A stretch of 64,000 nt of DNA from an uncultured Methanosarcinales archaeon. GTDB lineage: Archaea; Halobacteriota; Methanosarcinia; Methanotrichales; Methanotrichaceae. Shown in pieces: positions 1 to 64,000 of this stretch (position 1 is its first letter; the number at the start of each line of letters is the position of its first letter). A program made the translations under genes and the position numbers. The notes beneath the pieces were generated by a model that saw only the letters and a list, made by a program, of their open reading frames with translations, was not told the origin of the DNA and made no database searches. The DNA lies in contig CAWJKV010000018.1 of NCBI GenBank assembly GCA_963843555.1, positions 32,001 through 96,000 of the forward strand. Direction: 5' to 3'.

Positions 1-260
1 ACCGGGATAAGTACGGTGTGGGCTCCAGCCTGGCAGAGACCATGCGTCTTGTAGGAAATGCTGCCAGCATGGCCCTCGTTACGGTTGGTTTCACCTTTTA
101 TCTGGGGGGATCGGTCATCTTGCCTGAAAATTACCCGGCTTTTCTGCAGAGCATGAGGTTGATACTGGCTGCCTTTTCGGTTCTTTGTATGGCCAGTTTG
201 CTCCTGATTCAGCTGGCTTCACACACAAGCCGCAAAAAAAAGATGACGGACGAAAGCTGA
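1..260 (+). CDS. MFS transporter, C-terminal fragment (5' end outside window)
   Basis: Frame reads ..DKYGVGSSLAETMRLVGNAASMALVT..FLQSMRLILAAFSVLC, typical of the last helices of DHA2-type MFS exporters. Confidence 0.65.
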   Translation, partial: RDKYGVGSSLAETMRLVGNAASMALVTVGFTFYLGGSVILPENYPAFLQSMRLILAAFSVLCMASLLLIQLASHTSRKKKMTDES

Positions 261-371
261 GGATCTCAACCTGATGAAATCCGGCGTTGAAATCATGATC
301 GGATTCTCAAATTCCGTCAAAATGCTTAAGTTGGTTGGAGTCAATAGAGTCAAGCTGATCAGGATCAATCT

Positions 372-1970
372 ATGAACGATAAATATCCCGGCTGTGATGT
401 CCTTCTTACGGGCTATGAAGATCATGAAAACCTGGGGCTGCGCTACATCGCCGCGTACCTCAGGGCGCATGGCATCAGAGCAGGGATGGAGCCCATGACC
501 AGGTCCTCGAACGACGACCTGATGGAGAGGATAAAAAGGGACAGTCCAAAGATAGTAGGGTTTTCCCTCATATTCCAGGGGATGTTCACCCAGTTCAAAG
601 ACCTCATCGGGCGGTTAAGAGATGAGGGCATTCGAGCCCACTTCACAATGGGAGGCCACTTCCCGACGCTGGACTACGAGAGAACTCTCGTACTGATGCC
701 TGGACTCGACACAGTTGTGCGTCATGAGGGCGAGGAGACGCTCCTCGAGCTTTACGAGAAGATCGACCGACCGGACCTCTGGCCGCAGATAAAAGGGCTG
801 GCATGGAGGCGTGGTGGAAAGATAGAGGCATCAGAGCCACGACCACTCATAGAGAACCTGGATCTGTTGCCTTTTCCGGTTAGAGATGCCGAGATGAAAA
901 CTCATATAGGAATGCCTGCAGCATCTATCCTATCGAGCCGGGGATGCAATTTTGACTGCAGCTTCTGCAGCATCCGCAGGTTCTATGGAAGCGCACCTGG
1001 CCCTCTCCGGCGCTCCCGATCTGCCAAGAACGTGGCAGACGAGATGGAGACCCTCTACGAAAATGGGGCCCGCATCTTCGACTTCAAGGATGACGACTTC
1101 GCTATGAAGGGCCGGTCGAGGAGCCGATGGATAGAGGACCTTGCGGGGGAGCTGGAGAGAAGGTCCCTTTCTGATGACATAATCCTGAAGGTAAGCTGCC
1201 GGATAGATGAGATCGAGAGCGAAGCGCTGCAGAGAATGAAAGAGATAGGCCTTGGTATGGTCTACCTGGGTATAGAGTCAGGCTCGGAGGGTGGTCTGAA
1301 GAGCTTTAACAAGCATTACGGCGTCGGCGAGATCCGCGAGACACTGCAGATCCTCCAGGCTATCCAGATGGGTTTTGAGTACGGCTTCATGATCATCGAG
1401 CCCTCTTCGAGCTTTGATTCCATCAGGGAGAACATCTCTTTTCTCCAGGAGCTGTGCAGGGGCGGTAGGGTCGTCGCCCATTTCGCCAGGACCTATCCCT
1501 ATGTCGGGACGGCTGTGGCTGCACGCCTCAAAGCGGAGGGAAGGCTTAAGGGAACTATAGACTACCCCGACTACAGCTACCTCGACGGCAGGATCGACCT
1601 CTTCGAGAGGTTCTTGAATAGGGCCTTTGGCCGATTTCTCTTCGAGACGCAAGGGCTCGTGAACCAGATACAAAACTCCTTCTGGAATGCTCTGCTCCTG
1701 CAGAGATTCGGCAGAGATTCCTACGATGTGGAGGGCTACACGAAGTACCTGATGATGCTCACGGAGAGGTGCAACAATTCTACACTGCTGGCTCTCTCGA
1801 GGGCAGTGGGCTACATGGAGGAGAGAAGCGAGGTCGAGATCCTGCGAGACTGGAAGGAGATGGAACTTGTCATCCAGGAAGTGCTGTTGGCCCAGTCCGG
1901 AATTGAGAAGCAACTGGACGTTCTGAACAGCACATATCACACCATGCCGGAGTTCTGGAAAGGGGTATAG
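372..1970 (+). CDS. Cobalamin-binding radical SAM enzyme (class B-like)
   Basis: N-terminal B12-binding domain (ENLGLRYIAAYL, IVGFS, GGHFPT, HEGEE) and SRGCNFDCSFC CxxxCxxC motif. Confidence 0.9.
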   Translation: MNDKYPGCDVLLTGYEDHENLGLRYIAAYLRAHGIRAGMEPMTRSSNDDLMERIKRDSPKIVGFSLIFQGMFTQFKDLIGRLRDEGIRAHFTMGGHFPTLDYERTLVLMPGLDTVVRHEGEETLLELYEKIDRPDLWPQIKGLAWRRGGKIEASEPRPLIENLDLLPFPVRDAEMKTHIGMPAASILSSRGCNFDCSFCSIRRFYGSAPGPLRRSRSAKNVADEMETLYENGARIFDFKDDDFAMKGRSRSRWIEDLAGELERRSLSDDIILKVSCRIDEIESEALQRMKEIGLGMVYLGIESGSEGGLKSFNKHYGVGEIRETLQILQAIQMGFEYGFMIIEPSSSFDSIRENISFLQELCRGGRVVAHFARTYPYVGTAVAARLKAEGRLKGTIDYPDYSYLDGRIDLFERFLNRAFGRFLFETQGLVNQIQNSFWNALLLQRFGRDSYDVEGYTKYLMMLTERCNNSTLLALSRAVGYMEERSEVEILRDWKEMELVIQEVLLAQSGIEKQLDVLNSTYHTMPEFWKGV

Positions 1971-1981
1971 AGATCTAGATT

Positions 1982-3335
1982 TTAAGGTCCTGGGATCTGA
2001 GGTTTAAGAGTCCAGGTCGGACAGCCTTCGATTACTACCTTTGGAGGAACGACCCTGAACAGCTCGCCTGTCTTCTGGCTGAGGGAGTAGAACCTGTAGA
2101 GCATCTCGACCTGAGCCTGGACGATATCTGTAAATGGTATGCCCACCCCATCCGGGAAGTAGTCTGCTCTCTTCTCATACAGCTCCGTTCCTGGCAGAAT
2201 GTCCAGGACATTGGGAAGCACTCTCGCCGAGGGCCTGGCCTCGTCTATGAACTGGAGGATCTGCCCGAGGGATTCGACAGTCTCACCCGGAAGCCCGAGG
2301 ATGAAGGAGCAGTGGGTCTTTATCCCCATCTCCTCGACCATGCGCACGATCTGCTTTGCCTGTTCTATGGAGAAGTCCTTTCGAATAGTGTCGAGGACCT
2401 TCTGGGAGGCGGATTCTATCCCGAAGAAGATCTCCTCGCACCCGGCATCCTTCATCGTCCCGACGAGGTCTTTGGAGAGGAGGTCTATTCTCGTGCTGCA
2501 CCCCCACTTAACGGGCACCTGCCTTCTCTTCATCTCGCTGCAGAGCCCCTCGACGCGATCCTTGCGCATGGTGAAGTTGTCATCCACGAAGGAGACGTTG
2601 TTTATCTTATACTTCTCCACGAGGTATTCAATCTCGTCCACGACCCTTGAGTTATCTCTGACCCGGTACTTCCTGCCGTGCAGGGATGCAGTCGAGCAGA
2701 AGATGCAGTTGAAGGGACAGCCCCTGGTGGTGATGACGGGCATGCACCTCACAGCGCCATTGCCGATGTAGGCCTCGGGCGTTGGATCGAGAAGGTGGTA
2801 CGCAGGAAAGGGGAGGCTGTCCAGATCTTCCATCCTCTCCCGCAGAGGCGTCGATACTATCCGGCTGCCGTCTCTGTAGGATATGCCGAGCACGTCTGTG
2901 GGAGTCCGGCCGCCTTCGAGGCTTTCTGCAATCTCAGTGAGGGCGTGCTCACCTTCATACCGGACAACAATATCGACTTCCGGCACTGATTTGAGGATCT
3001 CCTCGTGGGTGAATGTGGCATGCACGCCGCCCATGACGATTTTTATGCCGGGATCGTATGACTTTACTGCCTTCGCCACATCGACTGCATTTTTGTAGTT
3101 GGAAGAAAAGGATGTGATGCCGACGATATCCGGTTGGAACTGGGCAAGCCTCTTATTGAGGTCTCCGGGATGAAGGTTGAGCATGTCCATGTCCAGGATC
3201 CGGGCTAGAGAAGCCAGCCTCATCGAGGTATGCCGCAATGTAGCCCAGTCCTAAAGGAATACTTGCGATCTTCATGTAGCCTAAAGGTATCCTGCCGCCG
3301 GTCCAGTAATGTGGGTTGATGAGGAGGATCTTCAA
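1982..3335 (-). CDS. Cobalamin-binding radical SAM enzyme; frameshift near 3205 splits the N-terminus
   Basis: ORF 3153-3335 gives MKILLINP..PLGLGYIAAYL and ORF 1982-3238 continues RILDMD..GGVHAT..TRGCPFNCIFC. Confidence 0.9.
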
Positions 3336-3339
3336 AAAA

Positions 3340-3813
3340 TCACCCGGTTATATCCACGAGGTCGAGCTCCTCCAGGAGGAGAAGAAAGGAGAAGAGATCC
3401 CTTGTGAGAACGCTGCTCTGGACATTCGGCCAGAGGGTCTCAAGATCCGAGATGATGGTGCTTACACTCTTCTCGCCATCGCAGAGCCTGCAGACCTCGG
3501 ATCCCGTGCTGTTGATGAAGAAAGGAATGTAGGTGTCCGGGTGTATGCCCACGACCTGGCTGCCGCCGTCGATCCAGTACTTTCCGTGCCTTCTCACAGG
3601 ATGCTTGCCTGCGAACTCATCAAATCTGATGGTGATCCCCACACCGTCATCGGGGAAAGAGACCTGACAGTCGATCATCTTCTCCTGAGCAAGGACCTCG
3701 CCAATTCTCACCGCAAGCTCAGTCTTGATGTCTCCGGCATTCTTCGATCTTAAGGGAAAGATGGTTGCCACTGCAGGAGGGTCGTACTCAACGTCTGGGA
3801 GCACTCTTTTCAC
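3340..3813 (-). CDS. PqqD/RiPP recognition element (RRE) domain protein with N-terminal extension
   Basis: C-terminal FFINSTGSEVCRLCDGEKSVSTIISDL..LTRDLFSFLLLLEELDLV fits the PqqD winged-helix pattern (lN.tg..iw.l.DG..sv..i...L......D...fl..L....lv). Confidence 0.8.
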   Translation of the reverse strand: MKRVLPDVEYDPPAVATIFPLRSKNAGDIKTELAVRIGEVLAQEKMIDCQVSFPDDGVGITIRFDEFAGKHPVRRHGKYWIDGGSQVVGIHPDTYIPFFINSTGSEVCRLCDGEKSVSTIISDLETLWPNVQSSVLTRDLFSFLLLLEELDLVDITG

Positions 3814-3829
3814 TCCGCCGCTCTACTGC

Positions 3830-4222
3830 TCAGAAGGTCGTTTCGCGGAAGCAAGGCGCCGGGTCTACGATCACCGTCGTCCAGGGCTTTATTCTGATGG
3901 GTGCAATGATCGGGTTGATGACGATGCTCGACCACTGCGGGTAGTATCTGTCTATATCCTCGGCCGGGATATTCTTCAGGCTCTCTGTGACGAGGGCCGT
4001 GACCTTCTCCTTCAAGTCTATGGCTGCGTTCAGCCTTTCTTCAGGGTCGCTGTTTGCGGCCTTGACGTAAAGCTTTGCAACTTTCTGCATGAGCTCTTTG
4101 TTATCGGCCATCATGTTCATGATAGCTGACATCGTCTTGAGCTGGCGGACCTGCTCGCTTGTGACCTTGAAGTCGGGCAGCTTTCGCGCCGCCATCTTTT
4201 CAGGGGCATCTTCTTTTGGCAT
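3830..4222 (-). CDS. Hypothetical 130-aa protein, putative RiPP precursor peptide
   Basis: First gene of the precursor-RRE-rSAM unit (gaps 16 and 4 bp); charged helical N-terminus and Ile/Val/Pro/Trp-rich repeated C-terminus. Confidence 0.55.
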   Translation of the reverse strand: MPKEDAPEKMAARKLPDFKVTSEQVRQLKTMSAIMNMMADNKELMQKVAKLYVKAANSDPEERLNAAIDLKEKVTALVTESLKNIPAEDIDRYYPQWSSIVINPIIAPIRIKPWTTVIVDPAPCFRETTF

Positions 4223-4244
4223 AGAAGTATAATAGGCGGCGATA

Positions 4245-4286
4245 ACTTAAATTGTTTCTTGTATTTGAAATATGTATTTGAAATAC
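4245..4286 (-). promoter_or_regulatory. Putative TATA/BRE with adjacent tandem palindromic operator upstream of the precursor gene
   Basis: Minus strand AAGAAACAATTTAAGTT about 25-30 nt upstream of the ATG at 4222; TGTATTTGAAATA repeated at 4260-4272 and 4273-4285. Confidence 0.5.
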
Positions 4287-4333
4287 GTAATTGAGATTAG
4301 GTCGTGTGTGTAATGGTTTCCAATTAGCCTCGA

Positions 4334-4696
4334 TCACAAGAAAGTTATCTCAACAGGATCGCCTTCTTTCAGACCCAAAGCCCGGCGAAGTTGCACGGGC
4401 GCTATGACCTCCACCAAATCCGCTGGATAGCGGCTCCGCTCGGGCCGGACCACGGCGGCCTCGATGCCGTTCAGTCTGATGCGATAGCATTTGCACTCGC
4501 CAAAGCTCCGGCCCTCTTCCTGGAAGCCCTCGATCCGAATCGCCTGCAGCTCCGCCGGGAAAGGCTCCTCCAGCAGCACGTTCAGGGTGCCTGGGAAGGG
4601 GACAAAGCCCAGGTGCTGCAAGAACTGGCGGCTGTAGCCCTCACGGGATATGAAGTACTGGCCCTGACCCAGGCCCGCTGCAATTTTTCCGCGCAT
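4334..4696 (-). CDS. ribK: CTP-dependent riboflavin kinase (DUF120)
   Basis: GLGQGQYF, PFPGTLN, VVRPERS..EVIAPVQLR motifs. Confidence 0.9.
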   Translation of the reverse strand: MRGKIAAGLGQGQYFISREGYSRQFLQHLGFVPFPGTLNVLLEEPFPAELQAIRIEGFQEEGRSFGECKCYRIRLNGIEAAVVRPERSRYPADLVEVIAPVQLRRALGLKEGDPVEITFL

Positions 4697-4715
4697 GATA
4701 TCATATCATTCAGCA

Positions 4716-4940
4716 TTAGATGAGATCTTGTAGTTCATCTCGACTTATATCCGCTTCTTTAAGAATTTTGCATAAGAGTTTTTTAGGTATATCATAACCG
4801 TGAAATGGAACTACCGTTACTAATTCTTTCTTATTATTATAGTATGTGTGATGGCTTCCAAGAATTCTTATTAAAGCAAATCCATCCTTTTCCAGGGCCT
4901 TTGCAAGTTCCTGAGGGGAGACGGATGGCAACTTAGGCAT
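4716..4940 (-). CDS. hicA: HicA-family mRNA interferase toxin
   Basis: MPKLPSVS..LEKDGF..GSHH..VVPFH..DIP..IL..A pattern. Confidence 0.88.
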   Translation of the reverse strand: MPKLPSVSPQELAKALEKDGFALIRILGSHHTYYNNKKELVTVVPFHGYDIPKKLLCKILKEADISRDELQDLI

Positions 4941-5166
4941 GAGCTTCAACTACTACTGTGTATTCGAATGTTCCTTCTTCCGTTGGAATTTCTTTTCCCA
5001 GGTCATGCAAGGTTTCAATATATACTTCTATGGCCTCTTTTGCCATCTCTACGGCTTCTTCCACAGTTTTTCCGAAGGTATTGCATCCTGGAAGGGTAGG
5101 TACCGAAGCGATATAAACACCTTCTTCCGGATCTTTTTTTATTATTACACGGTATTTCAGGGACAT
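4933..5166 (-). CDS. hicB: HicB-family antitoxin
   Basis: YIASVPTLPGCNTFGKTVEEAVEMAKEAI; overlaps the hicA start. Confidence 0.9.
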   Translation of the reverse strand: MSLKYRVIIKKDPEEGVYIASVPTLPGCNTFGKTVEEAVEMAKEAIEVYIETLHDLGKEIPTEEGTFEYTVVVEAHA

Positions 5167-5204
5167 AATCAATCCATCTATTGATCGATCTTGTATATCT
5201 ACAT

Positions 5205-5440
5205 CTCTAATGTGGTGTTGGAAATGGCCATCATCGGCAGCACAACATCCAGCATCTTAAGATCCTTTCTTCGCATCATCTGCTGTGTAGTCCAGAGGGA
5301 CACACTTTCGCTGAGTAGCATCAGCATCTCTCATTTGCTCTTGACCCCGGCTAGCTCTGCTGCCTTGCCCAGGGAGAGCCTGCCTTCACGGTAGAGCTCC
5401 ACTGCCAGAGAGCGCTTTATGAAAGGGCCTAGCTGGTCTT
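5205..5440 (-). pseudogene. Remnant of UPF0175-family gene plus first codons of a probable PIN/DUF3368 partner
   Basis: Minus strand reads LAVELYREGRLSLGKAAELAGVKSK*EML (TGA at 5331-5333), then MMAISNTT which stops abruptly. Confidence 0.6.
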
Positions 5441-5641
5441 TAATGAGAGCCAGAATTGAGCCCAGAAGATCCACAACAGCGCGAACCGTTTTCATCACCA
5501 GATGATAGTTTGGGAGTCAAACTTCTGACCACGTCATGTTTATCATCAGTATAGATCATAGATTCTATTGTCTGTAATTGTATGACGCAAAAATGGAGGT
5601 AGTCACACATCCTCGCGAAAATTCGTGCCATTCTCGATCTT

Positions 5642-6454
5642 GTGAGAATAGATCTCGTATTCGGCGCTGGGATATTTGTCGTGGCCGGCGAGATTTTGGG
5701 TCTTGGTGGATTGCCCCCTTTGAACAAGGCGTTTTTAGGATTTCTGACCGGATTCTTCATCTCCGGTTCTGCAAATATTTCCAATGATTATTTTGACCGG
5801 GCCGTAGACCGGATCAATCAGCCAAAACGACCCCTTCCCTCTGGCCGGATTTCTGTTGCTGAACTGTGGACCCTGTTTCTCTTTTTCACTGCCGCGGGTC
5901 TGGCAACCGCAACCCTCCTCGGATCGCCCGTGCTGGTTTTGTCAACAGCAGCCTGGGGGATCGCTCTTCTCTACAATATAAAATTTAAGGAGATGGGCCT
6001 CTTCGGGAACCTGACCGTAGCCTTTTGCGTTGCAATGACGGTTATCATCGGTGGAGTGACCGTGGGGGTGATAAACGGGATTGTGTTGACGTTTGCTGCT
6101 TTGGCATTCCTTTTCGATCTTGGCGAGGAGATCGCAGCGGATGCGATGGACGTCATTGGCGATGAGTTGCGATCATCAAAAAGCATCGCAAAGAGAAAGG
6201 ACAGAACATATGCTCTCAGGCTGTCTGGTGTGATATTCATTATTTTTATCATATTGTCCTTTCTTCCGTTCCTGATGGGTTGGCTTGGATACTTCTATCT
6301 GCTGCTCGTTGTAGCAACTGATCTATGCATATCGTATTTTTCCTCCCGGCTTATTCTGAGCAATACGATAGAAGAAGGGCGGATTCAGATTCGCAGGCTG
6401 TACTTGACCTGGGGCATGTTTGTTACTGTATTCATATTTACCAACCTCATTTGA
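5642..6454 (+). CDS. UbiA-family prenyltransferase (DGGGP synthase-like); true start probably slightly upstream
   Basis: NDYFDRAVDRINQPKRPLPSG and D.MDV.GD motifs; multiple TM helices. Confidence 0.85.
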   Translation: MRIDLVFGAGIFVVAGEILGLGGLPPLNKAFLGFLTGFFISGSANISNDYFDRAVDRINQPKRPLPSGRISVAELWTLFLFFTAAGLATATLLGSPVLVLSTAAWGIALLYNIKFKEMGLFGNLTVAFCVAMTVIIGGVTVGVINGIVLTFAALAFLFDLGEEIAADAMDVIGDELRSSKSIAKRKDRTYALRLSGVIFIIFIILSFLPFLMGWLGYFYLLLVVATDLCISYFSSRLILSNTIEEGRIQIRRLYLTWGMFVTVFIFTNLI

Positions 6455-6489
6455 CAGGCAATCTGTATAGTTTGCAGATAATTGGGCAA

Positions 6490-6600
6490 AGCTTCAGCTC
6501 TTTGATGATCTTGCGTGCTTTATTGGACTACTTAGGGTGTTATGATCGGTTATAGAGAGGCCCGCGAGGCCCGGCGGGCGGCAGCCTTGAGGATCGTCTT
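6490..6600. repeat. Diverged ~110-bp copy of part of the PHP gene (matches 7439-7551)
   Basis: AGCTTCAGCTCTTTGATGA...ATGATCGGTTATAGAGAGGCC...GGCAGCCTTGAGGATCGTCTT occurs at both positions. Confidence 0.85.
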
Positions 6601-6939
6601 GCTCCATCATAATCCCTGGATCAGGACCAAATGGAGATTGCCTTAAATACTGCTCAACTATCTGTCCACTATCAGAGGTTCGGTCCCATCCGATTGATAA
6701 ACGAGGCGTTAGAATGAAGATCAAATCCTCTTTGTGGCGATTTCGATATCCTGGAATGGATTGTGCAGTTGATCTGAGATTTGCGTGGGCCGCTTCGGAA
6801 AAAGAGGCGAGGTCCGCGCTCACGAAAAAATTAAAAATCAGGAAATTGCCAGAAGGAACCGAGCTCTGGCCTGAGGACGGTAATTAATTACCTTTCTAAC
6901 GCCCTTGCTTTTTGTGAGCCTTTGCCTAATCCCTGCGGG

Positions 6940-7605
6940 CTACACTATCCGCCTTCCCCGCACACCCTTCCTCACAATCATGTAGATCGATTGAAAAGTA
7001 TTCCCAATGAAGAACCGCGGCGACGTCCTCTTGCCTATTATCCTGGTCTGCCCGGCACGGATGGCCTCTATCGCCTCCTCTGCATCCGAGGCATCAATAT
7101 CCGTGACGCCCAGGCCAACTGTCGCAGCAAAGTGCGAGTCGCTTCCTGCCACCGTAGGAAGACCGCGCCTCCGCGCCTCTCTGCGGGCCCGGGCATTGGC
7201 AATGCCGAAGAGGTGCTTGGAGTTGTATACCTCCACCGCATCGCAGTCCGGCACCCGCCCGATGGCGTGCCGGAAGGGATGATAAGGATGGGGAACAATG
7301 GTGATGCCTCCCTGCTCGTGCACCAGATCGGTCGTCTCCTCAGGGCTGAGCCCTCGGGGCGGGATCTCCTTTACACCCAGAACCAGCAGATGGCCTTCGG
7401 CAGTCGTGACCTCCGCACCGGGAATGAGGATCAGGTCGAGCTTCAGCTCTTTGATGACCTTGCGGGCTTTATCAGACCCCCTCAGGGTGTCATGATCGGT
7501 TATAGAGAGGCCGGCGAGCTTGCGCCGCGCGGCAGCCTTGAGGATCGTCTTTACCTCATCGCGGCCATCAGAACAGTTGGAATGAATATGCAGATCAAAT
7601 TTCAT
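6940..7605 (-). CDS. PHP-domain metal-dependent phosphoesterase
   Basis: DLHIHS.CSDG, ITDHD, EVTT.EGH, PHPY, GSDSH. Confidence 0.9.
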   Translation of the reverse strand: MKFDLHIHSNCSDGRDEVKTILKAAARRKLAGLSITDHDTLRGSDKARKVIKELKLDLILIPGAEVTTAEGHLLVLGVKEIPPRGLSPEETTDLVHEQGGITIVPHPYHPFRHAIGRVPDCDAVEVYNSKHLFGIANARARREARRRGLPTVAGSDSHFAATVGLGVTDIDASDAEEAIEAIRAGQTRIIGKRTSPRFFIGNTFQSIYMIVRKGVRGRRIV

Positions 7606-7607
7606 TT

Positions 7608-8849
7608 TCAAACTCCTGGCACAGCCAGGCAACCCTGCAGAGCCGACGCAGCGGCGGTGGCCGGGCTCGCCAGATAAACCAGTCCGCCTTTGCCCATCCT
7701 TCCCGGGAAGTTCCGATTAGAGGTAGAGACGCAGACCTCCCCCTCACTCAAAACACCCATATGCGCTCCCAGACACGGCCCGCATCCCGGAGGACCGACC
7801 ATAGCCCCTGCTTCCACCAGCGTCTGGATGATTCCGCATTGCAAGGCCTCCAGCAGAACCTCTCGCGAGGCGGGAATGACCAGGGTTCTGGCTTTGACCT
7901 GTTTTCCCTTCAGGACCCTGGCCGCCACCTCCAGGTCTTCCAATCTCCCGTTGGTGCAGGTGCCGATGAATACCTGGTCGACTTCAAGGCCCGCCAGCTC
8001 TGAAACGGGCCGAACATTGTCCACCCGAAAGGGCACCGCCACCTGGGGCTCAAGATCGGTTATGTCATAATCGTATTCATAATCGTATGAACCAGGATCG
8101 GAGTGCACGGGCGTATAAGGCTGGCGCGCCCGGCCCGCGAGCCACTCTTCAGTCTTCTCGTCGGGCGGAACCATTGTTGCCTTGGCCCCCATCTCCACGC
8201 CCAGATTGCAGAGCGTCATCCTTCCCGAAATGCTCAGGGCCTCGACTGCAGGGCCGAGATACTCCACGGCTTTGTAGGTCGCCCCGTCTGCGCCCAGATC
8301 TCCAATCACCATGAGAGCTATATCCTTAGCAGAGACAAATGGCGCAAGCCGTCCGGCTACTCGCACGGCTATCGTCTCCGGCACCTTGAACCAGAGCCGG
8401 CCGCACGAATAGATCTCGGCCATATCCGTTGCCCCCACTCCCGTGCCGAAAGCCCCAAAGGCGCCATAGGTGCAGGAATGCGAATCGGCACCAACTACCA
8501 GCAAGCCCGGCAGTGCAAATCCCTGCTCCGGGAAGACCTGATGACATACCCCCCAGCCACAGTCGAAGAAGTTCGAGATCTTCTGCTCCTTTGCCCAGGC
8601 TCGCACCTCTTCTTGCAACTCAGCTGTGGTCTCATTGTTGGCGGGAACAATGTGGTCGAAGGGTACCACCAACCTTTCCGGGTCCCAAACCTCGACCGAT
8701 CCCATCTCCCGGAAGGCTTTGATGGCCAGTACTGAAGTCCCATCATGGGACATGGCATAATCTACGCCTGCCTCAACGATCTCCCCCGGCTCCACCATCC
8801 TGGCAGAGCCGGAGGCCCGCGAAAAAATTTTCTGGCTTATTGTCGCCAC
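7608..8849 (-). CDS. Homoaconitase / 3-isopropylmalate dehydratase large subunit (HacA/LeuC family)
   Basis: [45 protein letters not shown]. Confidence 0.9.
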
Positions 8850-8892
8850 ATTCGTCAGCCTCAGCGATATCACGAAATGGCGATTCTCTCTC

Positions 8893-10762
8893 TTAAGTTC
8901 GACGCTTGCACTGGATATCTTCATCGGACGGCATCATATAAGCTATGTCGTCTGCTGGATGGCGGTACAGCCTGGAGCCAAGCCTCTTTTGGTCCAGGAT
9001 ATGCCCGATCAGGCCGATGCTGCGACCGAGCGCAAATAGCCCATTCAGATAACCCAACCGCACGACCTCATCGATCTCCTCTTTGGTGAAAGCACCGCAT
9101 GAGGTCATCAGATCAATAAAGAGAATGCCGATGCAGCCGTCTACATTCAGGATCAGATTCCCCTTCTTGGCTGTGGTTAGCTCTTCCACCTGCAGGGCAT
9201 AGTTGAGAAGCTCCGTGCTGGGGAAATTCGCCCGGGCATAACTTATGAGCAGTTGGACCCGCTTGTCGGGGTTCTTGACGCTCTTGATCTTGTGGCCGAT
9301 GCCAGGAATGTTGATGCCCTTCTTCTTCATCTCTTTCACGAACTGCTCGGGAGCAAGATCAGTCTCGCGAGCGTGCTTGAACTCGCGGGCTGCATCATCG
9401 ATGGCCCCGCCAAAACGCGGACCTATGGTCAATAGGCCGCTGCATAGTGACGAGATGAGATCCTTTCCGGCACACGAGGCCACAATGGCATTATGAGCCC
9501 CGGATACGGCCGGACCGTGGTCCGCCACGATCTGAAGGACCAGTTCGATGAAATGAGAGGCATAGTCCGGCAGCTCCTTCTTGAACCAGAGCAGGCCAAC
9601 AACCCCTCCGATGCCCATCTTCTGGCCCAGAACATCGGAGAGCTTCTTGCCCGCATAGAGCACCTCTTCGCCGCTGTCATCGGAGACGGTGCAGATGAAG
9701 GTGGTGGGCTTGCGAATATCGCCCGATGCAAGCGCTTTGCTGTAGTCGCTGGGAATTTTGGGAACCTCGGGCTCTTCAAATTGCAGAACCACGCCTTTGG
9801 CCAGCAGCATCTCGTATACACGGCGCACAGTCTCGCCATAGTCATCGAATGATGTCAGGCACATAAGCTCCCGCCTCGCGGAAAGCATCGTTCTTGGCCT
9901 GAGCGGTCTCCTTGTGAGAATCGGCCTTGGCACCGGCATGGCCGAACTGAACGCTGGCCGGCAGGAACGGCGAGCAGGTACCTGTTACCCATGCTACCAG
10001 CGGCTTTTTGATCTTTCCCTCTTTCAGGGCCTGAATGATCTTATACTCGTCTTCGCCGCCCAGTTCGCCAAGACAGGCAATCATCTTGATGGCAGGGTTT
10101 TGTTCGTAACGCAGGATGTGGTCGAGCAAGGTCGATCCTGGATAGCGATCTCCTCCGATGGCCACTCCTTCGTAAATGCCGTCCGAATTTCTGGAGATGA
10201 TGTTGAAGGCCTCGTTGAGCATGCCTCCCGATTTGGAGACGAAACCTACACATCCCGGCCGGTAGAGCTTGGAGGCGATGATATTCTCGATGGTCCCTGC
10301 AGTATTGCCGATACGGAAGGCCCCCGCGGTCATGCCGCCCACTGTGGCCGGACCGATGACGATCTTATGGAGCTCTCTGGCTGTGGCACTCATGACACGA
10401 GACTGCCTCTCCGGCACGCCCTCCGCAATTACGGCCACGGTTCGAATGGTCTTCTCCTGCAATGCCTCCATGGTGGTCTCGAAGGCGGAACGGTGACTGG
10501 CAAAGTTCACCATTACATCGGCTTCTGGATAAGCCTTGGCCGCCAGCGAGATGGTCTTATACATGGGCAGAATGATCTCTTTAGTTCCCCAGAATGCCTT
10601 ATGAATGCCGGCTCTGCTGGGATTGATTATGGCAGAGATGCTAGGCGATTCACGTTTGCAGATGTAGTCGAAGTCCAGCATGCGCTGGATGGCATTGGTC
10701 TGATAGCCGTAGACGAATGCTTTGGTGTCTTTATCAAAGAGAACGTATTCTTTCCTGCTCAT
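8893..10762 (-). CDS. aclA: ATP citrate lyase subunit A; frameshift near 9850-9860
   Basis: CoA-binding/SCS-alpha domain (SKSGGM.NE, QFGHAGA) in 9842-10762 joined to the citrate synthase-like domain ([21 protein letters not shown]) in 8893-9939. Confidence 0.92.
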
Positions 10763-12027
10763 TGAGATGCACCTTCCAGGGCCAGGGGAACAATTCTCGT
10801 CATATGGGTCTCGGGTCCATGAACTTCAATGGGCACGCCAAGCCTTCGGCCCAGGTCGCGCATGAGCCTCAAGCCCTGCTCATAATTGGGGCCGCCTCTG
10901 CGCACGTAGATCTTGATACCAGCTTCTTGGAGCAATTCCTTGTACTCCTCCAGGGCCATTGTTACGCCCTTGAAAGTCTTGGCGACATCAGTGAAGTTGG
11001 CAATAGCGCCTCCAATGAGCAGCACCTTTCCTCTGGGGTCCTTTTGGCGCGTCATCAAATCCAGAATTGTCCTGGTGTAGTAGTAAGTCTCCTCGGTGTT
11101 GGGGTCTCCGCTGTATTCGCCATAGTTGGCCATTTCTTTTGCGAATCCCAGATCACAGATCGTATCGGCATAGATCACGCTCGCGCCACCACCTGCAACC
11201 ATAGTCCAGACCCTCCCTTCCGGATTGAGAATGGTCAACTTCAAAGAGGCACCTGTCTTGGAGTCGAGATCCTTGATGAACAATTCCTCTTTGGAGAGAC
11301 TCCTTCCGAAGGGCTCGGGGAAAGCAAGATCGTGCCATCGTTTCCTCTGCCAGTACTCCTCAGCGTCGTCAAGCTTGGCCACCATATCCAGAGGCACAAT
11401 AGCACCGTTATGGAATGTGAAGGGATTGATCTCCAGGTAAGCGAAACCCGTCTCTTTGTAAAACTGCCAGAGAGCTCGGATGAAATTTTCCACGGCAAGT
11501 TTTTTCTCCCCGAGGCTCGCCGGCAGCTTTGACTTGATATCTAAGTCCTCTATTCCTGCCAGGACATCTGCATGCACCCGAACGACCTTGTCCCAATTCT
11601 CCTCCACAGAGACGCCGCCTTGCGTAGAGAAGAATACATTATCGCCATCATAGTCAGAGCTGATAGCTACATAGAACTCCTCGTCATGGGGTATGAAAGG
11701 TTCAATCAGAAAATGAGAGAGCCTTCCGGTGATGCCCCCTAAGACCACCTCAGAACCCATGTTCTCTTTAAGGTACTTCTTCGCCCGATTCCAGTCTGAG
11801 TCCAGCAGAACCAGCCCGTGTTTGCCTCTCTTTCCAAAGAGCTGGTCCGGCTTGACCACAAGCCTTGACGTCTTCAGCCATGGATTAAGAGATACGAGCT
11901 CCTCCAGATCCGTCTCCGGTCCCACCAGGGCGAGATTCCCTTTGTAGGAGAATTCATTGAGGTACTCGGGAAGGTATCTGGCCAACAAACGTTTTGCATC
12001 GTACTCCCTAATGCCTCTCTGTGCCAT
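10759..12027 (-). CDS. aclB: ATP citrate lyase subunit B
   Basis: MAQRGIREYDAK, VKPDQLFGKRGK, MVAGGGASVIYAD, GGAIANFTDVA, RRGGPNY. Confidence 0.93.
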   Translation of the reverse strand: MAQRGIREYDAKRLLARYLPEYLNEFSYKGNLALVGPETDLEELVSLNPWLKTSRLVVKPDQLFGKRGKHGLVLLDSDWNRAKKYLKENMGSEVVLGGITGRLSHFLIEPFIPHDEEFYVAISSDYDGDNVFFSTQGGVSVEENWDKVVRVHADVLAGIEDLDIKSKLPASLGEKKLAVENFIRALWQFYKETGFAYLEINPFTFHNGAIVPLDMVAKLDDAEEYWQRKRWHDLAFPEPFGRSLSKEELFIKDLDSKTGASLKLTILNPEGRVWTMVAGGGASVIYADTICDLGFAKEMANYGEYSGDPNTEETYYYTRTILDLMTRQKDPRGKVLLIGGAIANFTDVAKTFKGVTMALEEYKELLQEAGIKIYVRRGGPNYEQGLRLMRDLGRRLGVPIEVHGPETHMTRIVPLALEGASQ

Positions 12028-12140
12028 GTCCAAAACCACCTTCGCCGCCTTAATGTTTTTCTTATTTACAAACCTTTCTAGAGGCCGAGGTGCCGGATAG
12101 TTGGGCAAATGTTGAAGTACTCAAGTGAGACTGGGATCAT

Positions 12141-13140
12141 ATGAAGTGTCCTGCTTGCGGTATGACCTGTGTTGAGCCGGCAGAGGAAGTCCTGGCGGGG
12201 ATTGAGCAAAGGTATCTTGCCTGCTGCAATTGCCCGCCTGAGCCGAATTTGCACAAAACTCTGTCCCTGAAGAATCTACCCGAAAAGATAGAACGGTGCC
12301 AGTCGTGCGGCAGAGCAACGCTGGATGCCGTAATGCTCGATGCGTTGAGAGTTCTGAAAGAGTTTGGTCTGCGCGACGATATGGATAACCTGCGAAGCGT
12401 TGGCTCGCCGCTTATAGGGGTGGGCTATCCCCTGGCCTATTCGCCCCGCCTTGGCCAGAGGAGCCTGATGATCTCCGGTGAACGGCTCTCTGTTGAGGCT
12501 GCCGAGGCGATGCTGGAGAGAATTCCGGAGATCAAAGGAGTAATACTCTCCAGGGGGGTTCCGGGCATATGCCAATCAGGGACAGAGCCCCTGGAGAACG
12601 TTCTTCTGGCGGGCTGCGACCTGCGCGCCGACATCTGCCAGAGCCTCTTTGGGGAGCTGGTCATCTACAAGAGCCAGTCAAAAATCCATATCGAGTTTTC
12701 CAGGCAGAGCGCCCCCAAGATGAGGATCATTGAGGAGCTAAGCCTGGCCGGCAAGGCTTGCGAGGTAGTGGATGGGCTCTCAGGCCCCGGAACTCTGGGG
12801 CTGATGTGCGCCCTGGCGGGAGCCAAGCGTGTGGTTCTGAATGACGCCTGGCTTCCTGCAGTGCAAAATGTCCTCCTCAATCTGGAAGCCAACCGCAGCC
12901 TGCTCGGAATAGAGGAGATAGAGTATCTGGAAATGCCCGACGGGACTGGTGGGGAATGCTCCGGTGCTCGCAGGCCGCGCCAGCGGCCCGTGCGCGATAG
13001 AGGTCTATCATGGGGATCTGACAAGGCTATTTGAGCGAGCGCGACCTGCCGGCCTCTGCCTTATCGATCACTTCCCGGGCCAGGAGACAAAAGTTCTGGA
13101 GAAGGCCTGCAGCTGCTGCAAAGATGTAGTAATAGTATAG
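12141..13140 (+). CDS. Cys-rich N-terminus plus SAM-methyltransferase-like domain protein; frameshift near 12950
   Basis: CPAC/CCNC/CQSC; VVDGLSGPGTLGL..VVLNDAW Rossmann motif; C-terminus in ORF 12949-13140. Confidence 0.6.
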
Positions 13141-13164
13141 ACAAAGCATACATAAAAAGAATAG

Positions 13165-13239
13165 TGGGACAGCGCGGATTCGAACCGCGGTCCAAGAGTC
13201 CCAAACCCTCGAGGATAGACCAGGCTACCCCACTGTCCC
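13165..13239 (-). tRNA. tRNA-Pro (TGG), no intron, CCA not encoded
   Basis: Reverse complement GGGACAG-TGGGGTAGCCTGGTCTATCCTC-GAGGG TT TGG GA CTCTT-GGAC-CGCGG TTCGAAT CCGCG-CTGTCCC-A folds as a cloverleaf. Confidence 0.95.
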
Positions 13240-13270
13240 AAAGACAAGTGCACCTACTGGACACGGGTAT

Positions 13271-14345
13271 TTAAAAGCCTTTTGCTAATTGTTTCTCAGT
13301 TACAGCCGTCGGGGAAGTATGATTTATCTTCTTCACGAGATACGCCGTCGCCAGGCCGCCGATGGCGGTGAGCATCCAGAGCTGGACGAGTCTGATGAGG
13401 ATGGTCGCTGCCACTGCGATGTGCATGGGCAGACCGATGGCGGCAAAGAGGGTGCTCATCACTAATGTCCACCAATCCGACTCCACCCGGCAAGAATATG
13501 GGCAGCATCTGCAAGAATATCATAACCGCATATACCGCAAATACAGCTTGAAGCGGCACGGAAATGCCCATAGAACGGAAGACGACGACGGCCACCATGG
13601 TCATGGAGAGCCAGCCTACCAATGCCCAGAAGGTGCTGATGAAAAGGGTTCTCTTGTGCTCGACCAGCATCTTCATGGACTGATGGAATCGGTTCATTAT
13701 GCCGCTGCATTGCATCCGATCCACATTGATATGGAAGATCTTTTCGACATAGTCGATCAACTTGAAGATGATTCGCTCCAGCCAGTCGTCTGCAAAGCAG
13801 ATGCCGATGAATGTGGCATTGAGTAACAGCATGATGAGAGCAATGATGCTGCAGGTAGCCAGAACCCAGGGTGGGGCGTCGGTGGCCAGGTACAGGTAAA
13901 CCAGGCCAATCGCTGTACCCAGAAAGAAGGGTATTGCTGTGATGATTCTTGTGGCGGCAACTGTAGCTGAAGACTGATCGATTCGCGAACCTCCGTCCAG
14001 CTTTTCCAGGAAGTAGATGCGAGCCGTCTCTCCTGCGAAGGAGCCAGATGGTATGAGGTTGTTCATGAAACCGCAGGACAGGTAGATGAGAAAGAGATCC
14101 CAGATGGGCACCTTGTAATTGAACTTGAGGACAACTGCCCTCCAGGCCAGGGCATCGCAGAACACACCGAAGAGTGCCAGAATTACAGCCATGGAAAAAA
14201 GGGCAAGATCGACATTTCTGAGGCTGTCAATCACATCCTGGAAGCCCACCTGATATAGATAAAATAGATAGACGCCCATGCCTAATGCAATCAAAGCTAT
14301 TGATTTTCCTGGGCGGATCGTGGGAAGCTCTATCTCGTCGCTCAC
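13271..14345 (-). CDS. UPF0104 / lysylphosphatidylglycerol synthase TM-like (flippase-like) membrane protein; frameshift near 13460
   Basis: NNLIPSG..GE.AR, LPGGVG.VD, LIRLVQLW motifs. Confidence 0.8.
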
Positions 14346-14421
14346 AAAGGGGTCAAGGCAACGATGGTTAAAAATATTCCCATCACAACCTTTTTAAATC
14401 CTGCTTTAATAGGGTCATCTC

Positions 14422-14601
14422 ATGGGAAAGACAGGAAGCATAGAATGGGTCAAGATCAAAGGAAGAAAGGGTCAGGTCAGGCAGGTAACCAAGGCCGAGG
14501 CCACCCATAAGAAGCCCGGTCCAATGCAGAGATATACAGCCTCAGGTTCCAGAGTCAAGAAGATAAAGAGATCCGCGAAGGCTACTCAGATCAGAGCATG
14601 A
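14422..14601 (+). CDS. Small basic 59-aa protein, DUF5350-like (absent from the ORF track)
   Basis: MGKTGSIEWVKIKGRKGQVRQVTKAEATHKKPGPMQRYTASGSRVKKIKRSAKATQIRA*; its stop overlaps the thiI start (ATGA). Confidence 0.75.
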   Translation: MGKTGSIEWVKIKGRKGQVRQVTKAEATHKKPGPMQRYTASGSRVKKIKRSAKATQIRA

Positions 14602-15737
14602 TCTTCCAGGACGTAGTTCTGGTACGTTACGGGGAGATCACTCTAAAGGATAGCTGGACCAGGCAGAACTGGGAACGCATTTTAGCGAGCAATATAGCTT
14701 TTTCCCTGCACAGGGCAGGTGTGGAGCATAAGGTTATCAGGGGCGAGGGCAGGATCTTCGTCCACACCCCCGACGTCAGGGCCAGCGAGATCGCAGCACG
14801 GGTTTTTGGCGTTGTCTCTACAAGTCCTGCCAGGACTGTTTCCTCCGATTTGGAGGAGATGAGCCGACTGGCAGTAGAGATTGCCCTGCAATCAAAGCCG
14901 GCCACTTTTGCCATACGGCCCAGGCGCACAGGGGTCTCGATTTCCAGCGAACAGATCGGCCGGGTCGTGGGAGAGGCAGTTCGACAGGCTACTGGCGCCT
15001 CAGTGGATCTGGATGAGCCGGAGCTGGAGATATTTGTCGAGGCCAGAAGGGACAGGACCTACGTCTTTACCGAGGTCGTGAAGGGTCTGGGGGGCCTGCC
15101 CCTGGGCTCACAGGGAAAGATGTTGGTGCTCATCTCCGGGGGCATTGATTCGCCTGTGGCCGCCTGGATGATGATGAAGAGAGGCTGCCCCGTCACGCTC
15201 CTGCACTTCGACTCCCGGCCTTATGCCGATGCTATAAACCAGTCCATCAGATGCGCCGAGGTTCTGTCGGAATGGACCTCGGGCCGTAAGATCGATTTTA
15301 TCACCATTCCCATCCAGAAGGGAATTGAGAAGATCCAGGCTCACTATCCCCGCGCCACCTGCATTCTTTGCCGGCGCTTGATGTACAGAATAGCGGCAGA
15401 GGTCATGGAGAAAGAAGAAGCTCTGGGTATTGTCACGGGATACTCCATGGGCCAGGTGGCTTCGCAGACGGCGGAGAATATACTGGCCGAGCAGGCCTCA
15501 ATTGGAGTGCCGGTCTTCCATCCGCTCATTGCCATGGATAAGTCCGAGATAATCGACCTGGCCCGGAAGATTGGGACGTACGAGGTGACCGAGGAGACCA
15601 AGTCCTGCACAGCCGTGCCCAACAAGCCCATGACCAGAGCCAAAAAGGACGAGATCCTCCTTGCAGAAGAGGATCTGGGTCTGAGAGATATAGCCAGCGC
15701 TCTGGTCAGAGAGATGAAAGTGACCAGAATCGGGTAG
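14598..15737 (+). CDS. thiI: tRNA 4-thiouridine synthase
   Basis: VRYGEITLK, THUMP domain, GGLPLG.QG, SGGIDSPVA, GQVASQT. Confidence 0.95.
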   Translation: MIFQDVVLVRYGEITLKDSWTRQNWERILASNIAFSLHRAGVEHKVIRGEGRIFVHTPDVRASEIAARVFGVVSTSPARTVSSDLEEMSRLAVEIALQSKPATFAIRPRRTGVSISSEQIGRVVGEAVRQATGASVDLDEPELEIFVEARRDRTYVFTEVVKGLGGLPLGSQGKMLVLISGGIDSPVAAWMMMKRGCPVTLLHFDSRPYADAINQSIRCAEVLSEWTSGRKIDFITIPIQKGIEKIQAHYPRATCILCRRLMYRIAAEVMEKEEALGIVTGYSMGQVASQTAENILAEQASIGVPVFHPLIAMDKSEIIDLARKIGTYEVTEETKSCTAVPNKPMTRAKKDEILLAEEDLGLRDIASALVREMKVTRIG

Positions 15738-16017
15738 AAATTCTATTAGATCAATTCAACATCTTCAAATTTTTAATAAATTATTTTGAATCATATGACC
15801 AAAATTTTCGTGATTTCCACTACCAATGCTAATCTTTTTCAAAAAAATGAATTAAGCACAAAACATAAATATTTAAAGAAGATCTAACAGAATAGTAGTA
15901 GTCTGGAATAATTGAAGAATTGAGAAGAAAAAAGGCCAGAATTCTCTCGAGTCCCAGAAGTTTTCAGCCAGATGAGATGATAACAAAATCCATCAAGACG
16001 TGGGAGGGAAAGGAAAA

Positions 16018-16218
16018 ATGGCAGAAGAGAAAAAGACATCGGGAAAAGAAGGAAAGGGTAAGATGACTGTGCAGGAGGCAGGCAAGAAAGGCGGCATGAA
16101 GACTGCCCAGACGCACGGCAGGGAGTTTTATGAGAAGATCGGCCAAAAAGGCGGCCAGAAGATCAAGGAGCTTATCGAAGAAGGAAAGAAGGCCAGGAGC
16201 CTGTCTGAAGGGAAGTAA
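16018..16218 (+). CDS. KGG-motif hydrophilin (GsiB/Em-like general stress protein)
   Basis: MTVQEAGKKGG...HGREFYEKIGQKGG. Confidence 0.85.
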   Translation: MAEEKKTSGKEGKGKMTVQEAGKKGGMKTAQTHGREFYEKIGQKGGQKIKELIEEGKKARSLSEGK

Positions 16219-16458
16219 GGCAATTTTTTTGTTGCCAAGGAGGTCCTGGCAGAATGTCGATCAATTGCCGTGGTCGATTCTTGCCATTTGCCGGGATTTG
16301 AATGAACGGACGTGGAGAGGAAAATGGACACCATGGGCCCACTTTTCCCGACCTTTTTACACTACCACAATTTAGTCCCGCTATCGAGAAACATGATCGT
16401 CACGTTCAACGCGGCCACAATCAGCCTTGATCACCCAGAACCGCAGCAGTACCGCTGG

Positions 16459-17040
16459 CTAGAGCACCGATCCCGGGCTCTCCTCAAGGATATCGTGCGA
16501 AGAATCCGCCTTTTCGTCTCTCATCTTTACCAGTATCCATCCTCGCTGCGTTTTGGTGAGAGCATAACCGCCTGACAGCTTCTTGCCCTCCAACCAGAAT
16601 GCTGCATGTCCGTTCTCCAGGGCCTGAGCGAGAGTGATATCCTGTCCATCCTTCCTGGACATGTTTATGTAGGGACCTTTATCCCAAACGATCACTGTGC
16701 CGGCTCCGTACTGCCCTTCTGGAATTGTGCCCTGGAATGAGGCGTATTCCAGAGGATGGTCCTCTGTCTGTATCGCCAGGCGCTTGACCTTGGGATCCGT
16801 GGAAGGCCCTTTCGGAACCGCAAAAGACTTGAGAACGCCATCTACCTCCAGGCGCAGATCGTAGTGCAGGCTGCGTGAACTGTGCTTTTGCACCACAAAG
16901 ATCTGGCTGTGAGAACGGGCCCCGCTGCCCAAGGGCTCTGCTGTGATCTCAAAGTTCCTCTTCTCCCTGTAGGATTTTAGCGAATCAGAATTCACGGGAT
17001 CTGATTTTGATGAGTTTGAATTTTTCGAGCCTTCCTCCAT
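16459..17040 (-). CDS. Stand-alone LigD 3'-phosphoesterase domain
   Basis: Y..KRNF..T.EP, FVVQKH...LHYDLRLE.DGVLKS.AVPKGP, RLA..TEDHPL.Y..F.G.IP.G.YGAG.V.VWD.G. Confidence 0.92.
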   Translation of the reverse strand: MEEGSKNSNSSKSDPVNSDSLKSYREKRNFEITAEPLGSGARSHSQIFVVQKHSSRSLHYDLRLEVDGVLKSFAVPKGPSTDPKVKRLAIQTEDHPLEYASFQGTIPEGQYGAGTVIVWDKGPYINMSRKDGQDITLAQALENGHAAFWLEGKKLSGGYALTKTQRGWILVKMRDEKADSSHDILEESPGSVL

Positions 17041-17186
17041 TCTGAACACCTGCACTATTATTCCTTCTGCAATCTAAATAAGCCTTCACCCGGGATGTTG
17101 AACTTGTGGCGGTGGCCAACCTGCATTATGAGAAGGACCGATCAAGTGGAAAAATCTATACGTTCCAAAAGCGAATTAGAGTCTTT

Positions 17187-17747
17187 ATGAGAAATATAAT
17201 TGTTTCAAACTATGTTACCCTTGATGGCTTCTTTGCAGGACCGAATGGAGAAATTGACTGGTTTGTCTGGGATGAAGAGATCGAACAATTCTCAAAAGAT
17301 TTTTTGGCAGGTTCGATAGACACCATCCTTTTTGGACGGGTGACTTATGAGCTGATGGCCGGCTACTGGCCTGTTACTACAGCGGAAGATCCAATCATCA
17401 CCGAAAAAATGAATAATTTACCTAAGATTGTCTTTTCAAAAACCCTGGAAAAGGCTGATTGGAGGAATACAAGGTTAATAAGAGAAATTAACAAGGATGA
17501 TATTCTAAGAATGAAAGGGCAGCCGGGTAAGGATATGGTGATTTATGGCAGTGGCAGCATTGTATCAGCTCTTACGAAATTAGGATTGATCGATGAATAT
17601 TTGATCTATGTCAATCCCATCATCCTGGGCAATGGAAAACAGCAATTCAAAGATATCACGGATAGGATAAATCTCAGGTTGATAAATAGCAAGATATTCA
17701 AATCAGGTGTCGTCTTGCTTCATTATGGTGCGATAGAGAAAGGGTAA
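17187..17747 (+). CDS. Dihydrofolate reductase / RibD C-terminal family protein
   Basis: TLDGF.AGPNG..DW, FGRVTY, GSG.IV, LIDEY.I.VNP.ILG.GK. Confidence 0.88.
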   Translation: MRNIIVSNYVTLDGFFAGPNGEIDWFVWDEEIEQFSKDFLAGSIDTILFGRVTYELMAGYWPVTTAEDPIITEKMNNLPKIVFSKTLEKADWRNTRLIREINKDDILRMKGQPGKDMVIYGSGSIVSALTKLGLIDEYLIYVNPIILGNGKQQFKDITDRINLRLINSKIFKSGVVLLHYGAIEKG

Positions 17748-17803
17748 GAAACAATTTGACCAGGTAGAATGGTTTTCCGGCAATTGTCCGATCTCAATTC
17801 TCA

Positions 17804-18586
17804 TCACTTCATCTTCTGATGTTCAGGGCAGTAGTAGCTGGTTCTCCCTCCGATCTTCTCATGCTGAAGAAGAGCGCCGTCCCTGGGGCAGGTTCCGCCC
17901 GCATAGCGATACGGCAGGAGATAGGAATCGGGCAGATTGGCAAGATTTGCCCCGGTGGAAAGGGCTGTCTTAATAACCTCCTGAATTGACGCAAAGAGGG
18001 CTTCAAGTTGCACCTCATTCAGACAGCGAGACTTGGGACAGATTCCAGCCTGAAAGAGGGCTTCGTCTGCGTAGAGGTTGCCAAGGCCCGCAAGAAGTCT
18101 CTGGTTGAGCAGTGCTGCCTTGATCAAGCCCCGTCTGCCGCTCATAATCTCTATAAAGCCATCCCGGTTGAGCTGCAGGGCGTCGGGGCCGATCTTTCGC
18201 TCTGCCAGGAAAAGGGCAGGACTTGTTGTCAATCCCACCTCGCCGAAGATCCTAGGATCATCGAAGGCCAGCCGGCGGCCGTTCTGAAAAGAGACCAGCA
18301 GGCGGGTGTGACGGGGCTTTGCCGCATGGGCCTGGAGATATACAAGCCTCCCGGTCAGGCCGAGGTGAAGCGTGAGCCAGAGATCGTCCTGCAGCATCAG
18401 AAAGAGCCTTTTTCCATGCCTTTGCACGGATAAAAACTGCTTTCCCGCCAGACTGAGCTCCAATGCCTCTGGAGAGACCCCGGAGAGGATGCGGTTGTCC
18501 AAAACTTTAGCCGCTCTGATGGGCTGGAGCAGTATTGTAGCCTCCAAATACATTCGAGCCGCCTCTACTTCAGGAAGTTCAGGCAT
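17804..18586 (-). CDS. mutM: Fpg/Nei DNA glycosylase/AP lyase
   Basis: MPELPEVE N-terminus, RHGK, HLG.TG, GLGNLYADE, C-terminal CPRDG..GGRTSYYCPEHQ zinc finger. Confidence 0.92.
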   Translation of the reverse strand: MPELPEVEAARMYLEATILLQPIRAAKVLDNRILSGVSPEALELSLAGKQFLSVQRHGKRLFLMLQDDLWLTLHLGLTGRLVYLQAHAAKPRHTRLLVSFQNGRRLAFDDPRIFGEVGLTTSPALFLAERKIGPDALQLNRDGFIEIMSGRRGLIKAALLNQRLLAGLGNLYADEALFQAGICPKSRCLNEVQLEALFASIQEVIKTALSTGANLANLPDSYLLPYRYAGGTCPRDGALLQHEKIGGRTSYYCPEHQKMK

Positions 18587-18702
18587 ATTTTCATGCACCA
18601 TCCAGTCAGTCGATCAGAGTTGGTTCATTACAGCAGTTTAAGGTATACTTGAGGAAACGCCTTATCATATATACCTGGGTTTCCGTTGTATACCATACAA
18701 TT

Positions 18703-19539
18703 ATGACTGAGGCATTTGTATTCACAGAGACGGACAGAACCAAGTCCAGATGGGTGGCAAAGGCCTATCATGATTTTGTAAAAGAGACCGGCAGATCAAG
18801 GACCACGCTGAGAGGGCTTTTCTACTATGCGTTGCAGAGGAAGGCATCAGACTATCCCCTTTGTGGTGGGTTCGTGGGCGAGATCAGGATCACGAGACCT
18901 TACCATGAGAGCGACGGCGCGAAGCTCTCCAAGTGGATGAGCAAAGCAAGAACGCTGCGATTCATTCCGGCTGACGCCATACTCGACGAGATTCCTGGGG
19001 AGAACGTCTTCTTGCCGGATGAGAGGCAGGCAAAGACCACCCCGGTCGAGGTCTGGTTGAATAAGTCTGCATTGAATCCCTTATTGTATCCCGTCTGCCA
19101 GAAACACGGCGCAACACTTGTCTCCGTCAATGGCAGGGCTTCCGAGGAGGCCGTCAAGGCTCTGTACAAGCGTTGCTGCTCCCCAACCATCATCCTGTGC
19201 CTCTCGGACCTCCGCCCGGACAGTGTATTCTTTGCCAGAGACCTGGAGGCAAAGATCGCAGAACTGAGGCACAGGGCTGCTGCAAATATCAGACTGAAAA
19301 GCATTGGCCTATTGCCCGAGCAGATTTTGGAGCTGAAGGTACCCATGGTCCAGGGCAGTAAGGAAAAGAATGAGGGACAGGAGAAGTATAAAAATTTTCT
19401 AAAACCTTATGCTCTGGATGCAAAAAGGATGGCTGAACTCGATGCACTGGAGGTTTATTTTCCGGGAGGTATAGCCGGTTTCCTGGAAGATGCCCTCTCC
19501 AAATGGGCTAGAAGACGCGAAAACCCAAAAGTATTATAA
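18703..19539 (+). CDS. TopoVI-A/Spo11-like (WHD plus Toprim) protein with degenerate acidic motifs
   Basis: TTLRGLFYY, EVWLNK, ILCLSDLRPDS, ELDALE. Confidence 0.55.
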   Translation: MTEAFVFTETDRTKSRWVAKAYHDFVKETGRSRTTLRGLFYYALQRKASDYPLCGGFVGEIRITRPYHESDGAKLSKWMSKARTLRFIPADAILDEIPGENVFLPDERQAKTTPVEVWLNKSALNPLLYPVCQKHGATLVSVNGRASEEAVKALYKRCCSPTIILCLSDLRPDSVFFARDLEAKIAELRHRAAANIRLKSIGLLPEQILELKVPMVQGSKEKNEGQEKYKNFLKPYALDAKRMAELDALEVYFPGGIAGFLEDALSKWARRRENPKVL

Positions 19540-19564
19540 TGCCCGTCTGCATTGCCGAAACGGT

Positions 19565-20032
19565 ATGACAGAAGTACCTGATATTCCCCTGGAGCAGATC
19601 CAGCAGCGCGTGGTGGCCATGTGGATGGGAAGCTTCTACGGCAGCAGCGGCTACGTAGCTCGAAAGCTTGGCAAGAAAGGCCTGCGGGAGTTTCAGGATA
19701 TTGGAGCCCGACAGGTAGCGGCCACCTTCAAGCAGCTCGGCCTGGCGGAGCCCGAGGCAGTGGCCCTGGCCATAGCTGCCAATGATAAGAACCTATTCGG
19801 AAGCGAGGTCGAGGTGATAGAAGGAGATGGCTTTGTGGAGATCAAACGCAAACGCTGCGGATTGATGGAAGGCGCCAAATCCTTCGCCCGCGTGGGAGCC
19901 AGCCTGATTGCCAAGGAGCACTGCAGGACCTGCGTGGAAAGCCATTGGAAAAAAGTCTTCTCGGATCTGAAGTTGAAGATGGAAGTGGATCATACGGAAG
20001 ATGGATGCACTATGAGAATTTCGAAGCTTTAG
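19565..20032 (+). CDS. Hypothetical protein, possible V4R/HNOB-like ligand-binding fold
   Basis: Spaced Cys pattern (RC..HC..C..GC) after a helical N-terminus. Confidence 0.4.
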   Translation: MTEVPDIPLEQIQQRVVAMWMGSFYGSSGYVARKLGKKGLREFQDIGARQVAATFKQLGLAEPEAVALAIAANDKNLFGSEVEVIEGDGFVEIKRKRCGLMEGAKSFARVGASLIAKEHCRTCVESHWKKVFSDLKLKMEVDHTEDGCTMRISKL

Positions 20033-20269
20033 CCGGAAACCAACTATCCCCGGGATAGCATGCGGTGAAAGGAAAACCTCCAATGTCGGCCCATCAACGT
20101 TAAAATCAGCCTGGATTATTCCATTTTTTAAATAAGACTAATACTTATGAGAGATTTGAAGGATAAATTTATATAATATTAAAGTAAGATATTCATTTTG
20201 AGCATAATTCGCTTATTTTGCGAAATTAGCTCAAATTAAAGGTTTAAAAAATAGGGGGCGAAAAAGAAA

Positions 20270-21068
20270 ATGAAGGGAGTAGTAATAGTAGTACTTATGT
20301 TAGCGATTGCCCTGATGGGTGGTTGCGGCATTGTGCTAGCTAATCCACCACTGGTACCACCAGTGCAGTATGAACAGTTTTGTGAGAATCAAAAGGTATC
20401 CGGATCGGGAATCATCGACGTCAGCACATCAATAGTCGACAAGAAGATCGCTCTCGAGTACTACAACACCATGGCAGGTGACGGCGACCTCGAGCTTGAC
20501 TCTGAACATGCCTACTCGCAAGATCCGGAAAAGCTCCAGAGGAATGTAAGCTCTGTCAATGGCGGCGACAAGTCGGCCTTCAATCTCTTCGAGACCACAA
20601 AGCTGACCTATCAAGGCGCTACGCCTCTGACCGGTGGCAAATATTTGAACTCCAAGGCGTTTTATGGCGGCATCGGCGCTGATGTTCAGGAGATGTTCTC
20701 CGTAAATGAGATGGAAAAGGATGAGACTGCCTTCTTTGTCTCCACAACGCCTTACGAACCGAATAACACAAGCCCGGAGAACCTGATCAACAAACTCAAG
20801 GATGCCGGCAGGGATACAGCAACGGTCGAGGAGCTCATGACGGCCAGCAATGGTATCTATGATCCAGCGCATCTTATTGGAATCGAGACCAAGAACTCCT
20901 TCAATGGTACCTGGGGCACGGATGCCAACGTGGCACAAGATATTCTACAAGGATATCAAGGCCCACGAGATGTTCACAGGAACATTCGAGGCCGAGAAGA
21001 CCATCAAGTTCCATGAGAATCCTGTGCCGGAAGAGACCCAAGCGGTCTGCGATGGCATAGACTGCTAG
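20270..21068 (+). CDS. Secreted hypothetical protein; frameshift near 20930
   Basis: Signal peptide MKGVVIVVLMLAIAL; C-terminus continues in ORF 20850-21068 (WHKIFYKDIKAHEMFTG..CDGIDC). Confidence 0.65.
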
Positions 21069-21184
21069 GGAAACCTGGCAGCCAACCTTTTTTTTTGATT
21101 ATTTCAAATTCATTCTCCCAGAGTACCTATTTATCCGTCAAAGATGTATTACCTTTACAGTATCATCTTGTAGCCGGTGATTTT

Positions 21185-21460
21185 ATGAATTCCGAACACG
21201 TATCTGGAAATGATAAGGGCAAGATCATTCTCTATGCGTTGAGCACTTGCATCTGGTGCAAGAAGACTAGAGAACTCTTACAATCGTCTGGAGTGGCCTT
21301 CGACTACATTTATGTGGATCTCTTAAAAGGGGAAGAGAGGGCCCAGGCCATGGATGAGATAAAGAAATACAATCCCAGCACTTCTTTTCCGACGCTTGTG
21401 ATCAAAGAGAAGGTCATTATCGGCTTCAGAGAGAAAGAGATCAAGGAGGCCCTGGTCTGA
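21185..21460 (+). CDS. Glutaredoxin/NrdH-like redoxin (methanoredoxin-like)
   Basis: [23 protein letters not shown]. Confidence 0.88.
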
Positions 21461-22005
21461 TGAATGAAGACTACCAAGAGCCTTCCCAAGAAGAGATCGA
21501 CAGACTGTACTCACGCCTGGATAAGGAAGCAAAGCAGGGTGGATACAACCTCAATCCTGACGGAGAGTTTGTCCGAGGCCTGGTGAAGGGCCTGCTCGTA
21601 AACGAGAGGCGGTACGGTTACCAGGCCTGCCCCTGCCGCCTGGCAGCAGATGACAAATCTCAGGATCTTGACATCATCTGTCCCTGCTATTACAGAGATG
21701 CAGATGTCACTGAATTCGGGGCTTGCTATTGCGCGCTTTATGTCTCGAAAGCTGTCCTCAAAGGGGAGCAGGAGCTAGGGTCCATTCCGGAAAGAAGACC
21801 TCCCCAGGAAGAGAGGCAAAGACTACTGCCACAGGCACAGCCATTAGCAAACGGAGCAGAGCCGGGGGCCTGCAATGGGAATCTGAAGCTTTCCGTTCCC
21901 GTCTGGAGGTGTCTGGTCTGCGGCTACCTCTGCGGCCGGGACGGATCTCCGGAGATCTGCCCCATCTGCAAAGCCGGGAAAGAGAGATTTGAGAGGTTCA
22001 TCTAG
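21460..22005 (+). CDS. Ferredoxin:thioredoxin reductase catalytic-type protein with C-terminal rubredoxin domain (FDR-like)
   Basis: CPCR, CPC, CYCALY plus [16 protein letters not shown]. Confidence 0.88.
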
Positions 22006-22037
22006 AGAAGTAGGGTAATAGAGCAATAGAGCGATCC

Positions 22038-24507
22038 ATGGCGGAAGATAAGCGAGCTGAGCTGAAGGTAACGGGCATGGTTTGTGCAGCCTGCACTGCA
22101 ACAATCGAGAAGGCCCTCAAGAAGCTGGATGGAGTCTCCCGGGCAGAGATCAATCTGGGAACAGAGATCGCCTCTGTAGAATACGATCCAGAGAAGCTCA
22201 AGCTCGTCGACATCGAAAAGGCGATCCGGGAGGTCGGCTACGATGTAATCGACCAGAAGGTCGTCTTGAAGATAGGCGGCATGGTCTGCGCCATGTGTGT
22301 GGGAGCACTGGAGATCGCCCTCAAAAAGCTGGACGGGGTCGTGGACGTGCGCGTCAACCTGGCAGCTGAAAAAGCCTATGTCACCTTCAATCCCAGGATG
22401 GTAGGCCTGGAGGATATGAAGAAGGCCGTTGAGGAATCGGGCTATCAATTCCAGGGGATAGCAGGAGATGAAGCCGCAGCCGAGAGAGAAAGGGAGGCTC
22501 GAGAGCTGGATCTGCGGGACAAGAAACGGCGCATCATCATCGGCTTTGCCACCAGCCTCTTTCTGATGGCTGTGATGTATCTGCCGGTGCATCAGATCAT
22601 CCCCATGGACATCTTCATGAGAGTCCCCAATTTCATGAATCTGTTCATGCTGGTCGTGTCCGCCCCGGTATTCGTCTATGTGAGCTATCCCATCTTCAAA
22701 GCCGCAGTAAGGGCGCTGAAGAACAGGAGCCTGGACATGGACGTCATGTACGCCATGGGCATTGGCGTCGCCTATGGCTCCAGCATTCTTGGTACCTTTG
22801 GAATTGTGCTCACTCCGGACTTCATGTTCTATGAGACGGCAGTTATGCTTGCCTCTTTCCTGACGCTGGGCCGCTATCTGGAGGCCAACGCCAAAGGCCG
22901 CACGTCTGAGGCCATAAAAAAGCTGGTGGGTTTGCAGCCCAAGAGGGCCACCATTCTGAAGGACGGACGGGAGATCGATGTGGCCGCGGAAGAAGTGCAG
23001 GTGGACGACCTGATCCTGGTGAAGCCGGGTGAGAAGGTTCCGGCCGATGGCATCGTCGTCGACGGACAGAGCTACGTGGATGAGTCCATGATCACCGGGG
23101 AGCCGGTTCCGGCTTTGAAGGAATTGGGCCAGAAGGTAGTGGGCGGCACCCTCAACAAAAACGGGTCCCTCACTTTCAAAGCCACCCGGGTGGGCAAAGA
23201 CACTGTCCTGGCAGAGATCATAACCCTGGTCGAGGAGGCGCAGGGGTCGAGGCCGCCTGTGCAGAGGATTGCCGACAGAGCGGTTACATATTTCATCCCC
23301 ACTATCCTTGCCATCGCCGCTGCGGCATTTGTTTACTGGTATTTTGTGGCCCATAACACTCTGCTCTTCGCCTTGACGGCTCTGATATCGGTATTAGTAG
23401 TGGCCTGCCCCTGTGCCCTGGGCCTTGGCTTCGCCTACCGCCATCACAGTCGGCATCGGCAGGGGAGCGGAGCTAGGGATTCTCATCAAGAGCGGTGAGG
23501 CTCTGGAGGCGTCTGACAAACTTAATGTGGTGGCCTTTGACAAGACGGGCACCCTGACTGTAGGCCGGCCGGATGTTACAGACCTTGCGGCCTATGGCGA
23601 GGATGAGAAGGAGCTTTTGCGGCTGGCAGCGTCTGCTGAGAAGCCGTCCGAGCATCCCCTGGCCGAGGCCGTGGTGCGCAAGGCAGAAGCGGAAGGAATC
23701 GATCTTGCGCGCGCCGATCAATTCGAGGCCCGGCCAGGAAAAGGCGTGCTGGCCCAGGTTGGTGCGAGAAGCGTGGTGGCCGGAAACAGGATGCTCTTCA
23801 AAGAGATGAAGATCGATCTCGACGACGCGATGCTCAGCAAGGCATCAGCCTATGAGGAGCAGGGAAAGACGGCCATGCTGGTGGCCCTGGATGGAAAGCC
23901 CAGCGGAGTTCTGGCCATCTCCGACCAGCTCAAGAGCTCAGCCGCGCCGGCGGTGGCCGAGCTGAAGGGCATGGGCCTGCAGGTAGCGATGATCACCGGC
24001 GACAATGCCCGCAGTGCTGCGGCGGTGGCGGGCGAGCTGGGCATCGACACTGTCCTTTCGGAGGTTCTGCCCGAAGAAAAAGCTATGGAGATCAAGAGAT
24101 TGCGCCAGGCCGGGAACCGGGTGGCCTTTGTGGGCGACGGCATCAACGATGCTCCCGCTCTTGCGGAATCGAATGTAGGCATCGCCATCGGCAGCGGCAC
24201 GGACGTGGCCATTGAGACCGGCGATATCGTATTGATGACCGGCGACCTGCGAGACGCTGTCGCTGCCATCCAGCTCAGCCGCAAGGTCTTATCCAGAATC
24301 AAGCTGAATATCTTCTGGGCCTTTGCCTATAACGCGGCGCTGGTTCCCGTAGCCGCAGGCGTGCTCTATCCACGTTTTGGCATAACCTTCCGGCCGGAGC
24401 TGGCGGGTCTCGCTATGGCCCTGAGCTCTGTGACTGTAATCTCATTCTCGCTGCTGCTCAAAAAGTATATACCGCCAGCGACCAAGAATAAGAGCATTGG
24501 AGGATAA
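22038..24507 (+). CDS. copA: Cu(I)-translocating P1B ATPase; frameshift near 23425
   Basis: Two GM.C..C HMA domains, TGE, CPCALG, DKTGTLT, SEHP, GDGINDAP, YN, MALSS. Confidence 0.93.
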
Positions 24508-24513
24508 AAGAAA

Positions 24514-24693
24514 ATGGCTATAGATCCAGTATGCAAAATGACCGTCGATGAGAAGACGGCGAAAATCAAGAGCGACTACAAGGACAAGACCTACTACTTC
24601 TGCGCCCCAGGATGCAAGAAGGCCTTTGACGAGAATCCGGCCAAGTATCTGGGCAATGAGACTCCGAAAGGATGCGGGTGCGGGTGTAGGTAA
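24514..24693 (+). CDS. YHS/TRASH-domain metal-binding protein, 59 aa (absent from the ORF track)
   Basis: MAIDPVCKMTVDEKTAKIKSDYKDKTYYFCAPGCKKAFDENPAKYLGNETPKGCGCGCR*. Confidence 0.88.
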   Translation: MAIDPVCKMTVDEKTAKIKSDYKDKTYYFCAPGCKKAFDENPAKYLGNETPKGCGCGCR

Positions 24694-24759
24694 TGAAGTG
24701 TTAAATAGTTGCAGAATATTCACTTTTTCTTGATTTGAAATAGATCAGAGGGATGACCG

Positions 24760-24966
24760 ATGGGCAAGAAGGCGGCTGCGATACTATCCATGCTAATAAT
24801 GGGTCTGGGACAGTTTTATGCAGGGCATCTCTGGAGGGCGCTGGCATGGTTCTTTGGCAGCATTCTGGTCCTGGGAACTTTAGCTATGGCAGGAATCGGG
24901 GGTCTCATCGTTGCACCGATAATCTGGGTAGCCTGCGCATGGGATGCATACAGTATAGCAAAATAA
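24760..24966 (+). CDS. Small membrane protein (TM2-like)
   Basis: AAILS.LI.GLGQFY.G...A motif and hydrophobic helices. Confidence 0.65.
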   Translation: MGKKAAAILSMLIMGLGQFYAGHLWRALAWFFGSILVLGTLAMAGIGGLIVAPIIWVACAWDAYSIAK

Positions 24967-25122
24967 CAGAGCCAGCTCTTGAATAAGATCATGCCAGCGC
25001 TACCTCTTTGTCAGATTAGCGAAGCCAAAACCTATTCCACTTTTCTTAGGTTTTTCCTGAGCAGTCCAAGTTAGCATAAAGTTATTAATATTATCGGCTA
25101 TTTGTCCTAACTGATCTAATCC

Positions 25123-27830
25123 ATGCAAATTAGAACGGTGTTTCTAAGCTCCACGGCCAGAGATTTACACGAGTATCGTGAGGCTGCCTATCACGCTATC
25201 GAAGGTCTGGATGGATATCATTGTGTTCGAATGGAAGACTTTGGTGCACGTGATCAGGAAGCTGACGAATTCTGTGCCGCCAAAGTCGCCGAATGCGACC
25301 TATTTGTGGGGATAGTGGGTCACTTATACGGGAGCTGTCCAAAAGGAAGCGAGACATCGTATACGGAAATGGAGTATAATACAGCAGTTGACGCCAGTAT
25401 ACCAAGACTTAATTTTCGTCGCGCCTGAAGACTTTCCTATCCCTGCTAAACTAAGGGAGTCAGATGATAAAAGGGAAAAACAAGAATCATTCCGTGAATC
25501 GTGTAAACAAAGAGAGAATCATCGCAGATTTTAGTTCCCCTGATAATCTGGCTTTAAAAGTAACACAAGCGATCCAAAACGAGATCACGAATACTAAAAA
25601 AGAGAGAACTTCGGTATCTCTGCAAAGGCCACTCCGTCCTAAACTCGACTGTCTTAATCCCTAACCAAATTCCCCGACCACCAGATGACTTCAAAGGTCG
25701 TGAGGATGAAATCAGTGAGATCCTATCAAACTTCGATAAGGGAGCAACCATTACCGGTCTGCGTGGCATGGCTGGCGTCGGCAAGACAGCACTGGCACTT
25801 GTCTTGGCCGAGAGGCTAAAAGACCGCTTTCCTGATGGGAATCTAATTCTAAACCTGAAAGGAACGACCAAGAATCCTCTGAGCGCCTGCTGAAGCCATG
25901 GCCCAGGTCATCCATTCATATTACCCAACTGACCGCCTGCCAGAGAACGAAAACGAGTTGCATGGATTGTATCTCTCAGTTCTGTCTGGCAAACGTGCTC
26001 TGCTATTATTAGACAATGCAGCTGACAAAGAGCAGGTCGAGCCGCTGTTACCTCCATCAAGATTGCGCCGTTTTAATCACTTCAAGAAATAAATTTACTC
26101 TGCCGGGCTTAAAGGAGCGAGATCTGGATGTTTTGCCTCCTGACCGAAGCATGTGAACTGCTTCTCGAAATCGCTGGACGGATTGGCGATCGAGCGGACT
26201 CATTGGCAAAGTCTATGCGGATATCTTCCTCTGGCCCTTCGAAATGCAGCAAGCGCCTTGGCCGAGAGGAAAGACATAGGTGTAGCTGATTACGAACGTC
26301 GCCTGAGTGACAAAAAGGTGAGGCTAGAACTGGTTGATGCATCATTCAGCTTGAGTTACGATCTGCTGCGTCCATTAAGAAGGAAGCATTGGTGTCGTCT
26401 TTCGGTCTTTCCAGAAGACTTTGACCTAAATGGTGGGACAGCAGTTTTGAAGATGGCTCGAGATGCATCTGCAGAGGCATTGAGCGATTTAGTCAAATGG
26501 AGTCTTGTGGATTTTATTCGCCCAGTTGATTCTGGAGAGGGGCGTTACAGGCTGCATGACCTGGCCCGTCTTTTCGCAGAATCACGTCTGGAATCCAAGG
26601 AGCATGACGACGCGAAGCAGCGCCTCACTAAGCATTACTTGAAAGTCCTCTCTGATGCTGAAAAGCTCTACGATAAAGGCGGGGAAAATATCCTGGAAGG
26701 GCTAATGCTCTTCGACCGTGAGTGGGCGAACATTAAGGAAGGACAGGCTTGGGCAGAGGTTATGATGCGAAACGTTAAGAAACCTAAAGCAGAAGTCAGA
26801 CCTGAAGTTCGCTTTGCAGATGGCCAATTCTTATCCGAATGATGGGAGTCAACGTACTGGATTTGCGTCAGCATCCTCAGGAGAGGATTCGATGGCTTGA
26901 GACTGCCCTAACGGCAGCCCGGCTGATTGAAGAACCTCGAGTTCTGAAGGGGCTCACTTGGGCAACCTGGGCAATGCCTACTTGAATCTGGGCGAGGCGC
27001 GCAAGGCCATCGAGTACTACGATCAGGCGCTGGCAATCAGCTCGCGAGATCGGAGACAGAAGGGGCGAAGGAGCCGACCTGGGCAACCTGGGCAATGCTT
27101 ACTCCTATCTGGGCGAGGTGCGCAAGGCCATCGAGTACTACGATCAGGCGCTGACAATCAGCCGTGAGATCGGAGACAGACGGGGCGAAGGAAGCCATCC
27201 TGGGCAACCTGGGCAATGCCTACACGGATCTGGGCGAGGTGCGCAAGGCCATCGAGTACTACGATCAGGCGCTGGACATATCCGCGAGATTGGGGACAGA
27301 AGGGGCGAAGGAGCCAATCTGGGCAACCTGGGCCTAGCCTACGCCGATCTGGGCGAGACGCGCAAGGCAATCGAGTACTACGATCAGGCGCTCAGCAATC
27401 AGCCGAGAGATCGGGGACCCATCGATTGAAGGAGAAAATCTAGTGCAATTTCGGAAAAGCCTATGCTGCACCTAGGAGAGACACGACAAGGCAATCGAAT
27501 ACTATGAGCAGTCGCTTGAGATATCTCGCAAGATCGAGGATCGAAAGAATGAGAGCGAAGCTCTGTGCAACCTGGGCAAAGCCTATGCCGACCTGGACGA
27601 AGTCCGCAAAGCCATCGACTACTTATGAGCAATCGTTAGAGATCGCCCGCAAGATCGAATACCGCCGAGGAGAAGGCGATGCCCTATTCAACATGAGCCT
27701 GGCGCTCGACAAGCTCGGCCAGCGGCCGGAGGCGATCGATCGTGCAAAGGCGGCACTTGTGATTTTCGAGCAGATCGAAAGCCCGGATGCGGAGAAGGCG
27801 CGGCAGAAATTGTCGGAGTGGCAAGGATAA
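25123..27830 (+). CDS. DUF4062 - STAND/NB-ARC NTPase - TPR protein, broken by many frameshifts (errors or pseudogene)
   Basis: VFLSST..DL..YR..RMEDFGA..CDLFVGIVG.LYGS..SYTE.EY (DUF4062); FKGRE, GMAGVGKT (Walker A), LLLLDNA (Walker B), CGYLPLAL, YRLHDL; repeated LGNLGNAY..LGE.RKAIEYYDQAL. Confidence 0.85.
26958..27430 (+). repeat. Four near-identical ~120-bp TPR-coding tandem repeats
   Basis: TGGGCAACCTGGGC...CTGGGCGAG..GCGCAAGGC.ATCGAGTACTACGATCAGGCGCT recurs at about 26959, 27080, 27201 and 27320. Confidence 0.9.
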
Positions 27831-28336
27831 GAAAAAGACATTCTACCATCAATAAGTCTGCAGCTTAACCGCCGTCGCTCGGCCGGCCGCGGCCTGGAGC
27901 GGCGCCCCAACCATAGCGCGGGAGGCCCGCAGGCCGACTCGCGGCACCCCGGAAGAATGTGCGGATGTTCTGTCCTTGCTTGCATCTACGAAGTCCAGTC
28001 TGCAATTGAATATGACATTAGCATATCTTACAATTAAGCACAAAAGATCCAACAGCGTCTTCCGGGTCCCGCGCGGTGTTACGCGCTGGGGTGACGGGGC
28101 AAACTGGGCCTGGCCTACTCCCATTAATCCCACGATTTCGAGACTAATCATTGGCTAAATATCACTTATGTAATTGTCGCACCCCGCTGGGGTGGTGGAT
28201 ATTATGGGGTCTAATGCTAATTGATTTATATTGGTTATTTTTTAAAAAACCGCGATTGTTATTCTTTAAATTGTTATGGATGAGGGAAATCGGGCCTGAT
28301 GATCTTCCGGCCCAGCCTTGCCATTCCTCACATTCC

Positions 28337-29572
28337 TCAAATGTACTGCTGAATGAGCCCTTCCGGCTCGCTCATCCGGTTTCTTTCTTTGTTAAGGATC
28401 TTTGCAGCCGCGTTTTCGAAATCGCTCTGGTAGATCATGGTTCTCTCTTCTCTGATCGCATACATGCCGGCCTCAGTAGATAGTGCCTTCAAATCCGCGC
28501 CGCTCGAGCCATCCGCGAGTTCGGCAATCAGCTTGAGGTTAACATCCGGATCCAGGCTCATGCCTGCAGTATGGATCCTTAAAATGGATTCGCATGCCTC
28601 TTTATTTGGCAGTGGAATCTCAATGACCCTATCGAAACGGCCCGGCCGCAGCAATGCAGGGTCCAGCATATCCAGACGGTTGGTGGCAGCGATGAGCTTC
28701 ACCTCGCCGCGAGCATCGAAGCCGTCCATCTCCGCCAGAATCTGCATCAGCGTCCTCTGCACTTCGCGGTCTCCACTGGTGGCTCCATCCATGCGGCGCG
28801 CGCCGATGGCATCCAGCTCGTCTATGAATATTATTGCCGGGGACTTGCTCTTGGCCAGCTCAAAGAGCTCGCGCACGAGGCGCGCTCCCTCTCCAATGTA
28901 TTTTTGCACGAACTCCGAACCCACCACCCGCAGGAAAGTAGCTTCAGTGCTCTGGGCTACTGCCTTGGCCAGTATGGTCTTGCCTGTGCCCGGCGGCCCG
29001 TGAAGCAAGACACCTTTGGGCGGCTCAATGCCAACGGCCGTGAAAAGGTCCGGACGCTTCAGGGGCAGCTCCACAATCTCCCTGATCTCGGAGATCTGAG
29101 TGTCCAGCCCTCCGATCTGAGAGAAGCGCACATCAGGAGCCTCTTCGATCTCCATGCCAAAGACGGCCGGATCACGTGGCGACGGCAGGACGCACATCAC
29201 AGCAAAGGACTGCTGGTTCAGGCCAACCTGAGCTCCGGGTTTGATCTCTTCCTCTATAAATTGGGAGAGATTTACGACGAATCTGGGACCTGTGCTGCTC
29301 TTGACGATGACCCTGTTCTCATCCAGAACATCAACTATTGTACCTACTATCATGGGACCGACGCGCAAGCGCTCCAGCTCGCTGCGGAGCTTGCGAGCTT
29401 CTCGCTCAAACTTGAGCTTCTGATTCTCAATGAGCCTCTTCTCGCCTTCCACGCGGTCTTTCTGCTCACGCAGCGCCAGGTTGCGCTCTTCGAGCTGGCG
29501 CATACGGTCCAGGATGTAGCGCGAAAAGTCCGCGCCGGCCTGTGACTCATTCATGCCTTCTCCACTATCCAT
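28337..29572 (-). CDS. pan: Proteasome-activating nucleotidase
   Basis: N-terminal coiled coil, OB domain, [27 protein letters not shown], HbYX-like C-terminus QYI. Confidence 0.95.
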
Positions 29573-29617
29573 AATTACAAAGATTATTAAACTCCGACCC
29601 CTATAAAGGTTTCCGAA

Positions 29618-30106
29618 ATGACAGAGAAGCAATGCGAGATTTGCGGCGCCGAGATCTCAGGTTTGCCCCAGAGGATTGTGATCGACCGCTCAACGCTGGA
29701 CGTATGCAAGAGCTGTGCGCACTTCGGAAAACCGGAAGACAAATGGACACCAGTCCCGAGGAAGATGGTTCCTGTGGAGAGGGCATTCACGGTAAAACGG
29801 CCCAGACCTCGCGACCATTTCAAGGATTTGGTGGAGTTGGTCCCGGAGTTCGGGCGCAAGATCAGGGAGGCACGGGAAGGCCTGGGTTTATCGCTGGAAG
29901 AGTTGGGCGCGAGAATCAAAGAGAAAGCGACCCTTTTGAAGAAGATCGAGAGGGAAGATATCTCTCCTGAGGACGAGGTTAGAAAGAAGCTCGAGAGGGA
30001 ATTGAAGATCAAGCTAACCGATGAGGCGAGCGAATCCCGGGTCAAGTCCGGGAGCGTAGGCAGAGGATTGACCCTGGGGGACATTGCCAGCATCAAACGG
30101 AAATAA
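29618..30106 (+). CDS. mbf1: Archaeal multiprotein bridging factor 1
   Basis: CEICG..VC..C zinc ribbon, HTH (IREARE.LGLS.EELG), TLGD C-terminus. Confidence 0.92.
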
Positions 30107-30109
30107 GAA

Positions 30110-30682
30110 ATGTTCGCCAGTGCAGCTCGTTTTATCATCGGCGGGGGAGTGATAGTCTACCCCACCGAGACCGTTTACGGCCTGGGCGCAAATGCTCTGG
30201 ATGAGCAGGCGGTGATGAGGGTTTTTCAGATCAAAAAGAGGCCTCTTTCCATGCCCATTTTTTTGGCTGTCTCAAACTTCGATATGCTGAGGAATGTAGC
30301 AGAAGTAACCAGAGAAGACATGGATCTTCTAGAGCAGCTCTTGCCAGGGCCGGTTTCAGTTCTTGTGCGGCGAAAGAGCGTAGTTCCAGATATCCTCACC
30401 GCAGGCTCGCCAATGGTTGGCATCAGATACCCAGATCATGAATTAGCTCTGAGGATCATCGATCTGGCTGGACCGATCACATCTACCAGCGCCAACCGCA
30501 CCGGTTCGCCTGCACCGACAAGTGCGGCCTCAGTCTCTCGCGAGATCGAGGATCGAGTTGATACGGTGGTAGACGGAGGAAAATGCAGTTACAGCGAGCC
30601 ATCCACCCTCTTAGATCTGGAGAAGAGAGAGATCATCCGGCCTGGCGCAGGCCTGGATAGAGTAATGAAGGCGATAAAGTGA
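30110..30682 (+). CDS. tsaC: Threonylcarbamoyl-AMP synthase (Sua5/YrdC)
   Basis: YPTETVYGLGA, K.RP, TSTSAN.TG. Confidence 0.92.
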   Translation: MFASAARFIIGGGVIVYPTETVYGLGANALDEQAVMRVFQIKKRPLSMPIFLAVSNFDMLRNVAEVTREDMDLLEQLLPGPVSVLVRRKSVVPDILTAGSPMVGIRYPDHELALRIIDLAGPITSTSANRTGSPAPTSAASVSREIEDRVDTVVDGGKCSYSEPSTLLDLEKREIIRPGAGLDRVMKAIK

Positions 30683-31605
30683 AGGCCCGCATCAGAGACT
30701 TCTTTGAGACCAAAGACGGCTGGTTTTTTGCAGTCTCTGATTACAGCCACCCGGATGGCCTTCGCTCTTTGCTGAGGTATGTGCCTGATCCTGCAGGTGA
30801 ACGCCTGTGCGGAGACATACGCTATCGAAAGATGGACTTCGATCAGGCTTTCGAGTTTCTAAAGCGCGTCCGGCCTGATTATGTTCGCGACCTCCATGTT
30901 GTTCCAGAATCGGATGTGATCAGATGTTATCGACCGTCTGTTGGCTTGAGATCCGCGGCCGGGAAAGATACAAGAGTCATGAAGATTGCCACCATTCTAA
31001 ATGCTGGGGGCGTTCCCTGGGAAGAGATGGGCATCACCGGCTCCATGCTGTTGGGGCTAAATAGTCCTAGCTCAGATATCGATTTTGTTGTGTATGGGCC
31101 TATGTGGTGGAAAGCCAGGGATATAGTGGCCCGGGCAAAGGCCAAAGGCTTGATTGAGGATCTGAATGAAGCCACCTGGAAGAAGATTTATCTCAAGAGA
31201 AAGCCGGAAATCAGCTTTGAAGAGTTCATGAAGCATGAGAAGAGAAAAGGAAATCGAGGTATGATCGAGGGCACCTACTTCGACCTGCTCTTCACCCGGG
31301 ACTGGAGCCAGATCAGCCAGCAGTCTGCTGGCAAGGCAAGAGGCCCGGGCCTAATTGAGGCCAAAGTAATTGACGCTGAGTTTGCCTTCGACAGTCCCGC
31401 TATCTTCCGTCTGGATCATCCGGAGGTGAAAGAGATATTCTGCTTCACTCATACCTATGCAGGCCAGGCCCTGCCCGGCGAGACGATAGAGGCGAAAGGC
31501 GTCCTGGAAGAGACGGCCCAGGGCCAAAGGCTGGTGGTGGGAACCACGCGCGAGGCACGAGGCGAATGGATTCGATCGCTTTCGCTCATGGAAGGCACAA
31601 TTTGA
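30679..31605 (+). CDS. Archaeal nucleotidyltransferase-domain protein (COG1665-like)
   Basis: RIRDF, LRYVP, GITGS.L....SDIDFVVYG. Confidence 0.8.
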   Translation: MKARIRDFFETKDGWFFAVSDYSHPDGLRSLLRYVPDPAGERLCGDIRYRKMDFDQAFEFLKRVRPDYVRDLHVVPESDVIRCYRPSVGLRSAAGKDTRVMKIATILNAGGVPWEEMGITGSMLLGLNSPSSDIDFVVYGPMWWKARDIVARAKAKGLIEDLNEATWKKIYLKRKPEISFEEFMKHEKRKGNRGMIEGTYFDLLFTRDWSQISQQSAGKARGPGLIEAKVIDAEFAFDSPAIFRLDHPEVKEIFCFTHTYAGQALPGETIEAKGVLEETAQGQRLVVGTTREARGEWIRSLSLMEGTI

Positions 31606-31642
31606 TAGTGTTGATAAAAAAATCGCTTAAGAGGTCTTTTAA

Positions 31643-33157
31643 ATGCTGCAAGTTCGTCCCTTTGATATTGATATAGGTCAGCACAAGGTCATGCTTAACG
31701 TTGTGGATGCCAGAGAGAGAGGGCTCAATGCGGGGGACCGCGTCAGGGTCAGAACAAAAGGTGCCGGGACCACGGCCATACTAGACACCACCCTGGAGAT
31801 GGTCAAGGTGGGCGAGATTGGCATATTCACTGAGGCACTTAAGGAACTGAAGAATCCCGTCACAGTGGAAGTGCTACCGGCACCCAAGCCCGCCTCCCTT
31901 TGCTACATAAAGAACATAATGGACAAGAAAAAGCTCAATGAGGACCAGATCAGAACTATTGTGCAGGATATTGTGGACAACAACCTCAGCGAGATTGAGC
32001 TCTCGGCTTATGTCACAGCATCCTACATCCATAACATGGACTCCGAGGAGGTCATGTGGCTGACCAAAGCCATGATCGAGACCGGCGAGCGGATTCACTT
32101 CGACACTCATCCTGTCATGGACAAGCACAGCATCGGGGGCGTTCCCGGTAATAAGGTTTCTCTTCTTATTGTGCCGATAGTTGCAGCTGCAGGCCTTCTC
32201 ATTCCCAAGACCAGCTCGCGTGCCATAACCGGCGCAGGTGGGACTGCGGACCTGATGGAGGTTCTGGCACCTGTTGAGTTCAGTGCTGATGAGATCAAGG
32301 AGATCACCGAGAAAGTGGGCGGCGTCATCGTCTGGGGTGGAGCCACTAACATTGCTCCTGCCGATGATAAACTGATCAAAGCGGAATATGCTTTATCCAT
32401 CGACCCCTACAGCCAGATGCTCGCCTCGATCATGGCCAAGAAGGGAGCTGTTGGTGCAGATGCTGTTGTGGTGGACATGCCCGTCGGACTCGACACCAAA
32501 CTTGCAACTGCAGAGAATGGTCGGTCTCTGGCCAAAGACCTCATCGACCTGGGAGAGCGACTGGGGATTCGTGTAGAGTGTGCCATGACCTTCGGAGGAT
32601 CGCCGGTCGGCCGCACCATTGGGCCAGCTCTGGAGGTGCGCGAAGCGCTTACAGTTTTGGAGAATAAGGGCGGACCGAACAGCCTGAAGGAAAAGAGCCT
32701 CTCCCTGGCCGGCATCCTTCTGGAGATGGGAGGAGTTGCAGGACGTGGAGCAGGCTACAGTGCGGCAGAGGAGATTCTTGTAAGCGGAAAAGCCCACACG
32801 AAGCTCATGGAGATCATCGAAGCTCAGGGCGGCAACCCCCTTGTCAAGAGCGAGGATATTGTTATCGGCGATCATTGTGAGGATATTTTAGCTCCGGCAG
32901 GAGGCTATATCGTAGCTTTCTTCAACAAACGGCTTGTGGAGCTGGCCCGCCTGGCAGGAGCACCCTCAGATAAGAAGGCAGGTGTTGTAATCCATAAGAA
33001 GATGGGCGAAAGAGTAAAGAAAGGTGAGCCGTTGATTACCATCTGCTCCACCTCGGACTGGGATTTGCAGACCGCAGTAAAAGATGCCAGGAGGCAGATG
33101 CCGATCGTGGTAGAGGGCATGCTCCTGGAGAGATACCCCCGTATCACGGAGCTCTAG
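31643..33157 (+). CDS. deoA: AMP phosphorylase
   Basis: DKHSIGGVPGNK, KTSSRAIT.A.GTAD, ASIMAKK, GPALE. Confidence 0.92.
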   Translation: MLQVRPFDIDIGQHKVMLNVVDARERGLNAGDRVRVRTKGAGTTAILDTTLEMVKVGEIGIFTEALKELKNPVTVEVLPAPKPASLCYIKNIMDKKKLNEDQIRTIVQDIVDNNLSEIELSAYVTASYIHNMDSEEVMWLTKAMIETGERIHFDTHPVMDKHSIGGVPGNKVSLLIVPIVAAAGLLIPKTSSRAITGAGGTADLMEVLAPVEFSADEIKEITEKVGGVIVWGGATNIAPADDKLIKAEYALSIDPYSQMLASIMAKKGAVGADAVVVDMPVGLDTKLATAENGRSLAKDLIDLGERLGIRVECAMTFGGSPVGRTIGPALEVREALTVLENKGGPNSLKEKSLSLAGILLEMGGVAGRGAGYSAAEEILVSGKAHTKLMEIIEAQGGNPLVKSEDIVIGDHCEDILAPAGGYIVAFFNKRLVELARLAGAPSDKKAGVVIHKKMGERVKKGEPLITICSTSDWDLQTAVKDARRQMPIVVEGMLLERYPRITEL

Positions 33158-33206
33158 GGACCGGACTTAGGCAGGAGGTCAGCGTTTGATGAAAAAGGAG
33201 TCGGAA

Positions 33207-34052
33207 ATGTTGGTCGCAATTACATATCATGAGGATTTTGGCAAGAACGGATTCAGCGTACTCAAGGAAAGGATCCGTCCATCCTTCGAAAAGCTCATGG
33301 TGTCGGGGCTGGTTGATGGCGTTGAAGTGCAGGTATTTCGGGCGAGATCCGCTCCTCTGGAGCTGGCCGAGAAAGCTCACACTGCTGCCCATATGGCCAA
33401 CATGCAAACAGATCAATACAGGGAGGTGGCTTTGCTCTCTGCGGGAAGCGTGATGATGGCGGCTGAGATGGTCGCCGCCGGCCAGGCCAGATCCGCCTTC
33501 GCTTATACGGGAACCGCGGGACACCATGCATCTCGAGGAAGCTGCTGGGGCTTTTGCTACTTCAACGATGTGGCCATCGCCATAATGCATCTACGGGAAA
33601 TGGGGCTGAAGCGTTTCCTCATAGTGGATGTAGATCCTCATTTTGGAGATGGCACGCGCGACTTCTTCAAAGAAGATGCAAACGTCTTTCATATCAACCT
33701 TCACAGCGGCTCCGGAGAAGAGCATGACCCAGAGAAAAACAACTACGACATAGGCCTCACCTTTGGAGGCAGCAATGAGAGGTTCATCGAGGCCCTGAAG
33801 AGTTCTCTCGAATTGGCCAATGATTTCGATTATCAGATAGCCTTCGTCATCTTCGGTCACGACTCTCACCAGGATGATTATGGGGGTTTCAACCTGACCT
33901 TCGAAGCTTATCCCCGGATGGTGCAGTTGATCCAGGAGGCTGTGGGTGAAAAGGGTCTGATCTTCGTTTTGAGCGGCGGATCATGCGTGCATGTAGCAGA
34001 AAGGGTAATTCCTGATGTCATTCGGGTCCTGGCGAGAAGGTGGCCGTCTTGA
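33207..34052 (+). CDS. Histone deacetylase-family (AcuC-like) protein
   Basis: GHHA, GFCYFND, DVDPHFGDGT. Confidence 0.88.
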   Translation: MLVAITYHEDFGKNGFSVLKERIRPSFEKLMVSGLVDGVEVQVFRARSAPLELAEKAHTAAHMANMQTDQYREVALLSAGSVMMAAEMVAAGQARSAFAYTGTAGHHASRGSCWGFCYFNDVAIAIMHLREMGLKRFLIVDVDPHFGDGTRDFFKEDANVFHINLHSGSGEEHDPEKNNYDIGLTFGGSNERFIEALKSSLELANDFDYQIAFVIFGHDSHQDDYGGFNLTFEAYPRMVQLIQEAVGEKGLIFVLSGGSCVHVAERVIPDVIRVLARRWPS

Positions 34053-34906
34053 GGATGGCCTCAGACTGCTACCCCTGCATCCTGGACAGGGCCAAGTTCG
34101 AGTGCGATCTCGTCTTTTCCGGGGAAGAGGAGAAGAAGGGGGCCGTGGAGGAGCTGCTGGACTACATGGCCTGCCATAAGGGAGGTGTTCCGGCTCTGGT
34201 GGGAACGGAGAGAGAGTTCATCATCAAGAGGCGCAGCGGAAGTCCGGACCCCTATAGAAGCCTGAAAGAAGAGAGCAACCGTGTGGCAAGTGACCTTCTG
34301 CCCATAGCCAGGGAGTTCTACGAAAAAGCAAATGACAAGATAGAGGCGTTAATACGCATTGCTGCGGCCGCTAATTCCATGGAGTTCGGAGTGAAAGGTC
34401 ATGATTTTGACAACACCACATTTGGTCGTGTATTCGAAAATACACTTTGCGAAAAGCTGCGGGCCGATATTCCGGAATTAAAAAGAAGGCTGCAGGCCTT
34501 CAGCAATATCTTCTATCTTACAGACAACAGCGGCGAGGTTATCTTCGACTTATTCGTTATTGAAAAGCTCAAGGATATGGGAAAACGCGTGGTGATCGGG
34601 TCAAAGTCCGAGCCGGTTCTCAATGACGTCACAGTCGAGGAGCTGGGAGACATGACCATTGATGAGGTCATACCAACTGGCAATGTAGTGGGAACAGCTC
34701 TAGAGCACATCAGCCCAGGGGCTTCGACCCTTTTGTTCGACCCGGACTGGTTGGTCTTATCCAAAGGCATGGGCAACTTCGAGACCATCTCCGAGTTTGA
34801 TGATAAGTTAAAAGGTCGGCTCGTCTACATTTTGAGAGCCAAGTGTGAGCCTGTGGCCATGGAGATGAGGGTTCCCAAGGGAACGCTGGTGGCAAAATCA
34901 ATCTAA
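34040..34906 (+). CDS. DUF89/ARMT1-like damage-control phosphatase
   Basis: CYPC, DPY, DNSGE..FD, LND.T, KGMGNFET, KC. Confidence 0.88.
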   Translation: MAVLRMASDCYPCILDRAKFECDLVFSGEEEKKGAVEELLDYMACHKGGVPALVGTEREFIIKRRSGSPDPYRSLKEESNRVASDLLPIAREFYEKANDKIEALIRIAAAANSMEFGVKGHDFDNTTFGRVFENTLCEKLRADIPELKRRLQAFSNIFYLTDNSGEVIFDLFVIEKLKDMGKRVVIGSKSEPVLNDVTVEELGDMTIDEVIPTGNVVGTALEHISPGASTLLFDPDWLVLSKGMGNFETISEFDDKLKGRLVYILRAKCEPVAMEMRVPKGTLVAKSI

Positions 34907-35565
34907 CAATAATTCATGTCTACTTCTTCGACGCCTTTTTCTTCCGGCTCCTCCGTCATTGGCTCCATCAGTGATATATCAATGTCAAGATGAAATAGCT
35001 TTTTGATAGCACTTAGCAGGTTTGTCGCGGCCTCGATATCCACAGGATCGGCGCCGCTGCTGGTACTGAGCAGGCAGAAACCACGCATCTCATATAAAGG
35101 GGCGAGCCCTGCCAGAAGCCCATTTAGTCCTCCAATGGCTCCGCTGCGCAGCAATGGGATTTCAGAGTTGCCTAAAGCTGCAGCGGATTCGGGGTCCGTG
35201 GAAGCGCCCAGTATCGTCTCATCCGTATCTCCGACGTAAGCCGCCAGGGTGATAACATCTGTGACTCCCTCTGCGTGAATGGCTTCCAGGATACTTCCTG
35301 CCAACTCGTGCATTCCCACTACATCCAGGGGCTGGGCATCACCGGAGAGGATGAACATGTTCTGTCTCTCCTTGGGACGTTTCAGTTCGGCATGCATTAG
35401 CTCTGCCAATCCGCTCGATACCATAACTTGCGGCGGAAAGCTGTGAGAGAAAAAGAGTTTAACTGTACTGCATTCTAAGGCCGTGCTCAGATAATCGGCA
35501 GCTACTTTGCCCACGCTTCCAATTCCTGGAAGACCGCAAATGCAGACGACTCGAGACTCGAACAT
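34903..35565 (-). CDS. Proteasome assembly chaperone PAC2 family
   Basis: GLPGIGSVGK.AADYL, FPPQV, GDAQP, GLNGLL. Confidence 0.85.
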   Translation of the reverse strand: MFESRVVCICGLPGIGSVGKVAADYLSTALECSTVKLFFSHSFPPQVMVSSGLAELMHAELKRPKERQNMFILSGDAQPLDVVGMHELAGSILEAIHAEGVTDVITLAAYVGDTDETILGASTDPESAAALGNSEIPLLRSGAIGGLNGLLAGLAPLYEMRGFCLLSTSSGADPVDIEAATNLLSAIKKLFHLDIDISLMEPMTEEPEEKGVEEVDMNYC

Positions 35566-35641
35566 TATCTGGGGGTTGGCGTGCAGCTATAACATACTTT
35601 CGCCAACATTCCCCTGACATCTTATCCTTTTTAGATCCTCC

Positions 35642-36256
35642 TTACTGGCCGAGAGCCTTAATCATCCAGTTGACCTTGTAAGTCTCATTTGTTGCCACAA
35701 TGGTCCTCTGAGCAGGTTCCAATATCCCATTGCTGTAGAGGAATGAGTTGCCCGTTCCATTATCTTCCTCCATGAGGATCCCCATGCTTCCGCGATCATA
35801 AAAGACCACATAGAAGTCCCCAGTTACCGGCAATGCAGGTATCTCTATTACGCCATCGATGGGACCCGTCGGAGACAGGAAGTAACCATTCTGTGCGTCT
35901 GCAAATTTGTAGAGGAGATTGAGGTCTTTGTCCCTGATCTCAAGGAGGAAATTCCTATCTGAGGGGATTGTTTGGGTTGTATTATTGAATCCGCTCCAGC
36001 CCAGCACATCTACAGCTCTCAGCTTCCAGCCGGCTTTAGGAGAGGTAAACTTGACTGCCTCACCGATGTTCAGGCCATCTAAGCCGAATGCGCTTGCGCT
36101 TGTTATGGTGAATAGAGTGAGGTTCATCTCGGAAAGATTCTTTCCGCTATCCTGTTTTAATTCAGTTAACTCTGACGCTGCCGCATCTGCTCCAAGAGCG
36201 CTCATGCATAATGACATGCAAGATAGGCAGGCAATCAATAATATCGTCTTCTTCAA
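35642..36256 (-). CDS. Secreted hypothetical protein (paralog 1)
   Basis: Signal peptide; shares GEAVKFT.PK.GWKL, EIRDK.LNLLY, FYDRG with 36461-37075. Confidence 0.75.
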   Translation of the reverse strand: MKKTILLIACLSCMSLCMSALGADAAASELTELKQDSGKNLSEMNLTLFTITSASAFGLDGLNIGEAVKFTSPKAGWKLRAVDVLGWSGFNNTTQTIPSDRNFLLEIRDKDLNLLYKFADAQNGYFLSPTGPIDGVIEIPALPVTGDFYVVFYDRGSMGILMEEDNGTGNSFLYSNGILEPAQRTIVATNETYKVNWMIKALGQ

Positions 36257-36460
36257 ATTATCACCCCAAGATTCACCAGTTGAATTTTATCCATATAAAG
36301 ATTCTGATGAAAGGCAGTAATGAATTTTTATTTTGCAGAAAATGCGATTATGACGTCAAAAATCAAACAGGTATATTCAGATAGGAATGTCAAGAATCTG
36401 AAAAAAGTCTTTTGCAGGTTGGCGTCTTATCTCTCCAACCTGCAAAATGGTCGGATTCTT

Positions 36461-37075
36461 CTACTCACCGACCGCCCTGATAACCCAGTTAATCTGTGTA
36501 GATTTGTTACTTGCATCCTTGAAACTTACAGGAATCAGGTTACTATTTAGACTATCGTAGAAATAGGAGTTTCCAGTTGCGTTTTCCGGTTCCATTCCTA
36601 CAACCATTGCGCCTCGATCATAAAAGATCACATAAAATTCATCCGTCACTGGAATAGCCGGTATATCTATTCCTCGAAGAACTGGTGCGGGATAAGTGAA
36701 GTATGCATTTTGCGTGTCTGCCATCCTGTAGAGAAGGTTTAGATTCTTGTCCCTGATCTCAATGAGAAAATCATTAGCGGAAGGAATTGTCATGGTCGTC
36801 TCATTGAAACCATTCCAACCCACAATGCGTACCTGCATCAATTTCCAGCCGGGCTTTGGTGCGGTGAATTTGACGGCTTCACCTATGCCAAATGAATCGA
36901 GCCCCCAATCATTAGAGACAGAGTAATAGGTTAAATTCATTTCAGAAAGATTTGCTCCGTTGTCCTGCTTGAGGACGGTCATGTTTTTAACACCACTATC
37001 CGCATTATTTTGAGCAATAACAATGCCCATTAGTGTCATAAAACAAAGGGCAGAAATCAAGATCATCTTTTTCAA
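36461..37075 (-). CDS. Secreted hypothetical protein (paralog 2)
   Basis: Signal peptide; same length (204 aa) and motifs as paralog 1. Confidence 0.75.
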   Translation of the reverse strand: MKKMILISALCFMTLMGIVIAQNNADSGVKNMTVLKQDNGANLSEMNLTYYSVSNDWGLDSFGIGEAVKFTAPKPGWKLMQVRIVGWNGFNETTMTIPSANDFLIEIRDKNLNLLYRMADTQNAYFTYPAPVLRGIDIPAIPVTDEFYVIFYDRGAMVVGMEPENATGNSYFYDSLNSNLIPVSFKDASNKSTQINWVIRAVGE

Positions 37076-37310
37076 GCGATCACCATGAGAGTGAATTAAA
37101 TCCGATCTTTATATAGATGATGCTAGATTACCTTGAGGCTGTCTGCGTAATAGGGCCAGAGGTGGTGAGGGGAACCTCGCTTTATGCACTCCCGGCTTGA
37201 GGCAATTCTCCAAAATCTGGCATGCACCATTGGATCATACTCCTGGGTTGAAGAATGGCCGGAAGGGAAGTGCTCGACTTGCTATAACCATTATTTCGGA
37301 TACTATATTA

Positions 37311-37736
37311 TCAATATTTTCCAAATAATTTTGCTGCACCTCTATGCATTGTGTGGATATTTAATCCATGGCCGAGGTACATCATGGGACATTTGCCCGT
37401 AATGAATTGCATCTGAGATCCAATGCATTTTTCTTTTACCTCGAGAGTATCAGTCCGCCAATGTATCCAGCATTTCTTGATGCCTTTCTCCTTGAGGGCT
37501 TCAATTATATTCCCTGGATTTGTTTTTGTCAACGCAATTACGGCACAATCGATATCCATGGGAAGTTCAGAGATGCTTTGAAGAGTCCCTTTATCGGGCT
37601 TATCCGACATATCGACAACATAAACTCTCTTCCCTCTCGACGCCAATTCATCTATCGTCAATTTCATCGCCGGCTTTGTTTTATCTGTGATCACGGCAAA
37701 GCATTCCTGGTTCCAAAATGATTCCTGTTCTGACAC
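37311..37736 (-). CDS. CoA-binding domain protein (YccU-like)
   Basis: Rossmann-like pattern SISELP.DID.AVI, G.K.CW, CP.MYL..H..H. Confidence 0.6.
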   Translation of the reverse strand: MSEQESFWNQECFAVITDKTKPAMKLTIDELASRGKRVYVVDMSDKPDKGTLQSISELPMDIDCAVIALTKTNPGNIIEALKEKGIKKCWIHWRTDTLEVKEKCIGSQMQFITGKCPMMYLGHGLNIHTMHRGAAKLFGKY

Positions 37737-37773
37737 TGTCCAACACTCCTGCTAGAGAGATTGTTGCCTGCTG

Positions 37774-37831
37774 CAGATCCTCCACAGATCTCCCTCAGAT
37801 CTCCCTCAGATCTCCCATATCTCCCATATCT
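37774..37831. repeat. Short tandem repeat of CAGATCTCCC[TA] units
   Basis: CAGATCCTCCA CAGATCTCCCT CAGATCTCCCT CAGATCTCCCA TATCTCCCA TATCT. Confidence 0.8.
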
Positions 37832-38072
37832 TAAGGCCTTCTTCGCCGATGGTTCACAAGCATTTCCTCAATAATAGCACTTTTGGCAACACCAGCCAAA
37901 TAGGATCTATTCGCAAAGAGCTGCGCAAGAGGTCGGAACAACGAAGAATCTCATATTTATTATATATTATTTGCACTAAATGGCTTTATATGAGTTCTTA
38001 GGACACATTCGTACAAAAGATACTTGTTAGAATCGCAAGATTCATATAATTCGAAAACCTAAATAGATAAAC

Positions 38073-38567
38073 ATGAAAACTTTTATAATTGGTGCAATCC
38101 TTTTGATAGCATGTACCGCCACAACATCAGGGTCTGATGCAAGCAATCCCAGTTTTAACATTTCGAACCTGAATTCCGCATCTATCAGGGAGGCATACAA
38201 TGCATCCTTGGGAGAGTTTCCGGACTCATATAAATCCCTGATTGGAGATAATAGAATCCTGATCCGAATAAAGGGGTTGAATAACTCTGTTCAGTCGTTT
38301 GGGTTGGTTACCAAAAATGGCGAACTGGAGGACGCAGTCGATGGAGAGATTGCCGATCCAACGATCGAGTTGAATGTCAACGAGAATGCGATTATTAAGC
38401 TGCAGAATGCTGAGGACCCAGCGGCCGCCTTTGATAAAGCAATCCAGGATAAGGAGATATCTGCAAAAGGAAATGGTTTCATTAATCAGTTAAAGGTAAA
38501 TATGTTGCTAGGCAATCCAGTTTTGCCGGAGTTGATCGTTCAACTGTTCGCGCCCACAGAACAGTAA
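38073..38567 (+). CDS. Secreted hypothetical protein, SCP2-like fold possible
   Basis: Signal peptide; DPTIEL.V.E..I.....DP..AF..A.....I...G pattern. Confidence 0.55.
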   Translation: MKTFIIGAILLIACTATTSGSDASNPSFNISNLNSASIREAYNASLGEFPDSYKSLIGDNRILIRIKGLNNSVQSFGLVTKNGELEDAVDGEIADPTIELNVNENAIIKLQNAEDPAAAFDKAIQDKEISAKGNGFINQLKVNMLLGNPVLPELIVQLFAPTEQ

Positions 38568-38789
38568 AACGCAATGTGACAAAACATAGAAAACTGAGAT
38601 ACGTAGAAGCTTTACTATAAATTTTTACGTAGATTTATAGTATTTCAAAACTGGTGTCAAATAGATTCTTGCAGCATATTTCTCATGTAACCGCTAGAGT
38701 GACGACCATATGGAATTCATAACCGCCTCCTCTTTGCCAGGCATCAGTCATCTGAAGCAGATTCACAAGGCCAAAAAAAATGAAAATTT

Positions 38790-39124
38790 ATTTTTTCAGG
38801 TAACAGGCCATACCAAAAGCCTTTAAGATGATATCTATGTTTGCCTAGGCGGTCTCAAATATGATTGCTTTGATCCCCATATACGATTAAGGTCATATCA
38901 CCGCCGCTGTACGTCCAGCTGCGTAACGGTGACCAGTTTCTTGCCGCAATGCGAGCTTCTTGTTGAAGTGTCGCAGTAACAGCAGCCAAGAAATTGCTGG
39001 TTGTTTCCATCAGGTCATGGCTTATAGCACCCTTGGCTTTCCAGTCAACAATTCGTCCCAAATCATCCAATCGTGCTATCGCTGTAACTCCTTCTGTTTC
39101 GAATAGCTCATCTAGAGATATCAT
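38790..39124 (-). pseudogene. DUF2173-like protein with frameshift and in-frame TAG near the C-terminus
   Basis: SLDEL...EGV.A.....G..NWSP..SW.YSGGD; continuation IKAIIFETA*ANID in another frame. Confidence 0.55.
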
Positions 39125-39290
39125 CTAAATACCTCCTGTGCTTAAGTTGTTCGTCCTCTTCAACTTTCTCGAGTCTCAACACCAGCTAGAATTGATTCAT
39201 TGACCTTTTTGCAATGGCTTGCTGTTGGATGTTGGATAGCATATGAAGCTCACATACTTAATGCCAACCTCATAGTTTTTCGCTGCCATG

Positions 39291-39917
39291 TTATATGGAT
39301 CGAGAATCCATCTCATAAGCCTTAGCACGACGAAGCTGCACAACAAATCCAACAGCCCCCAAGGCAATCCACAGGACAGTCCAGGCAGTTGACGCCTCGA
39401 TAAGGTATTTTGCCAGCTCCTGCAAGCCACCCTGCAGGGAAATATCGCCTATCAGCAACATGATTCCTATTATGATGGCAATGGACCCCAGCAATGATGT
39501 TGACACAATTATAACAAATTTAGGCAAGTGGAAGCGGATTGCCAGAAGGGCTACGACTATGGCAACAATTAGCCCGATTAGTGCAGGAATTAGTCCAGGC
39601 TCAAAGCCCAAAGACGTAACGACAGTCCATCCCACAAAATAGCCTAAAGACGCACCCATGAGAATAATCGCCACCGGAAAGAAAAGGTAGGCAATCACAG
39701 CGAAAATTAGGCCAACAATTGCACCAGCTACAATGATGACAACCATGGACAAGAGGCTTTCTCCGTAAACGCTTGAAACACCATGGGCTCCCATGGAAAA
39801 GCCGGTTATAAAACCCCATACAGGCAGCAGGATCATGAACCACTTAAAGCCTCCAAAACAGAATGCTGCTCCAATTAATATAGTTACAAATGCCACCAAG
39901 ATGCTTTCTAAAGCCAT
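39291..39917 (-). CDS. DUF4203/TMEM198-like membrane protein
   Basis: G..FCFGG.KWF..LLP.WGF..GF; TS..GS; G..VQ; about 7 TM helices. Confidence 0.75.
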   Translation of the reverse strand: MALESILVAFVTILIGAAFCFGGFKWFMILLPVWGFITGFSMGAHGVSSVYGESLLSMVVIIVAGAIVGLIFAVIAYLFFPVAIILMGASLGYFVGWTVVTSLGFEPGLIPALIGLIVAIVVALLAIRFHLPKFVIIVSTSLLGSIAIIIGIMLLIGDISLQGGLQELAKYLIEASTAWTVLWIALGAVGFVVQLRRAKAYEMDSRSI

Positions 39918-40115
39918 TTACAGCCTCCTGATTGACTCTCACTATTTTTGACTTATCAAGCCTGTCGCAATGATTGCCTATTTATTTCTGTATTCCAATC
40001 GCAGCCAGATAGCTGTATCACTTGAATCCATTGCATTTGAAACGCGAGAGTAGCTCTCGCACTTCAGACGAGCTTGATTTCTTCATGCTTTTTCCTTTGG
40101 ATCCCTCATAGCTTC

Positions 40116-41915
40116 CTATCTTCCGGAAAGCGCTCTCATGTTTTTTGCGATGGACATTACTATCATAGCCAACAGGCCTAGCATGATAATCTGCCAGAAG
40201 AAATCCTTGATCAGGATTATGGCCGCGATTATCGCTAATATTACGATTATATTGAGCAGGAATTTTGTAAAACGACCCCATATTGTTGCCTCAATGGCTA
40301 AGAAGAATGCAGCAACTACAAAGATCCAGAGGAGCAAATCATTAGGCCTTAAGAAAGCAAGCGCAACGAAAGCGAATAGCAAAAGCCCGCCGCTGATTGC
40401 AGTCCAATACGCACCGAATCGCCCCATAGGTCCTAACGGCGGCTCTGGATAGCGCTTAGTTTGGATATGAGCATGGGGATCACCCCAATCACCTTTTTGG
40501 ATGTCCTGCAAGTAGGACTGGGTAGCTGCGGATAATTCAATTAGATTTGTGTGGCGGGCGACTTGCGCTTTTAGTTCATTTTCGGCTGTTGCCAAGTCCT
40601 TTTGATAGGCCTGGTGAAGTTTATTGAGATATTCTGTTTTCTTAAGGGCTTGTACCTCCAATTCTAAATGGCGTAAGCTGTCTCGTTTTCCTTCAATATC
40701 GGCTTCTGATGCTTTTATTTCCTCTGACAGAGCAGAAATCTTATCCTTTAATCGTTCCGGCAGGAGTTTAGGTGGAGGAACCTTGTCTAGCCCAGACCAG
40801 CCCAGAGGATCGTACCAGGATATGCGAATGGTCCCGTCTCTATTAAACTTGGGACCGGCCGGTCCACGCTCTCCTCCAAAACGATCTCTGGTGTCCATGC
40901 CCCATAGGCCGCGGTATTGTTCTGCCCATCCCATATCTTCTTTCAAGACGATAGGCGTCCAGCTCTCTTGCTGTCCAGGTCCAATGCTCAGCCCATCCCC
41001 CCTGGCATAATCTATGTAAGGCATAACCAGCCTGGATTCTTGCTCGTCCTCGCTTGCAAAAACGCCCTGACCCAATGTCTGGCTCCAAAAATACCTGAGC
41101 TTTGCTGACACATTATTGATGATGCGCAGGAATTTGGGCTCGATGCTTATCAGATAGTCGCCTGGCAAGAAATAGCTGGAATGTGAGCCTCCGCCGGCAA
41201 ATATGACTGGGTGAGTGCCATCGGACTTTTGCAGATCCGGGTCGTCCCATCTTCTCCTCAAGTCGTCGCCGGAAAAATCGTGTGATGCAAAAGCAACCCA
41301 AGCAGGCGTTGGGTCATCGTCATCGGAAAGATAGATAAAAATTTGCTCCCAGTCGGATTCGTGATCGTTGATGCCATCGAAGGTGGAGCGGAAATCATTC
41401 ATTACGTAAAAGAAAATATAATGCAAGACTATATAGCCGCCTTCGCGAAGAACTCTCGAATAATAGACATATTTGTGATCTTTGTCTAACATTTCCCGAT
41501 ACTGCACTTCCGCGTTCGCCGTTGTGCCGCTTGGAATCATCCCTCGTACCAGGAAGGAGGCATCGTTAAAAGAATCCACAATGCGCGAGAACAAGCCTAC
41601 CCGAGCCATCCGCCCCAAAGTTTGAAAAGATGGTCTATTTGGGCGAAGCCGCCAGCTCTGATAGTCAATAACATCCATTGGCGCGTCAACAAAGCGCAAG
41701 AAGAGCACATGCTTGGGCGGGACCTCTTTGAACAAACCCAGCTTTTCCGCGGAAAGTTCACCCACCTCGGCAAGTAATTTCTCGTTGCCATGATCATCAC
41801 GAATCCATAAGCTGCAGCGCTGAAGATACCCGTCCACTGCACATGGATAGAAGAGTTCACCTCTTGTGAAGTGGACAACAGGTTCAAATTTCTGTAATAG
41901 TTTTAGCTCTTCCAT
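40116..41915 (-). CDS. Large hypothetical protein: Vps62/NPP1-like domain, coiled coil and 3 C-terminal TM helices
   Basis: FEP..HF..GE.FYP, FFY..ND, DHESDWE, ASH, HP.IF.G.GSH.SY, GLWG..GP.GP. Confidence 0.6.
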   Translation of the reverse strand: MEELKLLQKFEPVVHFTRGELFYPCAVDGYLQRCSLWIRDDHGNEKLLAEVGELSAEKLGLFKEVPPKHVLFLRFVDAPMDVIDYQSWRLRPNRPSFQTLGRMARVGLFSRIVDSFNDASFLVRGMIPSGTTANAEVQYREMLDKDHKYVYYSRVLREGGYIVLHYIFFYVMNDFRSTFDGINDHESDWEQIFIYLSDDDDPTPAWVAFASHDFSGDDLRRRWDDPDLQKSDGTHPVIFAGGGSHSSYFLPGDYLISIEPKFLRIINNVSAKLRYFWSQTLGQGVFASEDEQESRLVMPYIDYARGDGLSIGPGQQESWTPIVLKEDMGWAEQYRGLWGMDTRDRFGGERGPAGPKFNRDGTIRISWYDPLGWSGLDKVPPPKLLPERLKDKISALSEEIKASEADIEGKRDSLRHLELEVQALKKTEYLNKLHQAYQKDLATAENELKAQVARHTNLIELSAATQSYLQDIQKGDWGDPHAHIQTKRYPEPPLGPMGRFGAYWTAISGGLLLFAFVALAFLRPNDLLLWIFVVAAFFLAIEATIWGRFTKFLLNIIVILAIIAAIILIKDFFWQIIMLGLLAMIVMSIAKNMRALSGR

Positions 41916-42351
41916 CCTTCACCTCTTCACCCTTGCTTACAAATACCCTCTGGACATCCTTCTGATTGAGATAGAACACAATTATAACATTAAGAAGCAT
42001 AGTGAGATAAGTGGGTTGAGCGTGGAGGTATCCCCAAATATCGACCAGGATGCTTGAGCCAACTTGGATCATCAATAGCAACCAGGCCCAGCGCTCTAAA
42101 CGCCACAGTCCAAAAATAATAACAAGTTCGAAGATGATAAATATCGGAAAAAAGCTGTATTGCAGCAATAATATTCCTATAGGAGCTCCTTTCATATCAA
42201 GCAATTGAATGGCATCGTCTCCATAATTCACCCCTCGAGAGGCAACGAAGATCAATGCTAACAACAAGGAGTAGAGGATCATCATGAAGATGATAACAGA
42301 AATTCCAAAGGGATGTTTTCGTGTTGATCGATCGATCGGTTCGGTATTCAT
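41884..42351 (-). CDS. Membrane protein (DUF2127-like)
   Basis: HPFG, GLW.L.RWAW, N.IIVFYL...V...F. Confidence 0.6.
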   Translation of the reverse strand: MNTEPIDRSTRKHPFGISVIIFMMILYSLLLALIFVASRGVNYGDDAIQLLDMKGAPIGILLLQYSFFPIFIIFELVIIFGLWRLERWAWLLLMIQVGSSILVDIWGYLHAQPTYLTMLLNVIIVFYLNQKDVQRVFVSKGEEVKDGRAKTITEI

Positions 42352-42503
42352 AATTTCCTCAACTCATCCTAGCAAGATCCCGGAGACTATATTCCTGCAA
42401 TCACTCATTTGCACAATGCTTATTTCCCATCTATGCATAAATAAGTTTGGTCCTCGCCGTCCTGAGTGGTTAGGTGTAAGGTTTAATAAGACGAATGTAT
42501 TTT

Positions 42504-42530
42504 AAAAAAAGAGGAGCTTTGAAAGCTCCT
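42504..42530 (-). terminator. Hairpin plus U-tract terminator downstream of the DUF308 gene
   Basis: AGGAGCTTT-G-AAAGCTCCT inverted repeat followed on the minus strand by C and T7. Confidence 0.65.
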
Positions 42531-42553
42531 TCGTGGTCAATAATCGAACGGCT

Positions 42554-43099
42554 TTACATTTTGCGCATCTTAAACGCCATATATATGGTAACCAATCCTC
42601 CGATTATTCCCAAGGCAGCCAGGAAATACACCAGCAACACCACGCCCATGTAAGGCGAACTGAGCAATATCAGACCGAAGAGTATGCTGAGAACACCCAT
42701 GATGGCTGCGCCCCACCCTGCCTTGAGCGCCCAAAATAAGCTAATAGCTCCGAAACAAATTCCCAGAATGCCTACTAATAGGATTAGAGAAGTAGGCAGC
42801 AGAACTGCGCTCGCCATCGGGTATCCCAATATCAATAAACCTGCCACTATTCCCAGAATACCACTGGCGATCTTCCAGATCATATCGGTTCTATCCATGA
42901 AAAGATAGACCAGAGTCAATATACCTATAATAAGCCAATACCATCCGAGGACTTGCACTAGAAATAGAGTTGTTCTTGCAGGACTTATGATCAAATATAT
43001 TCCTATGATCAATGCTGCCAACCCTTCCAACAGAACAAGCCACCAGGGAGGGAGGTTAGCGTCCGCCCTCGATGTTGTTGATTGAGATGTTTCTGTCAT
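42554..43099 (-). CDS. HdeD/DUF308 family membrane protein
   Basis: WWLVLLEG..A.IIG..L...P..T repeats of paired TM helices. Confidence 0.8.
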   Translation of the reverse strand: MTETSQSTTSRADANLPPWWLVLLEGLAALIIGIYLIISPARTTLFLVQVLGWYWLIIGILTLVYLFMDRTDMIWKIASGILGIVAGLLILGYPMASAVLLPTSLILLVGILGICFGAISLFWALKAGWGAAIMGVLSILFGLILLSSPYMGVVLLVYFLAALGIIGGLVTIYMAFKMRKM

Positions 43100-43404
43100 A
43101 AAGATCCCCCTTAACTATCTTCAATTACCTGATTACTGGTCTTTGTAACCTTAAATGAATTGAGCTTCATAATATAAAGAACTTTTGTTTATTTGAACAT
43201 TTTCAGGAGGATTTTCTCATTTTCATGTTCGCTGCTTATAAACTACAGCCCTCCGTATTATTAGCATCAAACAGAGTGAGCTCTCTTCCTCAAGATCATG
43301 GCTTACGGTTGATTGCATCGCTGCAAGATAACTATTCTAATATATATCCTGAGCACGGAGCATTGCAAAAAATATATAAGACAAATTCTTTTATATCTGG
43401 ATTA

Positions 43405-44460
43405 TCATTCGCGGCCGTTCCTGGGAAAAATAGCCTCTGCTATGGCCTCTGCGGGAGACCTTATTATCTTTCCTATGGCAATAACAGCCTTGCTCCTAAC
43501 TAGCAGATTTTCATCATTCAGCGAATTTGTCAGAGGCTCTATTGCTTTTATATCACCAATTTCTCCCAGAGCAATTGCTGCCGCTCCTCTTGCATTAGCA
43601 TTTGAATCATTGAGAACGTATATCAAGGGATTAACAGCTCTTGGGTCTCCAATTTTTCCAAGTGCTAAGGCTGCAGCCTCTCTGATATTGCTGTCTTCAT
43701 CAGTCAGAGTTCGAACCAGTGGATCCAAAGCATTTGGATCTCCAATCTCCCCCAACGCTTCGATAGCAGCCACTTTTACTGCATTATCTCCATCCTCTGT
43801 TGCCTTAATAACTGGTTCGACGGCCTTCGGATCACCTATTTGTCCCAATGCCCACGCGGCCTCCGCTCTTACGGCACTATTCTCATCCGAGAGAGCGAGG
43901 ATTAGGGCATCTGTTGCCGTTGTGTTATTGAGCTGTCCTAAAGCTCCTGCAGCCGCTATTCTAACGCTGGTATCTTCGTCTGTGAGGGTCTGACTCAGAG
44001 GATCAATGGCCATCGGATCGCCTATCAGACCTAGAGCCCAGGCAGCAGCTCCTCTCACATTGCTATCGCTGTCCTGCAATGTCTGGCTCAGGGGATCGAC
44101 TGCTTTGGGGTTTCCGATCATTCCCAGAGCCCACGATGCAGATCTCCTCACATTGCTATCTCTATCATTCAGAGCCTCTATGAGAGGATCAACTGCCTTT
44201 TCATCTCCTATCAACCCCAGGGCAAGAGCTGATGACGACCTTAAAACACTTCCATTGCCATTTAAGGCAGCTATTAAGTGATCTGTTGCTTGAGGATCTT
44301 GGCTTTCCCCAAGTGCCATGGCGGCCTCGCTCTGCATTGTTGTGTTCTCGCTTGCCAGGTCCAAAACCAGTTCGTCTATTTCTTCAGCACTGGAAGCTAT
44401 CACTGAAGTTAAACTGAGAAGAATAATGATTGATGCTAAACTAATTAATCTCAAAATCAA
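43405..44460 (-). CDS. Secreted HEAT (PBS-lyase-type) repeat protein
   Basis: Signal peptide plus about 9 repeats of VR..AA.ALG.IGD..AV.PL...L.D. Confidence 0.9.
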   Translation of the reverse strand: MILRLISLASIIILLSLTSVIASSAEEIDELVLDLASENTTMQSEAAMALGESQDPQATDHLIAALNGNGSVLRSSSALALGLIGDEKAVDPLIEALNDRDSNVRRSASWALGMIGNPKAVDPLSQTLQDSDSNVRGAAAWALGLIGDPMAIDPLSQTLTDEDTSVRIAAAGALGQLNNTTATDALILALSDENSAVRAEAAWALGQIGDPKAVEPVIKATEDGDNAVKVAAIEALGEIGDPNALDPLVRTLTDEDSNIREAAALALGKIGDPRAVNPLIYVLNDSNANARGAAAIALGEIGDIKAIEPLTNSLNDENLLVRSKAVIAIGKIIRSPAEAIAEAIFPRNGRE

Positions 44461-45053
44461 ACCTCCTTTAACACATATGGTTTCTAAAACTTATAATTAT
44501 TTTTGGTTCCTCGCTATTCTGAGTGGTATGGGGTGAGGATTAATAATATCATTTATTGAATTATTATCATGACGCTCTTGCAGGAAGAACTATTCAAATT
44601 GATCTTATCCGAGATCTATATCTTGAGATTGTCCTTTAGAGGCTAATACTATTTGGCCCTTAACCATTCCTTCGTCTTAAATAAGAAAAACGTATATATC
44701 TAATAAGTTTTATACAGAAGAGAAAACTCGAAAATCCCGTTGCTTAGGAGATCAGCAGGCCATTCAAGAAAAGATAAGGGCGGCTTATCCAAACCGAAGA
44801 TGGATTGGCGCTTCTACCACTGCCCAGTAGCCTTGAAGAGATGAAAGACCTGGTTTTGGCAGGGATAGAATAGAAGAGGAATCAGTGGACAAGTATTGCA
44901 GAGAGGACGAAAGAGGTCTATGCTTAAGTTATGTCTTAGAGGATTCCCATTAACCAATATGTTTTCGCCTCTCCTTAAATATTATATATAAAACCTTGCG
45001 GAAAATCAGAGTTAATAGGAATCATCTAATTGAAAATTTATAGAAGTAGGAAA

Positions 45054-46456
<1,403 letters not shown>

Positions 46457-46460
<4 letters not shown>

Positions 46461-46843
46461 GGTTGAAAGTCATCCTTCCCATGCAGGTCCTCATCGATCA
46501 GGAAGTGACGAAGATTGTTGCTGAAGCGGAAGATGGTTCTTTCGGCATACTTCCAAAGCATATCGATTTTGTGGCAGCACTTGTCCCAGGTATCTTTTCT
46601 TTTGAGTCGGATAATGGAGAGGAATTTCTCGCCATTGACGAGGGAATTCTGGTTAAATGCGCATCTGATGTCATGATTTCCACAAGAAAAGCGGTACGCA
46701 GCAAAGATCTGGGAGAGCTGAAAAAGACAGTGGAATATGAGTTCAATATACTCGATGAACGAGAGAAAAAAACTCGCTCCATTCTGGCCAAGCTTGAGGT
46801 AGATTTTACCAAGCGCTTCTTAAAAATGAGGGAGAAGGTGTGA
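46457..46843 (+). CDS. atpC: N-ATPase epsilon subunit
   Basis: AE..DGSFGILP.H.DFV.AL.PG. Confidence 0.9.
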
Positions 46844-47164
46844 TGGCTAAATTGAAAGCCGGAAATTCTGAAGGAGTTTACAGAAAAGGTAGGCACGAAA
46901 GAAGCGCGCAAAATGAAAGCCAGAAGGGATAGAAACAAGGGCATATGGATCGGTCTGGGAATGATGGGAATGATTGGCTGGTCGGTGGCCATCCCCACTT
47001 TGATCGGCGTAACCATTGGGATCTGGATGGATACCAGATACCCAGGACATATCTCCTGGACTCTTACATTTTTGTCCATTGGCTTAGCGGTTGGTTGTGT
47101 TAATGCCTGGTATTGGGTTGAGCGAGAACGGAAAAAGATTGAGGGAATTCGAAGCGATGAATGA
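46843..47164 (+). CDS. atpQ: N-ATPase AtpQ (AtpI/AtpZ-like); 5' frameshift
   Basis: W.GLGM.G.IGWSVAIPTL.G...G.W.D..SWTL..G.NAW.W. Confidence 0.85.
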
Positions 47165-47445
47165 AATTCTAACGCTGACACTAAGCTTGATATCCGGCAT
47201 TCTGCTTGGATTTTTCTACTTCGGAGGGCTGTGGCTGACTTTGAAGCGTCTGCATCAATCAAACCAGCCGGCTCTCTTGACAATAGGCAGTTTACTGGGA
47301 CGATCGGCAGTTTGCCTCTTTGGCTTTTACCTCATTTCCAGAAAGCGGTTTAGAAGTGTTGTTCCTCAGCCTGGCGGGTTTCGTTTTGTCCAAGATTGCA
47401 TTGATTCATCGCTTTGGTCTTCAGGCTCATAAGGAGGCAGACTAA
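47157..47445 (+). CDS. atpR: N-ATPase AtpR; 3' frameshift
   Basis: G.LLG.FYFGGLW.T...S..GR. Confidence 0.8.
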
Positions 47446-48149
47446 GTGGTCGAGTTGAGTCCCTGATGAGGTGGTGTTCTGGCAATGGGGATTCGTCTCC
47501 ATCAATGAAACAATAGTCTTCACCTGGGCGTAATGGCATTGCTCGTCATTTTGGGCTGGCTGTCGCACGCCGTCTTTCCGTGGAACCGCCGCTCTCGCGC
47601 TCGCAGAACCTGTGTTGAAACAATCATTACCTACATGCAAAGCCAGATACGAGATATCGCCCAGATGAATCCGGATCTTTATTTGCCCTTCTCAGGCACT
47701 TTATTTCTATTCATCTCGGTTGCCAATTTGCTGGATATCGTGCCTGGTTATCGTACGCCGACCAGCTCCATCTCCACAACCGCAGCGCTGGCCATCTGCG
47801 TCTTCTTTGCTGTTCCTGTTTACGGAATTTCACAATCAGGGATCTGGTCGGCTATCTCAAGCACTATGTTGAGCCCACAGTCTTGATGCTGCCTTTCCAC
47901 ATTATTGGGGAGTTTTCTCGCACACTGGCCATGGCGGTAAGGCTGTTCGGGAATATGATGAGCGAGACCATGTTGATGGCAATTTTACTCACCATCGCCC
48001 CTTTATTCTTGCCTGTGTTGCTGGAATTGCTGGGGCTGCTTATCGGTCAGGTGCAGGCATATATCTTCGCGGTTCTGGCCACCGTTTACATTGTTTCAGC
48101 AAGCTCGAATGAGGGAAAAACTGTAAAAGGTTCTAAAGGAGGAAATTGA
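47446..48149 (+). CDS. atpB: N-ATPase a subunit; several frameshifts
   Basis: PT.S.STTAALA, IGEFSRTLA.AVRLFGNMMS, QAYIF.VLA.VYI. Confidence 0.85.
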
Positions 48150-48166
48150 TATGGCTAGGCGTTGAT

Positions 48167-48433
48167 ATGGCAAGTGTTGATACTATCGGCATGGCTTCCA
48201 TTGTTGTGGCAGGAATGACCATGGCCATCGGCTCCATCGGGCCGGCAATCGGCGAAGGCTGGGCATTGTCCAAGGCATTGAGCGCTATCGCTCAGCAGCC
48301 TGATGAGGCAAATACTATAACTCGAACTCTCTTCGTCGGCCTGGCCATGGTGGAATCTATTGCCATTTACTGCTTTGTGATATCTATCATCCTGATCTTT
48401 GCCAATCCCTTCTGGAACTATGTGGCAAAATAG
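48167..48433 (+). CDS. atpE: N-ATPase c subunit
   Basis: GSIGPAIGEG..IAQQPDEA..ITRTLFVGLAMVESIAIY..FANPFW. Confidence 0.93.
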   Translation: MASVDTIGMASIVVAGMTMAIGSIGPAIGEGWALSKALSAIAQQPDEANTITRTLFVGLAMVESIAIYCFVISIILIFANPFWNYVAK

Positions 48434-48442
48434 GAGGACAAA

Positions 48443-49256
48443 GTGCAGATAGACTATTTCACTATAATTGCCCAAATTATCAACTTTCTAATACTGGTCT
48501 TCCTGCTCAGGCACTTTCTGTACGGGCCTCTCCTCAGATCGATGGACGAGCGAGAGCAGAAAATAAGCACTCGATTGAAGGAGGCCGAACAACAGATGAA
48601 AGAGGCAGAGCAAGAGACAGACTCTTACTCGCAAAATATTACAGGAATTATCAGAAAAAAGTGAGGAAATGAACACCAAGGCAGCAGAAGAAGCACAGAG
48701 TTTGGAGAAAGCTTTAATGCAAAAAGCGCGCGACAGCGTTGAGGCGAGCAGAGCCAAATGGTTTGAGGATTTTGAGCACCAAAAAGAGTCAATTCTTGTA
48801 GATCTTGGCAAGCATGCAGGCGCTGAGATATATTCCATTGTCCGCCGCGCCCTACAGGATCTTGCTGACGAGAATATGGAGCACCAGATACTCAATACGT
48901 TCATCAAACGCCTGCAAAATATGGATGCCTTTGAAAATGGCAAATTTAAGGAATTTTATAAAACTACTGGCCAGCAAATCATTATGAAGAGCACTTTTGA
49001 GATTGCCGAAGAGATGCGCCAAAAGATAAAGGAAATTGTTCGCAATCAAACCGGAAGGGACGTGAAAATGCAGTTCAAGATTGTGCCGGAGTTGATCTGC
49101 GGGGTGGAAATGAGCACTCACGACATGAGGATTGGCTGGAGCATCGCCAGCTATCTAAATGTGTTGGAAGCTGATTTGCAAGAAGGGCTTGAGCAAAGAG
49201 CATCCAAAGAAACACAGAATAATGGTGCTGGGGAAAATGAAAACCAACGAAAATAA
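48443..49256 (+). CDS. atpF: N-ATPase b subunit with delta-like C-terminus; frameshift near 48645
   Basis: IDYFT..AQIINFL.LV.LL..FLY.P; PELICG.E....IGWS...YL. Confidence 0.88.
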
Positions 49257-50751
49257 AGAATTTCAGGATGCTCTGGCCAAAACCTTTGTTGGTCTCAGTC
49301 GAACCCTTGAAAGCTACCAGCCTCAACTGAATTTTGAAGAGATAGGGATAATATCCTATCTGGGTAACGGCATAGCTCGCATTAAGGGTTTGCCGCACAT
49401 AAAATCAGAGGAACTCATCGAATTTGCTGGAGAAAAATTGGGGATTGCCTTCAACCTGGATCCGGAAGAAGTTGCGGTCATCATGCTCGATAAGAGCGAA
49501 GACGTAAAAGCAGGGCAGGAAGTGCGTCGAACCGGAAGGGTCATGGATGTGCCTGTGGGAGAAGAGCTTCTGGGAAGGGTGGTAGATGCAACGGGAAGGC
49601 CGCTTGATGAAGGCAAACCAATCCGCCCTTCAGAAAGACGACCCATCGAGCGCGAAGCTCCGGCGATTATGGATCGAGCTCCTGTTAATATCCCGCTTCA
49701 GACAGGAATCCTCGTGGTGGATTCCATGATTCCTGTAGGCAGAGGCCAGCGGGAATTGATACTGGGAGACCGTCAGATTGGTAAGACGGCAGTTGCTCTT
49801 GACGCCATTGTCAATCAACAAAAAGAAGGGATGATATGCGTTTATTGCGCTATCGGACAGCAGAGATCGGCAGTAGCCAGAGTGATTGCCGATTTACATA
49901 AGTATGATGTCATGAAAAATTGTATTGCTGTTGTGGCAACAGGCGATGATCCACCCGGTCTAAATTTCATTGCTCCCTATGCCGCCACCACTATGGCGGA
50001 GTACTTCATGGAAAAAGGGCAGGATGTGCTGATCGTATATGACGATTTGACCCGCCATGCTCGTTCTTACCGGGAGCTGTCTCTATTGTTGCGCCGTCCT
50101 CCCGGCAGGGAGGCCTTTCCGGGAGACATATTCTATATTCATTCCCGCCTCCTGGAGAGATCCACTCATCTGAAAAGCGGCGGCACCCTTACAGCTTTGC
50201 CCATCATTGAAACTGAGGCTCAGGACATTTCAGCTTACATTCCCACTAATCTCATTTCTATTACCGATGGCCAGATCTATCTTTCCCCCGATCTATACCA
50301 GGAGGGAGTTTTGCCTGCTATTGATGTGAGTAAATCTGTCTCTCGTGTGGGAGGAAAGAGCCAGCTCCCGGCTTATCGTGAGGTTGTAGGCGATCTGCGC
50401 CTTTCTTATTCCCAATTCCAGGAGCTGGAAGCTTTTGCAAGATTTGGAACCAAGCTGGACGAAGAGACCCGAAAAACTCTGGAACGTGGACGGCGAATCC
50501 GCGAAGTGCTGAAACAGCCCCGGTATGAACTAATACCGGCTCCGGTGCAGATTGCCATTCTTCTGGCTGTTACTGCAGGTATTTTGGACAATATTTTGCT
50601 AGACGAGATTTCTTCCGCAAAAAAAGCAATCAGAAAGGCGTTTTCAGAAGAGGCACCGGAATTATATCAGCGGATTTCATCTGCCGGAAAGCTCAGTTCT
50701 GATGATAAGGAGAAGATTCTGAGCATATCTAGAAATGCTCTGAAAAAATAA
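49237..50751 (+). CDS. atpA: N-ATPase alpha subunit
   Basis: [48 protein letters not shown]. Confidence 0.95.
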
Positions 50752-50761
50752 GAGGAACAAG

Positions 50762-51643
50762 ATGGAAGAGCTGGAACGTTTGAAAAGGAAGATCAAAAAT
50801 GCCAGCGAGTTGCAGTCTCTGGTCAAGATAATGAAGACGATTTCTGCGTCTAACATCCGAGAATATGAACAGGCAGTATCTTCCCTCACGGAGTACAATA
50901 ATACCATTGAGTTGGGTCTTCAGATCGTACTGCGAAATAAACCAAAGGATCTTTGGACAGCCGGCGCTTCGGAGGGGGAAAAACGCCTAGGCGCGGTGAT
51001 CTTCGGTTCTGAACAGGGACTATGCGGTAATTTTAACGAGCAAATTTCAGCCTATGCTATCGAGAGAATGAATGAGTCTGAGCATAAAGATCTTACAGCT
51101 CTTGCAGTTGGAGAGCGGGTAGTTGCCCACCTTGAAAAAGCAGGACAACCAGTTGAGACGCATTTTTCCTTTTATGGTAACAATTTGGGCATCACACAGG
51201 TTATGCTGGAAATGCTGGTCAAGATAGAGGAGTGGCGAACGAAAAAAGGTATTGACCAAATAGTACTCTTCTACAACAGGTCAGCGCCGAATGCGGCATT
51301 TAGTCCTCATATGGTGAATCTCATCCCACTTGATGCTAAATGGCTAGGCGGCCTGACTGAAAGAAAGTGGCGATCCCACACTCTGCCTACCTTCTCCATG
51401 GACGTCGATCAACTTTTTTCATCTCTAATGCGGCAGTACCTTTTCGTCTCCCTTCATCGTGCTTTTATTGAATCCCTGGCCAGCGAGAATGCCAGTCGGC
51501 TCTTGTCTATGCAGATGGCAGAGAAAAATATAGAAGAGCACCTGAGTGAGCTTAATGTTCAATTTCATAGAGAGCGCCAGGCAGGTATAACCTCAGAATT
51601 GTTGGATGTGGTGACGGGATTTGAAGCATTGACCGGCGAGTAA
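50762..51643 (+). CDS. atpG: N-ATPase gamma subunit
   Basis: GSEQGLCG.FN, SLASENASRL..MQ.AEKNI, RQ..IT.ELL. Confidence 0.93.
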   Translation: MEELERLKRKIKNASELQSLVKIMKTISASNIREYEQAVSSLTEYNNTIELGLQIVLRNKPKDLWTAGASEGEKRLGAVIFGSEQGLCGNFNEQISAYAIERMNESEHKDLTALAVGERVVAHLEKAGQPVETHFSFYGNNLGITQVMLEMLVKIEEWRTKKGIDQIVLFYNRSAPNAAFSPHMVNLIPLDAKWLGGLTERKWRSHTLPTFSMDVDQLFSSLMRQYLFVSLHRAFIESLASENASRLLSMQMAEKNIEEHLSELNVQFHRERQAGITSELLDVVTGFEALTGE

Positions 51644-51984
51644 AGAAAAGACTAGGAGTTTATGAACGAACAAATTCACCCCTGATCTCTCGTCAAAGGC
51701 ATGTTTAGATCAGAGGCGAGACCACCTCTTCGGATCTCGTATCATTATAATTCTAGTGATAAAATTTATCTGTAGTGCTTGCAGAACCGTATTCTGCAGT
51801 AGAAAAACCATTATCTTCTATAGTCTGCGAACAAACCCGGAAAATAGCGCTAGCACTTGATCTTTCTACCACTAGGCCTGAGTGTAAATAAAATGCGAAC
51901 AGAGGCCATAGACAAGGTTTAAAAAGAATCAGAATACTAATACAATGTAATCATAGATTATCGGTTTGGAATCAAATCTTAAGG

Positions 51985-54021
51985 ATGGCTGGAATGACCC
52001 AAATAAGCGTGGGCGGGAAGAAGCGAAAGACCCTAATAAATTACCTGGCAGTGTCGCTCCTGAGTCTTGTATTTCAGGTAAGCGTCCTGGGGCTCTTGGA
52101 CATTTTCCTGCCGGGCCTGAGCGTACAGACTCTAGGAGCTGCCTTTTTGTTTGTCCTCATTTTGGGGCTTGCTAACAGCTTTCTCCTCCCTCTATTGGTC
52201 AATTACGCCGTGCGCATTCGTCCCCTGCTATTTCCAATATTTGTCTTCTTGATGAACGGGATACTTGTCATTCTGGTGAATGCTTTGATACCAGGCGTTG
52301 CCATGGATTCCATCTGGACAGCCATTGAAGTATCAATAGTCATTTCGATGACAGGCATGATGGCAGGCGGAATTTTCGCTACAGATGATTATGCATCCTA
52401 TGAGCGCTTTGTTGTCCAGCCGCTCATCAAACGCTATGAAAGCTCAGAGAAAACAGACGTACCCGGTGTAATGTTCCTGGAGATTGATGGGCTTTCCAGA
52501 GAAGTACTTGATAATGCGCTGCTGCATGGCTATATGCCCACGCTGAAAAGGTGGCTGGAAAGCGGTAGCCACAAGTTAGCAGGCTGGGAGACAGACCTGT
52601 CCTGCCAGACGGGTGGCTGTCAGCCAGGAATCTTGCATGGTTATAATACCAATATCCCTGCCTTCCGATGGTACGAGAAAGAGAATGGTAGGATTCTCAC
52701 ATCGGGGAAGCCTCGCGATGTAGCAGAGATTGAAAAAAGAATTTCCGATGGCAAAGGATTACTTGCAAATCACGGCGCCAGTAGAGCCAATATGTATTCG
52801 GGAGACGCTGTGGAAAATATTCTCACATTAAGCACGGTTGGTTCCTCGAAGAGAAATACCATGGAATACTTCCTCATTTACGCCAATCCCTATATGGCAT
52901 CCAGGACCTTTGGGATCTTTATTTCTCATTTCATTGTTGAGGTTATGGAAGGTTGGTGGCAGCTGGTTCGTAACGAGAGGCCAAGAGTAGAACGAACCGG
53001 AGCCTATCCTTTTCAAAGGGCTGTTATGTCGGCCATTCTCCGTGAGATTAGCGTCTTCACCCTGGTGGGGGATATGCTGCGCGGTCTTCCGTCGATGTAT
53101 GCCACCTTTGCGGGCTATGACGAGGTGGCCCATCATTCTGGGATAATGCGCAAAGATGCTTTGCGCGTTTTGACCGGTTTGGATAGATCGTTCGAATGGC
53201 TGGAGGAAATCTCAGAGCATGCTGCCCGTCCTTACGAATTCGTCGTACTTTCCGATCATGGTCAGAGCAATGGAGCCACATTTTTGCAGCGCACAGGAAA
53301 AACTCTGGAGCAGGTCATAAAGGAGCTTGTCAACCTGGAAACTTATGCGCCTCCTGCCCAGGATGAGACCTGGGTGCGGATCAATACATTGGTAACCGAC
53401 GTCTCCAGGCAGAATACACGAGGTGGAAGGCTGGTGAACCGCACCGTTAGAAACAAAATGGAAGATGGAGATGTAGTGCTGGGGCCCAAGGATAAAGAGT
53501 TGAAGGCGGGAGAGAAGAACAAGGTTATTGTCCTGGCGTCTGGAAACCTGGGCCTGATATATTTCACTGCCTGGGATAAGCGCATGAGCCTGGAGCAGAT
53601 CAATCAAGCCTTTCCCGGGCTGATTCCGGGGCTTTTTAAGTATCCTCAGGTCGGTTTGGTGCTGGTTCGTTCCGAGGAGCACGGTCCACTGGTCTTGGGT
53701 TCTAAGGGAGTTTACTACTTAGAGAGCGACCGGTTTGATGGTGAGAATCCCCTGACGGCATACGGACCTAATGCGGCATTGCATCTCAAGAGAGAAGATA
53801 GTTTCATAAACGCCCCGGATTTGCTGATTAACAGCTTCTACAATCCCGAAACAGGTGAGGTGGCAGCCTTTGAAGAACTGGTAGGCTCTCATGGGGGATT
53901 GGGAGGAAGCCAGTCCCACGCCATCCTTATACATCCAGCAAATCTAATGGCAAGTTCAGAACCAATTATCGGGGCAAGTAATTTGCATCAGGTCATCAAA
54001 CAATGGGTGCCTGAGAAATGA
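51985..54021 (+). CDS. DUF360/holin-like membrane domain fused to an alkaline phosphatase/NPP-superfamily domain
   Basis: 4 N-terminal TM helices; LEIDGL, CQTGGCQ.GILHG, YDEVAHHSG, LSDHGQ, GSHGGLGG. Confidence 0.8.
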   Translation: MAGMTQISVGGKKRKTLINYLAVSLLSLVFQVSVLGLLDIFLPGLSVQTLGAAFLFVLILGLANSFLLPLLVNYAVRIRPLLFPIFVFLMNGILVILVNALIPGVAMDSIWTAIEVSIVISMTGMMAGGIFATDDYASYERFVVQPLIKRYESSEKTDVPGVMFLEIDGLSREVLDNALLHGYMPTLKRWLESGSHKLAGWETDLSCQTGGCQPGILHGYNTNIPAFRWYEKENGRILTSGKPRDVAEIEKRISDGKGLLANHGASRANMYSGDAVENILTLSTVGSSKRNTMEYFLIYANPYMASRTFGIFISHFIVEVMEGWWQLVRNERPRVERTGAYPFQRAVMSAILREISVFTLVGDMLRGLPSMYATFAGYDEVAHHSGIMRKDALRVLTGLDRSFEWLEEISEHAARPYEFVVLSDHGQSNGATFLQRTGKTLEQVIKELVNLETYAPPAQDETWVRINTLVTDVSRQNTRGGRLVNRTVRNKMEDGDVVLGPKDKELKAGEKNKVIVLASGNLGLIYFTAWDKRMSLEQINQAFPGLIPGLFKYPQVGLVLVRSEEHGPLVLGSKGVYYLESDRFDGENPLTAYGPNAALHLKREDSFINAPDLLINSFYNPETGEVAAFEELVGSHGGLGGSQSHAILIHPANLMASSEPIIGASNLHQVIKQWVPEK

Positions 54022-54084
54022 AAGCTAAAAATTTATATTCGATAAGATTCATGAATTATTAAGAAAAAACGAGGTGAAAATCAT

Positions 54085-54555
54085 ATGGGAATAAAAGAAA
54101 CCTTCACGAACGACGAATGGAAAAACCTGCTGGAACTACCTTATGCGGTTGGATTGACCGTGATTATTGTGTCGCCATCCGGGCCCATCGGCATATACCA
54201 TGAATCCAAGGAGCTCATGCAAGAGCCTGCAAAGTTGGCAGCTCAAAGCGGGTCAAGTGGATTGGTAAACGTGCTGGCAGTAGAATTGCAGACAAAAGCC
54301 AAGGAAATAATGAAAGAGCAGCAGAACGAGATCAAGCGTTCACCAACAGCCTTTAAGGACAAGACTCTCAAGGCTTGCGGTTCTGCAGCTTTAGCTCTTG
54401 GAAAAACTACTGCAGAAGAAGCTTCCGCGTACAAGCACTGGGTGTTGGCTCTGGGTCAAAAAGTAGCCGAGGCAGCCAAAGAGCATGGAGTATTGGTGAG
54501 CCCGGAGGAGAATGCTGTTTTGCAGGAGGTTTCCAAAGCTCTGGGCATGAGTTGA
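54085..54555 (+). CDS. Hypothetical helical protein
   Basis: FT.DEW..L..P, SPSG..G, EA..YK.W....VAEAAKE..VS..E; RBS-like GAGGTG upstream. Confidence 0.65.
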   Translation: MGIKETFTNDEWKNLLELPYAVGLTVIIVSPSGPIGIYHESKELMQEPAKLAAQSGSSGLVNVLAVELQTKAKEIMKEQQNEIKRSPTAFKDKTLKACGSAALALGKTTAEEASAYKHWVLALGQKVAEAAKEHGVLVSPEENAVLQEVSKALGMS

Positions 54556-54668
54556 TCGAAATGACCCTTTCGGGCAGGTTTGGCGAGACTGCAAAACTCG
54601 GTCCCTCCTTTAGCTTTTGCCGTAAACTTTTTGTGCTTAGCCCTCATCCGCAAAGGCAGGGATCATTT

Positions 54669-55898
54669 CTACCTCTTCTTGTGCCCTTTCCTCCCAACCC
54701 GGGTCTCTGTTTCCTGCAAGAACTTCATGATGCCGTCTGCAGTCTGACCCTTGCGCAGGAGATCGGCCATTATTTGCATGTAACGATCGGCATGATAAAA
54801 AAAAGCCATGTAGCCAGAACAGAGGTAGTTAAGACCGAGCTCGCCGTCGGGCGTTTTGATGAAACGATTCTTAGGGCACTCGCCATTGCAGGCAAAGAGG
54901 AACCGGCATTTCCGACAATAACGGGGCAGAGTGTCACTCTTATCTTGCCCAAATTTGCGCTGCTTTTCCGATTTTACCAGCTCGATCATTGGCTTCTGCA
55001 TGATGTTTCCTAAATAGTAATCGGGCTCGACAAAATGGTCGCAGGAGTAAAGGTCTCCATTATGTTCCAGGGCCATTCCCAGGCCGCATGCGGGCCCGAA
55101 GATGCATAGCGTGCCCGCCATCCCCAGCCAGCCTGCCAGTATCCCATCAAAGTTGAGTACAAATGTACTGCCCACGTCCCTTTTTACCCACTCATTGAAG
55201 ATCTCGGTGAGGAAGCGGCCCCATTGTTCCGGCCTAACAGAGCGATCTGTGACCCTACTTCCCTCCTGGTAGCCCATCTCATTATCCCGCTCTACAACGG
55301 GGATAAACTGGAGAAAGTGGGCGTCAAGCTCATCCCGAAAGAACCGATAGACTTCCAGTGGATTGTCGCCATTTCTGGAATTGACTGCGCAGAGTATGTT
55401 GAACTCTACCTTATGTTTCTGGAGCAGCCGGGCCGCACGCATCACGCGTTCAAAGGTTCCCTGATCGCCTCTATCCCTGCGGTAGCAATCGTGAAGTTCT
55501 CCTGGTCCGTCCAGGCTGAGGCCGATCAGAAAGTTGTTCTGGTGAAAAAACCGGCACCAATCATCGTCGAGGAGAATGCCGTTTGTCTGGAAGGTGTTCT
55601 CTACATTGAGACCCGGCCGTTGATATTTCTTCTGAAGCTCTACCGAGCGCCGGAAGAAATCCAACCCCATGAGGGTGGGTTCTCCTCCCTGCCAGGCTAC
55701 TGTTACCTGGGGAATCTGGTGGGCTTCGAAGAGCTGCTTGATGTAGGATTCATGCACCTCATCTGACATCCGGAAATTGCTTCCCGGATATAGCCTATCC
55801 TTCTTAAGGAAAAAGCAATAAGCGCAGTTGAGGTTGCAGGCGGAGCCTGAGGGCTTGGCCATAACGTGAAATGCTAATGGGTGTTCAGTCATTGTCAT
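54669..55898 (-). CDS. Anaerobic sulfatase-maturating radical SAM/SPASM enzyme
   Basis: KPSGSACNLNCAYCFF, WQGGEPTLMG, QTNG, LEHNGDLYSCDHFV, C..C.....C.GECPKNR, LC.GY. Confidence 0.92.
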   Translation of the reverse strand: MTMTEHPLAFHVMAKPSGSACNLNCAYCFFLKKDRLYPGSNFRMSDEVHESYIKQLFEAHQIPQVTVAWQGGEPTLMGLDFFRRSVELQKKYQRPGLNVENTFQTNGILLDDDWCRFFHQNNFLIGLSLDGPGELHDCYRRDRGDQGTFERVMRAARLLQKHKVEFNILCAVNSRNGDNPLEVYRFFRDELDAHFLQFIPVVERDNEMGYQEGSRVTDRSVRPEQWGRFLTEIFNEWVKRDVGSTFVLNFDGILAGWLGMAGTLCIFGPACGLGMALEHNGDLYSCDHFVEPDYYLGNIMQKPMIELVKSEKQRKFGQDKSDTLPRYCRKCRFLFACNGECPKNRFIKTPDGELGLNYLCSGYMAFFYHADRYMQIMADLLRKGQTADGIMKFLQETETRVGRKGHKKR

Positions 55899-55983
55899 AT
55901 CTTCCTTCACGACATATCTATTATTGAAGGAGTTTATGTAGTCAGCGATTTTAGGGACTATACAGGCAAAAGCTTTAAACATA

Positions 55984-56925
55984 ATGGTTCCGTGTAATAC
56001 TGACGTGGAAAAGGTCACAAAAGAGATTGAATCTTCTGAACCGAATCATTGTCAACACCCACTGGAACACTGTCTAAGCTTTCGGTTGAACGAGAAGATT
56101 CAGCGAGCAAGGTCCCAGCTGAATTACAGAGTCGGTGACACCAGCTTTAAAGCAAAGGAATTCCAGATCGTTCCCATCTCTCTAACCATCCGCGGGCTTG
56201 ATCCCGTCTTCGAGGGATACCGACTGGTTCATATCTCCGATATCCATCTCGGCCAGTGGATCACTGCGGAACGCCTGGAGGGAGTTGTAGATCTGATCAA
56301 TCAGCAGGACCCAGATCTAGTGGCGATAACGGGCGATTTCGTCTCCTATATCTTAGATGACCATATCGGGGAACAACTGGCCAGATCTCTTGCCAGATTG
56401 AGCCCCAAAGATGCTACCGTAGCGGTCCTGGGCAACCATGATCATTGGGTAGGAGCTGATGATCTCCGCCTGTTGATTAAAAGCAGCAATGTAATGGATC
56501 TCAGCAATGACGTCTTCACCGTTACGAGAGGCCAGGCGATGCTGCATATCGCCGGTCTGGATGATATCTGGGTAAATAGGCATCGTTTTGATCTGGTATT
56601 GAGCAAGCTGCCGCCATCCGGACCTGCAATCCTGTTGGTGCATGAGCCCGATTTTGCCGATGTGAGCGCCCAGACCGGCCGTTTCAGCCTGCAGCTCTCT
56701 GGCCACTCCCATGGAGGACAGATTGTGATTCCAAAATTGGGAACACCGGTTCGCAGCAAACACTTCTGGAAATATCCGCTGGGCAGGTATCAGGTGGGCG
56801 ACATGGTGCAATATACCAATCGTGGATTGGGCACTAATTTGTTCTGGTCAAGGATCAACTGTCCACCAGAAATCACGATCTTTACCCTCCACTCAGGAAA
56901 CGGTCAGGGTAAGGACTCATTTTAG
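55984..56925 (+). CDS. Calcineurin-like metallophosphoesterase (YkuE-like)
   Basis: SDIH, TGDF, GNHD, HEPD, SGHSHGGQ. Confidence 0.9.
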   Translation: MVPCNTDVEKVTKEIESSEPNHCQHPLEHCLSFRLNEKIQRARSQLNYRVGDTSFKAKEFQIVPISLTIRGLDPVFEGYRLVHISDIHLGQWITAERLEGVVDLINQQDPDLVAITGDFVSYILDDHIGEQLARSLARLSPKDATVAVLGNHDHWVGADDLRLLIKSSNVMDLSNDVFTVTRGQAMLHIAGLDDIWVNRHRFDLVLSKLPPSGPAILLVHEPDFADVSAQTGRFSLQLSGHSHGGQIVIPKLGTPVRSKHFWKYPLGRYQVGDMVQYTNRGLGTNLFWSRINCPPEITIFTLHSGNGQGKDSF

Positions 56926-57001
56926 GCCTGGCAGAATCAGACAATCTATAGTCTAATTCTCTTTCCAATAATCAGGAATGAAAAAATAAAATGCGGTCGA
57001 A

Positions 57002-57679
57002 CTAAAGCATACCCTGTGTGCTCTGGCTCGGGCTGGCCTCCGTGTTCTGATCCATATCCTGGAGTGTATATCGCCTGTTCAGTTGGGCTCCCTCATGGGT
57101 TGGATCGAGAAGTAAGGCCTTATTAAAGCTATCCAAAGCATCCTGGTACCTCCCCATTTCCCGGAGAACTACACCTTCGTTATTCCAACCCGAGGGATTC
57201 AAAGGCTCTATTTGGGTGGCAGTATCGAAGCAGGCCAGTGACCCGGAAAAATCTCCGCTATTAGCCAATGCCATGCCTTTTCCAATCCAGGCATCAAAAT
57301 TTGAAGAATTTAGCTGTAGGGCCTGATCAAAGCTGGCTATGGCTTCATCATTTCTCTTCAGACCCTGGGAGAGGGCAACCCCTTTCAAGTTCAAAGCTGC
57401 GACATAGGTGGAGTTGATTGCGAGTGCCCTATCAAAACTGGCGATAGCATCTTCGAAACGGCCCAGGTTGGCGAGGGCTTTTCCCTTGTTGTCCCACAGG
57501 TCTACGTTATTGGGATCCAGCTCCAGTGCCTTATCATAGCTTGCTGCCGCCTCTTCAAAGCTATTGTTGAAGAAGTACCGGTCTGCCTGGTTGGACCAGT
57601 ACTCTGCGGTGTATTGACCCATTGCCTGCGGAATGCATACCGCCACCAGGGCAGTGATGATGATAACTTCGAGCTTCAT
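57002..57679 (-). CDS. Secreted TPR protein
   Basis: Signal peptide plus about 5 TPRs (W.NKG.AL..LG.F..A...FD.AL). Confidence 0.85.
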   Translation of the reverse strand: MKLEVIIITALVAVCIPQAMGQYTAEYWSNQADRYFFNNSFEEAAASYDKALELDPNNVDLWDNKGKALANLGRFEDAIASFDRALAINSTYVAALNLKGVALSQGLKRNDEAIASFDQALQLNSSNFDAWIGKGMALANSGDFSGSLACFDTATQIEPLNPSGWNNEGVVLREMGRYQDALDSFNKALLLDPTHEGAQLNRRYTLQDMDQNTEASPSQSTQGML

Positions 57680-57872
57680 GGGAGACCCCTCTACTACCAG
57701 GTGGTAAATATCTCTACCCCTTGAAAAGCGGTATTCGATAGCGGCCCATCCCCGGTTATGGGAATGGTCTTTCGGGCACAAAAGTTAATTAATTCCCTGC
57801 CCCTATCATCACCAAACGCCAGGGCGTTCCTTGCAGGAATATCTTTGGCAAAGGCGTGAGGAGGTTCTTAAT

Positions 57873-58292
57873 TTGAAGAGATTTGATATGATGCTGGAAA
57901 ATGACATATCCGGTTATGAGGGCGAATTTTCCGAGCTTATTCACCAGGCTCCGGCTTTATACAGGATGATGACAAAGCTGCTTGACGACAGTGCTCTTCC
58001 GAGATCCATATCACCCCTGGTCATCGCTGCCATCGCATACTTCATTCTGCCCGAAGACATCATACCTGAGGATAAGTACGGGCCGGTCGGCTATGTGGAT
58101 GATATCTATCTTTGCGCTTTTGTTGCCAATGAGGTGACGAAGGTATCCGGATCTCCAGAAATTCTGGCCAGAAATTGGGACGGAAAAGCATCAATCGTGG
58201 ATCTGGTAAAGGAGATACTTGATCGCGAGAATGAGTTGATTGGCACCAAGAAAGAGCGCATAATGCAGTATATAGGCCTCGATCAGCTCTAG
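57873..58292 (+). CDS. YkvA/DUF1232 family protein
   Basis: AIAYFILP.DIIPE....GYVDD. Confidence 0.8.
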   Translation: MKRFDMMLENDISGYEGEFSELIHQAPALYRMMTKLLDDSALPRSISPLVIAAIAYFILPEDIIPEDKYGPVGYVDDIYLCAFVANEVTKVSGSPEILARNWDGKASIVDLVKEILDRENELIGTKKERIMQYIGLDQL

Positions 58293-58361
58293 ATCGAAAT
58301 TGAATTAAACGGCATTTGGGCATGTGTCCAAAATCGCAATAGATCCATCTTCAGCTCAAAA

Positions 58362-58676
58362 TTAAAATTTTCCGGGTTTATACGGCCTTCTCATCTGCTC
58401 GCCGCAAGAGAGACAGGTGGTGGTGAGAACGCCATCACGAAGCCTCACCCTACAGGCTTTTGGGGAAAGATAGCCTCTGCAATGCTTGCAGAATAGTCTC
58501 TTCAGCGTTGGAGGCATTCGGACTCTGGTGCGGGTGCTGATGCGGCAGGCGATCTGCACGTATCTCTTACTCCTCTCAGGGTGAATCTCATGCGCCGATG
58601 CCGCCAGACTAAAGAGTCGCTCCATGCGTTGAAGTGCCAGATCCCTGACCTTGTGGCTGTCCTTTCTGCGTCTCAC
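58362..58676 (-). CDS. rnp4: RNase P protein Rpp21
   Basis: A..R...L...RYV..A..I, FCKHC, RVRL, TCLSCG..R.P. Confidence 0.9.
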   Translation of the reverse strand: MRRRKDSHKVRDLALQRMERLFSLAASAHEIHPERSKRYVQIACRISTRTRVRMPPTLKRLFCKHCRGYLSPKACRVRLRDGVLTTTCLSCGEQMRRPYKPGKF

Positions 58677-58762
58677 GGTTATTATTGAAGCGACCAGGCT
58701 ATAAAACCTATTTCGTCGACTCTTTGAGAACCTATTTCTATACCAGTAGCAGTCTCTCTGCC

Positions 58763-59023
58763 ATGCCTGTTAAACCGTTTTCCCTTGAGATCACCCCCGA
58801 GATGGAGGATTACATCCGCGCCCGCTCGACAGACCTGCGCGTGGCCACGACCTGTGAAGGTCCTCTGATCTTTTCGATCAGGACCAGCCCGCCCAAGGCG
58901 ACCGATCACATAATCACAGTAGGCGAACGAAAGGTCTACGTTTCTGCAGTTCAGGCACCCTACATCAAAGCCATAGACACCGGTATGCTGCCGCGCTGCG
59001 CTATCGAGAAGAAGCGTCACTGA
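58763..59023 (+). CDS. Hypothetical protein
   Basis: Open frame with DLRVATTCEGP..PPK.TD..YVSAVQA. Confidence 0.55.
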   Translation: MPVKPFSLEITPEMEDYIRARSTDLRVATTCEGPLIFSIRTSPPKATDHIITVGERKVYVSAVQAPYIKAIDTGMLPRCAIEKKRH

Positions 59024-59529
59024 GCTTTTCTGTTCGGCAAAATCGCAGGCTCAGATGCTTCTATAAAAATAATGTTAAAAAAATTATGCGTGCGATTCAA
59101 TTCGACTGCGTTTGAGCTATCTTTTTTTTTTGGCAGACGGTATTGGCTTTCAGCCGATCAGGGCCGGATTCCTTTAACCCGGATACTGCAAGAAACGACC
59201 ACCAAATGACCAGGCAGACTACTACCGCCAATGAAATAGTGAAATAATCCATCATCAACATCGCCTTGATACTACATCTCATTCTAGGATATTATAGACG
59301 ATTGTGATAAGCGGATCCATCCATAAATTGTACTTTTTATCAATTGTATGCGAAGGCAAAATCTTAAATTTAAATATCACTGGATGGAATACTATTCAAA
59401 AACAATATTGATTATATATTTAAGATAAACGATTTGTTTCGGGTGATTAATCAAAAATTTCCATAATTAGGTTGCTCAAAGCCCCTGTGGAACTGTTTAG
59501 ATCCTTCTTAACGAAAAAGCAAAAAAAGT

Positions 59530-60081
59530 TTAAATGCCGTCCAGCCATTCTTTCAGGGCGCGCATGGACTTTGCACGGTGAGAGATCCGGTTCTTCTCTG
59601 CTATCTCCATCTCGCCCAGACTCTTTTCGCCAACGTAGAAGATTGGATCGTAGCCAAAGCCAGAACTTCCTCGCGCCTCAAAGCCAATCTGGCCCCAAAC
59701 AATCCCTTTGAACATTTGCGGCTCCAGCCCCGGCTCGGCATAGACTACCACGGATTTGAAGAAGGCTTTACGGTTCTCTACTCCTTCCATAAGCCGCAAT
59801 ATCCCATCATTGCCGATGGTCTTCTGGACATAAGCCGAGTAAACACCAGGAAAACCCTGCAGAGCTTCGATGAAGAGGCCCGCATCCTCAAGCATCACCG
59901 CCCCCACTAATCTGGTCGCGACCTCCTTCATGCCAAATATGGCCACCTCTTCCAGTGTATCTGCCTGGATCTCCGTATAGCCGATATCCTTTTGATTCAG
60001 ATCCCCGAAGATGCCTTGGGCCTCCGCAAACTTTCCCTTATTGCTGGTGACAAAATTGATCATTTCTTCTCCTGCAACCAT
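59530..60081 (-). CDS. rdgB: Non-canonical purine NTP pyrophosphatase (RdgB/HAM1)
   Basis: TSNKGK, EDAGL...AL.GFPGVYS, GFGYDPIF, KNRISHR. Confidence 0.93.
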   Translation of the reverse strand: MVAGEEMINFVTSNKGKFAEAQGIFGDLNQKDIGYTEIQADTLEEVAIFGMKEVATRLVGAVMLEDAGLFIEALQGFPGVYSAYVQKTIGNDGILRLMEGVENRKAFFKSVVVYAEPGLEPQMFKGIVWGQIGFEARGSSGFGYDPIFYVGEKSLGEMEIAEKNRISHRAKSMRALKEWLDGI

Positions 60082-60106
60082 TCTTTACAGGATGTCTTAA
60101 GTTTAT

Positions 60107-60896
60107 CTAGCTTTTTTTAGCTTCCACCTCCAGCCTCACCATCCCGACATGAACATTTCCCTCTTCATCGAGTGGGTGTTCCCGGATGTACCTGTCAACC
60201 ACTTCGCAGATGAAATCCATTTGCAGGTCTCCCGGTACTCTTTCGGTATATGGCAGCCATGTAGCCTTCACCCAGGAGATCAGTCCTTCCCGTCCCCTCT
60301 GAACCATATCCTTTGCCACCAGATCCACCCTCAAGGTTCTCAGGCCGGACCGGTTGAGCCAGGTCCGATATTCGTCAGGGCCGAAGAAGCCATAAGGAAA
60401 CCTGAACCCATCGAAGTAAACGGACCAGTTCTCCCCAGAAATGAGCTCATCCACAACCTCCAGGATCCCGGCGGCATTGCCCCTGCCTCCAAACTGCATC
60501 AAAACCTTGCCGCCTTTCTTGAGGCTGCGTCTTATCCCTTCCAGAACCGGTCCATGATCCTGCACCCAATGGAGGCACGCAAAGGAAAGAACGAGATCGA
60601 ACTCACCTTCATACTGTAAATCCGAAGCGTCTCCATGCTGGAAGGCGAGGTTAGGCCGGGCTGAAGTCGGGAACCTATCCCTGGCGAAGCTCAGCATCTC
60701 CCGAGAATTGTCGAGGCCCGTGACCGATCCCCTGGGGACGAGTAGCGCAATCTCCGCTGTGATTTTGCCATCTCCACATCCAATATCGAGGATCCTGTTC
60801 ATCTCCCCGGATCGAGATCTTGGACAGGAATTCCTGAGCCCATTTCTGCTGGGCAGACGAACTCTTCTCATACACTTTGGGGTCCCAACTGTGCAT
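60107..60896 (-). CDS. Class I SAM methyltransferase (Tam-like); frameshift near 60810
   Basis: W.P..Y.K.S..Q..WA then ILDIGCGDG, GLDNS..ML, FD.V.S...LHWV.D. Confidence 0.85.
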
Positions 60897-61024
60897 CACT
60901 GACCTCCTCTGCAGTTTAACCTCCATCTGAGATTAAGGCATTTAATCTCATCTGACCCAAGGGCAACGTTTTTAGATGCCTAGCATAAAGTAGCAGGCGT
61001 TAACGGCAATCTGGTGAGAACAAG

Positions 61025-62266
61025 ATGGATCTGGGGGATAGAGTCTCCGTAGAGAGGAACGGCATAGCCTATGAGGGCGTGCTCATGCCATCCCGGCGCG
61101 TTGGACATGTGGTCCTAAAGCTGAACAATGGCTACAACATCGGCCTGCGGGCTAGAGAGAGCGACCTTGTGCTCGTGGAGAAGGGCCAGGATCTGAAGCC
61201 TTTGCAGAAAGATAGTTCGCTGCAAAAGAAGGCTGGACTTCCCCAGGTGTCCATTCTGTCCACAGGAGGGACGATTGCCAGCAAGGTCGATTACAGGACG
61301 GGCGCTGTCACCAGCCAGTTCTCTGCCGGCGAGATCATCTCCGCCATCCCGGAGCTGGAGGAGATTGCCAACTACCATGCCCGGGTGATCTATCAGATCT
61401 TGAGCGAGAACATGCGCGCCGACTACTGGACGACGCTCGCGCGGGCTGTGGCAGAAGAGATCCAGAACGGCGCCGAGGGTGTTATCATAACCCACGGCAC
61501 CGATACCATGATGTACACTGCGGCAGCGCTCTCCTTCATGCTGAAGACTCCTGTGCCGGTGGTCATCGTCGGCTCGCAGAGGAGCTCTGATCGGCCCAGC
61601 AGCGATGCTTCCATGAACGCCGTCTGCGCGGCCTCTGTTGCCATCAGCGACATCGCAGAGGTCTGTGTGGTTATGCATGGCACGACCAGCGATGATTACT
61701 GTTCCATTCACCGCGGCACGCGCGTTCGCAAGATGCATACCTCTCGCCGGGACGCCTTCCAGACTATGAACCAGCCGCCCTTAGGGCGCGTCGATTACCT
61801 CACCAGGAAGATTCAGACCTTCCTGCCTTACCGCCGCCGTGGGGAAACGGAACTGCAATTGGCAGAAATGCTTGAGCCCAAATGCAGTCTCGTCAAGTAC
61901 ACACCCGGATCTTCTCCGGAGATCTTGAACTACTACATCGATAAAGGCTATCGGGGAATCGTCCTGGAGGGAACCGGCCTCGGTCACGTGGCTTCCGACT
62001 GGATAGACGGCATAAAAAGAGCCACAGAGGAGGCCGTCCCAGTGGTCATAACCTCGCAATGTCTGCGAGGCAGGATATGCGATAGAGTATACGACACCGG
62101 GCGCTACATGCTTGATGCAGGAGCAATCGAAGGTGAGGACATGCTGCCCGAAGTAGCACTGGTCAAGCTCATGTGGGTACTGGCAAACAGGCCGGATGAG
62201 GTTCATTCGTTGATGAAGACGCCCCTCGCAGGCGAGATCGCCTTCTCCACGCCCATCACTGTGTAA
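61025..62266 (+). CDS. gatD: Glu-tRNA(Gln) amidotransferase subunit D
   Basis: [45 protein letters not shown]. Confidence 0.95.
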
Positions 62267-62342
62267 GATGAAAGGATAAAGGCCAAACCTTATAAGCAAG
62301 GTGAATAGTGCCACAATCTCAGGATTATTGGAGGAATTCGTT

Positions 62343-62858
62343 TTGACACGCAAGCCAGCAAGCATGTATAGAAGACGGGAACGCCCCTATACGCGCAGGA
62401 TGTACATGGGCGGCGTCCCGGGAAGCAAGGTAGTTCACTACGATATGGGAAATCTGCAGGAGGATTTTCCCATAAAGCTCACGCTAGTCGTCAAAGAGCC
62501 CTGCCAGATCAGGCACACCGCTCTTGAGGCGGCCAGGGTCGCAGCCAACCGTTTCCTTCTGAAGCAGGTGGGCAGAACTAACTTCCACCTCAAACTCAGG
62601 ACTTATCCTCACCATGTTATCCGTGAGAATAAGCAGGCCACGGGCGCAGGTGCGGACCGTGTCTCCAGCGGCATGAGAATGGCTTTCGGCAAGGCTGTAG
62701 GAACTGCGGCCAGGGTCGAGGCTGGCCAGAAGCTCTTCACCCTTGGAGTGACCCCTCAATACCTTAACGATGCCAAGGAGGCATTGACAAGGGCAGGGCA
62801 TAAATTGCCGACACCTATTCAGATCGTCGTGGATTCGGGTCAAGAGTTTATAAGGTAA
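62343..62858 (+). CDS. rpl10e: 50S ribosomal protein uL16 (L10e)
   Basis: [42 protein letters not shown]. Confidence 0.95.
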
Positions 62859-62863
62859 TTTGG

Positions 62864-63491
62864 ATGGATGACTATTTAGCGGGCCTGGATCGGGCCATAA
62901 AGAAGATGCCGGCCACTCGGGAGACCAAAGAACGGTTCGTCATACCTTCCGTCAAGGTCTTTTACGAGGGCAAGACCACTGTCCTGGAGAACTTTGGGGC
63001 TATAGCGGATACTCTGAATCGCGATCCGGAACACCTCATGAAGTATCTGCTCCAGGAGATGGGAACAGCTGGTAAGATCGAAGGGCAGCGCGGGATCTTT
63101 CAGGGTAAGTTTGGCGAGACCGCCATCGCCCGCCAGATAGAGTCCTACTTCGAAGAGTACGTGGTCTGCACAGAGTGCAGGCTGCCTGATACCCATCTCA
63201 TCAAGAGCGATCGTGTGCTGACTCTAAAGTGCGATGCCTGCGGTGCTCACAGGCCTGTGCGCAAGAGAAAGGCCACGCTCAGTGCAGAAGGACGTCATCG
63301 AAGAAGGTGAGACCTATGAGCTGCGCATCGAGTCCGTGGGCAACAAGGGCGACGGCATAGCCAAGGTGGACAAATACCTCATCTTCGTGCCCAGCGCCGT
63401 CAAAGGCGAGATCGTCAAGGCCAAGATCAAGAAGATCAGCGGAACTCTGGCCTTTGCCGAGGTTGTGGAGCGGAAAGGCAAGGTATCTTAA
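62864..63491 (+). CDS. eif2b: Translation initiation factor aIF-2 beta with C-terminal TRAM domain; frameshift near 63285
   Basis: ERF..P, T...NF..I...L.R, YV.C.EC..PDT, C.ACGA; TRAM (IESVG.KGDGIAK...IFVP). Confidence 0.92.
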
Positions 63492-63492
63492 A

Positions 63493-63726
63493 ATGGAAGA
63501 GAAGATCACCCTCACCTTCACGGAGGAGCATAAGTATCAGCTTGAGTTCTCTCCGCCCGCCTTTTGGATGGAATATGCGAAAGGTTATGGTGGTCTTCCC
63601 TGGATAGAGATCAGCGACGAAAGAACTGCTATCGTCGCTGAAAACTATTCCTATCTGCTGGACCTTCTGGTTCAGGCGAGGCTATACCGGCTTAGCAAGC
63701 TGCCTTTTGAAGCGCGATTGAAGTAA
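63493..63726 (+). CDS. Hypothetical protein
   Basis: ATG 1 bp after the aIF-2beta stop; open 77-codon frame. Confidence 0.6.
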   Translation: MEEKITLTFTEEHKYQLEFSPPAFWMEYAKGYGGLPWIEISDERTAIVAENYSYLLDLLVQARLYRLSKLPFEARLK

Positions 63727-63743
63727 TCATTAAAAGTCGATAG

Positions 63744-64000
63744 ATGTCCGAACCAATGGCATCCATGCAGGGCTACCTCATTCGAGGCCTGCCAATCATC
63801 AACGAGGGCGATGATGTCGCCTCATTGGTCCAGTCTCTTTTTGAGTTTCAAGATGGAGATGTGCTCTGCCTTGCCAGCACCATTGTTGCCAAGTCGGAGG
63901 GCCGTTTCCGGGATCTTGAGAGCTATCATGCCAGGCGCAGCGCGCGGCAACGATTGCCCGGGAATCGGGAAAGACCCCCGGTTTGTGCAGGCCGTCCTGG
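63744..64000 (+). CDS. cofE: Coenzyme F420-0:L-glutamate ligase, 5' part (runs off the window)
   Basis: GLPII.EGDD.A, DGDVL.LAST.VAKSEGR. Confidence 0.8.
   Translation, partial: MSEPMASMQGYLIRGLPIINEGDDVASLVQSLFEFQDGDVLCLASTIVAKSEGRFRDLESYHARRSARQRLPGNRERPPVCAGRP

Follow-up and report, generated by a model that had tools for sequence, protein, structure and literature searches.

A putative RRE-dependent peptide-modification cassette with B12-binding radical SAM enzymes in a Methanosarcinales archaeon

The window, a 64,000-nucleotide stretch of DNA from an uncultured Methanosarcinales archaeon, carries near its left end a minus-strand unit that encodes a 130-amino-acid (aa) putative precursor, a stand-alone protein of 157 aa with the RRE/PqqD fold and a B12-binding radical SAM enzyme (rSAM B), separated by intergenic gaps of 16 bp (precursor–RRE) and 4 bp (RRE–rSAM B). 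A second enzyme of this kind, rSAM A, converges on rSAM B across an 11-bp gap (Table 1). These two small genes, the rSAM A gene and the convergent gap lie where a preliminary description of the DNA had placed them, and the PqqD-like protein exceeds the Pfam cut-off (PF05402, 28.2 bits versus 23.4). We use cassette for the precursor, the RRE protein and rSAM B, with rSAM A as an optional member. A TATA-like box about 29 nucleotides before the precursor start is preceded by two palindromes; the perfect palindrome has a single occurrence in the genome, G080, a related genome, retains both, and the segment is a probable promoter and operator. In two RNA runs, contigs span portions of each of the four genes; contigs cannot rank expression and no silent stretch served as a control, and we do not take them as proof of transcription.

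Table 1. Features of the cassette and its flanks, in window coordinates
Feature	Position	Strand	Basis
3′ end of MFS transporter gene; left flank, outside the cassette	1..260	+	PF07690
rSAM A, enzyme of 532 aa with B12-binding and radical SAM domains; optional, converges on rSAM B, DP-peptide clade	372..1970	+	PF02310, PF04055
rSAM B, B12-binding and radical SAM enzyme; constant partner, frameshifted near 3205–3207	1982..3335	-	PF02310, PF04055
Stand-alone 157-aa protein of the RRE/PqqD fold; conserved N-terminal extension, then the RRE domain (about residues 70–157)	3340..3813	-	PF05402, fold
Y10-x-x-P13-x-V15 motif at the N terminus of the RRE protein	3769..3786	-	Likeness to lasso leader motif YxxPxL
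Putative precursor/substrate, 130 aa; helical leader (residues 1–96) and variable tail	3830..4222	-	ORF; no Pfam family
Hypervariable tail (putative core) from invariant Trp97	3833..3934	-	Alignment; model pLDDT about 40–50
D120-P-A-P123 motif in the tail, predicted rSAM A target	3854..3865	-	Motif/enzyme co-occurrence
Conserved leader motif R13–V20, candidate RRE recognition sequence	4163..4186	-	Motif in 28 of 30 members
Probable promoter and operator: TATA-like box 4246–4251, two 13-bp palindromes 4261–4273 and 4274–4286	4246..4286	-	Sequence
CTP-dependent riboflavin kinase gene (ribK); right flank, outside the cassette	4334..4696	-	

The preliminary description had correctly recognized rSAM B as a B12-binding radical SAM enzyme, but the single reading frame that it assigned to the gene does not exist in the window: the 1,354 bp read as a 60-aa ORF (3153–3335) and a 418-aa ORF (1982–3238), split by one extra base near 3205–3207 when compared with G080, where the gene is intact and encodes 456 aa. 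The gene is intact in relatives. Another extra base, near 3833, changes the last codons of the 130-aa ORF, the close relatives of which have 132 aa. The frameshift in rSAM B is very probably an assembly error, given that frame changes affect 4 of the 22 genes tested in this assembly (rSAM B included), that the extra bases at 3205–3207, about 3833 and 4225 are missing from contigs of relatives, and that the comparison of rSAM B with G080 yields 56 synonymous versus 15 non-synonymous codons. Set against this are the occurrence of two frame-changing insertions within 2.3 kb, a broken rSAM A ortholog in G686 and the fact that no sequencing run compared was from the source strain (best word share, 0.38); a real frameshift in a cassette decaying in the source genome, a matter separate from the function of the family, nevertheless seems improbable.

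Five of the 392 genomes searched carry the cassette, and all five keep the order precursor–RRE–rSAM B (one split across two contigs), in line with the earlier proposal that these genes form a unit. The precursor gene is followed by the RRE gene at ten of ten metagenome loci and then by rSAM B at nine; the tenth contig stops inside the RRE gene, and three of the ten loci are repeats of the L011 sequence. Because the order recurs at only 26–48% precursor identity, it is conserved far beyond chance. The cassette is intact in G080, on a Methanosarcina contig and, as a three-gene version, in G035, a genome from the same genus that is nearly complete. The precursor is present as a single copy per genome, which we count against our preferred reading. 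A search of a 401-genome sample of the phylum returned matches in the organism's own genome only, after one weak match inside an 820-aa frame was dropped. Viral contigs held no relatives of rSAM A or the RRE protein, and plasmids gave only generic matches at about 30%. One of the relatives, P0020, is a Thorarchaeota protein, and L026–L028 may, as a guess, belong to Bathyarchaeia.

The full MFS protein (471 aa, window positions −1155 to 260, PF07690) is real, but its proposed role as exporter of the product was rejected: it is a flanking gene, and in two relatives it abuts ribK without the cassette. Our best explanation is that the cassette moves horizontally and was inserted between these two genes. 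The X3 joint (312–4350), one side of which spans just 30 letters, offers support at best.

None of the 30 members of the precursor family matched a Pfam family at the cut-off. Weak matches (BCCIP, DUF507, AvrBs1 at E 0.005) were rejected as noise from helical composition, a fold search of the precursor model returned unrelated helical proteins (best Z 5.8) and was uninformative, and the ESM Atlas contained no usable match for the precursor or for a DPAP peptide. P16 and F18 of the leader are conserved in at least 90% of members. The tail is rich in Trp, Pro, Ile, Tyr and Arg, and Trp accounts for 10.7% of tail residues versus 0.1% of leader residues; Cys makes up 0.9% of tail residues and is present in 8 of 30 tails, with at most two in any. 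Between the window and G080, tail residues 97–126 differ by three synonymous and no non-synonymous codons. The locus thus encodes a conserved leader and a variable core beside enzymes, as a RiPP system does.

A protease had been suggested to the left of the window, but inspection of the ORFs up to 20 kb in that direction revealed none. At the loci read, the cassette is not consistently accompanied by a gene for a protease, an exporter or immunity, which also counts against our explanation, and the precursor has no recognizable cleavage motif. The lasso B2 peptidase (PF13471), the only peptidase family searched genome-wide, was found in none of the five carrier genomes (the control was positive in 2 of 14). 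The 130-aa protein might be modified on its tail, never cleaved or exported, and work whole in the cell, as do MCR and CrpA with their modifications; this account has the same enzymology as ours, and only what becomes of the product is different. It draws on the absence of a conserved protease or transporter, on a leader that is confidently predicted to be a helical domain (pLDDT 85–93 at residues 21–90), on the [FY]-x-x-W at the leader–tail junction of 23 of 30 members, which could be structural packing, and on the methanogen precedent of CrpA/CrpC as described in PMC13692751. However, tails diverge to the shuffle level while the leader is kept (identity 0.25 versus 0.23 for the 199 most distant pairs), the P0024 tail carries a duplicated 14-residue unit, and long folded leaders are described for proteusins (PMC10858898). 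We consider whole-protein modification unlikely.

Both precedents resemble the cassette in part. Crp of Methanococcus voltae and the MCR methylases Mmp10 and QCMT are likewise methanogen cases in which radical SAM enzymes modify a gene-encoded protein, but CrpC is a SPASM enzyme that cross-links a Cys-rich protein, whereas the cassette has no SPASM (PF13186) match and Cys-poor tails; the QCMT model TIGR04014 reached 115 of 360 bits. Proteusins share the long, partly folded leader. Unlike the proteusin and bottromycin systems, the cassette lacks an NHLP/Nif11 leader match (none in Pfam among 30 members and the 25 families listed, none in NCBIfam for the window protein, and 0.6% for the precursor profile against an NHLP-clan peptide), an epimerase, a YcaO protein, a peptidase and a transporter, and TIGR03975 scored 129 of 282 bits.

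PF05402 was recovered in all 17 homologues of the 157-aa protein (E ≤ 0.1). Its model has strands at residues 80–82, 87–90 and 97–100 followed by helices at 102–110, 117–127 and 133–149, the three-stranded sheet and three helices of an RRE. The closest fold is that of lasso B1 proteins (TbiB1, PDB 5v1u/5v1v; 6jx3; Z 10.8, r.m.s.d. 1.9–2.1, with 1.9 over 84 residues for TbiB1), although the Foldseek match had an E value of only 0.009, and the fold search also returned RRE-like folds in protein methyltransferases and other non-RiPP proteins. Across 11 loci, kin among them not being independent, RRE identity correlates with that of the leader (Spearman 0.82) and not with that of the tail (0.07), and the two trees agree. 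Complex prediction of the RRE protein with precursor residues 1–100 scored 0.00 in two runs and was not used for or against binding. No pqq genes lie beside the RRE gene at any locus read, in line with the view of the preliminary description that this is not PQQ synthesis; the PqqE model had no match over its cut-off in the genome (82% complete), and the PqqC model had none either, with its control also silent.

The B1 family binds the lasso leader motif YxxPxL (PMC6784204). A motif of this type, YxxPx[VI], occurs in 16 of 17 RRE homologues versus 15 of 2,256 genome ORFs, and the model places a strand at residues 15–17. Unlike in lasso systems, the motif is on the RRE protein itself, and the loci lack a B2 peptidase and a cyclase. 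The 157-aa protein could be read as a leader–RRE fusion and itself the substrate, in which YxxPxV fills the cleft and rSAM B modifies residues of about 19–65, leaving the 130-aa protein as a partner or as a substrate of rSAM A alone. The motif, the B1-like fold, the conservation of T17, S23 and D28 and the low pLDDT at residues 19–32 and 46–59 are consistent with this. However, the segment from about 19 to 65 is conserved rather than hypervariable, and loci without rSAM A (L006, L023 and L027) keep the 130-aa gene, which thus needs a role with rSAM B. We judge such a fusion very unlikely.

PF02310 and PF04055 score above cut-off in rSAM A and rSAM B, the latter being complete only in relatives, and every A or B enzyme that was read has an intact CxxxCxxC motif. 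The NCBIfam B12-radical SAM families (ApyD, BchE, HpnJ, TsrM, QCMT and TIGR03975) all fell below cut-off for both window enzymes and for the intact L005 rSAM B; the best scores were ApyD for rSAM B (232 of 750 bits) and BchE for rSAM A (112 of 481). With scores this far short of all NCBIfam cut-offs for either enzyme, homology does not assign methylation, and a lower-ligand comparison with TokK gave nothing diagnostic. ApyD, from the aminopyruvatide pathway (NF050148), also combines a B12-radical SAM enzyme and an RRE on a ribosomal precursor and is described as β-methylating Tyr (10.1101/2023.10.30.564719). In contrast to that pathway, the cassette is archaeal, has a stand-alone rather than a fused RRE, lacks a P450, an MNIO and a methyltransferase, and has an unrelated precursor. 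PoyB/PoyC of polytheonamide and BotRMT1–3 of bottromycin offer a parallel in which several class B enzymes share one hydrophobic core.

An early idea that rSAM A is unrelated to the cassette was reversed by later results. The enzyme belongs to the cassette at some loci, so its inclusion in the preliminary description holds in part; it is optional, and absent from the nearly complete G035. D-P-[AG]-P is found in the tail at all four loci with rSAM A and at none of three without it, and its chance occurrence in a 34-aa tail is 0.0006–0.002. The four loci are two pairs of relatives, and motif and enzyme were possibly gained once (83/94). A point against our explanation is that two proteins close to the Methanoperedens precursors, P0017 and P0018, show no more of the motif than D-x-x-P. 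Cassette rSAM A enzymes nest inside a clade (99/98) whose stand-alone members have DP[AV]x peptides of 69–129 aa directly upstream at seven of eight loci, and EPAH-repeat proteins accompany the sister clade (97/96) at six of six; [DE]-P-x-[PH] peptides had been predicted beside this clade before testing. The EPAH pair, with one copy in the window's genome (C5:272235–275436), shares the acid–Pro–small motif and a B12-radical SAM enzyme, but differs in its 33–35% identity, its larger repeat substrate and the lack of an RRE or second enzyme of the cassette kind. DP peptides end in a helical follower that has no homology to the precursor (hhalign probability 1.9%) or to the RRE extension; its absence from cassette precursors leaves their recognition by rSAM A without explanation and weighs against our reading. 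The preliminary description had missed this link to D-P-x-P, as well as the rSAM B frameshift and the optional status of rSAM A.

Alternatively, the substrate of the enzymes could be a small molecule, a lipid or a cofactor, with the two small proteins as accessory or regulatory components. The BchE, HpnJ, BzaD and HpnR models score nearly as high as ApyD, and RRE-like folds are not confined to RiPP proteins. However, genes of small-molecule pathways do not accompany the cassette, and at 13 of the 14 loci read across both clades the relatives of rSAM A go together with motif-repeat peptides; we regard this alternative as highly improbable.

On the observed gene content, gene order, domains and co-occurrence of motif and enzyme, we favour, with a probability of roughly 0.68, a horizontally moving, RRE-dependent, RiPP-type peptide-modification system. 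Precursor, RRE protein and rSAM B would be co-transcribed from the probable promoter, and rSAM A separately towards them. The RRE protein would bind the folded leader at R13–V20, its helices or both, and present the flexible tail to rSAM B; its YxxPxV arm may rest in the cleft until displaced or stay as a built-in leader. With SAM and methylcobalamin, rSAM B would then C-methylate unactivated tail carbons. Given the system, we lean towards such chemistry; precedents for peptide modification are BotRMT1–3, PoyB/C and TsrM (PMC11285071), together with ApyD, and B12-radical SAM enzymes are also described as forming C–S and C–P bonds and as contracting or closing rings (10.1101/2023.10.30.564719). 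Beyond Trp97 the tail has no invariant residue that would define what rSAM B targets, which counts against our explanation; our best guess is Ile, Val, Pro or an aromatic β-carbon near Trp97. The second enzyme, recruited from the DP-peptide family, would modify D120-P-A-P123, most likely by methylating Pro or Asp. The product might be trimmed by housekeeping proteases or be active uncleaved. As a tentative guess at its role, it could be a membrane-active peptide that bears Arg and is hydrophobic, the more so once methylated.

More speculatively, the cassette might represent a new archaeal RiPP class that arose by module capture, with the cis YxxPxV making the RRE a gated or pre-loaded dock for a folded leader. 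One lineage would have captured an enzyme of the undescribed DP-peptide family and placed its target motif in the hypervariable tail, so that Asp-Pro-x-Pro and Trp/Ile/Pro-rich sequence receive a new modification, which may be something other than methylation, from two B12 enzymes unrelated to each other.

The literature searched, supplements aside, contains no description of the cassette, and the system is apparently undescribed so far; supplementary tables of the RRE-Finder type may list its proteins. Few peptide-modifying pathways have been characterized in methane-cycling archaea. This one comes with unusually specific predictions: a four-residue target for one enzyme, DP peptides as small natural test substrates, and naturally occurring cassettes that either have or lack the second enzyme. 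If the RRE does carry its own leader motif, this would be a new mode of substrate gating, and the B12-radical SAM subfamilies indicated here, two or three in number and undescribed (B, DP-type and EPAH-type), may extend C–H methylation to new residues.

Re-reading the window confirmed the gene positions of the preliminary description, except that 1982-3335, taken there as a single ORF, is 1354 bp long and falls into frames of 60 and 418 amino acids. The PqqD-like (RRE) protein matches PF05402 above the cut-off, and we found nothing pointing to PQQ synthesis, as had been stated. Two B12-radical SAM genes had also been proposed; PF02310 and PF04055 both occur in rSAM A and in piece 1982-3238 of rSAM B, the latter gene being split in this assembly. 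Neither enzyme reached a curated NCBIfam model at the cut-off, and family-model searches gave no match at the cut-off for the 130-amino-acid putative precursor. Compared with the intact 456-amino-acid gene of the congeneric genome G080, one additional base near 3205-3207 splits rSAM B, and the same comparison places further additional bases near 3833, at the end of the precursor gene, and near 4225. All three are missing from the aligned sequencing-run contigs, which derive from relatives and not from the source strain. Frame changes occur in 4 of the 22 genes tested in the assembly (82% complete, presumably from a Methanothrix-like host), and rSAM B differs from its G080 counterpart at 56 synonymous and 15 non-synonymous codons. 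On these sequence comparisons, the rSAM B frameshift is very probably an assembly error. Other features of the contig are included in the table.

Coordinates of the cassette genes and of other features (window positions unless a locus or contig is named)
Feature	Location	Strand	Remarks
rSAM A	372-1970	+	
rSAM B	1982-3335	-	
RRE protein	3340-3813	-	
Putative precursor	3830-4222	-	
Two tandem 13-bp palindromes	4261-4286		Immediately upstream of a TATA-like box; perfect copy once in the genome; pair kept in G080, not in distant loci
Pair of short ORFs (77 aa and 79 aa)	4716-5172	-	Resemble a HicA/HicB pair by inspection
ATP-citrate lyase genes	8893-12108	-	Second subunit seemingly split into 9842-10762 and 8893-9939; may be a further frameshift of the assembly
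Sequence left of the window	G000:C18:1-23400		GC 0.60-0.70, bacterial-looking genes; border with archaeal sequence (GC about 0.5) lies next to a truncated gene; chimeric contig or large insertion probable
Closest rSAM A paralog in the genome, with the 463-aa protein that follows it	C5:272235-275436		
DP-peptide loci (peptides of 69-129 aa)	L085:4283-7736; L087; L088; L089; L090; L091:5673-7730; L092		
Three radical SAM genes and NHLP-clan peptide gene (G697)	L093:2052-7590		Candidate separate archaeal RiPP
72-aa Cys-rich peptide gene before radical SAM gene	L087:8376-9830; L090:12355-13853		
Radical SAM/SPASM gene, then membrane protein	L005:1195-3573	-	May be a Crp-like system

The proposed precursor-RRE-rSAM B unit is conserved, with the same order in all five carrier genomes (one split across two contig ends). 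An RRE profile search over 392 genomes from the class was positive in five: the window's own genome (G000), G080 and G035, all of one genus, and two Ca. Methanoperedens genomes (loci L010/L016 and L011). In a metagenome scan the precursor was followed by the RRE at 10 of 10 loci and then by rSAM B at nine, the tenth contig stopping within the RRE; of these ten loci, three duplicate the L011 sequence. Locus L023 was placed on a Methanosarcina contig through its L21e cluster, and one homolog carries the name Ca. Thorarchaeota. The optional rSAM A converges on rSAM B with a gap of 11 bp in both the window and L011 and of 7 bp in L016; in G080 it lies 4.5 kb distant. It is missing from G035 (99% complete) and was not found in the 8-kb flanks of L023 or beside L027, where the flank is short.

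The MFS transporter, previously counted as the exporter of the cluster, does not belong to it: six other genomes have orthologs at 70-83% identity, and of these only G080 has the cassette. In genomes G087 and G081 this gene directly abuts ribK, joining window positions about 244 and about 4331, which argues that the cassette is an insertion of about 4 kb. The G035 copy clusters with the Methanosarcina locus and not with the window in trees of the leader (100/99), RRE (98/94) and rSAM B (99/98), and an integrase gene flanks L011; both observations argue that the cassette moves sideways between lineages.

Thirty homologs of the 130-amino-acid protein share a leader of 82-105 residues and an invariant Trp97, and in 28 of them the N-terminus bears a motif of the type LP[ED]F[KR]I. 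In the structure model, leader helices are predicted at 22-93 (pLDDT 85-93 for residues 21-90), and the tail (21-62 residues) is poorly predicted. Across the 30 tails, Trp makes up 10.7% of residues (0.1% in the leader), Pro 13.4%, Ile 10.8%, Arg 9.0% and Tyr 7.8%; Pro and Arg are present in every tail, and similarity among distant pairs is at shuffle level (0.25 versus 0.23). At 11 loci, RRE identity tracks leader identity (rho 0.82, to which shared ancestry contributes) and not tail identity (0.07). Judged from sequence and model, the family has a leader/core anatomy with a leader predicted to fold. Folded leaders are also described in proteusins (PMC10858898), but Pfam, NCBIfam and profile searches found no NHLP/Nif11 homology. 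Tail codons differ from those of G080 by 3 synonymous and 0 non-synonymous changes, and those of L024 from L025 by 9 and 5, counts which indicate that the tail is translated under constraint. One homolog, P0024, has a duplicated 14-residue unit in its tail, partly recurring in P0029, which suggests repeated core units.

Residues 70-157 of the RRE protein are modelled as three strands and three helices, with the lasso B1 protein TbiB1 as the best fold match (Z 10.8, rmsd 1.9, 84 residues). Of 17 homologs, 16 have Y-x-x-P-x-[VI] at the start of the N-terminal extension (all 17 if Phe is allowed), against a background of 15 in 2256 genome ORFs. Actinobacterial lasso leaders carry YxxPxL, and YxxP with a conserved Leu fits the B1 cleft (PMC6784204). 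Given this resemblance and a modelled strand at 15-17, the pairing partner of which is not visible, a single RRE cleft has two candidate ligands, the arm of the adaptor itself and the P-x-F motif of the precursor. The arm might autoinhibit the cleft and later be displaced, or might fill it permanently and dock the enzyme.

Because the closest rSAM A paralog precedes a 463-amino-acid protein with 12 EP[AV]H sites, we fixed beforehand the prediction that the rSAM A clade targets acid-Pro-x-[PH], with D-P-[AG]-P in tails only where rSAM A is present. The motif occurs in precursor tails at 4 of 4 loci with rSAM A, which may reflect one gain, and at 0 of 3 without; overall it is found in 6 of 30 tails (chance expectation 0.0006-0.002 per tail), and the P0017 and P0018 tails have D-x-x-P only. 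The class search for rSAM A, in which three candidates per genome were scored, was positive at E<=1e-50 in 18 of 392 genomes and included eight stand-alone orthologs, seven at 48-51% identity and one split (41% and 58%). Directly upstream of seven lie small genes whose products combine a DPAP, DPVD or DPVN motif with a C-terminal helix. At the eighth locus the enzyme is broken and a remnant resembling the follower helix is present. No NCBIfam family was reached at the cut-off by the six DP peptides tested, and the peptides with their rSAM A orthologs form undescribed two-part systems. Genome G022 has several DP-peptide genes in a row. The Cys-rich peptide/radical SAM pairs of L087 and L090 have the DP-peptide pair and peptidase genes of the M10/astacin type in their vicinity.

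Six more distant enzymes (33-35%) precede EPAH proteins at all six loci (among them L080 and L094-L097), and the G697 enzyme (36%) adjoins an NHLP-clan peptide gene, of the Os1348 family (NF038399 above the cut-off). A tree was built from the 17 unbroken A-type enzymes and six outgroup rows, excluding the broken G686 and G102 enzymes. In it, the four cassette enzymes fall inside the DP clade (99/98), whose sister is the EPAH clade (97/96). These four have no DP-peptide gene of their own upstream, and in a profile comparison the follower helix of DP peptides is missing from cassette precursors.

From the established gene order, domains, motifs and co-occurrence we infer binding, chemistry, processing and role; by analogy, the cassette would work like an RRE-dependent, B12-radical SAM RiPP pathway. 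The tests applied separate it from proteusin, lasso, aminopyruvatide and Crp systems. The L005 membrane protein, 6 kb from the G080 cassette, has a Cys-Ala repeat and a poly-Gly stretch. Methylation of the precursor is the favoured chemistry, as the class B enzymes from RiPP pathways covered in PMC11285071 act as methylases on Phe, Val, Pro, Ile, Met or Trp, ApyD methylates Tyr (10.1101/2023.10.30.564719, which also lists other reactions of its enzyme family) and protein residues are methylated in methanogens by Mmp10 and QCMT (PMC13469106). No protease or exporter accompanies the cassette at the loci read, so the main rival to a cleaved product is a modified protein that stays uncleaved. We did not find the cassette described in the literature searched, which included few subscription papers and no supplements. 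The archaeal peptide-modification cassette is real, rare and mobile, and it is apparently undescribed.

Follow-up and report, generated by a model that had tools for sequence, protein, structure and literature searches.

A candidate archaeal RiPP-type system combining a helical-leader precursor, an RRE protein and B12-dependent radical SAM enzymes

To our knowledge, few archaeal RiPP-type systems have been characterized. In methanogens, QCMT/Mmp10 carries out B12-dependent C-methylation, acting on MCR. For RiPP pathways, the available portions of the literature describe most characterized B12-dependent radical SAM enzymes (B12-rSAMs) as C-methyltransferases, with the beta-methylation of bottromycin Pro as one instance (PMC11285071) and that of ApyA Tyr as another (PMC10635010). 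In the clavusporins (MpcA/MpcB/MpcC, encoded by the mpc cluster of Streptomyces clavuligerus), a B12-rSAM beta-methylates Pro, Val, Ile, and Thr within the hydrophobic core KPSVGITITVPFR (10.1101/2024.01.23.576971). The leader sequence that fills the RRE cleft in lasso systems is YxxP(xL) (PMC12710340, PMC10368454). For archaeal CrpA, the accessible text proposes an intact modified protein as the product, and precursors typically combine a leader that is conserved with a tail that exchanges freely, an RRE and a dedicated rSAM being encoded alongside (PMC13692751).

The window examined here is the whole 64,000-nucleotide stretch from an uncultured Methanosarcinales archaeon, and it contains a real 130-aa ORF at 3830-4222 on the minus strand. 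The tail on which the original prediction was built, YYPQ-WSSIVINP-IIAPIRIKP-WTTVIVDP-APCFRETTF, matches the translation of this ORF exactly. We estimate a probability of roughly 60% that the encoded protein serves as the dedicated substrate in an archaeal system of RiPP type that is so far undescribed, in which a helical leader would serve as the handle and a variable tail would be modified. The basis for this reading is the gene order, the split between leader and tail, the fold of the RRE protein, strict co-occurrence, and matching enzyme trees. A clustered short precursor gene, a conserved leader with a variable core, and an RRE domain, three of the features that mark a RiPP-type system, are present.

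The operon, its RRE protein and its distribution

The precursor gene is followed 16 bases downstream by the gene for the PqqD/RRE protein and, four bases further, by the gene for B12-rSAM enzyme 1 (Table 1). The same order is found in the genomes G071, G049, and G565, and in G575 it is divided over two contig ends. Three of 105 genomes in the order encode the RRE protein, and the same three, with no others, encode enzyme 1; the precursor occurs in those three and in G083, where it is cut by a contig end; within the class, the precursor is present in six of 392 genomes belonging to two families, a patchy distribution. The RRE protein retrieved 13 metagenome loci, several of which are partial and three of which (L013, L014, and L020) represent one lineage. 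A B12-rSAM lies directly downstream of the RRE gene in 13/13 and the precursor directly upstream in 11/13. The two exceptions are L020, without upstream sequence, and L023, with a different peptide. At the latter locus (L023:1205-4544), an unrelated 107-aa peptide ending in RPRPRPRPP and a second rSAM, whose best profiles are SPASM-type maturases, precede the same RRE protein and an enzyme 1 that has diverged (39%).

Table 1. Features of the locus, with coordinates in the window
Feature	Coordinates	Strand	Remarks
B12-dependent radical SAM enzyme 2	372..1970	plus	532 aa; convergent to enzyme 1 across a gap of 11 bp
B12-dependent radical SAM enzyme 1 (CX3CX2C)	1982..3335	minus	1-base insertion near 3205-3207
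Stand-alone RRE/PqqD protein	3340..3813	minus	157 aa; N-terminal extension of about 70 aa and RRE domain (residues 70-157)
YDPPAV, residues 10-15 of RRE protein	3769..3786	minus	lasso-leader-like YxxPx[VI]
Precursor-like protein	3830..4222	minus	opens the operon; 130 aa, vs 132 aa in the majority of close relatives
Variable tail/putative core, residues 93-130	3833..3946	minus	rich in Trp/Tyr/Pro/Ile
D-P-A-P, residues 120-123	3854..3865	minus	proposed enzyme 2 target; overlaps end of second 8-mer
Second 8-mer WTTVIVDP	3860..3883	minus	residues 114-121; lineage-specific
First 8-mer WSSIVINP	3911..3934	minus	residues 97-104; lineage-specific
Trp97	3932..3934	minus	sole tail position kept family-wide
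Conserved leader, residues 1-92	3947..4222	minus	extended N-terminal motif, then four AlphaFold2 helices
Extended N-terminal motif of leader, R13-T21	4160-4186	minus	
AT-rich intergenic region upstream of operon	4223..4333	minus	candidate archaeal promoter

A scan of genome contigs with a single RRE sequence returned the G071 contig alone, and a phylum sample of 400 genomes gave only weak matches, to the C-terminal PqqD part. Members named by NCBI include two from Methanothrix soehngenii (AEB69170.1 and AEB69171.1), so a cultured host exists, and in Ca. Thorarchaeota the accessions of the precursor and the RRE protein are consecutive. Transposase-like genes, recognized by eye, flank the operon in G049 (L007:5616-7126, 17341-17970), and enzyme 2 of G565 adjoins an integrase (L048:4313-5488); such neighbours are consistent with a mobile, patchy cassette. 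The GC content (0.54-0.55 vs 0.515) presents no anomaly, and plasmid searches with either enzyme retrieved only matches of 25-33% identity, the one inspected being an unrelated cluster.

A scan of 24 flanking proteins revealed no shared protease or exporter, and the flanks scanned contain no C39 transporter; an MFS gene is found upstream of enzyme 2 in G000 and G071 only. The AT-rich region upstream of the operon may hold an archaeal promoter; a sigma-70 scan, which does not cover archaeal promoters, found nothing in this region. Directly upstream (4334-4696) is a stand-alone CTP-dependent riboflavin kinase without an HTH domain, which is shared by the query locus and G071 and not by the other loci, followed at 4716-5172 by a HicA/HicB toxin-antitoxin pair. 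On the opposite strand, some 6 kb upstream of its operon, G071 additionally carries an rSAM/SPASM gene (L006:215-1573) that was not seen at the other loci.

The RRE protein retrieves the Pfam PqqD family with an E-value of 2.5e-6, above the gathering score, and its predicted model superimposes on the lasso RRE TbiB1 (PDB 5V1U) with Z 11.1 and rmsd 1.9 over 84/84 aligned residues. An N-terminal [YF]xxPx[VI] is present in all 24 of the aligned RRE proteins and in 0/30 precursors. In the model this segment has a pLDDT of 91 and forms a beta-bridge at residues 15-16. The RRE protein's own YxxPx[VI] probably occupies its peptide cleft. The N-terminal extension was also considered as a copy of the precursor leader, which is ruled out by a profile comparison of the precursor with the RRE protein (no similarity, probability 0.5%). 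Complex prediction of the RRE protein with the precursor scored 0.00 twice, in runs without controls, and is counted neither for nor against binding. We lean slightly toward an arrangement in which YxxPx[VI] sits in the cleft of its own protein, so that the precursor has to push this segment out or else attach at another site by way of its helical body. In the literature available to us, we found no earlier case of an RRE carrying its own leader motif, and if the arrangement is as modelled, it would constitute a new mode of RRE regulation. The small supplements of PMC12710340 and PMC7470986 contained no match, and the RRE proteins described here may already be listed somewhere as unlabelled network nodes.

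Conserved leaders, variable tails and the chemistry of the two enzymes

A profile search of 1.84 billion representatives yielded 24 precursor matches, 23 of them small proteins, and a word-seeded search yielded 19. We aligned 36 homologs and reduced them to 25 non-redundant sequences with less than 70% leader identity. Excluded from the set of 36 were fragments (P0005, P0006, P0080, P0082, and P0090), a sequence with an internal deletion (P0097), near-duplicates (P0001, P0112, P0114, P0115, and cluster members), and P0098, a hit of 2156 aa judged to be due to chance. Across the 25 homologs, leader residues 10-92 share a mean pairwise identity of 39% vs 18% for the tails. Trp accounts for 0 of 2154 leader residues and is present in 25/25 tails, the composition of which is 9.5% Trp, 8.9% Tyr, 13.5% Pro, 9.1% Ile, and 0.9% Cys. 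These values bear out the earlier view of the protein as precursor-like, with a leader that is long and folded and a core that varies. Neither uniform conservation along the whole length nor membership of a known non-precursor family was found, given the 39% vs 18% identity and the lack of a fitting family for the query and 30 homologs in Pfam and NCBIfam. A weak match to AvrBs1 (15.8 bits against a cut-off of 400, in 1/30 members) was treated as chance. Our literature search, whose scope did not extend to bioRxiv supplements and most subscription journals, returned no description of this precursor family or of the Asp-Pro family discussed below.

An AlphaFold2 model of the precursor, built from a 30-row alignment, places helices at residues 22-40, 42-56, 60-81, 87-92, and 94-106, with pLDDT below 50 from residue 107 onward, and agrees with the prediction of a long helical leader. 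The abrupt switch from leader to core that was also predicted holds in composition and less so in structure, because a modelled helix runs over the first 8-mer; the WSSIVINP region may still be helical and packed against the leader. Foldseek gave no match for the model at E<=0.001, and the best hit of a VIA fold search was a spidroin C-terminal domain (Z 6.5, rmsd 6.7 over 105), which we took as a generic helical bundle rather than an identity, since the matches were generic and helical throughout. No NHLP or Nif11 chain is among the fold matches listed, and neither the precursor (best 0.78) nor the G592 peptide described below had a usable match in the protein Atlas. As predicted, there is no GG cleavage motif, neither GG nor GA being present anywhere in the precursor; either occurs somewhere in 5/25 homologs, at positions not common between them.

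One position in the tail stands apart from the general divergence. The first tail Trp falls on tail position 5, equivalent to Trp97, in 19/25 homologs and on positions 4-6 in 23/25, and Trp97 is at least 90% conserved in alignment A5. We give a little less than even odds to Trp97 itself being a methylation site, and it may instead be structural, as the AlphaFold2 helix runs over residues 94-106. Within the query's own lineage, a comparison of tail residues 93-126 with two close relatives counts 12 synonymous and 0 non-synonymous codon changes, from which the tail is judged to be under purifying and not diversifying selection.

The two adjacent rSAM genes named in the original prediction are both real and both of the B12 type. 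That prediction mentioned neither the PqqD/RRE gene that separates the precursor from enzyme 1 nor the frameshift of enzyme 1 in this assembly. Each enzyme has an N-terminal B12-binding domain and an rSAM domain with CX3CX2C (class B radical SAM), and neither has a SPASM domain or reaches a curated NCBIfam cut-off. The best NCBIfam profile for enzyme 1 is ApyD (NF050148; E 1e-68, 232 bits vs a cut-off of 750), with BchE scoring nearly the same; chemistry other than methylation is also known from B12-rSAMs. Among the other comparisons, TIGR04014 gives enzyme 1 a score of 115 against a cut-off of 360, TIGR03975 (rSAM_ocin_1) gives the two enzymes 129 and 52 bits vs 281.85, TIGR04428 (TsrM-type) gives the frameshifted copy of enzyme 1 46.8 bits and enzyme 2 18.7 bits vs 500, and PDB 6WTE matches the intact enzyme 1 ortholog at an E-value of only 1.5e-7. 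The Trp/Pro-rich tail is probably chemically modified by these two enzymes, most likely by methylation, and methyl transfer by both is inferred from family precedent only.

Since both enzymes lie outside curated families, there is room for the same substrate relationship with a different outcome, namely cross-links or other radical changes such as Trp/Tyr ring coupling. The tails are 18% Trp plus Tyr, W-Y occurs in 17/25 of them vs 7.1 expected (0/300 shuffles, for one of 54 pairs tested), and the non-methyltransferases BchE and AprD4 are among the top profile and PDB matches. However, the aromatic pairs keep no conserved spacing (W-W exceeds chance at no gap), neither enzyme carries a SPASM domain, and carbon methylation is the activity of most RiPP B12-rSAMs in the available account (PMC11285071). 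We consider cross-linking unlikely and continue to favour methylation of the tail.

A second alternative comes from the original prediction itself, which read the two 8-mers as a repeated W-[ST][ST]-[IV][IV][IV]-[ND]-P unit of modification, so that each would be recognized and modified alike. The 8-mers do align residue for residue, gap-free and at an offset of 17, with a BLOSUM62 score of 30 and 15/24 identical nucleotides in their coding DNA. This score was matched in 34/10,000 shuffles of the 38-aa tail (7/1,000 in the repeat run) and in 116/1,500 shuffles of the whole protein, i.e., the pair is beyond chance within the tail and marginal over the whole protein. It is also invariant among close relatives, and internal repeats matched by no more than 10/1,000 shuffles recur in 5/25 tails, for instance as an exact 14-mer duplication in P0086. 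Homolog tails with duplications of their own also include P0093, with an 8-mer present twice, and P0113, with several P-H-I-W-like units. Against this, only W and P are identical between the two 8-mers (2/8 residues), the repeat units of other tails are unrelated to them, and the motif is confined to 4/36 homologs (the query and three others, all at least 87% identical to it), or 1/25 non-redundant lineages. It is missing even in G565 and G575, the nearest relatives with the same two enzymes. The motif is thus not the recognition unit of the family, its role as a unit of modification is quite unlikely, and repeats, as far as these tails indicate, are a recurring habit and not a shared recognition code.

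Enzyme 2, the D-P-[AG]-P motif and the state of the locus

Matches to enzyme 2 at E<=1e-70 were found in 13 of the 392 genomes of the class, one of which (G695, 36%) falls outside a tight clade of 12. Seven of these 12, from about four independent lineages, have a small gene with Asp-Pro motifs and a coiled coil directly upstream of enzyme 2. Enzyme 2 is linked to the operon in four others (G000, G071, G565, and G575), and in the last (G684) its locus runs into a contig edge, where a truncated helical ORF was left unscored by the profile. The convergent position of enzyme 2 is repeated in G565 and G575, and in G071 the gene is about 4.5 kb away. The small genes upstream belong to a second undescribed family in which Asp-Pro motifs (9/10 aligned rows) are followed by a coiled-coil follower, and this family has no match in G000, G071, G565, or G575.

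The Asp-Pro loci themselves are varied. In G038 (L072:4740-6637; C50, about 7770-9640), five tandem DPAP/ADDP small genes with a common coiled-coil C-terminus lie directly upstream of the enzyme 2 ortholog, and none has a Pfam match or a meaningful NCBIfam match. The G592 peptide contains ADPAP three times, and tyrosinase-PPC and emfourin genes lie on the same strand upstream of this peptide and enzyme 2 (L078:7392-9664). Other Asp-Pro peptides carry GDPVD (G553, G555, and G583) or DPVRDPVN (G005 and G020). After the GDPVD peptide and enzyme 2, G555, G553, and G583 encode an astacin/matrixin-like metalloprotease and a VWA protein (L074:2570-8565, L075, L077), the only enzyme 2 context observed with a protease. 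Nine of 10 loci with weak matches to the Asp-Pro family, in family f2 and G016, were inspected; those in eight genomes of family f2 (L089, L091, L093-L097, and L099) are stand-alone genes for coiled-coil proteins of 76-81 aa that bear a weak relationship to the follower in the Asp-Pro family, and 1.5 kb around them contain no rSAM.

The precursor tails have D-P-[AG]-P in 4/4 genomes with an operon-linked enzyme 2, the tail ends being VDPAP (G000), VDPAP (G071), ADPGP (G565), and PDPGP (G575). G049, which is 99% complete, has the operon without D-P-[AG]-P and without enzyme 2, and two close relatives have degenerate motifs (GDTVP in P0075 and DQGP in P0076). Among 6,803 small open frames of the source genome, only six have D-P-[AG]-P within the last 25 residues. 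FastTree phylogenies with midpoint rooting join G000/G071 with G565/G575, across two families, for both enzyme 1 and enzyme 2 (support 0.91, 0.93), and the enzyme 2 clade of these four genomes groups with G038 (support 0.99). We would like to note that the pairing of D-P-[AG]-P with enzyme 2 represents one ancestral event in two sister lineages, so that 4/4 does not amount to four independent tests and is to be read as a lead rather than a statistic. As a strong lead, we infer an origin of enzyme 2 in the Asp-Pro system and residues 120-123 as the place where it acts. That enzyme 2 acts on D-P-[AG]-P in the tail, probably by C-methylating Asp or Pro, is the outcome we would favour over its opposite. 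The proposal that the two rSAMs divide the targets between them fits these data, with D-P-[AG]-P, and not the 8-mer, tracking enzyme 2.

The same evidence bears on whether the small protein is a substrate at all, or a structural or regulatory partner of the enzymes with its aromatic tail as an anchor or interaction surface. A folded helical body that reaches residue 106, the absence of a protease and of a cleavage motif, an RRE cleft that is perhaps self-occupied, and the occurrence of coiled-coil relatives of the Asp-Pro family alone, without an rSAM, in the eight f2 genomes would all suit a partner. Set against them are the leader/tail pattern beside an RRE and an rSAM, typical of precursors in the accessible account (PMC13692751), and the exact coincidence between linkage of enzyme 2 and the presence in the tail of the motif borne by its other partners. 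We therefore regard a partner role as very unlikely and keep to the reading of the protein as a substrate.

Enzyme 1 has an extra base near 3205-3207, defined relative to G071, where the intact ortholog is 456 aa long. Two further genes, at 8893-10762 and 12141-13140 in the window, are also split by apparent frameshifts and have longer open frames in G071 and G049; one is presumably an ATP-citrate-lyase-like alpha subunit, and the other is an unnamed 297-aa ORF. The region 13271-14345 is apparently split as well. Since other split genes lie within 10 kb, the assembly appears prone to indels, and the frameshift in enzyme 1 is probably an assembly error. A system that is real in relatives and dead in the source strain, with enzyme 1 as a pseudogene, would account for the 1-base insertion near 3207, but it is highly improbable given these further split genes and two contigs of RNA libraries from two studies, which are about 94-95% identical there, derive from relatives and not the source strain, and lack the extra base.

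Proposed mechanism and relation to known systems

Taken as a working model, the conserved helical leader would act as the handle that enzyme 1 and the RRE protein engage, and enzyme 1, which is found in every locus, would place radical C-methylations on the tail. Its likely sites would be Trp97 or, beyond that position, residues that are aromatic, Pro, or beta-branched. In the sub-lineage of G000, G071, G565, and G575, a second B12-rSAM would have been recruited from a separate Asp-Pro-modifying system. Because no protease or exporter is conserved, release of the product by a housekeeping protease and its retention as an intact modified protein appear about equally likely. By analogy with the clavusporins, we would guess that the product is hydrophobic and either surface-active or membrane-binding. 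A broader view is possible and tentative: an archaeal platform for the C-methylation of peptides or proteins, ranging from Methanosarcinia to Asgard (Thorarchaeota), that unites a new helical leader fold with exchangeable Trp/Pro-rich tails, a self-gated RRE with a YxxPx[VI] pseudo-leader, and a portable D-P-A/G-P tag, the second B12-rSAM having moved with the tag from an unrelated, follower-type precursor family.

What appears to be new is two undescribed precursor families and two unusual features, namely an RRE with its own leader motif and the association of D-P-[AG]-P with enzyme 2. The proposal is directly testable, as it names two enzymes, a pair of unrelated substrate families, and a single short candidate target (D-P-A/G-P). 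If it is correct, peptide engineering could make use of an enzyme that accepts tails only 18% alike and of a portable tag of four residues.

Among described systems, the clavusporins are the best functional analogue, as their core resembles the second half of the query tail in composition. They differ in that MpcA has 39 aa and MpcB has CX7CX2C, in contrast to the CX3CX2C of both enzymes here, and in that the mpc cluster includes a DUF5825 partner, an S9 peptidase, and a transporter; the available part of that report names no stand-alone RRE (10.1101/2024.01.23.576971). By their CX3CX2C motif and their sub-cut-off scores, the enzymes are not members of the clavusporin/rSAM_ocin_1 (TIGR03975) group. 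Proteusins (NHLP leader; PoyB/PoyC) and Nif11 precursors, to which the original prediction had compared this protein, are similar in their long structured leader, beta-branched core, and two B12-rSAMs per cluster, as far as the accessible texts describe them (PMC12537861, PMC11285071). In contrast, the present loci have no Gly-Gly end, C39 transporter, or epimerase, and PoyC has CX7CX2C. No NHLP or Nif11 profile in Pfam or NCBIfam matches the query (E<=0.1) or the 30 homologs (E<=0.01), in agreement with the suggestion of a distinct leader class.

ApyD of the aminopyruvatide pathway, which also contains an RRE, is likewise a B12-rSAM and beta-methylates an aromatic residue, according to the accessible description (PMC10635010), but its profile spans 645 positions vs the 456 aa of enzyme 1, and the loci here include no P450, MNIO, or methyltransferase. 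The lasso RREs share the TbiB1 fold and the YxxPxL motif, as the available texts present them (PMC10368454, PMC12710340), whereas here the motif is on the N-terminus of the RRE protein itself and not on the precursor (0/30), and no lasso cyclase or B2 protease is found in the loci. QCMT is comparable as an archaeal enzyme of B12-dependent C-methylation on a protein, and differs in its MCR substrate and in the score of enzyme 1 against TIGR04014 (115 of 360). Crp of Methanococcus voltae also represents archaeal radical-SAM modification of protein-sized substrates with use of an RRE, yet the portion of its description available to us concerns a Cys-directed SPASM enzyme (PMC13692751), and the tails here are 0.9% Cys. 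Unlike Cys-directed Crp, the present system predicts B12-radical chemistry on tails containing Trp, Pro, and Asp. The system would work like a class B rSAM RiPP pathway and, by the features tested, is not a proteusin, Nif11, clavusporin, or lasso system.
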